DNA of 63,783 nucleotides, filler included, from Octopus bimaculoides (GCF_001194135.2; 7 parts of 5 records of this genome joined end to end with filler, not necessarily neighbours in it), one strand, 5' to 3'. Counted from the first letter of the whole stretch, positions 1 through 63,783 are shown. Notes: generated by a model not told the origin, from the letters alone. Numbers and translations are program-made.

Positions 1-77
1 TATATATATATATATATATATATATGAGAAAAACAAAACAAAACAAAAATTCCATTGCTCATATATTACATACGCAC

Positions 78-108
<31 letters not shown>

Positions 109-126
109 GATACATCCTGGGTTACT

Positions 127-348
127 TACGAGGGGTGCTGAAAAGTTCCTGGCTTTAAGGGTATTGTGAAAGTCCTGGTTGAAGGTCCAATCTTTTGAGT
201 TCTTTTACAGGGCTTAGAAAAACTGAAGGATTGCTGCAATAAGTGTGTGAATCTGAGAGGGGAATATCTTGAATAAAATCATTATTAACTGATCCTCCTG
301 TATTTTCTTTTACCGAATGCCAAGAACTTTTCAGCCCCCCCCCCCTTA
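127..348 (+). mobile_element. Mariner-derived MITE (internally deleted)
   Basis: Left end TA-cgaggggtgctgaaaagttcctggc; the right end read in reverse complement is (g)n-ctgaaaagttcttggc, with TA outside it. Interior 211-276 translates GLEKLKDCCNKCVNLRGEYLE*, resembling a mariner transposase C-terminus. Confidence 0.8.
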
Positions 349-444
349 TATATAGGGGTAGTTTGTAAGGCTGCTTAAATGATTATCAACATATATTTTA
401 TTAAAGCAAAGCAATGAGTTCAACAAAAGGATTTTGCTTAGTGG

Positions 445-886
445 AAAGGTGTGGAAAGAATAAACTCAGGAAGATGTAGGACCAAGTGGTGAATAAGAAT
501 CTTCAGACATTGAGCCTCACAGAAAAGATGACAAGTGATTGAGACTTCTGGCAATTTGTTGTGCTTGAGAAGACATGTCAAGCGAAGTAAAATCATGGTT
601 GTATTTGCATATAGACATATCCTCTGCATCCCCCTTCATCTGAGCATTCCTAATCTTGCAGGCTTGTGGGCGCTGGTGCTATGTAAAAAGTACCTGTGCC
701 AGTGCTGTGTAAATGCACCCAGTACATGTGAAAGTGATTGGTGCTAGGAATGGCATCCAGCTGTAGAAACCATGCCAAAACAGATATGGAATTTGGGCCA
801 CTCTTCAGCTGGCCAATTCCGATCAAACTGTCCAACCCATGCCAGCATGGAAAATGGACATTAAATGATGATGATGATGATGATGA
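445..886 (+). mobile_element. 5'-truncated RTE-clade LINE 3' end with (GAT)n tail
   Basis: Degenerate ORF end ...DQVVNKNLQTLSLTEKMTSD*DFWQFVVLEKTCQAK, then the family 3' UTR (catccagctgtagaaaccatgcc...ccaacccatgccagcatggaaaatggacattaaa) and (GAT)n. Confidence 0.75.
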
Positions 887-1509
887 CCAGGTGTTGTGGT
901 AATAGCTATGTGGTAAGAAGTTTGCTTCCCAACCACATGGTTCCAGGTTCAGTCCCACTGCACAACACCTTGCTTAAGATCCCATGCAGTGGGATCAAAC
1001 CCCAAACCAAGTGGTTGTGAAGTAAAATGCCCAATCACACAACAATACTCTTGCATATATAATAAGTGTGTGTGTGTGCATGAATTAAGTTACTTAAGTT
1101 GTTGTTTCACAGTGAGGGAAGTTCCGACATTTTTAGCACAGTCCTTGTTTGGAGGTGGGGTGGAGGGAGCAAGAGAAAAGTTTTGTGTGTGCTTTCTGAG
1201 ATAGGACACAGTAAGAAGCAGACATGGCTTAGTTGTACAGGCATAAGAGGTAAATGGCGGAAGAGTAGGAGTATCACTGCAATAAGGAAGTGGATGGATC
1301 AAGCGCTAGATGAAATGATTTGTAAAAGGTAATGGATGTGTGTGTTCGTTTGTAGGCAAGGTCAGTGAACAACATAAGAGACTTGCCGATAGAAATGACT
1401 CCGGACAAGTTAGCTCATGTGTAAACAGAAGAATATTCAGTGACAAGATGTAGGACAAGCAGAACTTATAGTCGGACACATACGTATTGACAAAATAGAG
1501 ATATGGATA

Positions 1510-1880
1510 CATCATCATCATTGTCGTTTAATGTCCGCTTTCCATGCTAGCATGGGTTGGACGATTTGACTGAGGACTGGTGAAACCAGACGGCTACACC
1601 AGGCTCCAATCTGATTTGGCAGAGTTTCTACAGCTGGATGCCCTTCCTAACGCCAACCACTCAGAGNNNNNNNNNNTTGGCAGAGTTTCTACAGCTGGAT
1701 GCCCTTCCTAACGCCAACCACTCAGAGAGTGTAGTGGGTGCTTTTACGTGCCACCGGCACGAGGGCCCGTCAGGCAGTACTGGCAATGGCCACGCTCGAA
1801 ATGGTGTATTTTATGTGCCACCTGCACAGGAGCAAGTCTATCGGCACTGGCAACGACCTCGCTTGAATGTCTTTTCATGC
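1510..1880 (-). mobile_element. RTE LINE 3' UTR copy (young, CpG-retaining)
   Basis: Reverse complement of the same 3' UTR as at 20555-20830, with (ATC)n at 1511-1521. The 10-N gap at 1667-1676 is flanked by duplicated sequence. Confidence 0.75.
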
Positions 1881-2784
1881 ACTTAGGCAGCAGTGGGAGC
1901 AGTGTCCTCAGTCGGCATGGTAACGTTAGTATGTGTCTTCCCACAATAGGAAACATTTTACTAGAGACATGAGGGGTAATGCTCGTACAAAATAACAAGT
2001 GGGGCAGGATGAAATTAGGAAGAGAAGATGGGGAAACAGTCATCGAAGGGCCAAGGGAGAAAAAGTTCTGAGGGTGAATATGGTGTGTTGTTATTTGTGT
2101 TTCCTGAACCCCATGGTATGCAGAAATGCTGGATACCAAGAATTGGTTAATAGAGATACCATTGGTTAATAGAGATACCAAGAATTGGTTAATAGAGTGA
2201 CCAGGTGTGTTGGAATGGTGAGTTAGAGATAGGCTAGGAGTGTATTGAACAATGCTACAAAGATGCCCATAGAAGTGGCTTGTATCAACAGTGTAGAGAG
2301 CCCTGCAAAATTTGTATGTGATGTATTATATGATATTGGGGACATGCAACTGAAGTTTTATGCGATTTAAGGCTGGTGATGGTTGTGTTAATGGGAACAA
2401 TGAATCTGTGTTGTGGGTGAACTTCTTGTAGCCATTTTATTTCTCTCCTGTTTCTAAGAGATACCCACAGTGAAACACCAACCACCCATACACATGGGAC
2501 TTGAACCCACACTTCTATGCATTCATGACAAGTGTACTACAGTTACACTAATGTACTCCTGACTATTTTCTGTCAGATTTAAGAATTGTAATTTCATAGG
2601 GGCCTCAGACCTCCCACAATAACTTAGGGATCACATAGTGAGGCATGGACTTTATGCAACAACCTGATGTTTTGAACAAACCAGGGAGTAGAGTCTTTAT
2701 ATGGTAACTTGATCTGTTAGAAAGTGCAGTCAAATCTATTACACTGAATTCCGAGATATATAAGCTGTTTTGTGTGTGCTTCTT

Positions 2785-3230
2785 ATTTGATGTTATTACT
2801 GTTTAGCCCCGATTCTGCTCTGATCCTGAAGACCTATAATCACAGTCTTCCAGCCATGATCATTCCTGTACATTTTCATATAATATGCCTATGGCACAAC
2901 ATTAATTTGTGCTCATTAAACAAAACGAAAAAAGTGATTTGGGGGTATTTTTTGTAAGTTGAGTAAACACTATTGTTTTTGTTGTCAGTGTCTTTTATTG
3001 AAATTAGAATCTAATTTTTGTCATTGTTCAGTCTAGACCAGTCCAAATGAAGAATACGTAGGGCGAAAAGTATCCTTGCTGTAATCATCCTGTTTTGCTC
3101 AGATATAATGTAATCAAGGACTACATTAACCAATGTGTTGTTTTTTGAAAAGACTGTAAAGTACAATTTAAAGGATATTTAGCTGTTGTTTCTAACAAGT
3201 AGCATGACTATATTTATGAGATAGACACCC
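2785..3230. repeat. Unclassified interspersed repeat family
   Basis: Motifs gtttagcccc...gacctat(a/g)atca...ccagccatga(t/c)cat and ...gatatttagctgttgtttcta recur at about 5140-5400 (reverse), 20075-20250 and 42815-43000. Confidence 0.5.
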
Positions 3231-3337
3231 TTGTCAGCTTAGAAACTAGTATTTATATGAGAGAAAGAAGGAGGGTCTTGTTTCTGTGTTGCAGGTAAGG
3301 GACAGAAAATGAAAGATGGATAAGAAGTATGAATGTT

Positions 3338-3376
<39 letters not shown>

Positions 3377-4266
3377 CTATCTATCTATTTATCTATCTAT
3401 ATATGTATATATATATATATATATATATACAGAGAGAGAGAGAGAGATGTAAAGAGAGAAAAGTGAGCTGTTATGTTTGTGTGTTGTAGGTGAGGGAGAG
3501 GAATTTGTGATGAAAAATTGTAGAACGTTGTGAAGCTATGGAGACAGAATCAGATCGATAACCTATAACATAGCTACTAAATACAGTAGCTTCTAACACG
3601 TGGTGGTGGGAGTAGTGTTGGAGATGATGGTGATAGCAGAAAAAGATAGCTGCAGAGAAGGGAGAAGGAGCTAGTACTCAATCTTGCTACAGGCTTTTGC
3701 TTTTACAAACACACACACACATCGTAGATACACACACATAAATACAAACAAACATACACATGTATATATAAGTAGAAGTACATGAAGGAATTGGGTGTGT
3801 GAGAAGTCTATGGCTGATGGCTTNNNNNNNNNNNNNNNNNNNNNNNNNNNNNNNNNNNNNNNNNNNNNNNNNNNNNNNNNNNNNNNNNNNNNNNNNNNNN
3901 NNNNNNNNNNNNNNNNNNNNNNNNNNNNNNNNNNNNNNNNNNNNNNNNNNNNNNNNNNNNNNNNNNNNNNNNNNNNNNNNNNNNNNNNNNNNNNNNNNNN
4001 NNNNNNNNNNNNNNNNNNNNNNNNNNNNNNNNNNNNNNNNNNNNNNNNNNNNNNNNNNNNNNNNNNNNNNNNNNNNNNNNNNNNNNNNNNNNNNNNNNNN
4101 NNNNNNNNNNNNNNNNNNNNNNNNNNNNNNNNNNNNNNNNNNNNNNNNNNNNNNNNNNNNNNNNNNNNNNNNNNNNNNNNNNNNNNNNNNNNNNNNNNNN
4201 NNNNNNNNNNNNNNNNNNNNNNNNNNNNNNNNNNNNNNNNNNNNNNNNNNNNNNNNNNNNNNNNNN

Positions 4267-4301
<35 letters not shown>

Positions 4302-4323
4302 GCATATACACGCACATATACAG

Positions 4324-4354
<31 letters not shown>

Positions 4355-4641
4355 CTTGTATATATTCACATATACACACACATTTATACACATACATGCA
4401 CACACATACATATACATACATGCACAGACATATGTATGTATGTTTGTATGTATGTATGTATGTATATGTGTATGAGTGTGTTGACAACTGATGCTAATTT
4501 TTTTACATTTCTGAAACTTGGTTGTTCAGCAAAAGAGATTGACAGAAGAACCAGACTTCAAAAGAATAAGTATTGGGGGCTGATTTGTTTGATTAAACCC
4601 TTTAAAGAGGTGACACTGAATAGTGTATAGTGTCTGTGTGT

Positions 4642-4705
<64 letters not shown>

Positions 4706-5805
4706 TAGTCCACACTGTAAAACAGTTGGCCTTTGGAAGGACATTCAGCTTTAAAAACAATGCCAAAATTGACCTTGCTTGTGCTGGTGCTATGTTAAAA
4801 AAGCACACAGTCCACTCTGCAGGGTGGTTGGAGTTAGGAAGGGCATCCAGCTGTGAAAATCATGTCAAAACAGACACTGAAGCTTGGTGCAGTTTTCTGC
4901 CTAGCCAGCTACTTTCAAACCGTCCAACCTAAGCCAGGGAACAATAACTGCCACAATAATTGCCACGTGGTTGCTCCACAGTCGTCAACATCCTGGAACT
5001 CCTATACCAGAGCCCCACTATTGAATATAGTTTAAAGTTATACCCAGGACATATACATACATACATACATACATACAAACATGTGTCCTCACACATGACA
5101 CACCTACAAAAATTCACACACACACATGTAGACACTCACAAGTATTCATATATCTACAGAAACACACATACACATACAAGCCACTGAAAGAGCTTCTATG
5201 CAGGCACTTGACGTGCTAGAAATAGCAGTAAAATTTTCCTCAAACTTTACCTTCCTTACCATATTAAAAAATAAAGAAGGGCATATTGATTAGCCAGTAC
5301 AGTCTTTGAGTATCAAACGAAGGGATGGTTTATGACTCAAGAGCTTTTGTTTGCAGGTTGATCAGGACTGACCTAGGGCTAAACACAGTATGAAAAAGAA
5401 GTGGAAAGACAATGTTTCTGCTGCTGCTAACTTAGATACAAATGGACAAACTAGGCAGAGGCATGGCTGTGTGGTTAAGAAGCTTGTTTTGCAACCATGT
5501 AGTTTCAGTTTCAGTGCCACTGCATGGAATTTAGGGCAAGTGTCTTTTACTGTAGGCCTAGGTTGACCAATGCCCTGTGAGTAAATTTGGGAGAGAGAAA
5601 CTGTGTGGAAGCCCAACACACACACACATATCCCATGACCACTGAGAACTAATGTTGGTTTGTTTATGTCCCTATAACTTAGAAGTTCTGCAAGAGGCCA
5701 ACAAAATAAGTAAAAAAATAAGCAATGGGGAGAGGAGGAAATTTGTTCAACTAACGGTGCCCCAGCATGGCCAGAGCCCAATGACTAATTAAGCAAGTAA
5801 AAGAT

Positions 5806-5962
5806 AGGCATGGCTGTGTGCTAAGAAGCTTGCTTCCCAACCACATGGCCCTGGGTTCAGACTCACTGAGTGGCACCTTGGGCAAATGTCTTCTACTATA
5901 ACCTTAGGCCAACCAAAGCTTTGTGAGTGGATTTGGTAGGCAGAAACTGAAAGAAGCCCATG

Positions 5963-6035
<73 letters not shown>

Positions 6036-6245
6036 TTTGTGTCTGTGTTTGTCTCCCCACCATTACTTGACAACCGATGTTGGTGTGTATATGTCCCACC
6101 AAGTTCGGCAAAAAAGACTGATAGAATACGTACTAGGCTAACAAAGAATAGGTCCTGAGGTCAGTTTCTTCAACTAAAACCCTTTAAGGCAGTGCTCTAG
6201 TATGGCTGCAGTCAGATGACTGAAATGTGTAAAAAAGCAAAAGAA
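5806..6245 (+). mobile_element. tRNA-derived composite SINE (family A) with internal (TA)n(TG)n
   Basis: Head with A-box-like ggctgtgtgctaag and B-box-like gggttcagactc; body ccttgggcaa...gtggatttggtag...gaaactgaaagaagccc; then a microsatellite, then 3' half ending cagtca(a/g)atgactgaaa. More than 15 related copies in the window. Confidence 0.85.
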
Positions 6246-6399
6246 TATATAGACACACACACACACACACACGTTGAGTATATACTGTTGTTAGTGTTTT
6301 GGCATTGATGATGGTGGCTATTTAGTTCTTCTCTCTTTGTCTGTCATTCTATACACACACATATATATATATATATGCACTCATATACACCCTTTTTTA

Positions 6400-7077
6400 C
6401 CTGTAAGATTGCACATGAGTAGGAAAGTGTACTAAAGTTGTGGCTAAAGCAGCAGTTACACACACACACACACACACCCACACACATACATATGGATTGT
6501 TACATTGCATTAATGAGACACATACATTCAAACAGTGAATGACATGTAATGAAACACATACACACACATGCACAGACTTAATACATAAGACACATACATA
6601 TAAACATATATAAAAATACATGCACACACACAGAGATACACAGGGTGATATGAACAGCGACATGCCATATACTCAAACACACACACATGCACAAACATAT
6701 AACATATGCACAAGTTTACACACAAACACCTGCACAAATAGTGACGTCCCATACAAGACACACACACACACACACCCTCACTCATGAAAACAGGTAGTAA
6801 TAGTAAAGTGTGTGCTAGGGTGGATGCCTTGTTCATCGGTATTCCTGCTGTGTCTTCCAGTTACCATAGCAGCATTAGCAGCATAGTAAGCAGCAGCAGC
6901 AAGCTATTTTAGGGGTGTTTTTTCAAAGAAAAATTATATATGTAATGAAGAATATATTTACATAAAGAACTGGATTGCTTAAGTGTTCACATATAAGTAT
7001 TTGTGCACACACATGTATGCACAAGACATGTCCATACACACATACAAATATATACAAACATATATGTCTACACACAC

Positions 7078-7136
<59 letters not shown>

Positions 7137-7614
7137 CGCACATACATATATATATATCCACACATACATATCCATACACATACAGATATCTCCACACACA
7201 CACACACACACACATATATCCATACACACACATATCCACACACACACACACATCCATACAAACATATACCTTCATACACATATCCATGCACACATATATA
7301 TACATGGTTACACACACACACACCCACACACAAATATGTTCTACACTCATTCATAAAACTTTAAAACATGCATCCTCACATTTGCCTTTCTTATTCCATC
7401 TACACATATATCAATGTAAATCTCTGCATACACTCCCAAAACATACACACATTGATAATATATTAATGTTTTCAACTGGTTTTTGATCCAGATTATGTGC
7501 ATATATTGTTCATCAGAATACATATACACCCAACCTGAATACACACTCATGCATGCATTCGTGTTGAGTGTATGTAGATAGTTTGAATAAGAAACCAGTT
7601 GGGAATGTTTCTGA

Positions 7615-7640
<26 letters not shown>
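6400..7640. repeat. Low-complexity CA/TA microsatellite-rich tract
   Basis: Imperfect (CA)n, (TA)n and (TG)n runs; source of the HT/YI/CV-rich spurious ORFs. Confidence 0.9.
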
Positions 7641-7649
<9 letters not shown>

Positions 7650-7714
7650 CTCTGTTGGCATTTAAAGGTCTCTCTCTCGGAGTAAAAGGCAGGTTGTATG
7701 ATACTTGTGTATGA

Positions 7715-8110
7715 ACAAAAACACCACATGGTAGTGAGACTTGGGCCCTGAATGCAGAAGACATATGAAGGCTAGAAAGAAATGAAGTTAATATATTCCA
7801 TTGGATGTGCAATATCAGTGTGTATGTGTGACAAAGTGTTGATGTCTTGAGAGAAAAATTAGACATAAGTGGAATTGGTTGTAGTGTGCAAGAGAAAAGA
7901 CTGCATTGGTTTGGTATGTGATGCATACGTAAGAGGACAGATGAAAGTATGAAGAAATGCCTGTTGCTCAAAGTAGAAGACAGAGACCCAGGAAAACATG
8001 GGACAAAGTAGTGAAAGCTGATCTCAAGATACTGAACGTCACAGAGATGAAAAAGGACCAAGGTGCTTTGTGATTCCCTGTGCTTGAGAAGACCTATCCA
8101 ACAGGGCAAA
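7715..8110 (+). mobile_element. RTE LINE reverse transcriptase C-terminal remnant
   Basis: Translates with stops and frameshifts as GSETWALNAEDI*RLERNEVNIFHWMCNIS...LREKLDISGIGCSVQEKRLHWFG...PRKTWDKVVKADLKILNV, typical of RTE ORF C-termini. Confidence 0.85.
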
Positions 8111-8304
8111 AAATGATACCCTAAATGCACCTTAGTTATGCTTGGGTAAGCTAGACAGGGCAGAAAGGGTAAAGGGGCCCCTGCCCTTCAATCTTTCCTA
8201 ATACCTCATCCTTTAACACACACCACTCTTCTGTCTTTGGCACTGCTTAGCTGTGGTAATCACTTGTGTGTAGAATTGGTACATATTACATCCCCACCAC
8301 TTAA

Positions 8305-8507
8305 TGGCGGTGAGCTGGCAGAAATGTTAGCACGCTGGGCAAAATGTTTAGCAGTATTTTGTCTGTCTTTACGTTCTGAGTTCAAATTCTGTTGGGGTCG
8401 ACTTTGTCTTTCATCCTTTTGGGGGGGTCGATAAATTAAGTACCAGTTGCATACTGGGGTTGATCTAATTGACTGCCCCCCCTACCCCAAAATTTCAGGC
8501 CTTGTGC
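8305..8507 (+). mobile_element. tRNA-derived SINE (family C)
   Basis: ggcggtgagctggcagaaatgttagc head, B-box gagttcaaattc, body gtcgactttg(t/c)ctttcatccttt...gtcgataaattaagtaccag...tactggggttgat; truncated by an N gap. Confidence 0.85.
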
Positions 8508-8828
8508 NNNNNNNNNNNNNNNNNNNNNNNNNNNNNNNNNNNNNNNNNNNNNNNNNNNNNNNNNNNNNNNNNNNNNNNNNNNNNNNNNNNNNNNCCAACT
8601 TCTTTGCACATCCAGTTATCTGCCTCCTTCCCTGCTGGAACCAGTTCTACCGTTCTTTCTCATCTCTTCCCACACTATTTCCGGCAATAATCTTTTGCTG
8701 TGACTTCAATCATTGCTCTTTCTCTCCTCTACCATATTCCATTTTTAATACCTCTTACATTGGCCATCATGACCCACCTACTGTAGCCCCCGTCCCCCAT
8801 TATACCTTTACACCTCCCTCTCCACCAC

Positions 8829-9060
8829 TCTTTTACTCTCTTTTACTCTTTTACTTGTTTCAGTCATTTGACTGCAGTCATGCTGGAGCACTGCCTTTAG
8901 CCGAGCAAATCGACCCCAGGACTTATTCTTCGTAAGCCTGATACTTATTCTATCGGTCTCTTTTTGCCGACCCGCTAAGTTACTGGGACGTAAACACACC
9001 AGCATCGGTTGTCAAGCGATGTTGGAGGGGACAAACACAGACGCACAAGCATATACACAC

Positions 9061-9103
<43 letters not shown>

Positions 9104-9274
9104 CATATATACAATGAGCTTCTTTCAGTTTTCATCTACTAAATCCACTCACAAGGCTTTGGTTGGTCCAAGGCTATAGTAGAAGACACTTGCCCAAGGT
9201 ACCATGCAATGGGACTGAACCCAGAACCATGTGGCTGGTTAGCAAGCTACTTCCCACACAGCCACTCCTGCGCC
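8829..9274 (-). mobile_element. SINE family A, full length, minus strand
   Basis: Reverse complement of family A, with (CTCTTTTA)n 3' tail at 8829-8853 and internal (TA)n. Confidence 0.85.
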
Positions 9275-9838
9275 TATACCTCCTATACCTTTTATACTAC
9301 TCCCCACTTATTTTCTGATGTATTCTCCATCCTGGGTTACTTCTATATCTCACACCTTACTCTGTCCTCATACTGGTATTTCTCCTCAAATGCACCTCCA
9401 CCATTTTGCATTTTGAGATGCTCTGGTATCTGGTCACCAGCATCTCAGTCTTCTTTCCAGCCATTTACACACACTCATATATAATGTAGAGCAACCACAT
9501 ATCTCCCTATAGCAAATCGCCTGGGTTTGTCTTTCTAGGACACTTTAACCTCACAATACCCAGCATAATTCACCCCTGTCCCCAGTCAAGTATTTTTTTT
9601 TTTATTCATCCTGTTCCTTTTTTGTCATGCAAGTTAGTTATCTCTCTAGTGCCAGTGGCATGAAAAAAAAGTACCCAGTACATACTGTTAAGTGGTTGGC
9701 ATTAGAAAGGGTACCTAGCTGTAGAAACCATGACAAAGCTGAAATTGGAGCCCAAAGCAGCCCTGTGGCTTGATGGAATCTGTCAAACTGTCCAACCCAT
9801 GCCAACATGGGAAATAGATATTAAATGATGATAGATAT

Positions 9839-9874
<36 letters not shown>

Positions 9875-10739
9875 CACTATCTAACTATATCATCATCAAC
9901 ATCATGATATAGTTAGATAATGATGTGTGAGTTTTTACATATGTGTATACATGTGTGTGTGTATCTATCATTGTCATTTAATATCTTTTTCCCATGTTGG
10001 CATGGGTTGGACAGTTTGACAGATTCCAGCAAGACATAGAGCTGCTTTGGTCTCCAATTTTAGCTTTGTCATGGTTTCTACAGCTGGGTACCCTTTCTAA
10101 TGCCAACCACTTAACATTATGTACTGGGTGCTTTTTTCATGCCACTGGCACTAGAGAGATAACATATTTATACATATATATAAATTAATGAATGACAGAG
10201 AAACAGGAGTTGTCTAATCACTTTCATTAGCTTACTGCCATTTCTGCTATAAGAAGCACTGAACACAGAGCCAAGAGCTTATGCAACATCTTATAGCTTC
10301 TACAGAACTAGTTAAATGAAGTGAATGATTGTTGTGGAAAGCATTTAAATACATAAATAACAAGCTTTGCAACTTGATATTTTAAATAAATAGTTAAGAG
10401 CCAGCTGCCATATCTAATGAAATGAACCAAGAATTATTTCTAGTTAATTGAAATTATACTCATAATATGAATAAATATCATTTGCATTAATGACAATTCT
10501 TTTTAAAGGTGGCAAGGGAGAAAACTCTGGAATCTAAGTGAATTAAAAATTAAATGGAAATATATGTAGCATAGAAGTGAGACTGGTGTCTGTTAAATAT
10601 AGTAACAACTCTAAATATGTTTCAACTTAATGTGAACACCTCAGTGTAGCTTGACTCATAACTACCAAATCTAAGAATGATTTTCAGAGGATATACTTTT
10701 TGATAATTACTTGCTGATTAAGTGATATATAATAATGAA

Positions 10740-11230
10740 CTATTGATTTTTAGATAGTTGATGTGGCTCCTGGCTATCAGAAGTAACCATCATTAGGTTT
10801 TCTGGTTGGATTCCTGAGCACAACCAACTGACATTATGGATATTATCCCATCATCTTGTTCTTGATCTACCCCTGTGGAGAGACTCCCTGATCTCTGAGA
10901 TATGCACCCTCTCAAGTAATACCACTGCAGAGACTCTTTACAGGAACCCCATTTTGGTCACTTGTATTCACGCTTATACTCTTTCGGTCCATCACCTAAC
11001 AGTCATGACCTTAGGTGAAGACAGGCACAAAAGCCAAATTGAAGATAGCCAAACTCACTTTGTATAAATAAACAAGTTCTTTCTCTAACATAGAGAATAA
11101 CTATGTTTTGTTCCTTGTATTATTTTCATCTTCCAGTTCTTCCCATTATCATTGATCTCTATTTTCATCACTTCCATGACAGCTTTTCATAGCAAATGCA
11201 CAAACTTCATAATTTCTGATTCAGATCTTT
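10740..11230 (-). mobile_element. Highly degraded RTE (Rex3/Expander-like) RT remnant
   Basis: Minus-strand translation includes FVPVFT*GHDC*VMDRK, resembling the RTE motif FVPTLTYGHELWVMTER; many stops. Confidence 0.5.
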
Positions 11231-13593
11231 ATTTAAAATATAGGGGCCCTGGAAGGAAAGGTCAATGAAGGGTATGTTTATAGTGGAAAGCATTTAAATA
11301 TATGCGTATTTAAATACTTTCTGCTATAAACATACACTTCATTTAAACCACTAAGTCACAGGGATGTAAACAAATCCATACTGGTTGTCAAACGGTGGTG
11401 GGGGACAAAAACACACACATACACACGATGGGTTTCTTTCAGTTTCCCTCTACCAAATCTACTCTCAAGACGTTGGTTGGCCCGAGGTTATAGTAGGAGA
11501 CACTTGCCCAATAAAGTTCATGAGGTCCCTCTGAAACTAGTTGTTGAAATTTCTGAATTTGTTGTTACTAAGATTAATTCATCTGTCACAATCTAAGATA
11601 TATTATCTCATGTAGACATGCATTGCTGTGTAGATACATGTTTTCAGTTGCCATCCCTTTGCAAGGTACATTGTGTCAATCAATGTTTTATGAGTGGAAT
11701 TGGTAGATGGAAACTGTATGGAAGCCCATCATGCATGCTTTTGTGTGTGTGTTTGTGTGAGTGTTTACCTTTTGTGTGTATGTGTGAGTGTTTACCTTTT
11801 CCATGACACTGTTTGAGCAAAACAGTGATGTTAATGTTTACATTCCCTGCAAGCCACACGTCCTGTAGTTCTGCACTTTCAAAGACGAGTGAAATAAAAA
11901 AAGTCCTTTACTTGAAAAACAGGTAAGGGTTTGTTAATAAAAAGGGCATCTGGCTATAAAATACTGCCTCAAAATAAATATTTTGTGGCAGTATGCTTTT
12001 TCTTTTAGTTGCCTTTGATGAAATTCAGGTAACTGGTATACATATTTAAAAAAAACCCAGTAAACCTCACACATCTAACTATAAAAACCTTCACTGAATT
12101 CTTTGTTTACCAAATAGCATGCATACATTCTCTAATCCCTGAATATCATGTTCTGCTCAGACTCAAGATAACTTAATTAATGGCTAGTCATTAAATTTCT
12201 AGAATAACTTCTAGATAATAACTTATATTTACTTAATCTAGCAACGTTTCATTGACAGATTTCCTTATCTTTCTTTGTCTTTGTTGACAGTCCAAATAAC
12301 CAGTACTCTTTAAACCACACACCACCCTCTTTTCACAAACATCGTTTTCCCTTTATGCATTCTCGTCCCCTACTATTCTCGTTCCCTTCCTTTCTCGAAA
12401 GTTCTTCATTAGTTGGATGTTGGCACCACATAGCTGAACCTTCCCTATCAATATTTAGTCAGTGATGTTGTGAAATCCATACTGTACATTATAGATTTCC
12501 AATGGAGATGCTGTAACTTGTACAACGGAAGTATATAATCTAACTAAACAAATATTTTATGCACTCATTTATTATCATCATCATTATTATTATTATTATT
12601 ATTATTATCATTATTATTATTATTACTATCAAGCTGCTACTTGGATCTCAATATTTACCTTTAACTACCAGAGTGAACATTAATGCTAACCTTCTGATAC
12701 AGTATTAGAGGTGGTGGTGTGGTGGTAGCAGTTGTAGTATTGGTGGTGGTGTTAGTAATAGTGGTGGTAGCTGTGGCAATAGTAACAGTAATGGTAGTGG
12801 TGGTGGTGTTAGAAGTGGCTCCCTAACATATTCCAGTCTCTGGCTCAGCACAATACTAATAGAGTATAGTAATTTATCTTAGTTGATCCCATAGTTAGTT
12901 TCTCTGGAGTTTCCATGATGTAAAAGCTCAAGGGTAACAGGCTACTGGATTAGCTAATGTACACACACGCATGCACATACACACGTGCGCACTCGCACAC
13001 ACACACACACAACACAGTCAGCAACAACAATGAAAAACAAGAATGTTGAGAAATCTAGATCATGCATAAATTATCGATGGGTGGCTACAGCTTTCATAAT
13101 CAGTCTCAGTGTGATGAGATTGAGCAGTGATTGTGTGCACGCTGGTATTTTCACAGCAATCAGACAGACAGCTTCCTGCGAGGACGCTGGTATTTGAAAT
13201 TCAATCAGCTGTCAAGTTCCTCTTCATGCTCCTTATATTGCTGATTCCAATTATAGCCAACTACCAACTTCTTTTGCTATTTTGGTTTATTGAATTTTTG
13301 CTATTTTCCCACTTTTTATTAAAATATTTCTTTGAACTAAAAAATTAGATTTTAAAATAATTCCAAAGAATGGGAGAGATGGGGGGGAAACAGAAGCAGA
13401 CAATCTGCTTGCATGAGTGTGTGATGCTTTTAGTTCTCTGCAATCCACTACATTTGGTAATGGGTTATTGTTTAATCCCAAAAGAAACAGAGTAAACCTA
13501 TAACACAAAAAGTGTTCCAACCATGACCATCCCAGAAAATTTTTGGTTCAGTTCCTAGTCAAGATTAAGTATCAGAGATGGGAGAAATCGAAG

Positions 13594-13835
13594 GCGGTGA
13601 GCTGGCAGAAATGTTAGCACGCCGGGCGAAATGCTTAGCAGTATTTTGTCTGCCTTTACGTTCTGAGTTCAAATTCCGCCGAGGTCAACTTAGCCTTTCA
13701 TCCTTTCGGGGTCGATAAATTAAGTACTAGTTACGTACTGGGGTCGATGTAATCGACTTAATCCCTTTGTCTGTCCTTGTTTGCTTGTTTGTCCCCTCTA
13801 TGTTTAGCCCCTTGTGGGTAATAAAGAAATAAGAA
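13594..13835 (+). mobile_element. SINE family C with alternative 3' tail
   Basis: Near-consensus, CpG-rich family C head and body, followed by aatccctttgtctgtccttgtttg...gggtaataaagaaataag instead of the usual tail. Confidence 0.8.
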
Positions 13836-13917
13836 ATGGGAGAAATCTCCATTTATTTCTTAAAGAATATACAAAAACCATTTAGGAACAACAGCTTTAT
13901 ATATATATATATATATA

Positions 13918-14150
13918 TATGTGGCCGTTGCCAGTTCCGCCTGACTGGCCTTCGTGCGGGTGACACATAAAAGCACCCACTACAATCTCTGAGTGGTTGG
14001 CGTTAGGAAGGGCATCCAGCTGTAGAAACTCTGCCAAATCAGATTGGAGCCCGGTGTTGCCATCCGGTTTCAGCAGTCCTCAGTCAAATCGTCCAACCCA
14101 TGCTAGCATGGAAAGCGGACATTAAACGATGATGATGATGATGATGATGA
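13918..14150 (+). mobile_element. RTE LINE 3' UTR copy with (GAT)n tail
   Basis: gcgttaggaagggcatccagctgtagaaactctgcc...ggaaagcggacattaaac(gat)n. An older tandem copy follows at about 14255-14468. Confidence 0.8.
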
Positions 14151-14989
14151 TATATATAACATGAATGCATAACCAAATTCAAACATTGGAAGGCCTTCTA
14201 CAATGAGGAAGGAATTATAACCAAGATAGGCGATGCTGTGTTAACACATCCATGCTAGTTCTGTGTAAATGCACATGTGATGGTGACATGTAAAAAACAC
14301 CCAGCACACTCTGTTAAGTGGTTGGTGTTAGGAAGGGCATCCAACTATAGAAACCATGCCACAACAGATAGTTGTAATCTGGACAGCTCCCTGCTAGCCA
14401 GCTCTGTGTCAAGCCGTCCAACCCATATCAGCATGGAGACTGGACATTAAACAATGATGATGATGATGACACTTGCAGACAATAAGTCATCATCAGCATC
14501 GTCATCATTTAACTTCCACTTTTCCATGCTTGCATGTGTCAGGTGGAATTTGTTGATGCAGATTCTCTATAACTGGATTCCTTTCTTATCACCAACCTTC
14601 TTTTGTTTTCCTTCTTTTAACTTTTTTTTTACAGAAGACTGGAAACAAAACAAACTTATTCGTGTAATGATGCTAATATACAACCATCATGTGATGTCTA
14701 GACAAGGATACACGCAAACACACAGATCACAATATAATTTGATGGTTGTAAATTATCATCATCACACAAGTAACACAAGTGCATTTTGCACCAAAAACCA
14801 ATATGAAGGTTTCTCATATGGTAACAAACGCAGTATTATAATAATAATGAAATTATTGTGTATAGTGCTCAGGTGCACTATAACTAATCAAAGGTGCATG
14901 TATAGTACATAGAACTATGTACAAAAGTCAGAAAAGTGAACAATGTATGAGTCATGATATACATGTGTGCATGCGTATGGATATCAGGT

Positions 14990-15470
14990 GTGGTGTTTGT
15001 GAATTTTGAGAAGCATGGAGGTTTTAAAGGATGCAATGTCTCGGCAACTAAGAACTGATGCAGGTAGTTTGTTCCATGCTTCAGCAACTCTGAGTGTGAA
15101 AAAATGTTTCCGAAAGTCATCAGAGCTGTGTTGTTAGACACATGGAGCTTAAAAAGGTGCTCAAGGTGGTTGTTGGCATGATGGTTAATAATTTTGTGGG
15201 TGTTTACCAAGTTAATTTACAGATGTCAGAGCTTCAATGTATCTATGTCCAGAGTATGGTAGATACCTCATGGAGAGTATTCACTTGGTTACACATTTCT
15301 GAACAGTTTCCAGGAGGTCAATGTCCTGAGCAAGATAGGGGTTCCAGACTGGTGATGCAAATTCCAAGTGTGGCCGCATCATAGCCATATACAACCTTAA
15401 ATAGATAGCTGGAGAGCAGCTGACAAAGGTCTTGCTGAGTGACGTATTGTTTGTTCTTACAGAACATCTA
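14990..15470 (-). mobile_element. CR1-clade LINE RT C-terminal remnant
   Basis: Minus-strand translation MMRPHLEFASPVWNPYLAQDIDLLETVQK...FRKHFFTLRVAEAWNKLPASV carries the characteristic CR1 motifs RPHLE(Y/F) and WNxLP. Confidence 0.9.
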
Positions 15471-15490
15471 TGTTTAAGCAGGAATAAATA

Positions 15491-15532
<42 letters not shown>

Positions 15533-15894
15533 TTAGATTTTTCTTACGAAAGATACAGACCACATAGAAGTGTTCAAGTCAGACCTGAGATGTTAGACAA
15601 GTATAATAAAGGGAATGGAGAAAGTTCAAATCAGGCAAACTACAATGAACAGATATGTACACGGATTTAATTAAGATAAATATAGTCCAAAGAACATATA
15701 TTGATATATTAAAAATACATATAAAAGTATATGAATATTAAAAATATAAATGGACATAAATATATGAATGCACAAACATAGTAGAAATATAATGAAGTAT
15801 AGGACTATAGATAAAAGCGTTTTTTTTTTTCTTAAAAAAGGGTTAGAAATACAATGAAGAGAAAATAATAGGTGTCAAGAAAAGTTTTAGGTTA

Positions 15895-16330
15895 TATTCT
15901 TTTATTTCAATCATTTGACAGCGGCCATGCTGGAGCACCGCTTTTAGTTGAAAAATTTGACCCCAGGACTTATTCTTTGTAAGCCTAGTACTTATCCTAT
16001 CGGTTTCTTTTGCCAAACTGCTAAGTTACGGGGATGTAAACACACTGGCATCGGTTGTCAAGCGATGGTGGAGGGGACAAACACAGACGCACACACACAC
16101 ACACATATACAATGGGTTTCTTTCAGTTTCCGTCTACCAAATTCACTCACAAGGCTTTGGTCGGCCCGAGGTTATAGTAGAAGACACTTGCCCAAGGTGC
16201 CACACNNNNNNNNNNCAAGGCTTTGGTCGGCCCGAGGTTATAGTAGAAGACACTTGCCCAAGGTGCCACACAGTGGGACTGAACCCAGAACCATGTGATT
16301 GGTAAGCAAGCTACTTAGCACACAGCCATA
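15895..16330 (-). mobile_element. SINE family A, minus strand
   Basis: Reverse complement of family A. A second degraded copy is adjacent at about 16330-16625. Confidence 0.8.
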
Positions 16331-17177
16331 TTCTTTTATTCTTTTACTTGTTTCAGTCGCTTAACCGCAGCCATACTGGAGCATTGCCTTGAAGGGTTTT
16401 AGTTGAACAAATCGACCCCAGGATTTATCTTTTTAAGCCTAGTACTTTTTATCAGTCACTCTGCCGAACTGCTAAGTTAACATAACACGTTTCTTTCAGC
16501 TTCAATCTACCAGATCCACTCTCAAGGCTTTATAGTTGGTGGCCAGGGACTATTGTAGAAGACACTTGGTTGAGGTTCCACACAGTAGAACTGAACCTGA
16601 AATCATGTGGATGAGAAGCATGCCTGCACACACACACACATATACACACATACTTTGTGTTTGTGTGTGTATATGTAACCACCGATGGCAGATGTACATA
16701 AAAATTTAAGTTCCGTGTATACAAGTGTAATACATTTTAGCAACTGTAAGTATATGGATGGCAGTAAACATTCTGTTGCATGTGTGTATATGTATGAATG
16801 TTTGTCTACATTTACTGCTGTACATCTTGATATACAACACATACACATATATTTTCTTATATTTGTTTTCCTCTCAAAGCTACTTTCTATCTTTCAGTTA
16901 TTTTTTTGAACCTGACTGTTTTCAATTTCCTCGTTAAAGATATCCTAAGTGATACGACACAGCTAGCTAGCTAACTGAAACAGTATTGCCAATACGAGAT
17001 CAATGTGCACATCAGATGATTTCAAAACAGCTTACACTTATCAGTCAGTGCCTGCTAGAATTTACCAAAGTCAGTATCACAGCCTCAATCTCTTATCACC
17101 CTGCACAACCACCTGCTGTTGCTCCCTGCTACAGTATAATTACAAATTCTTTACAGATAACAAATATTTAAAAAGGG

Positions 17178-17221
<44 letters not shown>

Positions 17222-17690
17222 GATGATAATAATAATAAATAAAAATAATATAGATTATATTTCTAGATGTTATTGATACCAGCTTTTTTGATGGTGTAGT
17301 TGGACTCTTCCAATAGGATTTTGTTAAAATAACCAAAGGGAAATAACTGAAATGGACCAATAGCATGAATTGGAATAACTTACAGAGATATACTGAATGA
17401 TGTATATAAAAAAAAAATTCTTATATAAAATTGCCTTCTTAGTTGGCAAAAGAAAACAAAACTTAGTGGCGATATGGCATTAAACATGGAAGTCCTTAAC
17501 TGAATTCTCATTGTTGTCATGGCTATGTGACACTAGAATTGCATCTTGTCATTGTTATTGTAGCTATGTGACATTAGAACTGTGTTTGTTGTTTTTGTAG
17601 TGTTTTTTACTGTAGCCCTGGGCTGACAAATGACTTGTAAGTGAATTTGGTAGACAAACTGTGTGGAAGCCCATTTTATATATATACATA

Positions 17691-17923
17691 CAGGGTGGCC
17701 TAAAAGTAGGTTTACAGTTATTTAACTATCCCTTTTGCATTCATATATTAACAGTTTAGATCTTAATTATAAAAAAATATGAAACCATTATTATATGTTC
17801 ATTTAGTTAATTTTGTCAAGCTCCCTTCTCACTTTATAAGATAGAAATTTAAATGTAAAAATGTTTTAAAAGAAATTTAAAGTGCCTATGTGATAATGGT
17901 AAACCTACTTTTGGACCACCCTG
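17691..17923. mobile_element. Tc1/mariner-type MITE
   Basis: 25-bp TIRs cagggtggcctaaaagtaggtttac / gtaaacctacttttggaccaccctg (2 mismatches), TA on both sides (17689-90, 17924-25), AT-rich non-coding interior. Confidence 0.9.
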
Positions 17924-18756
17924 TATATAGATATACATGTACAAAATGGGCTAATTATNNNNNNNNNNNNNNNNNNNNNNNNNNNNNNNNNNNNNNNNNN
18001 NNNNNNNNNNNNNNNNATATATATATATGTAACTTTATCAATAATTGGCAGAAGTCACAGAGTGACATACTCTGTGTCTTCTGTTGATTATGAATAGAAA
18101 TATATGTACTTATGATCTGAGTTCTATTTTTCCTATTTGCATCACCAAATCCATCATCATCATCATTAACATCCGTTTTCCATGTTGGCATGGGTTGGAT
18201 GGTTTGACTGAGGACTGGCAAGCCAGTAGGCTGTACCAGGCTCCAATCTGATCTGGCAAGGTTTCTACAGCTAGAAGCATCTTTGAACTTGTCAAAAAGC
18301 CATTCACTGGATTTTGTCATGGAGAAAATTTCTCACTGTAGATAAATACATCAAGTCAGCTAACAGCATCCCCTAACCAGACATTTGGATGCCTGCAATT
18401 CAGAGTGATTATCTTTTCTTCAGCAACAAAGATTGAAAAGGCAGATGCTGCAAACTGACATGAGAGACAGGTCTCTCTCATGGTATTTCTGTCATCGTTC
18501 AATGACTGGTAGCACTATTCAGCAGGTTACTGTAAATAAAATACAGAGTGACAGGGCCAAACTGTGATGTGTATAACTCCAGATTTGTCACCAAATATAC
18601 AAGTGAGTGTCTGTGTCTGTATTTGTCCCCTTCACCATTAGACAACTGATGTTGGTTTGTTTATGTCTCTCATTACTAAGCAGCTCAGCAAAAAAGAGAT
18701 TGTTAGAATAAAACCAATATTATAAAATGTACTGGGCTTGATTTGTTTGTCTAAAC

Positions 18757-19677
18757 CGGAGTTTTCAACCATTTTTTGCTTGTGGACCCCTTTGATTAAA
18801 ATTTTACTTAGGTGGATCCTCATAGCTATTTGATGTTTAAAAAATCCTATTATATTTTTATAAATCAATATTATTAAGAATTATGAAGATGTGGGATGAA
18901 GCAGTGAAAAGGGATCTTCAGACACTGGGCCTCATTGAGGAAATGACAAGGGAATGGGAGATGTAGTGATTTGCCGTACTTGATAAGACATGTCAAGCTA
19001 AGTAAAATTGCTGCCTTCCACACATACAAGCTTGTCCTTCAAGATGCTGGTGCCACTTAAAAAGCATCAATGCTGGTGCTGCGTTAATACACCCGTGCCT
19101 ATGCTGCATAAAACACCCATGGTGGTGGCATGTAAAGGGCACCTGTGCCAGTGCTGTGTTAATGCACCCATACTGGTGCAGCATAAATGCACCTGTGCCA
19201 GTAGTACATAAGCACCTGTGCCAGTGACATGTAAGAAGCATCAGTGCCAGTGGCACGTAAAGAGCACCTGTGCCAGTGCTGCATTAATGCACCTGTGCTG
19301 GTGCTGCATAAATGCACCTGTGCCAGTGGTACATAAAAAGCACCCATGCCAGTGCTCTGTTAACACGCCCATGATGGTGCTGCATAAATGCACCCATGCC
19401 AGTGGCACACAAAAAACACCCAGCATTCTCTGTTAAGTGGTTGGCAATAGGAAGGGCATCCAGCTGTAGAAACCATGCCACAAGAGAGTGTTGGAGTTCG
19501 GACAGCTCCCTGCTAGCCAGCTCTGTATCAAACAGTCCAACCCAAGCCAGCATGGAAAGTGGACGTTAAATGATGATGATGATGAGAATATTGAGCAGTT
19601 TATTGCACATAAATTTCAACAACAAAATCTTACATGGTCTCCCCAAAGGCCATATGGACCCCGGTCGAGAACCACTG
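18757..19677. mobile_element. hAT (Charlie-like) MITE interrupted by an RTE insertion
   Basis: Ends cggagttttcaacc / ggtcgagaaccactg; 8-bp TSD-like flanks gtctaaac / gactaaat (6/8). Similar to the uninterrupted copy at 46765-47179. Confidence 0.75.
18886..19586 (+). mobile_element. 5'-truncated RTE LINE with expanded 3' UTR minisatellite
   Basis: KMWDEAVKRDLQTLGLIEEMTREWEM**FAVLDKTCQAK, then about 15 tandem 23-26-bp units, the family 3' UTR and (GAT)n. Confidence 0.85.
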
Positions 19678-20554
19678 GACTAAATCCTGTGTTGTAGCAA
19701 TCCAGCATGGCCACCACCCATTGGCTGAAATGAAGGATAAAAAAGAAGCCTGCCCACACATGGGCAGATGAATGGTCATCCTGCTCTTTTTAAAACCCTT
19801 ACATATTGCTATCAGGTTAAACAACCACATCATGGAAACACTCCAGTTATTCTAAATAATGGTGGTGGAACTATTTTATACGAAAACTCAATAAAACCTG
19901 TTCATGAATTTACAATTGTTTATTTTATTATATTGTTTTTGTTTGTTTTGTGTTTGTATTGTTATTCTTTCTATTTTTAGCAATTTTGTGAAAGAAATTT
20001 CATTTTTTTTTTCCTTCCTCTTCTTTTTATCAATTCTGGCCACCGTCTGTCTAGTGGCTAATTGTTGGCGTTTAGCATCAAGCCAAACCTGACTGAGAAA
20101 ATCCATAACCAGAAGCATTCCAGTTATGCACAAGAAAGTCAGGGCTGCTTTATGCAGTAAGTGTTTTTTTTTATCCAAGATGGTGAGAGTGAAACTTGAT
20201 GGAGATTTGGCTGCTATTTCTTGTATGTTAAGTGATCACATAGAAACTCCCTTGTCAGCTTATCTAGAGGCAACTAGTGTCAGCTGGTGGTGGTGAGTGG
20301 CAAGGAGTGAATGGTAGTGGTAGCTAGAGATGATGATAATGATGAGAGAGAGAAAGAGAGAAAATGAAAGAGTTCTGTGCAACAGTGTAAATAAACGAGC
20401 CTATAGTGTGTAGTGGCAAAACTTGTTGATGAAACTGGTTTCAATGTGATGTAGTACCATACAAATTTGTTTTACCTACTTTGCTTTCCTGTTTTTTTTT
20501 ATTTTTTATTTTTAACCTCTTTTTCATTTTATCTTTTAACATTGGACTGTGGCC

Positions 20555-20830
20555 ATGCTGGGACACTGCACCTGTGCCCAACGTCTCCTTCCTGGCACTT
20601 GTGCCGGTGGCACGTGTAAAGACATTCGAGCGAGATCGTTGCCAGTGCCGCTGGACTGGCTCCTGTGCAGGTGGCACGTAAAATACACCATCTTGGGCGT
20701 GGCTGTTGCCAGTACCGCCTGACTGGCCTTCGTGCCGGTGGCACGTAAAAGCACCCACTACACTCTCAGAGTGGTCGGCGTTAGGAAGGGCATCCAGCTG
20801 TAGAAACTCTGCCAAATCAGATTGGAGCCT
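20555..20830 (+). mobile_element. RTE LINE 3' UTR copy (young)
   Basis: Three gtgc(c/a)ggtggcacgt motifs followed by gcgttaggaagggcatccagctgtagaaactctgcc. Confidence 0.8.
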
Positions 20831-21139
20831 GTGCCTATTTTATTTTAAACTATTCTTAATCTGAAGACTAATTGAATAAACCTTTAACAAAAAAAAAGGG
20901 GGGTTCAGTTTCTTTACTGTCAAGCTGCTAAATAATGAGAATGTAAACAAACCAGCATTGGTTATCAAGTGGTGGGAGGTGACAAACACACCACAAAGAC
21001 ACACTAATATATATGGTAACAAGTTTGTATTTCCTACACATCACTGTTTAGCACTGTCACTACTTACCTACCTATATACCTACATACATACATGCATACA
21101 GACAGAGAAACAGCAATGACAGAATTTAAATCATGAGTA

Positions 21140-21542
21140 TTTCTTTTATTTTATTTGTTTCAATCATTTGACTGTGGCCATGCTGGAGCACCACCTTGAA
21201 GGGTTTTAATCGAACAAATTGACCCCAGGACTTAAATTCTTTTTTTTAAAAGCCTTGTACTTATTCTATTGGTCTCTCTTGCCGAACTGCTAAGTTACAG
21301 TGATGTAAACGCACAAACATCGACTGCCAAGTGGTGATGGGGTGATGGGGACAAAAACAAAGACACACACACACACACACACACACAAAAGGCTTCTTTC
21401 AGTTTCTGCCTACCAAATGCACTCACAAGGCTTTGGTCGGCCCGAGGCTATAGTAGAAGACACTTGCCCAAGGTGCCAAGCAATGGTACTGAACCTGGAA
21501 CCATGTGGTTGGGAAGTAAGCTTCTTATCATACAGCCACACC
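21140..21542 (-). mobile_element. SINE family A, minus strand
   Basis: Reverse complement of family A with internal (CA)n. Confidence 0.85.
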
Positions 21543-21612
21543 TGAATAGGAGAATGTTATGTCTCTGTTACAAGGATCAATGGACAAATGAATGGGTGTT
21601 ACAACAAGTAGT

Positions 21613-21955
21613 GAAAGTGCATAGCTCAGTGGTTAGAGCATTGGGCTCACAATCATGAGGTAGTGAGTTTGATTACTGGACTAGACTTTGTGTTGTGTTC
21701 TTGAGCAAGACACTTTATTTCACATTGGTCCAGTTCATTCAGCTGTAGAAATGAGTTGCAACGTCACTGATGCCAAGCTGTATTGGCCTTTGCCTTTCTC
21801 CTGGATAACATCAGTGGCATGGAGAGTGGGGAGACTGGTATGCATGGGTGACTTCCATAAACAACCTTGCTCAGACTTCTGACTCAGAGGGTAACTTTCT
21901 AGGTGCAATCCTATGGTCATTCATGACCAAAGGGTGTCTTTACCCTTTTTTACTA
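21613..21955 (+). mobile_element. tRNA-derived SINE (family E)
   Basis: tRNA-like head gcatagctcagtggttagagcattgggctcacaatcatgaggtagtgagtttgattac, then tgtgttgtgttcttgagcaagacacttt...cagctgtagaaatgagt. Related pieces at about 25210-25360 (-), 25425-25560 (+) and 56820-56945 (+). Confidence 0.75.
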
Positions 21956-22664
21956 CAAGTAGGTGAAAGAGAAAAACACCTGAACATGGTGAAAAAAACA
22001 AAAGCTTTACCAATCACATGGTTCTGGGTTCAGTTTCACTTCATGGCATCTTGGGCAAGGGCAAGTGTCTTCTACTATAACCTTGGGCCAATCAAAGCCT
22101 TGTGAGTAGATTGTCTTCTACTATAGTCTCAGGCCGACCAAAACCTTGTGAATGGATTTGGTNNNNNNNNNNNNNNNNNNNNNNNNNNNNNNNNNNNNNN
22201 NNNNNNNNNNNNNNNNNNNNNNNNNNNNNNNNNNNNNNNNNNNNNNNNNNNNNNNNNNNNNNNNNNNNNNNNNNNNNNNNNNNNNNNNNNNNNNNNNNNN
22301 NNNNNNNNNNNNNNNNNNNNNNNNNNNNNNNNNNNNNNNNNNNNNNNNNNNNNNNNNNNNNNNNNNNNNNNNNNNNNNNNNNNNNNNNNNNNNNNNNNNN
22401 NNNNNNNNNNNNNNNNNNNNNNNNNNNNNNNNNNNNNNNNNNNNNNNNNNNNNNNNNNNNNNNNNNNNNNNNNNNNNNNNNNNNNNNNNNNNNNNNNNNN
22501 NNNNNNNNNNNNNNNNNNNNNNNNNNNNNNNNNNNNNNNNNNNNNNNNNNNNNNNNNNNNNNNNNNNNNNNNNNNNNNNNNNNNNNNNNNNNNNNNNNNN
22601 NNNNNNNNNNNNNNNNNNNGTGGCCACAGTCAAATGACTGAAACAAGTAAAGGAATAAAAGAAC

Positions 22665-22870
22665 ATTCAAAGAGGCAGAGGTTTGGGAAACATTATTATA
22701 GAAGGAAGAGCAGAGGGTAGTAGATCAAGAGGTAGGCAAAGAATGCAATGAATGGACAATATCAAGAGCTGGTTGAACAAGAGTAGAAGGGCAGGTGGAG
22801 AACTAGTGTTTAATTGGGAAGACTTTTTGTTGTAGTGTCATCAATGCACTACAGGCATACGATATACTTC
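22665..22870 (+). mobile_element. RTE-type LINE 3' end remnant (second subfamily)
   Basis: IIIEGRAEGSRSRGRQRMQ*MDNIKSWL, resembling the RTE motif EGKxEGxRxRGRQRxxWxDNIK. Confidence 0.7.
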
Positions 22871-23387
22871 TCCGCCTCCTCGTTCTGTGTTATAAAACAC
22901 TGAGGTATATGACCAGCTTAATATTCCTTCTATGCTGTCAACACAGCTTGGAGTATAGTGAACTAGAGATAACATAGCAACAGTAACGACAACATTTATA
23001 AATACATACTATATTTGTTATCAAAAAAAATATTCTGGTTTTCTTTTTCCTAACAAGATCAGAGAATGGTGACAGACAGCTTGGAATCTTGTCTACAGAA
23101 CTGAACAGATTATTGGTCTCATGTATTTTATGTGAGAGCTAAGGGTTAACGAGAAGAAATGCGTGGAGGAATAAATAGGTGGAGGAAGGGTGGGGTTGGG
23201 AGAAAGTGAAGGAAAATACACCTTGGCATAATTAAAAAGCAATTCCATTACCACAATATTATTTTGTATACATATGCATGCATACATACTCATTTGTATA
23301 CATACACATACATATGTATGTGTGTATGTGCATATACATGTTTACATGTATGTATATGAATTTATATGCAATATATCTATCTATCTA

Positions 23388-23428
<41 letters not shown>

Positions 23429-24135
23429 NNNNNNNNNNNNNNNNNNNNNNNNNNNNNNNNNNNNNNNNNNNNNNNNNNNNNNNNNNNNNNNNNNNNNNNN
23501 NNNNNNNNNNNNNNNNNNNNNNNNNNNNNNNNNNNNNNNNNNNNNNNNNNNNNNNNNNNNNNNNNNNNNNNNNNNNNNNNNNNNNNNNNNNNNNNNNNNN
23601 NNNNNNNNNNNNNNNNNNNNNNNNNNNNNNNNNNNNNNNNNNNNNNNNNNNNNNNNNNNNNNNNNNNNNNNNNNNNNNNNNNNNNNNNNNNNNNNNNNNN
23701 NNNNNNNNNNNNNNNNNNNNNNNNNNNNNNNNNNNNNNNNNNNNNNNNNNNNNNNNNNNNNNNNNNNNNNNNNNNNNNNNNNNNNNNNNNNNNNNNNNNN
23801 NNNNNNNNNNNNNNNNNNNNNNNNNNNNNNNNNNNNNNNNNNNNNNNNNNNNNNNNNNNNNNNNNNNNNNNNNNNNNNNNNNNNNNNNNNNNNNNNNNNN
23901 NNNNNNNNNNNNNNNNNNNNNNNNNNNNNNNNNNNNNNNNNNNNNNNNNNNNNNNNNNNNNNNNNNNNNNNNNNNNNNNNNNNNNNNNNNNNNNNNNNNN
24001 NNNNNNNNNNNNNNNNNNNNNNNNNNNNNNNNNNNNNNNNNNNNTATATATCTACATATAATGGTAAAGTCATGTCTGTATATTTTGCCAAATAAAAAAG
24101 AAATGTGTATGCATGCACATGTGTGTGTGCATGCG

Positions 24136-24167
<32 letters not shown>

Positions 24168-24263
24168 TACATGTATGTATATATATATGTATATACATGT
24201 ATGTATATATATATATGTATATACATGTATGTATATACATATATGTATATAAATGTATATATA

Positions 24264-24348
<85 letters not shown>

Positions 24349-24929
24349 TATCATCATTTTATACCTGATCTTTTTCCCATGCTGGCAAGGGATGATCAGG
24401 TCTCACAACACCTTACCACTAGTCATGCTTCTTTAGCATCTGGCACACACACAATAACAGAGAGAATTGCCAAGCTTTGTTAATGTTTTCTTTCATACAT
24501 ATGTGTGTGCACGCGTGCACACACACACACACACACAATCATGATGATGATGATGATGATTCAACATCAATATTCCATGCTGGTAAGAGTTGGGTGGTTT
24601 GGCAGGATCCGATGGGTCTAAGGACTGCATCACACTCCAATGTCTTCTTTGGCAAGGTTCCCACAGCTGGATACCCTTCCTTCTCTTAATGCTAACCAAT
24701 TTACAACATGTGTGAATGTGTGTGTGTGTGTGTATATCTATCTATAGCTATCTATACCTGTCTGTCTGTCAGACACACACATATTCCAGGGTATGGCACG
24801 TACAAACAGTTTTGTATATACAGATTTACTAATATTTAACAGAAGCAGCAGAGTGGCTCAAGGGCCAAGAGTTTAATGCATTGGCACTTACCAAACCATA
24901 CCTGTTCTTTGCACCTATATCTTGCATCA

Positions 24930-24962
<33 letters not shown>

Positions 24963-25062
24963 NNNNNNNNNNNNNNNNNNNNNNNNNNNNNNNNNNNNNN
25001 NNNNNNTTAATTAATTAANNNNNNNNNNNNNNNNNNNNNNNNNNNNNNNNNNNNNNNNNNNN

Positions 25063-25157
<95 letters not shown>

Positions 25158-26394
25158 AAGCTAAGCCTGGTTTCCCAGATTCAGTGGCACCTTGAGCAAT
25201 CCATCACAGCATTACACATTTTTGCTAGCTGTGTGGACTGGAGTGACATGAAGTGAAATATTTTGCTCAACAACACAACACATTGTACAGTACAGGGATT
25301 GAAACTAATCTTGCTACCATGAGTACAGCACTCTTAACCACCGAAGTATGCACCCCCACCCGACACAAACACACACACACACACATGTAAGCATGTGCAT
25401 GCACGCACATGTGTGTCTGCATAAGGTGCATGGCTCTGTGATTAAGCAACTGGGCTGTCAATCATAAGGTTGTGGGTTTGATTCCTAGATCAGGAGGTTC
25501 ATTATTCCTTAGGTAAGGCAAGCTGCTTCTTGTTGCTGCAACACTCTCAAGCAGAAAATATGAGTATTAAGACTGATAGTGCATGTGGTCAGTACCCCAA
25601 GTTAGCTAGGCAACATTAATAAATGAGTGGTATTATGAAAAACCTTCAGCCACAAAAGGGGAGACATCCAAGAAAGGGCTACTATATCCTATCCTTATAA
25701 ACACACACACACATCTGTATGTGTTTTGTATGTATTTGGATTTGTGTGTGTGCAAGTGTGTGTTTGTGTGTGTGCATGTATGTGTGTGTGTGTGTGTATG
25801 TGTGTGTGTGTGTGGTGCTGTTTATATGAAGTCTACTAAATTACACATACTCTGTTGTCACTCTGTCTGTCAGACATGCAGTGAACTAGTGACTGACTCG
25901 TTGGAAACCTGTAACCAATGATGATATTAATTTTAAAGTTTGGCGCAAGGCCAGCTATTTCATGGCAGGGAGATAAGTCAATTACATTAACTCCTGTGTT
26001 CAACTGGTACCTATTTCATCTTCTGCAAAAGGATAAAAGGCAAAATCAACCTGAATGGCATCTGAACTCATAATGTAAAGACGGACGAAATGCCACTTAG
26101 TATTTTGCCCAGCATGGTAACGATTCTCCTAGCTCATTCAAATTATAACCAATGATGATATTAATGATAACTTGCGAAAGATGCTAAATTAAAATAAAAA
26201 GAAATTAAATAATCCAATTAACAATATATAGGAATGGCTCATAACTGTAAAGAGTAAAACATCAAGGAGAATTTGTGATATCATTAATTTTGATTGCTGA
26301 GACGTATGACAAAAATTTGTTGTTTGAGATTAAGGTCTTTGACTGGATTCCATAATCCAGATTTTACAGCAGCAAGAGTGTTTATCATCATCAT

Positions 26395-26470
26395 CATGAC
26401 CACGACCATGACCACGACCACCACCACCACCACGATGACCACCACCACCACCACCACCACCACCATCGCG

Positions 26471-26502
<32 letters not shown>
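26395..26502. repeat. Compound (ACC)n/(ATC)n trinucleotide repeat
   Basis: Directly visible; forms the tail region of the adjacent minus-strand retroelement 3' end (about 26500-26720). Confidence 0.85.
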
Positions 26503-26743
26503 TTAATGACCACTTTCCATGCTCTCATGGGTTGGATGGAATTTGTTGCGGTGTATTTTCTACAGGCTGATTTTCTTCTTTTCACCAACTCTCACCTGTT
26601 TCCAAGTAAGGTAGTAATTCTCCAAGACCAGACATGTTTTGAAAGATTGGAAATGAAGGATACCACTTGCATGATGGTGATACTTGCTTACAACTCTCAT
26701 GAGATGTCAAGGCAAGGAAACAATAACATACACATATGTGTCA

Positions 26744-26774
<31 letters not shown>

Positions 26775-26775
26775 A

Positions 26776-26806
<31 letters not shown>

Positions 26807-26817
26807 TACATATACAG

Positions 26818-27185
26818 GTGCAGGTGTGGCTGTATGGTAAGAAGCTTGCTTCCCAACCCCATGGTTCTGGGTTCAGTCCCACTGCATGGCACCTTGGGCA
26901 AGCGTCTTCTACTATAGCTTTGGGACAACCAAAGCCTCGTGAGTGGATTTGGTAGAGAGAAACTGAAAGAAGCCCGTCATATGTGTGTGTGTGTGTGTTT
27001 GTGTGTCTGTGTTTTTCACCCCACCATCGTTTGACACCGATGCTGGTGTGTTTTTATCCCCGTAACTTAGCAGTTCGGCAAAAGAGTCCGATAGTATAAG
27101 TACTAGACTTACAAAGAATAAATCTTGGGGTTGATAAGGCCACAGTCAAATGAATGAAACAAGTAAAAGAATAAAAGAATAAAAA
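26818..27185 (+). mobile_element. SINE family A
   Basis: Head, internal (TG)n, 3' half and (AAAAGAAT)n tail. Confidence 0.85.
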
Positions 27186-27193
27186 AATATATA

Positions 27194-27239
<46 letters not shown>

Positions 27240-27240
<1 letters not shown>

Positions 27241-27560
27241 TGGCTATATGCTGTGCTTGAGAAGATTCATGTAGCCAAGTGAAATTCTAGTCATAGCCAT
27301 GCCATTGTCGTGTAAATGACTCCCATGAAGTTGTAGTCATGGCTCTTGCTGGTGTCATGTAAATGGCACCCATGCCGGTGGCATGTAAAAGGCACTCATT
27401 ACACTCTGGGAGAGGTTGGCATTAAGAAGGGTATCCAGCCATAGAAACCATGGCAAATCAGACTGGAACCTGGTGTAGCCCTCCAGCTTACCAGTTCCAG
27501 TCAAACCATCGAACTCATGCCAGCATAAAAGCAAACGTTAAATGATGATGATGGTGATGA
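27240..27560 (+). mobile_element. 5'-truncated RTE LINE 3' end
   Basis: ...YAVLEKI... followed by the family 3' UTR and (GAT)n. Confidence 0.75.
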
Positions 27561-28823
27561 ATATTGAACACACATACACAAGGTATGTGTATTGTCAGTT
27601 TGTGGCCAAGAGGCAATTGTAGGCCTAAGAGAATATATTCTCATAAATTTGCCTGGTGTTAAAATACCTACAAGTCATAGACAAGCAAGATAATTCACAT
27701 CAGGTCCCATTACTGGAGTGATAGACATTAATATTTTTATCCTTGTAACTTGTCAATAATGCATACCCAAAATGAGGCTAGATGCAAGCTAAATCACCTT
27801 CTATGACTATATGCAAAATGGTGTAAGAACCATCTACTGGTATGTCCCAACATTTCATACCACAGAAAGAAGCAGTCTGAGAGACATACATACCTTGTGT
27901 ATATGTGTTCAGTATTATTTATATCCCTCAAGCTGCTTCCCATTCATATAGTAAATGACTCTTGCATATGGTGCAAGTCAGTGGAGTTGAACCTGAAACC
28001 ATGTGCTGGGGAAGCAAACTTCTTACCGCACAGCCATGCTTGAACCTATAATAATTAACAATAATTTTCTTAGCATATGGTACATTATGGTTCTTTTCAA
28101 CTGATTACTGTTCCTCATAGTTTTGAAAGTGAAATGACTCAATTTAATGAAGAAATTAAAATATGTGTGCAAGCAATGAGGTGAGATTGAATTTAGATAT
28201 ATTCCATATTAAAAACTCCAAAATTTGTTTTTTAATATTTGAAATATTTACCTTCTTTTTTTACTTTAAATTTCTCACTTAAAAAATAGAAAATTTCTGA
28301 TGCAGGCCAATGTTGGTGGAGATTATTTCTCTAAAAGTGAAAATAATTATATTTATTCTTTACAATAACTGTTAAAAAAACATGCATTTTTTAAAAGCAC
28401 ATATTTTCCCTATGGAACTGCATTACACACATGTACATTCATACACACATATATATGCACACATATAGGCACATACATGCACATACATGATGACAAAGGA
28501 CTGAGATGACCATAATATGCAATTCTTGAAAAGACCCACCCAACTGGGCAAAACTGAGTTTCGATTGAGTTGTGTGTCTTTATGCATAACTGTGCTCTTC
28601 ACCCAGTTTCCTTTCTCATCAAGATATCCCCATCACCTACTTTACTGCAAATCTTCCTCGGTACCTTTTACTTTTCTTATTGCCCAGAACCTTTCACTTG
28701 TCATCCACCCTTTATCCTTTAACACTGTTCTTTCCATCTACACATTCATTGATCACCCACCCCACTGAGTCAACAACTATCCTCCTCCATCACTATACAT
28801 CTTTCACCCTCCTCATGTATTAT

Positions 28824-28868
<45 letters not shown>

Positions 28869-28929
28869 TTACATGTGCAACCTATGCAACATTATCCGGC
28901 TCTCATCCTTCTGTCTACTGTTTCATCAT

Positions 28930-29260
28930 TAGCACAAAATGAAAAGCTTGGTCAGGCAGCATGTCAACAAATATACAGGCAGACAGGAAGCACTCCTTGT
29001 GCCGGTAAAAAGACGAAATCTTGCCTGATATGGTCATGTATCCTTCCATGACTCCCTGCTCCAAACTATTCTTCAGGGCACAGTTGAGAGAAGGCAAAAG
29101 AAAGGTAAACAGAGAAATCCTGGTTTGACAACATGAAGGACTTGACAGGTTACAGCACAGAAAACCTGCTATGCATGACAAAGAACAGAGACCAGTGGTG
29201 ACAGCTGACTATGAAAATGTCTAGTGTCATCCCAAAGAATGGCTACATCAGTTAAGGGGT
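28930..29260 (+). mobile_element. RTE-type LINE RT C-terminal remnant
   Basis: VKRRNLA*YGHVSFHDSLLQTILQGTVERRQKKGKQRKSWFDNMKDLTG. Confidence 0.8.
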
Positions 29261-30989
29261 CTTGATGATGAGGATCTTATGTAACCTGCCAATACTTGCT
29301 TTCATTGTTTGTCTCTCAGAACAAGAAATGAATGTAAGTTATAATTAAAGGACAGACATGACTGTATGGTTAAGAAGCTTGTTTTGTGACCATGTGATTT
29401 CAAGTTCAGTCTCACTGCATGGTACCTTAGGCAAGTGTTTTCTACTACAGCCCCTCGGGTCAACTAATGCCTTGTTCTGTGGAAGTTCTGTGGAAGTTCT
29501 GTGGAAGTTCTGTGAAAATCTGTTGTGTGTGTGTGTGTGTGTGTTTGCTTGTGAGTGTGTGTATTTTTGTTTGTGTATGTGTGTGTATGTCCCCATAACT
29601 TAGCAGTTCAACAAAAGAGACCAATAGAATAAATACCAATAAATACCAAACTTAAAATATGTACTGATGTACTGAGGCCAATCTAATTTAAGTAAAACCT
29701 TTCAGTGCAGTGCTCCAGCATGGCCACAGTTCAACAACTGAAACAACTAATAAAAGATAAAAATAAAAAAAAACAAATATCTGTAACAGAATCAACTACT
29801 CTGAGCATGTCATGGGGCACCAGTAGCACCAAATTGGACCAAACAGTAATCATACAATCTAATAACTAACAACAGATTTTAATCCTCGTCCTAAATTAAC
29901 AAAGCTACCAGATGAGCAAATGCCATATTAGTGAGGTTCAACTGGTATTTTTTAAGGTGAATTATTTCATTTTTCCCTTCATTGTATTTATTTATTTTAT
30001 TTTTTAGAGGTAATTTGAAATTATTTGGAGTATAAGCTAGGCTCCGAAGATTTTATCGTCATCATTAGTGGGTGTTTAAATGTTTGCTGTCATAGCACTA
30101 AATACTAACAACTCTCAAATGACTAATCATGTAAAACTCACAATCAACTAGTTATGATAAGGGAGAAAAATGATATCAAATAACGAATATAAAAATTTCT
30201 TTTTTTTTTTTCTTTTCTTTTTCTTGATAAATTATTTTTAATATTTTTTTCAAAATTTTTGTTTTGACAAAAAATGAAATGTATTCATTTATTTATTTGC
30301 TTGTTTGTCTATTTACTAATTTTCCACAATATAGACGGATGTTCTTTACTCTGTTTCACATCAAGATTTAAATTGCAACATTATTGTCATTTTTAACAAA
30401 CTAACCAATCTCATTTCATAACTCTTGGTAGCATCATTATCAAACTTTATAGTTTCTTTCTTTCTTTCTTTCTGTCTTTCCTTTTCCTTTCTTTCTTTAC
30501 ATTCTTTCTTCTTGTTTTGACCATTTTTTTTTTCATAATTTTTAATTTACCCTCAACAGTAATTGTTAACATGTTTCTTCTTTTTTCTTCCTACTACTCA
30601 TTCTCTGCCTTTTCTCTCTCTCTCTCTCCCTCTTTCTATCTATCCCCCCTCTCTCTCTCTCTTTCCCTCTCTATATCCTACTGTTTAACTCTATCTACTT
30701 CTCTATCCTAATCTCTGCTGCCTAATTATAATTTCTCACAAAAATTATAACAAAAAGAAAAAAAATGTAATAATTATAAAACTGATTCTAAGAAAACAAA
30801 AAACGAGCAGAAAATTTCTACATTAATGACAACAACAACAACAAAAGGAATGGTAAATTGAAAAACAAAAATATCAGTAAATTTCCAAAGAAGTTAAGTT
30901 TATATAAATGCCCCAGGGCAATCTTTAGTCATTTATTTTTCATATCCATGTCAGTGAATTGGTATTCAGAAAGAAATTGTTTTCAAGAA

Positions 30990-31460
30990 AGTAAATTGAG
31001 AGAGGGAGGAGAGGGGGACAGGGGGAGAGGGGGGTGAGAAAGAGAGGGGATGAGAGAGAGAGGAGGCGAGAGAGGGAGGGGTGAGAAAGAGAGGAGTGTG
31101 AGGGGGAAATGAGATGAACAGTGAGGGAGGGAAAGAAAGAAAATGAGAGATGTAGTAAGGGAGGGAGAGAGAGAGAAAGAAGAAGAAGAAGAAGAAGAAG
31201 AAGAAGAAGAAGAAGAAGAAGAAGAAGAAGAAGAAGAAGATGAGGATGAGGAGGAGAGAGTGAGGGAGCAGATAAATGACAGTGCAAGATTAACGGATGG
31301 AATGAAAGACATGTGCAAAGAGAGAACAAGAAGGGAGATAAAGGGGTGGGGAAAAAAAGAAGAGCCAGAGAGAAAGAAACACAGAGACTGAGAGAGAGAG
31401 AGACACAGACAGACAGAGAGGGAGAGAGAGAGACAAAGAGAAAAAGATGAAGGTAGAAAG
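30990..31460. repeat. Polypurine GA-rich tract with (GAA)n
   Basis: (GA)n plus a long (GAA)n run at about 31176-31240; source of the poly-E/poly-L/poly-S ORFs. Confidence 0.9.
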
Positions 31461-32214
31461 AGATAAAGAGAAGATGCAAAGGAAATTTTTTTTTAAATAA
31501 AAAAAAAAGAAAACAAGGAAAAAAAATCTAATTCACAGGCACAAGGGAAGGTTGACAAAAAAAGGTAGACAAAAGAATGCAAAATTATAAAAAAGGAAAA
31601 GAAATAACAAATTAACTTTTCAAATTTTCAAATTTTGCCCTGGAGCTAGAATTATGAAACTACAAATTTTCAATGAACTAACTATGGAACAATAAATGGC
31701 AATTGACTTCTCATTCTTGGAATGGAGTAACTTACGATATGATTTAGTGATTTGTGACAATCAAAACAATACATTTGACAATTAATAAAATGAGGGTTTA
31801 GATGAACATATTCTATAAATGAATTAAATGCTGATTTGAAATTATTATTGTTTGTTTATTAATTTGTTTGTTTGCTTCTGTGTGTGTGTGTGTGTGTGTG
31901 TGTGTATTGTGTATTGTGTAGTCTGTGTGATGGATGTATGAGTATGTGGGAGTCTGATACATGGCAGTTGAATGCGTGTGTGTATGTGTATATGTATATA
32001 TATGTATGTGTGTTTGTGTTATTGAATTTTCATAGAGGAATAAAAATGAATAAACATTAAATAATATTAAAAATAAAAAGCATAGATGTATTTGTATGTG
32101 CATTCTTGTACTCTCTTTCTCATTCTGATATGTATATCATTCTCTGTATGCATGTGTGTATAGAGGCAGACAGTGGACAAGAGGCAGAAAGAAAGAGAGA
32201 AAGAGTGAGAGAGT

Positions 32215-32540
32215 GAGTGATCTGTCAAGGGTTTTCAGTTGAAACAAACAAGGAACTTCTATGGGATGTTCTCAGAAAGTTTGATTGCTGGTCCAAGTTT
32301 GTGAAACTACTCTACCAATTCCACACAGAAACGATGTCCCATATTGCTGTTGCGAGACACAAAATCTGTAACCTATCAGCAAAAGGAGTCAGGCAAGGTT
32401 GTGCCCTGACACACATACTATATAATGTGTCCCTTCTCTCTGTGATTACACTGTTAAGATGATGGAAAAAGAGGTAGAATGTCACAATTAACTTCTGCCT
32501 TGACAGGAACATTTGCAACTTTCAAATGCTGAAAATACCG
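32215..32540 (+). mobile_element. RTE (BovB-like) reverse transcriptase core fragment
   Basis: KELLWDVLRKFDCWSKFVKLLYQFH...GVRQGCALTHILYN resembles the RTE motif ALWKILxKFGCPxKFVxLIRQFH...GVKQGCVLAPTLF. Confidence 0.8.
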
Positions 32541-32571
32541 TGAAGCTCAGATCTTAGCAGATTTTGTTTAA

Positions 32572-32798
32572 CACTTTTGCATGTAAACCAGCCATAACTG
32601 GCCCAAATATTCTATTTGCTTTATGTTAAAACTGGCCGATTCTGGTCTCCCCCCCCCACCATCCCACAATACCATTCTAAAATTATGTAATCACATCATT
32701 GAAATTTCAAAGCTACAAGATAATACAGGATTAATTTAAAACAATGTGAAGAGATAAGCATTACATTTGAAAGAGTAAGTAATATGAATGCTAAAGGG
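32572..32798. mobile_element. piggyBac-like MITE (TTAA-flanked)
   Basis: TTAA at 32568-71 and 32799-802; right end gaatgctaaaggg (reverse complement ccctttagcattc); left end cacttttgcatgta matches 10/14. Confidence 0.6.
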
Positions 32799-32849
32799 TT
32801 AAGTCATTAAGTTATCTACCAAAACCAATTGAACCCTCATTTCAGGAAC

Positions 32850-33210
32850 TGTTACAGCTTATGAAAGGTTGGTCCTGGGTAGTTAACAACTATCAATGTC
32901 ATTAGGCTAGCCTCCCTTGCATCCACTCTCTTGATTTCACCTTACTTTTCCTTCATTAGCACATAGTACTCTTCTTCTTTAATTCATGTGTTGTTTCCAT
33001 CTGTTTATTGTTGGTTATTTGGAGAACTGTTAATTTCATGCTGTCCCAGAAGATGGCTTCTGCTTTGTGTGGCTTACTTTTCCTTCAGCTCCAGCTTATT
33101 CTGTATTTGTCTTCTAATTTTCATTTGTTCAAAAAGTTTGCTTTCTTTGTCTATCATTCATCTCCTCATCCTCATCATCGCAAATATAGTAATGTGGTAC
33201 TTGAAGTGGC
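32850..33210 (-). mobile_element. Possible very old RTE C-terminal remnant
   Basis: Minus-strand fragments RISWS*RKS and EEEYYVLM/EGKV resemble RTE RISWTExK and GKxEG motifs; heavily disrupted. Confidence 0.4.
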
Positions 33211-34385
33211 TCCAAGCTACTGTACTGGAAAGAAGGGAACTGTAGCCTGGATTAACCAATGCATTGTGAAAGTAATTTGGTAGACAAGCTGAACTAATCT
33301 AATCATGTATATATACATACACACACTTTTCATTAATAGAATTTGTAGAATACTGTGTTCATATTTGTAACCAATAACATTTCACCTCTTTTTCCCATAA
33401 TATTGTTGAAATAAAAATTGAAACCTGTTTATGTGTAAGAATAATTTTATTGCTGTCAACCAAGCTTGTCATATCTAAATTACTGTATCAACAAATCAAG
33501 AATATATTTTCCCATTCTGTGATTATAAGAGAATAAAATCATTTTATCTGTCATTTTTCATATCATTGTTTACTCATATATATATATATATTTTCTACAA
33601 AATTGATTTCTTTTTTACTGTTTTGTCAGGAAGGACAATATTCATAATCTTACTTTGATTTTTTTTTTGTGTATGTCTGTGTTTTTTTTTCTTTTTTTCT
33701 TTTTTCGGGGTTTGTAAGAGGCAGGCAGTAAAATTTCTTCAAACTTGAGAATAGGCCTGAATACTTGTACCAGAAAGCACCCAAGATTCTCCTCACCCAC
33801 CAGGGACTGTATAGTAGTGTTAAATTGAGTAACAGATTATGTCTGCTAGCAATTTCAGAACACAGACAGCTGAAACAAATACTACAAGACATCTCGTTTG
33901 ATTCTTTAACAATTCTCCCAATCCACAGCTTTTGGTTGGTAATTAAATTTATCAACCATGAAAAATAAGACAAAATTGACCTTTGTAGGATTATGATAAG
34001 GATTCGATGATGCAATGTCATTAGCAGTTCTCTGAGTCTTGCTACTTGTAAGATCCATTTACTAAGCTCTCCTTCATCTGTTCTACATCTTTTGTTCTTT
34101 GACTTTTCTGGCATTTGTTTGTGCGATGCCCATTTTAATGCTCTCTCAGTTATCTTGCCCCAATCCATTTTGTGCACAATACCAAGCCAGCTTTGCTGTC
34201 AGAATTTTGTTTCGAAAATCACACTACTGTAACCAGTTTTGCAGTACAGTTGCTAATTTGAAATTTTTGTTGGACCACAAAATACAGTGGTCCTCCCAGA
34301 TTTTATTTGGGCAGTAATACAGTGTATATAGAACCACAATTTTAGATGCGTTCTTCCTTTAAAATGATAGGGTCTTGGCAGTTAA

Positions 34386-34841
34386 CAGTATTGTGCACTG
34401 AGAATTTGTCCTCCGGGCCAGACTGTGAATCGAGAGTTCTACTGCGATGTCTTGAAGCACTTGAGAGAATGTGAAGAATTGGATTCTTCATGATGACAAA
34501 GCACCCTGTCACCGAGCTCTCCTCGTGAGTTTCATGCCAAAAACACAATATCACTTCCACACCAGCCCTCTTCACCAGATTTAGCACCTGTGAACTTCCA
34601 TTTCTTCCCCAAGATGAAAATGCAAATCAAAGGTTGCCATTTTAGCACCATTGCTGAAGGTCCTCAACTCACTTATGAAAAGCAACTTCCAGGCCAGATT
34701 TCAAAAGTGGCAGGAATGCTGGGACTGGTGTATTGCTGTGCTGGGTGACCATTTTGAAGAAGATGATGTTAAAAGCTAGGTAAAAAATGTTATTTTGTAT
34801 TACACATAACTTGTCCAGGAACCTTTTGATACCATCTTATA
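34386..34841 (+). mobile_element. Mariner transposase C-terminal remnant with right TIR
   Basis: With frameshifts: IVH*EFV/PGQTVNREFYCDVLKHLRE...WILHDDKAPCHRALL...PHQPSSPDLAPVNFHFFPKMK (mariner HDNA and YSPDLAPxD motifs). Ends in ccaggaaccttttgataccatctta-TA. Confidence 0.9.
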
Positions 34842-35530
34842 TGTATGTGTATATTAGGTAGGATTATTTACGTCATTAGCATCATTGTCTGTTCTTCTGG
34901 TTTCCATGCATTTATTGCCAAATATATCGCATCAAAAGAGGCATTTCAAATTTCCACAAAAATATATTATCTGTCTAAAATAGCAACCCAGTTTTAGAGC
35001 AAGTTTAAATATAACATGATACAGAATTAATTAATTCAGATATTATATGTTGCAATGTGAATATATTTGAGACTTTTAGTCTAAATTTGCTTATGGTATC
35101 ATTAGTTCTGTAGACATGAAACAAAGATTGATAAAACAAGTATAAAGTAAACAAAGGAAGGAAGGAAGGAAAATAAAGAAAAAAACATAGAGGCAAAATG
35201 TAAAAGTAAAGCTGAAATTTTGAAGAAAAATAGATGAAATAAATTTGGTGTCACAAGAACAACAAAATAATAATAACAATTCTTTCTCATTTTGGCAGAA
35301 GGCCAGCAATTTTGACAGATGGAAGAAATTGATTGCATAGACCCCAGCATTCAACTGATACTTATTTTATAGACCTCATAAAGGTCTATAAACTCAATGG
35401 TATTTAAACTCAGGATATGAAGCTGGAATAAATGCTATTGTTTTGTCTGGTGCTGGTAACAATTTTGCCAGCTTGTTATTTTTTACAACAACAATAGCAA
35501 CTGCAACAACAACAATGACTACAACAACAC

Positions 35531-36452
35531 TAATAATCGTTTCTATTATAGACACAAAACCTGAATTATGGAGGAAGGGGGACAGTCAATTACATCGATA
35601 CTAGAGCTCAACTGGTACTCATGTTATTGACTCCAAAAGGATGAAAGGCAAAGCTGACCTCAGCAGAATTTGAACTGAGAATGTAAAGATGGACAAAATG
35701 CTATTAGGCCTGAAATTTTAGGGGAGGAGGTAAGTCGAGTACATCGACCCCAGTTCTCAACTGGTACTTGCTTCATCGACCCTGAAATGATGAAAGTCAA
35801 AATCGATCATTTTGTCTGATGGACTAATGATTATACCTGCATATTGCATAAAGCACTGTTTGTTTGAGGTCCTTGTTGTGACTTGACAAACAGTACACCC
35901 CCCCCCCCCNNNNNNNNNNNNNNNNNNNNCCAGTAGACACAATATCTTCAATCAACAACCTCACGGTATTGTATACTGTATGACATCTATAATAATAATA
36001 ATAATAATAATCCTTTCTACTATAGGTGCAAGGCCTGAAATTTGGAGGACGGGGACAGTCGACTGCATCGACCCCAATGCTCAAATGGTACTTATTTTGT
36101 CGACCCCAAAAGGATGAAAGCTAAAGTCAACCCTGGTGGAATTTGAACTCAGAATGTAATGACAGATAAAATACTTCCTAAGCATTTTGTCCAGTGTGTT
36201 AACAATTCTGCCAGCTCACTGTCTTAATAATAATAATAATTCTTTCTACTAAAGGCACAAAACCTGAAATTTTGGGGAAGGGGACTAGTCGATTACATCG
36301 ACCCTAGTGTTTCACTGATACTTAATTTATTGACCCCAAATGGTTGAAAGGCAAAGTTGAAATTGGCAGAATTTGAACTCAGGACATGCAGACATGCAAA
36401 ATGCTGCAAAGCATTTATCCTGGAATTCTAGCAATTCTGCCAGCTCACCACT

Positions 36453-36460
<8 letters not shown>
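35531..36460 (-). mobile_element. Cluster of about 4 head-to-tail family C SINEs separated by (TAA)n
   Basis: Copies at about 35538-35700, 35705-35830, 36010-36225 and 36238-36450, all minus strand. A further copy lies at about 35285-35470. Confidence 0.85.
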
Positions 36461-36498
<38 letters not shown>

Positions 36499-36662
36499 CA
36501 GCAATAATATTTTGCCCAAAAGACTTGAAAAGATTCAAAAATATTCTTTTACTCTTTTATTTNNNNNNNNNNNNNNNNNNNNNNNNNNNNNNNNNNNNNN
36601 NNNNNNTTAATTAATTAANNNNNNNNNNNNNNNNNNNNNNNNNNNNNNNNNNNNNNNNNNNN

Positions 36663-36727
<65 letters not shown>

Positions 36728-37439
36728 CATTTAAAACAGTTTGATTTGGTTCCATGCATCTTAAAGCTTCACAGGAACCCATCTCTTTCGGACTTTTGAT
36801 TGCTGAAAGAAGAGATACAAGAAGTCCAAGATAGCTAACGGAAGATAGGTTACTATATATATATCCATGTGTCTTTGTGTCACTTTGTCCCCCACCACTG
36901 TTTGACAACTGGTTTTGGTGTGTTTATATCCCTGTAACTTAGTGGTTCAGCAAATAAGACTGATAGAATAAGTACTAGGCTTAAAACCAATAAGTCCTGA
37001 AGTCAACTTGTTCAACTAAAATTTTTCAAAGTGGTGCCCCAGCATGGCCACAGACAAATGTCTGAAACAAGTAACAGAATACTCTAATACTAATAATACT
37101 TCCTGTACCTCATATTCTAATTATTCCGCTTTACTGGAAATACCAAAATTAGATACTCTGCTATTCCTTAATTCCATGAAGTAAATAGAAATAAATGAAT
37201 TAATGTGAATTAAACTTGGAACTGTTCAATAACCAATATATTACTTTGAGATTTTCTTTCAAATCTGTTTCCAGACATAAATTTTATACTTGAAAACAGA
37301 CAACAATGCTAACTAAATTTAATCTCTATAATCATTGCACTTAGTTCACACTTTTTTAGAACAGTTAAATATGCTATTACACATACTCACACATACACAT
37401 ATAAACACATACATACATGCATACATATATGTGCATGCA

Positions 37440-37980
37440 CACACATACATACATATGCATACACACAAATACGTATATGCACACACACAAATACATACAT
37501 ATATGTACACACACAAATACATACGTATATGCGCACACACAAATACATACATATATGCACACGCACAAATACATACATATATGCACACGCACAAATACAT
37601 ACATATATGCACACGCACAAATACATACATATATGCGCAATCACAAATACATACATATATGCGCAATCACAAATACATACATATATGCACATGCACAAAT
37701 ACATACATATATGTGCATGCACAAATACATACATATATGCACACGGACAAATACATACATATGTGCACAAATGCATACATATATGCACATGCACAAATAC
37801 ATACATATATGTACACGCACACATACATACATATATACGCACACATACATATATGTGCGTGCATGCACACATACATACATATATGCACATGCACACATTC
37901 ATACATACATATATATGTGCATGTACACATATGCGCACGCACACATACATATATACGCACACACACGAATACATACACGC
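37440..37980. repeat. About 26-bp minisatellite (atacatacatatatgcacacgcacaa)n
   Basis: Roughly 20 imperfect tandem units, visible directly. Confidence 0.85.
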
Positions 37981-38272
37981 AGGCACTTTTACTGAATATT
38001 CTGTTTTTAGTTTACTTTTGAAAATTATACTTCAATACTTTGCATAATTGATACAGGTTGACTTTAAAAATGTCTGGACAACAACTGGTTCTAATATTAC
38101 AGCTTGTGCTCAATGTCTCTGTCTATCTCTCTCTATTTCTCCGACTCTTTCTATCACTTTCTATCTCTCTTCATCTCTCTTTTTAGTTTTCTCTATCTGT
38201 CTCTTTGTATCTCTTTCTCTTTGCATCTCTCTCTCTCTCTCTCTCTTATGCACACACACAAATATATAGCTG

Positions 38273-38316
<44 letters not shown>

Positions 38317-38389
38317 GCACACACATATATAGCTGTGTCTCTCTCTCTCTCTCCCTCCTTTCTATATAGTGCTTCCTCTGTCTCTCTTC

Positions 38390-39185
38390 TTTCACCATCT
38401 CTCCCATCCTCTCTCTTCCTCTCTCTTCCTCTCTCTCCCATCCTCTCTCTTCCTCTCTCTCCCATCCTCTCTCTTCCTCTCTTCCATCCTCTCTCTTCTT
38501 CTCTCCCATCCTCTCTCTTCCTCTCTCCCATCCTCTCTCTTCCTCTCTCCCATCCTCTCTCTTCCTCTCTCCCATCCTCTCTCTTCNNNNNNNNNNNNNN
38601 NNNNNNNNNNNNNNNNNNNNNNNNNNNNNNNNNNNNNNNNNNNNNNNNNNNNNNNNNNNNNNNNNNNNNNNNNNNNNNNNNNNNNNNNNNNNNNNNNNNN
38701 NNNNNNNNNNNNNNNNNNNNNNNNNNNNNNNNNNNNNNNNNNNNNNNNNNNNNNNNNNNNNNNNNNNNNNNNNNNNNNNNNNNNNNNNNNNNNNNNNNNN
38801 NNNNNNNNNNNNNNNNNNNNNNNNNNNNNNNNNNNNNNNNNNNNNNNNNNNNNNNNNNNNNNNNNNNNNNNNNNNNNNNNNNNNNNNNNNNNNNNNNNNN
38901 NNNNNNNNNNNNNNNNNNNNNNNNNNNNNNNNNNNNNNNNNNNNNNNNNNNNNNNNNNNNNNNNNNNNNNNNNNNNNNNNNNNNNNNNNNNNNNNNNNNN
39001 NNNNNNNNNNNNNNNNNNNNNNNNNNNNCCATCCTCTCTCTCCCATCCTCTCTCTTCCTCTCTCCCATCCTCTCTCTTCCTCCCTCTCCCATCCTCTCCC
39101 ATCCTCTCTCTTCCTCTCTCTCTCTCCCATCCTCTCTCTTCCTCTCTCTCTCTCCCATCCTCTCCCCCTCCCCCTCCCTCTCTCT
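38390..39185. repeat. CT-rich minisatellite (ctctctcccatcctctctcttc-like), gap inside
   Basis: Tandem units on both sides of the N gap. Confidence 0.85.
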
Positions 39186-39353
39186 CTCCATATGTTGGTT
39201 GATCCTAGTAAACTCTCAATTCCATTCCGATATCAGAAGTTATCTTGCTATTTAACTGTATCATTCTATTTACTACTACCTTTTCTCTGCACTCCTCTTT
39301 CTCTCTCAACACAGTCTCTCCTCCTGTCTTAGTCTTCCACTTCATTTCATGCA

Positions 39354-39400
<47 letters not shown>

Positions 39401-39789
39401 CATGCACACACACATACATATGCATAAAGCTTTCTGCTCTTGTCTCCAGTGCATTCCAATTCCCTGTCCGTTTGCTCTTCTCATCTGTATATTTATAGGT
39501 TAATGTGGTTATTTAAAAAAAAAAAAAAAAAAAAAGAACCTTAGCCTGGAAGCCAATTATGTCTATTGGTAAGCCAGATGTGTTTGCCAATACACATATA
39601 TATAATATATATTTATAAACCGACATATTGTCTCATTAAGAAAAACTGAACAATATAACCTTACCAGAAATTTGAGAGGTCAAGGGTCATTCTCATCTGT
39701 TCCTGTGACCCCCAGGGAATATAATGCTATCAAAATTAAGTTCTATAAATGTGAAAGTCAGAAATACTGTGACTGCTTTAGGGTAAATA

Positions 39790-40050
39790 GTAGTGGTGTG
39801 CCGAGTAGCATTTCTTCTGACTCTTTACATTCTGAGTTCAAATCTTGCCAAGGTCAACTTATCCTGTCATCCTTTTTGGAATTGATAAAATAAGTTACTG
39901 GTCAATGTAATAAACTTGTCCCCTTGCTTCACTGGTACTCATTTTATCAACCCTGAAAAGATGAAAGGCAAAGTCAGTCTCAGCAGCATTTGAAGTCAGA
40001 CCATAAAGATGGATCAAATACCATTTAGCATTTTGTTCGGTATTTAAAAA
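39790..40050. mobile_element. Two family C SINE fragments in inverted, tail-to-tail orientation
   Basis: Plus copy about 39790-39925; minus copy about 39931-40050. Confidence 0.7.
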
Positions 40051-40054
40051 TTTT

Positions 40055-40925
40055 TTTTTTTTTTCGTTTCAGTCATTTGACTGCAGTCATGCTAGAGCAC
40101 CACCTTTAGTCGAACACATTGACCCCCAGGACTTATGCTTTGTAAACTTAGTACTTTATCAGTCTCTTTTGCTGAACCACTAGGTTACAGGTACATAAAC
40201 ACACCAACATCAGTTGCCAAGTGAGGAGGGATGGACAAACACACACACAAACATATATATATATATATACACGACAGGTTCCTTTCAGTTTCTGTCTACC
40301 AAATCCACTCACAAGGCTTTGGTTGGCCCAAGGCTACAGTAGAAGACTTTTGCCCAAGATGCCATGCAGTGTGGTAAGAAGTTTGCTTCCCAACCACATG
40401 GTTCCAGATTCAGTCCCACTGCGTGGCCCTTTGGGCAAATGTCTACTACTACTATCTCAGGCTGACTAAAGCTTTGCGAATGGATTTGGTGGACAGAAAC
40501 TGAAAGAAGTTGTGTNNNNNNNNNNNNNNNNNNNNNNNNNNNNNNNNNNNNNNNNNNNNNNNNNNNNNNNNNNNNNNNNNNNNNNNNNNNNNNNNNNNNN
40601 NNNNNNNNNNNNNNNNNNNNNNNNNNNNNNNNNNNNTGTGTGTGTGTGTGTGTGTGTGTGTGTATAGACCTTCTATTTATAAATGTTCTATATTATACAC
40701 AGCGTTGGGTGTCTTTGTCCCCCACCATCACTGCTTGACAACCGGTGTTGGTGTATTTACGTCCCCATAACTTAAAGGCTCAGTGAAAGAGACCAATAGA
40801 ATAAGTACTAGGCTTAAAAACGACAAAAGTTAAGTTCTGAGCCGATTTGTTCAACTAAGACTCTTCAAGCTGATGCTCAAGCATGGTCACAGTCAAATAA
40901 CTGAAGCAAGTAAAAGAATAAAAGA
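40055..40925. mobile_element. Two family A SINEs in opposite orientation
   Basis: Minus copy about 40055-40350; plus copy about 40365-40925 with a gap in its internal microsatellite. Confidence 0.75.
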
Positions 40926-41439
40926 ATTTCTCATTTTGGTGTAAGAAGAGTATTAGAATTGATTAAATTAACCCCAGTTCTTTATTAGCTCTAAAAAGGA
41001 TTTTAAATCAAAACATCAGAGAAAACATCTCCCTACTTTTTCACTACGTTTCCCATTTCCAAATTTGAGTCACTGGCGCGTTGACACATTTAACCTCCAG
41101 TTGCCTCCCAGCAATGTTTGCCTCTCCTTGGCATTGGCATTTTCTTGATTAATGAAAATTATCAGACTGACCTCTTTTAGTACATTAGTACTTACTTTGG
41201 TAATTACAGTAAGACATTGTTGCAGACTGTTATTCTTCCATTTCTGCTACTATACTACTAATAACGAAATGTATAACTGACACAATATATTCCAGTACAT
41301 AACTGATACTTTAATCAATCGTTTCTATAATCGTGACTGAAACAGTCAATCTCAGCAGAATTTAAGCTCAGAGCATTGAAAAATGAAACTAAAACTTCAT
41401 GTGTATGCAGTTAAATTTTACTATTGCTGCTGCTACAAC

Positions 41440-42441
41440 TATTAATAATAATAATCCTTTCTAAAATAAACAGAAGGCCTGATATTTTGAGGGAGGGGCC
41501 AGTCAATCACAACAACCCCAGTTTTCAAATGAGACTTTATTTTATTGAACTTTGTGGAATTCGAACTCCGAGCATAAAGAGCTGGAAGCAATGCTGCTAA
41601 GCGTTTTGTCCGACATACTGACAATTTCACCAACTTGATGCCTTGATAATAATAATAATAATAATAGTAATAATAATCCTTTCTACTATAGGCACAAGGC
41701 CTGAAATTTGGGGGAGCGGGTATAGTCGATTACATCAACCACAGTGTTTCACTGGTACTTAATTTAGCGACCCCACAAGGATGAAAGGCAAAGTCAACCT
41801 CAGTGGAATTTGAACTCAGAACGTCAAGGTGGATGAAATACTGTTAAGCATTTTACCCTGCATGCTAATGATTCTTCCAGCTGGCCACCTTTTTAAATCC
41901 CTTCTTCTATAGGCACAAGGTCTGAATTTTGTGGGGTGGGGAACAATCAATCACATCGACACTAGTACTCAATTGGTACTTGATTTATCGACCCTGAAAG
42001 GATGAAAGGCAAAGTCGACCTCAGCAGAATTTAAACTCAGAACATAGCCGCAGATGAAATGCTGCTAGACATTTCGCCTGGCATACTAACAATTCTGCTA
42101 GCTCACTGCCTCTTAATAATAACGGTTTCAAATTTCGGCACTAATCCAGCAATTTTAAGGAAGGGAGTAATTTGATAACATCAACCCCCAGTAATTAACT
42201 GGTACACATTCTATCGACCCCGGAAAGATAAAAGGCAAAGTCAACCTTGGTGAAATTTGAACTCGGAATATGAAGACTGATGAAATACCACTTAGCATTT
42301 TTGCCCAACATGCTAACAATTCTGCCAGCTCACCACATAAATAATAATAATAATAATAATAATAATAATCTAATTTAGGCTCAAGGCCAACAATTTTGAG
42401 AGAAGGGGATATAGTCAATTAGATTAACCCCAGTACTTGAC

Positions 42442-42445
<4 letters not shown>
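41440..42445 (-). mobile_element. Cluster of about 5 head-to-tail family C SINEs, mostly separated by (TAA)n
   Basis: Copies at about 41452-41645, 41675-41890, 41897-42112, 42125-42337 and 42370-42445, all minus strand. Confidence 0.85.
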
Positions 42446-42477
<32 letters not shown>

Positions 42478-43039
42478 TAATAATAATAATAATAATAGAA
42501 ATTAAGTAGCTCTGTCAAAGTTGACCTTTTCTTTTATGTGTTAGTCAACAGAGGCAAAGCAGTACCCATGACCTTTGCAGTCCTGCTTCTCTTTCTCTCT
42601 CTCTCTACCCCTGTGAGATTAGTGAGATTATTGTAGCCAATGCCAAGTCTAAACATCTTCAAGTCAATGCCTAAGGAAAAATGTGAGCAGTGTGTGCCAA
42701 AGTATATCTTTGTAATGTGTCCTTCCTTTTTCAAAATGGCATAATGTGATTTGAAAGAAATTTGAAGACTCTTTTCAATAAGTGAAATGATCATATAAAG
42801 GTTCTCTAAACTATTGTTTAACCCCAGGTTAGCCTCAATCCAGCTGACTTATGATCAAAAGCATTTGAACCATGATCATTTATCTGTAGTTACTTTTTGC
42901 AATGTATACTTTTTTTTTAATATAGCAGGCTACACTTTGGTAGAAATTTAGCTGTTACTTCTTGTAAGTCTAGTATCCATGTTGGCACACTAGTACCAAA
43001 TATTGGAAGCCATCTTAATTAATTTTACTCTCATAATAA

Positions 43040-43200
43040 AAAGGAGGAAGCGAGAGGAAGGCAGAGAATGAAGAAGTTCAACTGGATGAAGAAGAGATTG
43101 AACATGCAGAGTGAGAAACAGAAATAAATGGAGGAGGAACAAGCTATGATTTGTCGAAGGCATGAATACGCCATGGCACGTGAGAGATAATAAAAATAAC
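43040..43200 (+). mobile_element. RTE-type LINE 3' end remnant
   Basis: EARGRQRMKKFNWMKKRL...IRHGT*, matching the RTE-type ORF terminus pattern. Confidence 0.55.
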
Positions 43201-43539
43201 ATTGGACTTAAGAAAAACTTGTGTGCATATTTTTTCTTTAAACAGTCTTTTTATCATACTGTAGAAGTTTGACAGAACCAGTGGAGCAACAGAGTAATTG
43301 ACTTAGACTCTTTAGTCTTGATTTCTTATATTTTGGATTTTAATCCCAGTAGGGATCACCTTGTTTTTCATATCTTCTGCGATAATGACATAATTTCTAG
43401 GGAAATACACTATACCTTTTCCTTACAAAATTTATCTTACAGTACTTTAGTCCCTCCCCGTCTCTCTCTTCCTTTCTCCATCTCTCTCTCTCTCTCCCTT
43501 TCCCCATCTCTGACTCTCTCTCTCTTTCTTCATCTCTCT

Positions 43540-44026
43540 CTCTCTTCTTTGCCCCGTCTCTCTCTCTCTCTCTCTCTCTTCTTTGCCCTGTCTCTCTCTC
43601 TCTTCTTTGCCCTGTCTCTCTCTCTCTTCTTTGCCCTGTCTCTCTCTCTCTCTCTCTCTCTCTTCTTTGCCCTGTCTCTCTCTCTCTTCTTTGCCCTGTC
43701 TCTCTCTCTTCTTTGCCCTGTCTCTCTCTCTTCTTTGCCCTGTCTCTCTCTCTCTTCTTTGCCCTGTCTCTCTCTCTTCTTTGCCCTGTCTCTCTCTCTT
43801 CTTTGCCCTGTCTCTCTCTCTTCTTTGCCCTGTCTCTCTCTTCCTTACCCCATCTCTCTCTCTTCCTTACCCCATCTCTCTCTCTTCCTTGCCCCATCTC
43901 TCTCTCTTCCTTGTCCTGTCTCTCTCTCTCTTCCATGTCCCGTCTCTCTCTCTCTTCCATGTCCCGTCTCTCTCTCTCTTCCATGTCCCGTCTCTCTCTC
44001 TCTTCCATGTCCCGTCTCTCTCTCTC
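43540..44026. repeat. CT-rich minisatellite ((ct)n tctttgccctgt grading to (ct)n tccatgtcccgt)
   Basis: More than 15 tandem units; the unit variant changes along the array. Confidence 0.9.
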
Positions 44027-44350
44027 NNNNNNNNNNNNNNNNNNNNNNNNNNNNNNNNNNNNNNNNNNNNTTAATTAATTAANNNNNNNNNNNNNNNNNN
44101 NNNNNNNNNNNNNNNNNNNNNNNNNNATATATATATATATATATATATATATACAAACATACATACATATATACATATATACATACATACATACATACAT
44201 ACACACTTACATACTCACACATACATATATATTCATGTGCGTGTGTGTGTTTGTGCCTTTTTCGTTTCATTAACTCTTTGATGGCTTTCTGTGTGTATCC
44301 ATAAATAAAGTTTTACACACACCTTTATCCACACAGAAACATGTGTACGC

Positions 44351-44381
<31 letters not shown>

Positions 44382-44478
44382 ATTAGCCACAAACACGCGC
44401 ACACACGCCGCCCGCATACAATCTCTCTCGCACACGCACTCATACACACACATATATATTCTATTACTCTAAGTTCAG

Positions 44479-44543
44479 GTAGCGACGTGGATGAATTTTG
44501 GTCTACAACTCGTTATTGGCGTCAAAAAGTCAAAATGCATGAG
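44479..44543 (+). other. Candidate exon (65 bp) of an unidentified gene
   Basis: aagttcAG|GTAGCGAC...ATGCATGAG|GTGAGT has a consensus donor, two frames are open, and it follows a CpG-rich stretch with gccgcccgc. No homology recognised. Confidence 0.3.
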
Positions 44544-46004
44544 GTGAGTATGAGCTACATCCGTGAGACACCCGAAAGAATGCGTTAAATTGTGGGAAAT
44601 CTGGTTCAGTAAATTATATAACCAGGTTATTAAGTGTAAAAGCCAAATGTATGACATCATGTGACTCGTGGTAATAATAGGTGACTAAGAAGTTTACCCT
44701 TTAATACATTCGGTCGGAATTTGTATGTGTATATACGAGTGTGTATGGTTGTGTGCGAGTGCGTTTTACTGTCAATCGACATAGATCATGATGTTTCCCC
44801 CTATGTATATATGTATATATATATATATNNNNNNNNNNNNNNNNNNNNNNNNNNNNNNNNNNNNNNNNNNNNNNNNNNNNNNNNNNNNNNNNNNNNNNNN
44901 NNNNNNNNNNNNNNNNNNNNNNNNNNNNNNNNNNNNNNNNNNNNNNNNNNNNNNNNNNNNNNNNNNNNNNNNNNNNNNNNNNNNNNNNNNNNNNNNNNNN
45001 NNNNNNNNNNNNNNNNNNNNNNNNNNNNNNNNNNNNNNNNNNNNNNNNNNNNNNNNNNNNNNNNNNNNNNNNNNNNNNNNNNNNNNNNNNNNNNNNNNNN
45101 NNNNNNNNNNNNNNNNNNNNNNNNNNNNNNNNNNNNNNNNNNNNNNNNNNNNNNNNNNNNNNNNNNNNNNNNNNNNNNNNNNNNNNNNNNNNNNNNNNNN
45201 NNNNNNNNNNNNNNNNNNNNNNNNNNNNNNNNNNNNNNNNNNNNNNNNNNNNNNNNNNNNNNNNNNNNNNNNNNNNNNNNNNNNNNNNNNNNNNNNNNNN
45301 NNNNNNNNNNNNNNNNNNNNNNNNNNNNNNNNNNNNNNNNNNNNNNNNNNNNTATATATATGCTTGACAACCGATGCTGGTGTGTTTACGTCCCCGTAAC
45401 TTAGCGGTTCGGCAAAAGAAACCGATAGAGTAAGTACTAGGCTTACAAAGAATAAGTCCTGAAGTCGATTTCCTCGACTAAAGGCGGTGCTCCAGTATGG
45501 CCGCAGGCGAATGGCTGAAACAAGTAAAATTGTATAAGAGTATTACACAGGATAAAAGACAAGTAGAAAATATCATCGGGGGCCAGCGAGAATCAGGGCA
45601 GTTAACCCTTGCCATTTATGCACCAGTGTTTAAAACATACATCAAGATTGAAGCCTGTTCCTTAGCAATGTCATGTTTGTCTAGAAGTACTCCAAGAATA
45701 AAAGAAAAAAACGAAGATCAGTTAGTGTTTGGAGTACGGCATAAGGGGTTCAGGTTTGATGACACGTCATCATCTGAGATAGGTCGTTATATTAGCAGGA
45801 ATAATGTTGTGTGGCATATTTGGAGCGATCTCAGCGAGGAAATCCACTCTTAATTTATGCATCTGGAGTTTCGTTCAATGCATGGTGTAATAGTTAATCT
45901 CATAGAAGAAACAACGATGCAGTAAACATAATATTCGGTTAGGATCCAAATAATTGCATTCTTTGAAGTGTGCGAAGTTAGGACCTTTGACAAAGATGTT
46001 TCCT

Positions 46005-46381
46005 ACTCTTTTACTCTTTCATTTGTTTCAGTCGTTTGACTGTGGCCATGCTGGAGCACCGCCTTTTAGTCGAGAAAATCAACCTCAGGAATATTATTCT
46101 TTGTAAGTCTAGTACTTATTCTACCGTTCTGTTTTGCCGAACTGCATCGGTTGTCAAGCGATGTTGGGGGGACAAATACAGACACACAAACAGACATACA
46201 CACATATACATATATATACGACAGGCTTCTTTCAGTTTCCGTCCACCAAATCCATTCACAAGGCTTTAGTCGGCTCGAAGCTATAATAGAAGACACTTAC
46301 CCAAGGTGCCACGCAGTGGGACTGAACCCGGAACCATGTTGTTGGTGAGCAAGCTACTTACCACACAGCCACTCCTGCGCC
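46005..46381 (-). mobile_element. SINE family A, minus strand
   Basis: Near-consensus, CpG-retaining copy with a small internal deletion. Confidence 0.85.
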
Positions 46382-46764
46382 TATATGAAGTTTTTACATG
46401 ACACACTCTACGAAGTGCAATGAGCAAAAATATCACACAGCAAATTCGGTCAAGAATGAATCAGGTTTTATCTTTACTGTGTATCAATGCATTTGTGGGC
46501 ACTTTTTCTCAGACAGCTATTGCAATATGCTGATGGTCCAACCATATCACATGATTTTCATGATCTTCAACCAACTGTTGAATATATGTGTGAAAATTAG
46601 CTTGAATCTTCTTAGAGAAGAAACTCTTGAAATATGATGCAGTACCCTCATAGATGTTTCAGGAGACGAAAGAATATCTTGGAAATAGCATCCTCTAAGC
46701 AAATCCAGGAGGCGTTTTTTCATTATCTGAACCTGTAACAGCCTCTTTGGGCTACTATCTACAT

Positions 46765-47179
46765 CAGGGGATTTCAACAATTTTTTTATCCCTGGATCCT
46801 TTTGATACCTATTTTTTTCTCGTGGATCCCCATAGACATCTGCTGTTTAAAAACTAGTTTTATAAAAACTTCTTTCAAAATTCCTTTTTCTTTCCCCACA
46901 TTAAGTTGTTTAGGTTGAACGATATAGAATATTCTAAATAGAATATAGAATGTATAGAACACAGAGAAAGAACTTTGGCTATTTCTTGCAATATATACTA
47001 ATGCATACATCTAAAGCAAAATCTTTACTGGGGTTGTTAAAATATTTTTTTTAGATCCCCCTCAGGGGAATGGACCCTCAGGGGAATGGACCCTCAGGGG
47101 AATGGACCCTCAGGGGAATGGACCCTCAGGGGACGTATGGAGCCTCAGGGGTCGTATGGCCTCCGATTGAGAACCACTG
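46765..47179. mobile_element. hAT (Charlie-like) MITE
   Basis: Ends caggggatttcaac / gattgagaaccactg; 8-bp flanks atctacat / atctagaa (6/8), the latter matching the Charlie-type nTCTAGAn target. Internal 16-bp tandem repeat at 47059-47155. Confidence 0.8.
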
Positions 47180-47229
47180 ATCTAGAACCTCTAAGGATAT
47201 ATGGACAAGGGAATTTGTTCTCTCTATGT

Positions 47230-47716
47230 AGGTGCAGGTGTGGTTGGGTAGTAAGAAACTTGCCTCCGAACCACATGGTTCTAGTTTCAGTCCCGCTGCG
47301 TGGCTATTTAGACAAATGTCTTCTGCTAGAGCTCTGAGCCGATCACAGCTTTGTGAGTGGATTTAGTAGACGGAAATTGAAAGAAGCCCAACGAACATAT
47401 ATGAATATATCAATATATATGTGTATTTGTGTTTACGTTAGTCGATCATCACTACTTTGCAGCCGGTGTTGGTTCGCTTACGACCAGGTAACTTAACGGT
47501 TCGGCAAAATACTGAGAGAATAAATAGCAGGCTTTAAAATTAATAAGTAGTGAGGTCCACTTGCTCCAATAAATCCCTTCAAGGTGGTGTTCCAGCAACG
47601 TGGTGTTCCAGCAACGTGGTGTTCCAGCAACGTGGTGTTCCAGCAACGTGGTGTTCCAGCAACGTGGTGTTCCAGCAACGTGGTGTTCCAGCATGGCCAC
47701 AGTCTAATGCACCGAA
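47230..47716 (+). mobile_element. SINE family A with internal 16-bp tandem expansion
   Basis: Family A head and 3' half; (gtggtgttccagcaac) x6 at 47584-47679 precedes gtggtgttccagcatggcc. Confidence 0.85.
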
Positions 47717-47936
47717 GTATTCAACCGAACAGAAGTTAGTGTACTGTCGATGGTTAACAGTTTATCTGAGTTTCGTTAAAAGATGTTACTATTTGGGCTT
47801 AGGAACATCGATAACGTATTAAAGGTCCTCACAATTCCAAACGAACTGTAAGAAAATCATAAGTAAAAATAAACAAACAAATCAATAAGATATTCCTTAA
47901 ACACGGTCGTGTTTCCAATATAACACGTAGGACTGA

Positions 47937-47996
<60 letters not shown>

Positions 47997-49071
47997 TTGC
48001 GTGCGTGCGAGCTTGCTTAAGTGAATTTGTGTTTTTCTGTGTCTATATGTGCACATGTACTTGTAACTACGTTTATGATAGTGTATCTCTTCTGAGATTA
48101 AGTGAGACATCCGTGGATACATATGTTCGCTTGAACAAGAAAATATATTTTTTATAACGAGAACAGTAAAGGTTTCCTCTCACTTCTTAGTCTATTATTA
48201 TTCTCTTTTATTTCTTATTCCCATACATTCTTTTATTTTCTTCAATTTAATATTTTTTTTAATTTATTTTTATTGGAATTATCTTTTATTTTTTTTTTTG
48301 TTTTCGTTTTCTTTTTCTTTTTTGTTCACACTATGTTTATTTTCATTTATCAGAATATATATGTAGAACAATTTTTATTTGCACACTTGAATTTAACTTT
48401 AAGGTAAAAATTTCTCTTTAAAGAAACTATAACATCAAGAATAATTTTCTTCGGCTATTGATTATCTTAATATTTTCCCACAGACGCCAACGTCTGTTTT
48501 CCGTCACAAAAACAAAAACAAAACGAAAAAATAAAACAAAATAAGAAACGCAAACAAAAAATAAAACATAAAACAGAAAATAGAAAAAAATTGCTTGTAA
48601 ACAAGTGTTCTATGAACTTTGCCGCTCCAATAGAAAGGAAAAAGATTTTTTAAAAGTATTGTAAAGAAGGCTTTATGTTGTTGATTTGACATTTTCTTGT
48701 AAGAAATATTTGCATTCTTCTAGAAGAGAACAGGAGTCAAATGTCAGAGATACATACATATACATGTATATATATATTTGTTCATATATATATATATATG
48801 TATGTATGTATGTATACATACATATACATATATATACATATATATATATATAAATATATATGTAAATATATATAAATATATATATACATATATATATATA
48901 TGCATATATATATGTATATATAAACATATATATATAACGCGCACTCACATATATATATATATATATATATANNNNNNNNNNNNNNNNNNNNNNNNNNNNN
49001 NNNNNNNNNNNNNNNTTAATTAATTAANNNNNNNNNNNNNNNNNNNNNNNNNNNNNNNNNNNNNNNNNNNN

Positions 49072-49134
<63 letters not shown>

Positions 49135-49582
49135 CATATATTCATATATATTTATATATGTGTGTGTGCGTGTGTATGTGTGTGTGTGTGTGAGTATGAG
49201 TGTGCGTGCGTGTGTGTAGAGGGTTGAAAAGGAACACACGAGTTGATTATAAGGAAAATAAGACAATGTAGAAAATACTAAAATAATTTTAGCATGAAGA
49301 ACATTTTAGTACCAGTTTCAGTCTTTGCGACTTTTTCAACTTAGAGTAAAGCATGAAAAACAATTAAATTGTGGAAAAAGTAAGTGAAATGTTTTTTCTA
49401 AGATATTTACATAGTTTTCAAATGCAAGGGACATTTTCCTTTCTCTCTTTGTCTCTGTCTCTCTTTTTTACTCTTATGAGTTCTAGGTAATAGGTAGCCG
49501 GTAGTAGTAGTTTGATATGAATTCTTGTTTTTGATTAAGCAGCATAATAATAGAGAAAGGAGGCGGCGGTGGCGAAGACGAA

Positions 49583-49584
<2 letters not shown>

Positions 49585-49661
<77 letters not shown>

Positions 49662-49778
49662 AAGAAGAAGAAGAAGAAGAAGAAGAAGAAGAAGAAGAAG
49701 AAGAAGAAGAAGAAGAAGAAGAAGAATATGAAGAAGAAGAAGAAGAAGAAGAAGAAGAAGAAGAAGAAGAAGAAGAAG

Positions 49779-49810
<32 letters not shown>
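49585..49810. repeat. Compound (ATA)n(AGA)n microsatellite
   Basis: Directly visible. Confidence 0.95.
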
Positions 49811-51100
49811 CCTGTATATTTGTGCGTGTGCGTGTGAAGCGTATGTATATGAAGTGTATGCATCTGTATTTCTCTCACACACGCGCGCACGCACACACAC
49901 GCACACACATATAAACATATAAACGTTTGCGTGTATAAGGTCAGAAAGATATATTAGGATGATGTTTATATTGAACAATCTTAAGTACATACTTTTGCTC
50001 GGCTTAGTTATAGCACCTGTAGTAGTGGTAAGTTTTTTGTCTTTTTAAATGTATAGAATTGATTGAAAATAAAGAAATAACTTGTAACAGGTGTTTGGAT
50101 GGTGAGATTTATGCTGCAGATATATATATGATGTTTAACACAAATTCATTTTTATGTTATACTTGTATCTTACTGCAAGTTTGATTTTAATTTACTCCAC
50201 GTTTTTTCTATGATAAAATAATTTGAAGAATTTGTAGAATATTTCAAATATTTCTTAAATAATTTCCAGATTTTCTTTATGTTTAGATATCAACTCTTTT
50301 TTAAGTTAGGAAGCGTTTTGCTAAAACACCAGAAAAATTCATGAGGCTATCGAATATAAGTGAAACACTGTGCTATGATTTGTTTTTGGAAATGTATCTA
50401 CTTTTCCCTGATTAGAATATTTTCAAATAAACCTTGAATGATGACTCGATTTAGAGAATATTTTATCACCAAGATGTATTAGTCGCCTTAAACTGTGGAT
50501 GATTAGAGCATAGAGTCAACCTTTAAATAAAAATTATAAAAGAAATCTTCATGGAAATATACAAGGAAATCTTTTCGAACGGTATTTGACTTCGCTACAG
50601 ATGGATACAAACAATATAATTTTTTTTATAGTCGCCTATCTTTCGATGCATGTAAACACAGGGGGAGAAAGAGGGAGAAAGAGAGAAACAAACAGAGAGA
50701 GAGAGAGAGCGAAGTAATGGACTTGAGTTTAACGTGAAAATAGGTTGTTTTACTATTATTTTGGCATGGAAATCTAAGCAGTTTAAACACTCCTGTAGTT
50801 AATCTCATCATATTAGTAGTCGATATATGTTTTATTTAGCAAATCTGCTTGTTCTAAAACCACTCGTGCTCTTCTCATTGCTCACGCAGACACACACACA
50901 TACACACACACACACACGCACGCATACAGACAGACTCAGACACTTACACGCACACACATATATCGAGAGATAATGTAGAAAGTTAATTTGTATGTGTGTA
51001 TGCGAGTGAGTGTGTAGATACACACACATATAGTTATATGTACATATATACGTATATATGGATATATACATATACACACATATATATCTGCGTATATATG

Positions 51101-51132
<32 letters not shown>

Positions 51133-52278
51133 TGTATGTATGTATATATATATATATNNNNNNNNNNNNNNNNNNNNNNNNNNNNNNNNNNNNNNNNNNN
51201 NNNNNNNNNNNNNNNNNNNNNNNNNNNNNNNNNNNNNNNNNNNNNNNNNNNNNNNNNNNNNNNNNNNNNNNNNNNNNNNNNNNNNNNNNNNNNNNNNNNN
51301 NNNNNNNNNNNNNNNNNNNNNNNNNNNNNNNNNNNNNNNNNNNNNNNNNNNNNNNNNNNNNNNNNNNNNNNNNNNNNNNNNNNNNNNNNNNNNNNNNNNN
51401 NNNNNNNNNNNNNNNNNNNNNNNNNNNNNNNNNNNNNNNNNNNNNNNNNNNNNNNNNNNNNNNNNNNNNNNNNNNNNNNNNNNNNNNNNNNNNNNNNNNN
51501 NNNNNNNNNNNNNNNNNNNNNNNNNNNNNNNNNNNNNNNNNNNNNNNNNNNNNNNNNNNNNNNNNNNNNNNNNNNNNNNNNNNNNNNNNNNNNNNNNNNN
51601 NNNNNNNNNNNNNNNNNNNNNNNNNNNNNNNNNNNNNNNNNNNNNNNNNNNNNNNNNNNNNNNNNNNNNNNNNNNNNNNNNNNNNNNNNNNNNNNNNNNN
51701 NNNNNNNNNNNNNNNNNNNNNNNNNNNNNNNNNNNNNNNNNNNNNNNNNNNNNNNNNNNNNNNNNNNNNNNNNNNNNNNNNNNNNNNNNNNNNNNNNNNN
51801 NNNNNNNNNNNNNNNNNNNNNNNNNNNNNNNNNNNNNNNNNNNNNNNNNNNNNNNNNNNNNNNNNNNNNNNNNNNNNNNNNNNNNNNNNNNNNNNNNNNN
51901 NNNNNNNNNNNNNNNNNNNNNNNNNNNNNNNNNNNNNNNNNNNNNNNNNNNNNNNNNNNNNNNNNNNNNNNNNNNNNNNNNNNNNNNNNNNNNNNNNNNN
52001 NNNNNNNNNNNNNNNNNNNNNNNNNNNNNNNNNNNNNNNNNNNNNNNNNNNNNNNNNNNNNNNNNNNNNNNNNNNNNNNNNNNNNNNNNNNNNNNNNNNN
52101 NNNNTTCCTATGTGTTCGTTCCGTTGTCTGTAGTTTATTGTTCTAACGTCCTGTACCTTGATATGCATGTATATACACATGTAGATGTAAGTATGTACAT
52201 ATATGTGTGTATACATGTATATATATTCTTTGTATTATTACATTATTGAACGCACACGTCCTATTTTACAAGTAAGTC

Positions 52279-52315
<37 letters not shown>

Positions 52316-52406
52316 GGGATGGTCATGTTGCCACTTTAGCCAATGAAAACGCACGCACTCTATATTCGGTGTTCACTTAAGCTTTATTTCATATTAATTG
52401 TATTTC

Positions 52407-52451
52407 GGCCAGAGTTCTTTCGTCACACTTCTGTGACCTCAACACTGGTCC
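52407..52451 (-). ncRNA. Degenerate type I hammerhead-ribozyme-like motif (possible Penelope-type terminal repeat)
   Basis: Minus strand GGACCA-GUGUUGA-G-GUCACA-GAAG-UGUGAC-GAAA-GAA-CUC-UGGCC: a 6-bp stem II, GAAA, minimal stem III and CCA/UGG stem I. The core deviates from CUGAUGA at two positions. Confidence 0.35.
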
Positions 52452-53357
52452 CTTACTTTCTTCTTTCTTTTTGTGTCTCTCCTTCCTAACGATGTATTCC
52501 TGCTGTATGTGTGTTTACTTGCGCATGCGTATATCCCTGTGTGTGTCTATGTTTAGTAAGTGTGTGTGGGAGAATGTGCATGGTATTTGCATTATCACTA
52601 TCTCTTGTTTATTTACGTTCATTTAACTTAATTTAATTTATTTTATTTATTTGTTTTTTCTACTTACTTTTTCATTTCTTCTTTTGTAATAATTTCATTG
52701 AGGAAGAGAAGATCTCATTGGTTCTAAACCAACACGCCGAGCGGAAACAACATAGCAGCTAAAATCTTGCCTACAGATAGAACGGACGCTACGCTTTGAC
52801 AACTTACTGAAGGTACACACATAATAGAAGATAAACCTGGCCGAAATGGAAAACTAGAATGTGACACTAGCACACACACCCATACACAACCACCTATGAC
52901 AGAATAAGATCCCCATAAACTGATAATAATATGAAACAATCGATAGATAAATACATGGAGTTATATAATTAAATACATAAACAAAATATTATAAATTAAA
53001 TTAAATTAATACAAAAAAAACATGTCAGTATACAACGCACGGTTTAGCAACTAACGTTTCTTTAATTGAGAGTGAAAATCTGAGAATGTAAGAAATGGAA
53101 AAAATAAATAAAGACTACAAATATTTCATAGTTAAAACAATGGTTGTTACATACGTCACAACATGCATAAAACCTGCTTAGCTAATCTTCAGGTCCTATT
53201 ACCTTCAAGTTGGTTTGTATTGTTGAGTAGACATGAGTAAATGGTACGCCAATTTATCTACTGCACAAATGTCAGTCTGAAAAACTTATCGAAATTAAAT
53301 GACCAATGAAATTATTTGTTAGTAAGTTTCCTAAAAGTGAGCTCTCATTTGATTGAA

Positions 53358-53438
<81 letters not shown>

Positions 53439-54768
53439 AGTTCGTTGACATTTTCTCGAACGCAGAATTGTTGTTAGAACAGCAGAAATACTGGGTAAAT
53501 TATTCTTACAAAGCGGAAAAATTGTATGCGTGTATTTCTACGAGTGTGAATTTGTTCCCATCACTCACCAGTTGACAACCGGTATAGAGATTGATATCTT
53601 CGTATATTAGCATTTCAAGACCGACCGTATAATTGCCAAACTCAAAATAAATATTGGGCTCAATTTATTCGGCTGAAATCAATTTAAGGTGGTATACTAG
53701 CAATGCTGCAGTGCAATGTTTTATAGAAATTTTTTTTTAAATAGACTGAAAGAAAGAAGAGAATGAATGTTTTACATCAAGGCAGAATATAAGCACTGAC
53801 TCCAGCTTAGACATACTGAAACATGTTTTTGCTAGAGGAACATTTCACTTCACATTAAAAAGAATTTCTGTATGCTGTCCGATAAATCGGTAAATTTTAA
53901 ATTGAATTCCCGCAAAATAAGCAATACCCAGACATAAAAAAATTCCGTCATAGAAAGAAGTATGAATATTATGCCTAGCAAAACGGGCCAAAGTAAGAAA
54001 TCTATATTAAAACAAATATTTATAGTTTACAATGAATGAGGCAGTATGCAACAAACATAATTGTGAGTGCTTGCAAAATATATACGTCTATTGTTTGTTT
54101 TTAGTACGGTTCAAATTGTAACATTAATAAATAAAACTCAATCTAATAATTAAAACGCTTATTAATGTACAGCTTACGCTCAAATAATACAGGACTTATT
54201 ATAAATCAGAACACATTTAAAAGAAACTATTCAGGAACAAAACGTTTGTAACAACCAACGAAGTAGAAGATATAAAGGTGTGTTTTTTTTTTGTGTACTT
54301 TCGCACACATCAGGGTTGCACCTGACGTTGTATATAGCACTGAAGGTGAGAGGATTATTCTTATTTAACTATGATTGCAGTGATTCCTGGATATCGTAAC
54401 GTCATCAGATAGGGTTGCGCAACATCAACCTGCACTACAAGCAATAATTTTAAATTAGAGTTAATATATTCACTTCACATGCAGAAGTAATTTGATACTT
54501 TTCAGCGCGTTTCGCTTTTACTGTGTAAAAATAGTCCTGGAGAACGAAATCAATGACAGGTTACAATACAGTTAGTGTAGCATATATTTACTTATTAAAC
54601 CTAAGTAAGTTGATTATTGTCTCACTAATTTTGGATACCTCAAAAGTAAACGCCACATTCCTGCTAATAATCAGTTTCCGACTTTAATAATTGCATGTGG
54701 TGTATAAGTGATTGTGTGTGTGTGAATACAAGTATGTACATATATATTACACACACCCAAACATATAA

Positions 54769-54808
<40 letters not shown>

Positions 54809-54826
54809 NNNNNNNNNNNNNNNNNN

Positions 54827-54889
<63 letters not shown>

Positions 54890-55361
54890 CATATGCGCCT
54901 TATACTAACTTGCTCTCCGTGCAAAGTCTAATGAGAAATCAAATGATATGCTTTAATACTGAAGATTGCCATATGCCTTCAGACAAGATAGCATGAGAGA
55001 AACTAGTTAAATTCTTTGTAAGATGAATAATATTCCATATATTGAAATCGCTGGAAACCACGCAACTTACTAATGAGACAAATACAGAAGCTTTATTTTT
55101 AAGAAATACTTCTTATGGAGCATTTTGTATATTGAACAATTTGAAGAAAAACCTCGAGTAAAATGTAATTTCATTGATTTTCGTATCAGGATTGCGCTGT
55201 GTAAACATTACAATGAAGAGGGTGTAAAAGTATTTGCAATAATCCAGGTTTATAACGTGATGAATTATCAACGACAACGACAAAGTATACCCTGGAATAT
55301 TATTTGGAAAACTAAAAGCAAAAATAAAATAGAAAAATAGAAAATGTGTTACTGATGATGG

Positions 55362-55392
<31 letters not shown>

Positions 55393-56204
55393 AACAACAA
55401 TAATAATAATAATAAAACAATATCAATAATACAGTGAGTGAAAATCTTATAACTCTTATAATTGTGGTTAGACACCAAGCAAAATGAGTGCTCATCGTTC
55501 AAATTAAACTGTCGTAAGTTGTGATGAAAGCGAGAACACTCTGTCACATAATGATAGCAATAGTTCATGCTAAACATCAGCAATCGTTAAGGTGCCCACT
55601 GTAAAATGAATGAGTTGCCTATTTGAATAAATGTATATTAAAGTGCATGTGAGATTCTGTAATCTTTTGTTGATAAGATCCGCTTGACANNNNNNNNNNN
55701 NNNNNNNNNNNNNNNNNNNNNNNNNNNNNNNNNTTAATTAATTAANNNNNNNNNNNNNNNNNNNNNNNNNNNNNNNNNNNNNNNNNNNNAAGATAGCAGT
55801 TTTGAAACCCGTACAGGGTAATATGTTGTGTCCTTGAGCAAATCACTTCACTTCACCCTGGTCTGCGATGTACTACATGTATGATATTGTGCATACCGTG
55901 TACTTGTTACAGTCATCGGCTAATTCACAGCAGAAGCATTTGATTACTATAAACAATTCATTTGTGGATGTTGTTCAGAAAAAATTGCGAGTCAGTTGTT
56001 TAGGACTCAGATTTCACCAACATGTATGTGTGTGTCTGTGTGTGTATGTGTATGTATGTGTGTTTGTGTATGTGTGTGTGTGCGTGTATGTATCTGCATG
56101 TGTGTATGTGTGTGTGCGCGCGCGTTTGTATGTGTCAATGTTTGTACCTATATGATATATATATATATGCGACGTATGTGTGTATCAACGTATTTATGTT
56201 TGTA

Positions 56205-56312
56205 CGTATGTTGATAAGTATGTGTTTGATACGTATGTGTTTGATACGTATGTGTTTGATACGTATGTGTTTGATACGTATGTGTTTGATGCGTATGTGT
56301 TTGATACGTATG
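56205..56312. repeat. 15-bp tandem repeat (tatgtgtttgatacg)n
   Basis: About 6 near-perfect copies. Confidence 0.9.
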
Positions 56313-56772
56313 TTTTCGCTTTCTTTCAAGTTTGTTTAATTGCTTTTCAGAAACCAATCGGTTATATACAAGCAATAAAGCTTCGACGTTTGCTTTGCGT
56401 GAATTCTTGAGATTTGCAAGTATACGAATGATTAAATGTTTGTGTTTATATGTATGCATGTGTGGACATATCTGAAGTCTTGTGATAGGCGTACTTGATA
56501 CTTCTATAGATAACTTTACGTAATTAATTGTCATTTACACATGTATACCAACGCATATATGTGAATGTGAGTTATTACATAGCCTGGTGTGTACTATGAT
56601 AATTGATAAAATGGGAATCCTCAAGCATCATGCATGAGCTATATGACCCGCATTCTCCCACAATATTTATTCTTTACAACTTTCGACAAAGTATTCACAT
56701 TCGTCGTGCAACAATACGTCGCTCATTGTTAATAGACAGAAAACAAAGTGACTCCGGGTACGNNNNNNNNNN

Positions 56773-56817
<45 letters not shown>

Positions 56818-57374
56818 GAATGCGTGTTGCATAGTGGTTTTGGCCTTGATCTCACGATTGCAAGATAGCAGTTTTGAAACCCGTACAGGGTAATATGTTG
56901 TGTCCTTGAGCAAATCACTTCACTTCACCTTGGTCTGCGATGTACTACATGTATGATATTGTGCATACCGTGTACTTGTTACAGTCATCGGCTAATTCAC
57001 AGCAGAAGCATTTGATTACTATAAACAATTCATTTGTGGATGTTGTTCAGAAAAAATTGCGAGTCAGTTGTTTAGGACTCAGATNNNNNNNNNNNNNNNN
57101 NNNNNNNNNNNNNNNNNNNNNNNNNNNNNNNNNNNNNNNNNNNNNNNNNNNNNNNNNNNNNNNNNNNNNNNNNNNNNNNNNNNNNNNNNNNNNNNTCTGA
57201 GATATGCTGAGTCAAAAAGACAGGAAGATTAGAATAAATCTACTGGGTCTTGCTGTCAAGAAGAATCAGAAATGTCACCTGAGTGATGTATCCGACTCAA
57301 AAGACAATGATTTATCTCTAAAAAAAAAAGCAAAATCAATCCAAATATAGAAGGAGAGATAAGCAAGACATCAA

Positions 57375-57580
57375 TTTCAAATTTTGACATTGGGCTAGCA
57401 ATTTCGTGGAGGGTATGAGTCGATCACATTGAACCCTAGTGCTCAAATTGTACTTATTTTATCGAAAGGATAAAAAGCAATGGCGACTTCAGGGGAATTT
57501 CTACTCAGAACGTTAAGACGGACGAAACATCGCTAAGTATTTTGCGCGGCGTGCTAACTATTCTATCAGCTCGCTGCCTT
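57375..57580 (-). mobile_element. SINE family C, minus strand
   Basis: Reverse complement of the family C head and body. Confidence 0.75.
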
Positions 57581-58211
57581 AGACAACATAAATATTGAGA
57601 TGGAAAATAATAGCAAGGTCTAAAAACAAAAAATAAGTATCTTGAAAATGATTAAAGAGAAACAAACAGATACACAACCAAACTGTCAGGACTTATAGCC
57701 GTGGCTGAATGGCAAGAAGTTTGGTTCCCAACCAAATGGTTCCAGGTTTAGGCCCACTGCATGGCATCTCGGACAAGTGTCTTCTACTACAGCTTCGGGT
57801 CGACAAGGCCTTGTGCTTGGATTTAGTAGACAGAAACTGAAAAAAGTCCATCATATATATATATATATATATTATTTTGCTTAAAAGAGTTCCAACACTG
57901 TCTGTTTTNNNNNNNNNNAGGGCTATTTCCCTTCGTCATGGCCGGTATGACAGATTTTACACACTGAGCTCATATGTTGCAGAATCTTTTCAATAAAGGA
58001 AATATAGGAAACATACTGTATAACTCCTAAGGTACACAAAGGTGCATCCGACTTACTGGTATTTTGCATTCAACATGACTACGGATGCCGTTCTTGTTGT
58101 GATTATGATGGTGTCGGAAGAAGTGGTTGTCCTTCTTTCCTCCTGAAACATAACGATAATAACAGCAACAACAACAACAACAGCAACAGCAACAACAACA
58201 AGAATGATAAT

Positions 58212-58435
58212 ACTAATAATCCTTTCTACTGAAGGTAAAAGGCCTAAAATTTGGACTGCGGTACGACTAGTCGATTACATTGACCCCAATATTTCACTGG
58301 TACTCTATTTATCGACACTGAAAGGGTGAAAGGCAAAGCTAACCGCGGGAGAATTTGAACTCAGAACCTGAAGACGGGCGAAATGTCTCTCAGCATTTTT
58401 CCCGTCGTCCTAATGATTCTGCTAGCTCACTGCCA
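58212..58435 (-). mobile_element. SINE family C embedded in (AAT)n
   Basis: Flanked by aataat on the left and about 30 AAT units on the right. Confidence 0.85.
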
Positions 58436-58443
58436 TAATAATG

Positions 58444-58504
<61 letters not shown>

Positions 58505-59511
58505 TAATAATAATAATAATAATAATAATATAGAAAGGATTGAGGTAACTCCTCCTGNNNNNNNNNNNNNNNNNNNNNNNNNNNNNNNNNNNNNNNNNNN
58601 NNNNNNNNNNNNNNNNNNNNNNNNNNNNNNNNNNNNNNNNNNNNNNNNNNNNNNNNNNNNNNNNNNNNNNNNNNNNNNNNNNNNNNNNNNNNNNNNNNNN
58701 NNNNNNNNNNNNNNNNNNNNNNNNNNNNNNNNNNNNNNNNNNNNNNNNNNNNNNNNNNNNNNNNNNNNNNNNNNNNNNNNNNNNNNNNNNNNNNNNNNNN
58801 NNNNNNNNNNNNNNNNNNNNNNNNNNNNNNNNNNNNNNNNNNNNNNNNNNNNNNNNNNNNNNNNNNNNNNNNNNNNNNNNNNNNNNNNNNNNNNNNNNNN
58901 NNNNNNNNNNNNNNNNNNNNNNNNNNNNNNNNNNNNNNNNNNNNNNNNNNNNNNNNNNNNNNNNNNNNNNNNNNNNNNNNNNNNNNNNNNNNNNNNNNNN
59001 NNNNNNNNNNNNNNNNNNNNNNNNNNNNNNNNNNNNNNNNNNNNNNNNNNNNNNNNNNNNNNNNNNNNNNNNNNNNNNNNNNNNNNNNNNNNNNNNNNNN
59101 NNNNNNNNNNNNNNNNNNNNNNNNNNNNNNNNNNNNNNNNNNNNNNNNNNNNNNNNNNNNNNNNNNNNNNNNNNNNNNNNNNNNNNNNNNNNNNNNNNNN
59201 NNNNNNNNNNNNNNNNNNNNNNNNNNNNNNNNNNNNNNNNNNNNNNNNNNNNNNNNNNNNNNNNNNNNNNNNNNNNNNNNNNNNNNNNNNNNNNNNNNNN
59301 NNNNNNNNNNNNNNNNNNNNNNNNNNNNNNNNNNNNNNNNNNNNNNNNNNNNNNNNNNNNNNNNNNNNNNNNNNNNNNNNNNNNNNNNNNNNNNNNNNNN
59401 NNNNNNNNNNNNNNNNNNNNNNNNNNNNNNNNNNNNNNNNNNNNNNNNNNNNNNNNNNNNNNNNNNNNNNNNNNNNNNNNNNNNNNNNNNNNNNNNNNNN
59501 NNNNNNNNNNN

Positions 59512-59587
<76 letters not shown>

Positions 59588-59629
59588 TAATGATAATAAT
59601 AGTAGTAGTAAGTAGTAGTAGTAGTAGTA

Positions 59630-59723
<94 letters not shown>

Positions 59724-59790
59724 GAAGAAGAAGAAGAAGAAGAAGAAGAACAACAACAACAACACCCACAACAATAATATTAATAATATA
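59512..59790. repeat. Compound trinucleotide microsatellite (TAC)(TAA)(TAG)(TAA)(GAA)(CAA)
   Basis: Directly visible. Confidence 0.95.
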
Positions 59791-59799
59791 GTTGCTAGT

Positions 59800-61865
59800 T
59801 GTATATTATAATACAGTTAGCAAGTATAGACCAATCACTTGCTTACCATTAGTGTGGAAGCTGTTAACAGGAATGCTTTAAGAAAGCATTTGCGAGCACC
59901 TTGACAACTAGAATTTACTGCCAGAAGAACAGAAAGGTTACAGGAGAAAGGCTATAGGAACGCATGATCTATACATAGACAAAGCAGTTCTAAATGAAGA
60001 AAAAGCTAGAAAAGGAAAATCTAACAATAGCATGGATATATTATACGAAAGACTATGACATGATCCCCCACTCATAGATAAGTGAATGTTTGAGTATATT
60101 CAGTATAGCAGACAACATAAGAGAATTAATTAGCTGCAGCATGAAGAAATGGAAAGTAGATCTCTATTCAGGTGACACATTCTTAGGGAATGCTAATATG
60201 AAAAAAGGAATTTTCCAGGGGGTCTCGTTGTCTGTTTTAATATTTGTCTTATGTTTGATACCCCTCAGTTTAGTATTAAGGAAGGTAAAGGCAGAGTATA
60301 ATTTCTGAAATTGTAAGGGAAAAATTAACCATTTGCTTTTAAAGTAAGAATGAAAAAGAGATAGATTCCTTAATACAGACTGTAAGACTCTTCAGCAAAG
60401 ACATAGGCAAGGAATTTGGTATTGATAAGTGTGCAGTATTAGTCATGAGAAGGGCACAGGTAGTCAACAGCGAAGGCATGCAATTACTAGATGGCCAGAC
60501 GTTAAAATCATTAAAAGGAGAAGATAGTTTTAAGTATTTAGGAGTATTAGAATCTGACAGGGTATTAACTACAGAAATGAAGACGAAATTTGACAAGGAG
60601 TACATCACAAGTGTAAGAAAGCTAATGAAGTCAATGTTAAATGGTCCGAATCTAGTGAATGCTGTAAATACTTGGGAAGTATCGTTACTTAGATACACAG
60701 CAGCTTTTGTAGATTCGGCAAAAACTGAATTAGCGATGCTAGACAGAAGAACTAGGAAGGAATTCAATATGAATGGAGCACTCCGCCCAAGGGCAGGAGT
60801 AGCAAGATTATACCTACCTAGAATGGATGACAGAAGGGGGTTAATATCAGTAGAAGATTGCGGGGAAGTAGCTGGAGTAAATATAGACTTCTATGTAGGT
60901 AATAATAAGACAGTTTATTAAAATCTACTAGAGTCACAGGAAGATATAGGGAGACCAAAAACCGAAACGAATTTAAAAACCAGCAAAAAGAACAGCAATT
61001 ATCTGACTGGCTTTGCATGGTAGATTCCCAAAAATAGTTGCAGCAAATAGTAGTAGTGAGACATTGTTATGGTTGCAGAAAGGAAAGCTGAAGAGTGAGA
61101 CAGAAAGTTTGTTAGTAGCTGCACAAGATCAAGCATTAAGGACTAATTAGATAAAAGCCAAGACAGTCAAAAACCAAGTACATTCTCAATGTAGATTATG
61201 AAAATCAAAAGAGGAAAGCGTTACTCATATAGTAAGTGAATGTAGCATGCTGGCGTAGAAAGAATACAAGAAAAGATATGACAATCTAGGGAAAGCAATC
61301 CACAGGGATCTATGTAGAAAACTAGGATTTGAACATACTGATAAATGGTATGAACATGAACTTAATAAAGTACTAGAAAGTAAGAAATATAAGATATTGT
61401 AGGACTTCAACATTCAGACTGTCAGAGTAATAGAAGCTAGAAAGCCTGATTTGGTAGTAGGAGATAAAAAGAATAGGAAGTGCAGATAATTGACTTTACA
61501 GTCCCAAATAATGAAAACATTAATATGCCAAGTATAGAAAAAATAGCAAAGTACCAGATTCTAGCTATTGAACTACAGAGACTATGGAAAGTGCGGGTAA
61601 AATGTACCCCAGTAGTTATAAGTCCATTGGAATCTATCCCTAAAAATTTGAACAGATGGATAGAGGAAATAGGCATAAAACCCAGTTTAGTACTGCTCCA
61701 GAAAATAGTGTTATTAGGGACAGCGACGATACTTAGGAGGGTTCTTGGTATATAAGGTTACTTATTGTCGCCCGATAGGAGGATTCTTGGCATCTAAGGT
61801 TACTTGTTGTAGCACGAGGTTAGGATTGTTTCTTTTCCAACAATCTAATCCGTTGAGTGTCTATG
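59800..61865 (+). mobile_element. 5'-truncated, decayed R4/Dong-clade non-LTR retrotransposon (RT plus restriction-like endonuclease)
   Basis: RT motifs KYRPITCLPLVWKLLTG, LLPEEQKG, KGIFQGVSLS, FGIDKCA, FKYLG, GVARLYLPR..RGLISVED; CCHC knuckle CRL*...ESVTHIVSEC (about 61190-61250); RYDN; RKPDLVV (61439-61459); IIDFTVP; EKIAKY; LQKIVLLGTATILRRVL*. Ends in a long (TAA)n tract. Confidence 0.93.

Positions 61866-61949
<84 letters not shown>
61863..61949. repeat. (TAA)n tract at the 3' end of the R4/Dong element
   Basis: Perfect run into the gap. Confidence 0.95.
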
Positions 61950-62237
61950 NNNNNNNNNNNNNNNNNNNNNNNNNNNNNNNNNNNNNNNNNNNNTTAATTA
62001 ATTAANNNNNNNNNNNNNNNNNNNNNNNNNNNNNNNNNNNNNNNNNNNNTCACAGTTGTACTTATCGTCACCATCATCTTCATCAGAATCCCCATCAGCA
62101 ATACCATCTTCATATTCCTTTCTTCCTCATCCTCCTAATTAATCTCCATATTCCCCTCACTTTTATCACTCAATATTGAAGGTTGTATCACGAAACTATT
62201 CCATTTCATTTCTAATCTTCTCCAATATATTATGCAG

Positions 62238-62309
62238 ATATCTTTCCTCCAATCAAATTCAAGACATCAAAGATGGATCGTTTGCAAATCTCTCCAATTT
62301 GACATATTT
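62238..62309 (+). CDS. Internal coding exon (72 bp, phase 2/2) encoding one 24-aa typical-class leucine-rich repeat
   Basis: Branch-point-like CTAAT (62212-16), pyrimidine-rich run, ttatgcAG acceptor, exactly 72 bp translating xYLSSNQIQDIKDGSFANLSNLTY(L/F), matching LxLxxNxIxxIxxxxFxxLxxL, and a GTAAGT donor. Confidence 0.9.
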
Positions 62310-62689
62310 GTAAGTTGTCTCTGTTTTCTTCAGACTCTTTTACTCAAGATATAATTCTCAATGTTTAATATTAAATCATTTACCGATTTGTCTCATTCTC
62401 ACTCTTTAAACACATAATCCATTCTTCTTTTCTGGTATTCATTATTTTTTGGTTATTTTCTTCTTCACATACTCGTTGTCGTCGTCCTGAAACTCCTCCG
62501 CCGCGCCTTCACCACACGCCCCTATTTTACTCTACTCCCCCATTCTCCTCCTCATCCGCCTCGTCATTTTTATCCAGTCTTCCTCCCGCTTCAGTTCCAT
62601 TCTCGCGTCCTTATTGTTTCACAGTTTGTTGTTGTTGTTGTTCTTCATTATCATCACCATCAACATCAACTTGATTTTTTCTTCTCTTC

Positions 62690-62892
62690 TTTTTCCGTTT
62701 CTTCTTCTTCTTCTTCTTCTTCTTCTTCTTCTTCTCCTTCTTCTTCTTCTTCGTCTTCTTCTTCTTCTTCTTCTTCTTCTTCTTCTTCTTCTTCTTCTTC
62801 TTCTTCTTCTTCTTCTTCTTCTCCTTCTTCTTCTTCTTCGTCTTCTTCTTCTTTTTCTTCTTCGTCTTCTTCTTCTTCTTCTTCTTCTTCTT

Positions 62893-62923
<31 letters not shown>

Positions 62924-63490
62924 TTGTACGTGATCATCTACTTATACTTCTATTCCCTTTCGTCTTCTTTATATTATTTTCTCTTTCATCCTTTTTCATT
63001 CTTTTTCTTCTTCTTGATAATATACTCTTTCTCCTCATATCGCTTCTTCATTTTCTTCCCATCCGTCTTCTTCTTTCTGCATTTCTTCATTTTTCTTCTT
63101 ATTCTGCTTTTTCTTTATCTGCTTCTTTTTTCTCTTTTTTCCTCTTCCCCTTTTTTTTCTTTTTCTAATTCTTCTTCCTCTTCTCTTTCGTCTTAATATT
63201 CTCCTCCTCTTCCTTCTTGGTCTTCTTATTCTTCGCTTTCTTCGTCTTCTTCTTGTTCTTCTTCGCCTTCGTCTTCTTCGTCTTCTTCGTCTGCTTCTTC
63301 GTCTTCTTTTTCTGCTTCTTCTTTTCTCTTTCTTCCTCTTCCTCTTTTATCTCCATTTTGTACTTCTTTTTCTCATCCTTATCCTTTTTCTTCTTATTTT
63401 CCTCCTACTCCATCTTGTACTTCTTCGCTCTCTTCTTCATCTTCATCTTCCTCTTGTTTTTGTACTCCTTCTTCTTCTTCTTCTTCTTCT

Positions 63491-63537
<47 letters not shown>

Positions 63538-63545
63538 TTCTTCTC
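62690..63545. repeat. Intronic (CTT)n and CT-rich polypyrimidine tracts
   Basis: Long (CTT)n runs at about 62695-62921 and 63465-63543. Confidence 0.95.
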
Positions 63546-63783
63546 ATGTTCGTCGTAATGACCATCATCATCATAAACATTGGCATCATCACGATCATCA
63601 TCATGATCCTCCTCCTCCTCTTCCTCCTCCTCATCATCACCATCATCTTCATCAGAATCCCCATCAGCTGTACCATCTTCCTATTCCTTTCTTCCTCATC
63701 CTCCTATTTATTCTCCACATTCATCTCACTTTTATCACTCAATATTGAATATTGTATCACGAAACTATTCCATATTATTTCTA

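What the first reader, a model, noticed from the sequence alone, without database searches (positions are those of the whole stretch)
62049..63783. LRR gene apparently built from tandem single-repeat exon+intron cassettes
Seen: a 72-bp symmetric (phase 2/2) exon with canonical splice signals encodes exactly one typical LRR. The 147 bp running up to its branch point recur 1,569 bp downstream at about 92% identity, and the window ends mid-copy. Prediction: a second LRR exon starts near 63807, 24 bp beyond the window. Established: one-LRR-per-exon 72-bp phase-2 architecture occurs in LRR receptors such as LGR/RXFP-type GPCRs, but intron similarity between units normally decays; here it is retained. 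Inference: this is a recently expanded or concertedly evolving LRR cassette array. Symmetric exons can be skipped, added or swapped without a frameshift, so ectodomain length or isoforms could vary, for example in an immune or sensory receptor. Gene identity cannot be determined from one exon.
Basis: partly seen in the sequence, partly recalled or inferred. Interest (0 to 1): 0.85.

Follow-up and report, generated by a model that had tools for sequence, protein, structure and literature searches.

The report
Single-LRR exon cassette, probably tandemly duplicated
This piece holds one 72-base exon encoding exactly one leucine-rich repeat, and the intron sequence ahead of it starts again 1.57 kb downstream; octopus receptor-like genes are built the same way, so it is a credible example of a known way of growing and varying LRR proteins, not a new mechanism.

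Summary
Exon 62238-62309 is 72 bp, lies between CAG and GTAAGT, and splits its codons 1+69+2 (intron phase 2 on both sides). It encodes one typical 24-residue LRR, (L)YLSSNQIQDIKDGSFANLSNLTY(L). The 154 bp at 62061-62214 recur at 63630-63783 at 91% identity with no indels, far beyond chance, and the second copy is cut by the window end.

The predicted second exon at about 63807 lies outside the data and cannot be checked. The source genome was not found in any collection I could search.

Octopus LRR genes fetched for comparison show the proposed architecture:
- Their LRR exons are 72 bp with the same A+23 codons+TT split and a GTAAGT donor.
- Exon-plus-intron units are tandemly duplicated with periods of 1.7-2.4 kb and 82-95% intron identity.
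- A long (TTC)n tract sits on the coding strand ahead of the exons, as in the piece.
- RefSeq model isoforms differ by exactly 24 or 48 residues.

Single-LRR phase-2 exon arrays are already described in gonadotropin receptors, brown-alga ROCO genes and Tetrahymena.

Verdict: a real feature and a new member of a known kind. The tandem-cassette reading is about 70% likely. Gene identity is unknown, and a cephalopod origin is plausible but unproven. Interest is moderate.

The parts
62050..62082 (+). Start of cassette 1. 62050-62059 and 62062-82 match 62619-62629 and 62648-62668 colinearly, which may mark the unit boundary.
   Evidence: TCACAGTT occurs once in the intron. P=0.015 for the 8-mer and 0.0005 for the 8-mer plus T?GT in 2000 shuffles. 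The second block matches 18/21.
62061..62214 (+). Repeat copy 1: the 3' part of the intron upstream of the LRR exon.
   Evidence: 140/154 identical to copy 2, no indels, 7 transitions and 7 transversions.
62212..62237 (+). Candidate branch point CTAAT (A at 62215), a short pyrimidine-rich stretch, and the acceptor CAG (AG at 62236-62237).
   Evidence: read directly from the sequence. Consensus match only; splicing was not tested.
62238..62309 (+). 72-bp exon split 1+69+2, encoding one 24-residue typical LRR: (L)YLSSNQIQDIKDGSFANLSNLTY(L/F).
62310..62618 (+). Donor GTAAGT (62310-62315) and the non-repetitive 5' part of the downstream intron.
   Evidence: No significant similarity to octopus cassette introns beyond the donor consensus.
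62619..62678 (+). Putative start of cassette 2: a diverged copy of 62050-62082 with a (TTG)n and CATCAA expansion.
62679..63544 (+). Degenerate (TTC)n microsatellite of about 289 units on the coding strand, inside the intron.
   Evidence: The same kind of tract precedes LRR exons in octopus loci L002, L003 and L004.
63563..63654 (+). (CAT)n/(CCT)n triplet-periodic tract that runs into repeat copy 2.
   Evidence: A similar tract lies upstream of the O. bimaculoides exon at L001 10499.
63630..63783 (+). Repeat copy 2, cut by the window end inside the branch-point motif. It predicts an exon at about 63807-63878, outside the data.

Best explanation
The piece is part of an intron-rich animal gene for an extracellular-type LRR protein. 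Each 24-residue repeat is its own 72-bp exon flanked by phase-2 introns, and the split codon (TT|A) supplies a conserved leucine.

The piece covers one full cassette and the beginning of the next. A cassette is the intron 3' part, the exon, and the intron 5' part. The second cassette is inflated by about 0.9 kb of (TTC)n and (CAT)n microsatellite.

Cassettes of this type multiply by tandem duplication, through unequal exchange between units. Every exon keeps the frame, so units can be gained, lost or skipped without a frameshift, and the length and surface of the LRR solenoid can vary.

Shown: the exon, its phase, the repeat, and the microsatellite layout in the piece. The same architecture and tandem duplication are shown in octopus genes.

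Inferred: that an exon follows copy 2, that the exon is spliced, that the source is a cephalopod, and any ligand-binding or isoform function.
For: In the piece:
- The exon, phase and LRR match are confirmed.
- The 154-bp repeat is same-strand, 91% identical, without indels, and sits directly ahead of the acceptor region.
- A colinear second match places a unit start at 62619.

In related loci:
- All 9 LRR exons found by a strict scan of O. bimaculoides L001, O. sinensis L002 and L003, and O. vulgaris L004 are 72 bp, start with A, and end with TT, CT or AT.
- Seven have a GTAAGT donor and two a GTAAG donor. All lie on the gene strand.
- L002 cassettes match at 91.4% over 595 bp and 84% over 813 bp. 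L003 cassettes match at 82.5% over 1540 bp. Periods are 1.7-2.4 kb.
- Every (TTC)n array of 100 bp or more in L002, L003 and L004 lies on the coding strand within the LRR-exon zone, as in the piece.
- O. sinensis model isoforms are identical except for gaps of 24 and 48 residues in the LRR array. Three 257-aa isoforms of another gene differ in unit content.
- GC is about 36% in all loci, against about 35% in the piece.

Precedent: 72-bp LRR exon arrays in brown-alga ROCO genes and phase-2 introns in gonadotropin receptors (PMC11378527); 90-bp phase-2 LRR exon arrays in Tetrahymena (PMC6564038).
Against: - Only one exon is visible. The second unit is represented by 154 bp of intron only.
- Copy 1 starts 11 bp from the piece edge and copy 2 ends at the window edge, so neither boundary of the repeat is defined.
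- There is no nucleotide-level similarity between the piece's introns and the octopus cassettes beyond the donor consensus.
- The best single-LRR identity to any retrieved protein is 17/25. Membership in the octopus family and the taxon are therefore not established.
- In L004, adjacent cassettes are not similar outside the microsatellite, so adjacency of an LRR exon does not guarantee a recently duplicated neighbour.
- The isoforms are computational RefSeq models.
- There are no expression data for the piece.
Confidence: 0.7

Rival explanations
1. The 154-bp block is part of a dispersed repeat (SINE, MITE or other transposable-element fragment). It happens to lie upstream of a lone LRR exon and again inside the next intron. 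No second exon follows, and there is no cassette array here.
For: Both ends of the repeat are undefined because of the piece and window edges. Cephalopod-like genomes are repeat-rich (my own knowledge). Only intron sequence is duplicated within the visible data.
Against: - No inverted repeats, tRNA-like part or Rfam match were found.
- There is no copy in about 127 kb of octopus loci and none in the viral, metagenome or prokaryote collections. This is weak evidence, because the source genome is not among them.
- The repeat has the same orientation and sits exactly at the acceptor-proximal intron. It lies after a (TTC)n tract, as in true octopus cassettes.
- The extra colinear match at 62619 fits a unit boundary.
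Confidence: 0.15
2. Assembly artefact. The two copies are the same locus, or two haplotypes of it, stitched in tandem across a long, hard-to-assemble (TTC)n microsatellite. The real gene has one unit here.
For: About 870 bp of degenerate microsatellite separates the copies. The O. sinensis contigs L002 and L003 both end inside such arrays, and L003 carries homopolymer-type errors in its second exon. These regions clearly assemble badly.
Against: - 9% divergence spread evenly over the block, half of it transversions, is high for alleles or read errors.
- There are no indels in 154 bp, which argues against raw long-read error.
- Genuine tandem units at similar divergence exist in the O. sinensis contigs L002 and L003.
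Confidence: 0.07
3. The cassette array is real but decaying. The exon is a relic or unused pseudo-exon in a non-functional or partly degenerate LRR array, and is not spliced into any mRNA.
For: There is no transcript evidence. The exon's protein is not in a collection of 5.8 billion protein clusters, so no annotation uses it. The second exon in L003 has a stop and frameshifts. The polypyrimidine tract next to the acceptor is weak.
Against: The reading frame is intact, every LRR consensus position is kept, and the GTAAGT donor and CAG acceptor are perfect. Absence from annotation may only mean the source genome is unannotated or absent from the collection.
Confidence: 0.08

Closest known systems
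Octopus LRRNT-LRR genes, e.g. O. sinensis 'LRRC15-like/slit homolog-like' XP_036369232 with its isoforms and XP_036369864, plus the partial genes on VCDQ01005800.1, VCDQ01006897.1, O. vulgaris OX597843.1 and O. bimaculoides LOC106880013
   Same: - 72-bp single-LRR exons with the A+23 codons+TT split and a GTAAGT donor.
- Tandem exon+intron cassettes with 82-95% intron identity and periods of 0.8-2.4 kb.
- A (TTC)n tract on the coding strand ahead of the exons.
- GC of about 36%.
- Model isoforms that differ by whole 24-residue units.
   Different: There is no detectable intron homology, and LRR identity is only about 45-60%. This is a different gene and possibly a different species. The N- and C-terminal parts (LRRNT, and a Cys-rich region that looks Ly6/uPAR-like by eye) cannot be checked in the piece.
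Glycoprotein-hormone receptor / LGR / RXFP genes of animals
   Same: Ectodomain LRRs are encoded by separate exons of similar size, with all introns in phase 2 (cited in PMC11378527). An LGR-like echinoderm protein with LRR + 7tm_1 is among the best LRR matches.
   Different: In those genes the units are ancient and the introns are unrelated. Here the intron sequence is 91% retained. No 7TM part is visible, so membership is untestable.
Brown-alga LRR-ROCO genes (Ectocarpus, Saccharina)
   Same: Arrays of 72-bp single-LRR exons in one phase. They are interpreted as exon shuffling, with alternative splicing that gives different LRR content (PMC11378527).
   Different: The codon split differs: coding nucleotides 3-71 there, against 2-70 here. 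The lineage differs, and I recall a much higher genome GC there. Those are intracellular ROC-COR proteins, whereas this repeat is the extracellular 'typical' type.
Tetrahymena LRR genes with 90-bp exon arrays
   Same: [quoted passage not shown] They were expanded by unequal crossing-over, and younger genes keep similar introns (PMC6564038).
   Different: The units are 90 bp, the organism is a ciliate, and the LRR class is different.
Human LRR families with strict exonic modularity (e.g. NLRP3)
   Same: One structural LRR unit per exon is described as a precondition for alternative splicing of LRR domains (PMC6642158 abstract).
   Different: The NLR repeats are of the RI type, the exons are larger, and there is no recent tandem duplication with intron identity.

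Membership tests
Typical 24-residue extracellular LRR (Pfam LRR_8 / LRR clan) | LxxLxLxxNxL core followed by xxLxxxxFxxLxxL, with a unit length of 24 | tested here: met
   LRR_8 E=1e-5. Aligns end to end with LRRTM, VLR and LRRC15 repeats.
Typical 24-residue extracellular LRR (Pfam LRR_8 / LRR clan) | Several consecutive repeats, plus LRRNT/LRRCT caps and a signal peptide | not testable with these tools
   Only one exon lies in the piece, and the source genome was not found.
Single-LRR symmetric-exon array (LGR, ROCO or Tetrahymena type) | Exon length equals one repeat, with the same intron phase on both sides | tested here: met
   72 bp, split 1+69+2, phase 2/2, and TT|A = Leu.
Single-LRR symmetric-exon array (LGR, ROCO or Tetrahymena type) | At least two consecutive such exons | tested here: inconclusive
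   Copy 2 of the upstream intron is present, but the predicted exon at 63807 lies outside the window.
Single-LRR symmetric-exon array (LGR, ROCO or Tetrahymena type) | The exons are actually spliced or skipped in mRNA | not testable with these tools
   No transcript data. Only the consensus splice signals are seen.
Octopus LRRNT-LRR cassette genes | Exon design of A+23 codons+TT with a GTAAGT donor, and a (TTC)n tract on the coding strand in the intron ahead of the exons | tested here: met
Octopus LRRNT-LRR cassette genes | Sequence homology to family members in protein or intron | tested here: not met
   Best match to an octopus repeat is 15/25 residues, and 17/25 to any protein. Intron alignments are not above shuffles, except for one downstream flank that shares the GTAAGTT donor.
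LGR/RXFP-type GPCR | Rhodopsin-type 7TM domain downstream of the LRR ectodomain | not testable with these tools
   Outside the piece. The best LRR matches include both GPCR and non-GPCR proteins.
Transposable element or dispersed repeat (for the 154-bp block) | Terminal repeats, a tRNA or 7SL-like head, a poly-A tail, and many dispersed copies | tested here: inconclusive
   No inverted repeats, tRNA or Rfam hit, and no other copies in anything searchable. However, the ends of the block and the source genome are unavailable.

The most novel reading that the evidence does not exclude
Cephalopod LRR receptor genes, including the one this piece comes from, may use arrays of recently duplicated single-LRR exon cassettes as a diversity generator. 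In this reading each cassette is preceded by a long (UUC)n tract. The tract would act as a PTB-type splicing silencer that sets the probability of skipping each unit. At the DNA level it would act as a triplex-prone GAA.TTC sequence that promotes unequal exchange. The result would be combinatorial or individual-specific ectodomains, functionally comparable to Dscam or the brown-alga ROCO proposal.
Probability: 0.1. Interest if true: 0.8.

Novelty: new member of a known kind. Interest (0 to 1): 0.4.

Why it matters
If the array is real, the gene is a recent, still-evolving example of how LRR ectodomains grow one repeat at a time. It also keeps the frame, so units can be skipped.

The comparison loci suggest this is a general and apparently undescribed feature of octopus LRR genes. 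I found no paper on it in the library searches. Three observations there could be followed up with existing cephalopod long-read genomes and Iso-Seq data:
- the (TTC)n tracts tied to the cassettes;
- exons that are more diverged than their introns in one pair (87.5% against 91-95%);
- model isoforms that differ by whole units.

For the piece alone, the gain is modest: a well-formed LRR exon and a probable tandem unit.

Tried and rejected
- Finding the source or an orthologue failed.
  - A synthetic two-unit query found only a bacterial 59-aa LRR protein.
  - Ten ORFs of the piece are not in the protein collection.
  - 22- and 23-mers of the repeat, and a degenerate pattern for NQIQDIKDGSFAN, gave no hits in the viral, JGI metagenome or GTDB genome collections.
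- The full HMMER search ranked two bacterial effector-like LRR proteins first. These were rejected as relatives because their high scores come from summing many repeats.
- A search with the whole of P0007 timed out. P0007 and P0169 are not on record as longest isoforms. The P0005 gene spans 229 kb, so no DNA was returned.
- Minus-strand ORFs (poly-K/E/R, and acidic D/E runs) were rejected as genes. They are the automatic result of GAA/ATG/GAG triplet repeats.
- A brown-alga origin was rejected. The codon split differs, and I recall a much higher genome GC there.
- Apparent similarity of the acceptor-proximal intron to L002 (GTATCAC.AAA.TATT) is not above shuffles.
- Rfam and tRNA scans found nothing.

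Full report
**What is in the piece**

The usable sequence is 62050-63783, which is 1,734 bp. It is about 35% G+C and strongly pyrimidine-rich on the + strand.

At 62236-62237 there is a CAG acceptor. A GTAAGT donor lies at 62310-62315, and the 72 bp between them are open in one frame only as an LRR. That frame is one base, then 23 codons (YLSSNQIQDIKDGSFANLSNLTY), then two bases, TT. Both flanking introns are therefore phase 2.

If such an exon is joined to another of the same design, TT+A gives TTA = Leu. This falls exactly on the conserved leucine of LxxLxLxxN.

The peptide matches Pfam LRR_8 at E=1e-5 and 25.6 bits. It aligns end to end with repeats of LRRTM, VLR/repebody, LRRC15, LGR4 and chondroadherin structures, so it is the 'typical' extracellular 24-residue class.

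A CTAAT motif at 62212-62216 lies 22 nt before the AG and is a plausible branch point. A strict scan for 72-bp AG...GT LRR-like intervals finds only this one, on either strand.

**The repeat**

The segment 62061-62214 matches 63630-63783 at 140/154 positions (91%) without indels, at an offset of 1569. The diagonal score is 112, against at most 18 in 30 dinucleotide shuffles. The 14 differences are 7 transitions and 7 transversions spread over the block.

Copy 2 ends with the window, inside the branch-point motif, and similarity is still high at the last base. Copy 1 begins 11 bp from the piece edge. Neither end of the repeat is therefore defined.

Between the copies lie three parts:
- about 310 bp of ordinary intron;
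- an 866-bp degenerate (TTC)n tract at 62679-63544;
- a (CAT)n/(CCT)n tract at 63563-63654.

One further detail concerns the first 33 bp of the piece. TCACAGTT-GT and TTATCGTCACCATCATCTTCA match 62619-62629 and 62648-62668 colinearly. The 8-mer plus T?GT occurs in 0.05% of shuffles. This fits a basic unit of about 569 bp (62050-62618), with a second unit starting at 62619 that has been inflated by microsatellite growth. The evidence is suggestive, not conclusive.

**Search for the source**

All routes failed:
- No protein with this repeat is in the 5.8-billion-cluster collection.
- None of the piece's ORFs is on record.
- Exact or degenerate DNA patterns hit nothing in the viral, metagenome or prokaryote collections.

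The second exon predicted at 63807 therefore cannot be checked with these tools.

**Relatives by protein**

A full HMMER search with the exon, embedded in its 45-aa ORF, gave 310 hits. After two bacterial many-repeat proteins, the best animal hits are:
- an Amphiura filiformis LRR + 7tm_1 (LGR-like) protein;
- Octopus sinensis 'LRRC15-like/slit-like' proteins;
- Branchiostoma LRR-TM proteins.

The best single-repeat identity to any retrieved protein is 17/25.

**The informative comparison: octopus loci**

I fetched four loci:
- O. bimaculoides L001;
- O. sinensis L002 and L003;
- O. vulgaris L004.

All are about 36% G+C.

The strict scan finds nine LRR exons in them. All lie on the gene strand, all are 72 bp, all start with A and all end with TT, CT or AT (so the junction codon is Leu or Ile). 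Seven have a GTAAGT donor and two have GTAAG. This is the same design as the piece.

Self-comparison shows tandem exon+intron cassettes:
- In L002, 13479-14071 matches 15595-16181 at 91.4%, and 14085-14834 matches 16481-17290 at 84%.
- In L003, 13562-15067 matches 15279-16775 at 82.5%.

Both arrays run to the contig end, which shows that such arrays break assemblies.

In the L002 pair, the exon is less conserved (63/72, 87.5%) than 230 bp of upstream intron (90.6%) and 290 bp of downstream intron (95.5%). This is a single pair, but it is the pattern expected if the repeat surface is diversifying.

In L002, L003 and L004, every (TTC)n array of at least 100 bp lies on the coding strand within the LRR-exon zone. 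Most sit just ahead of an exon, and none lies elsewhere in these 77 kb. The piece has the same layout. L001 has a triplet-periodic CAT/CTT/CCT tract ahead of its exon.

RefSeq model isoforms of one O. sinensis gene are identical except for gaps of exactly 24 and 48 residues in the LRR array. Another gene has three 257-aa isoforms with different unit content.

There is, however, no nucleotide homology between the piece's introns and these cassettes beyond the donor consensus. The piece shares the architecture but is not shown to be a family member, or even cephalopod.

**Interpretation**

The piece is one cassette and the start of the next in a tandem array of single-LRR exon+intron units. The array would have been produced by unequal exchange, and units could be added, lost or skipped in frame.

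The rivals are:
- a dispersed repeat next to a lone exon (0.15);
- an assembly or haplotype artefact across the microsatellite (0.07);
- a real but decaying, unspliced array (0.08).

Each would be settled by extending the sequence, counting copies of the block, and looking at long reads and transcripts.

**Comparison with what is known**

Single-repeat, same-phase LRR exon arrays are well described:
- gonadotropin receptor and LGR genes, with phase-2 introns, and brown-alga ROCO genes, with 72-bp exons, exon shuffling and alternative splicing (PMC11378527);
- Tetrahymena, with about 50,000 exons of 90 bp, more than 96% separated by phase-2 introns, a junction codon and unequal crossing-over (PMC6564038);
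- human LRR families with strict exonic modularity (PMC6642158).

The brown-alga exons have a different codon split (coding nucleotides 3-71), so the likeness to them is one of design only.

I found no paper describing such arrays in cephalopods. Octopus-specific adhesion GPCRs with LRRs are reported, though (PMC6408891). A gene with LRR, GPS and 7tm_2 domains overlaps the P0005 locus on the other strand.

**Verdict**

The feature is a new member of a known kind, of moderate interest (0.4).

The most novel reading not excluded is that the cassette-linked (UUC)n tracts take part in regulated exon skipping or in array instability, giving receptor diversity. I put this at about 0.1.

Noticed in passing
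L002 13481-17251; L003 13485-15446; L004 14064-18088; window 62679-63544: Long degenerate (TTC)n tracts on the coding strand are confined to the LRR-exon zones of three octopus loci, usually just upstream of a 72-bp LRR exon. The piece has the same layout. The tract looks like a component of the cassette. It may be an expanded polypyrimidine tract, a PTB-type site, or triplex-prone GAA.TTC DNA.
   Followed up: partly
L002 13712-13783 vs 15822-15893 and their flanks: In this tandem cassette pair the exon is 87.5% identical, while the flanking introns are 90.6% (upstream) and 95.5% (downstream). All four amino-acid changes are at variable x positions. This may reflect diversifying selection, but it is only one pair.
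   Followed up: partly
O. sinensis proteins P0007/P0152/P0153 and P0169/P0170/P0171: RefSeq model isoforms differ by exactly 24 or 48 residues, or have equal length with different LRR unit content. One (P0171) looks like a chimera of two adjacent units, which simple exon skipping does not explain.
   Followed up: partly
L002 and L003 ends (contigs VCDQ01005800.1 and VCDQ01006897.1); L003 about 15913-15980: Both O. sinensis contigs end inside the cassette array. The second L003 exon carries homopolymer-type deletions and a stop. The cause is either assembly error or a pseudo-exon.
   Followed up: no
L001 2-1073 vs 10359-11233; 30073-30669 vs 35708-36395: In O. bimaculoides, a block of about 1.1 kb (LRR exon plus flanks) and a Cys-rich-domain exon block are each duplicated, at about 10 kb and about 5.7 kb spacing, with roughly 75% identity. 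The 30 nt before the two LRR exons are identical. These look like tandem gene or segment duplicates within the family.
   Followed up: partly
Octopus proteins P0007, P0158, P0167; P0005 locus: After the LRRs, the octopus family carries a Cys-rich region that looks Ly6/uPAR-like by eye. One relative is named 'ly6/PLAUR domain-containing'. P0167 has a weak HRM hit. A gene with LRR, GPS and 7tm_2 domains overlaps the P0005 locus on the other strand. This suggests a possible link to the octopus-specific adhesion-GPCR expansion.
   Followed up: no
window 62611-63676, minus strand: Long minus-strand ORFs (poly-K/E/R, and acidic D/E/G runs such as EDGTADGDSDEDDGDDEEEEEEEE) follow automatically from the GAA, GAG and ATG triplet repeats. 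A similar acidic-looking antisense reading exists upstream of the L001 exon at 10499. These were not treated as genes.
   Followed up: partly
window 62176-62237: The intron just upstream of the exon is open in the exon's frame (…SISFLIFSNILCR|YLSS…). HMMER extended some alignments into it. This is probably a coincidence of the reading frame and not extra coding sequence.
   Followed up: no
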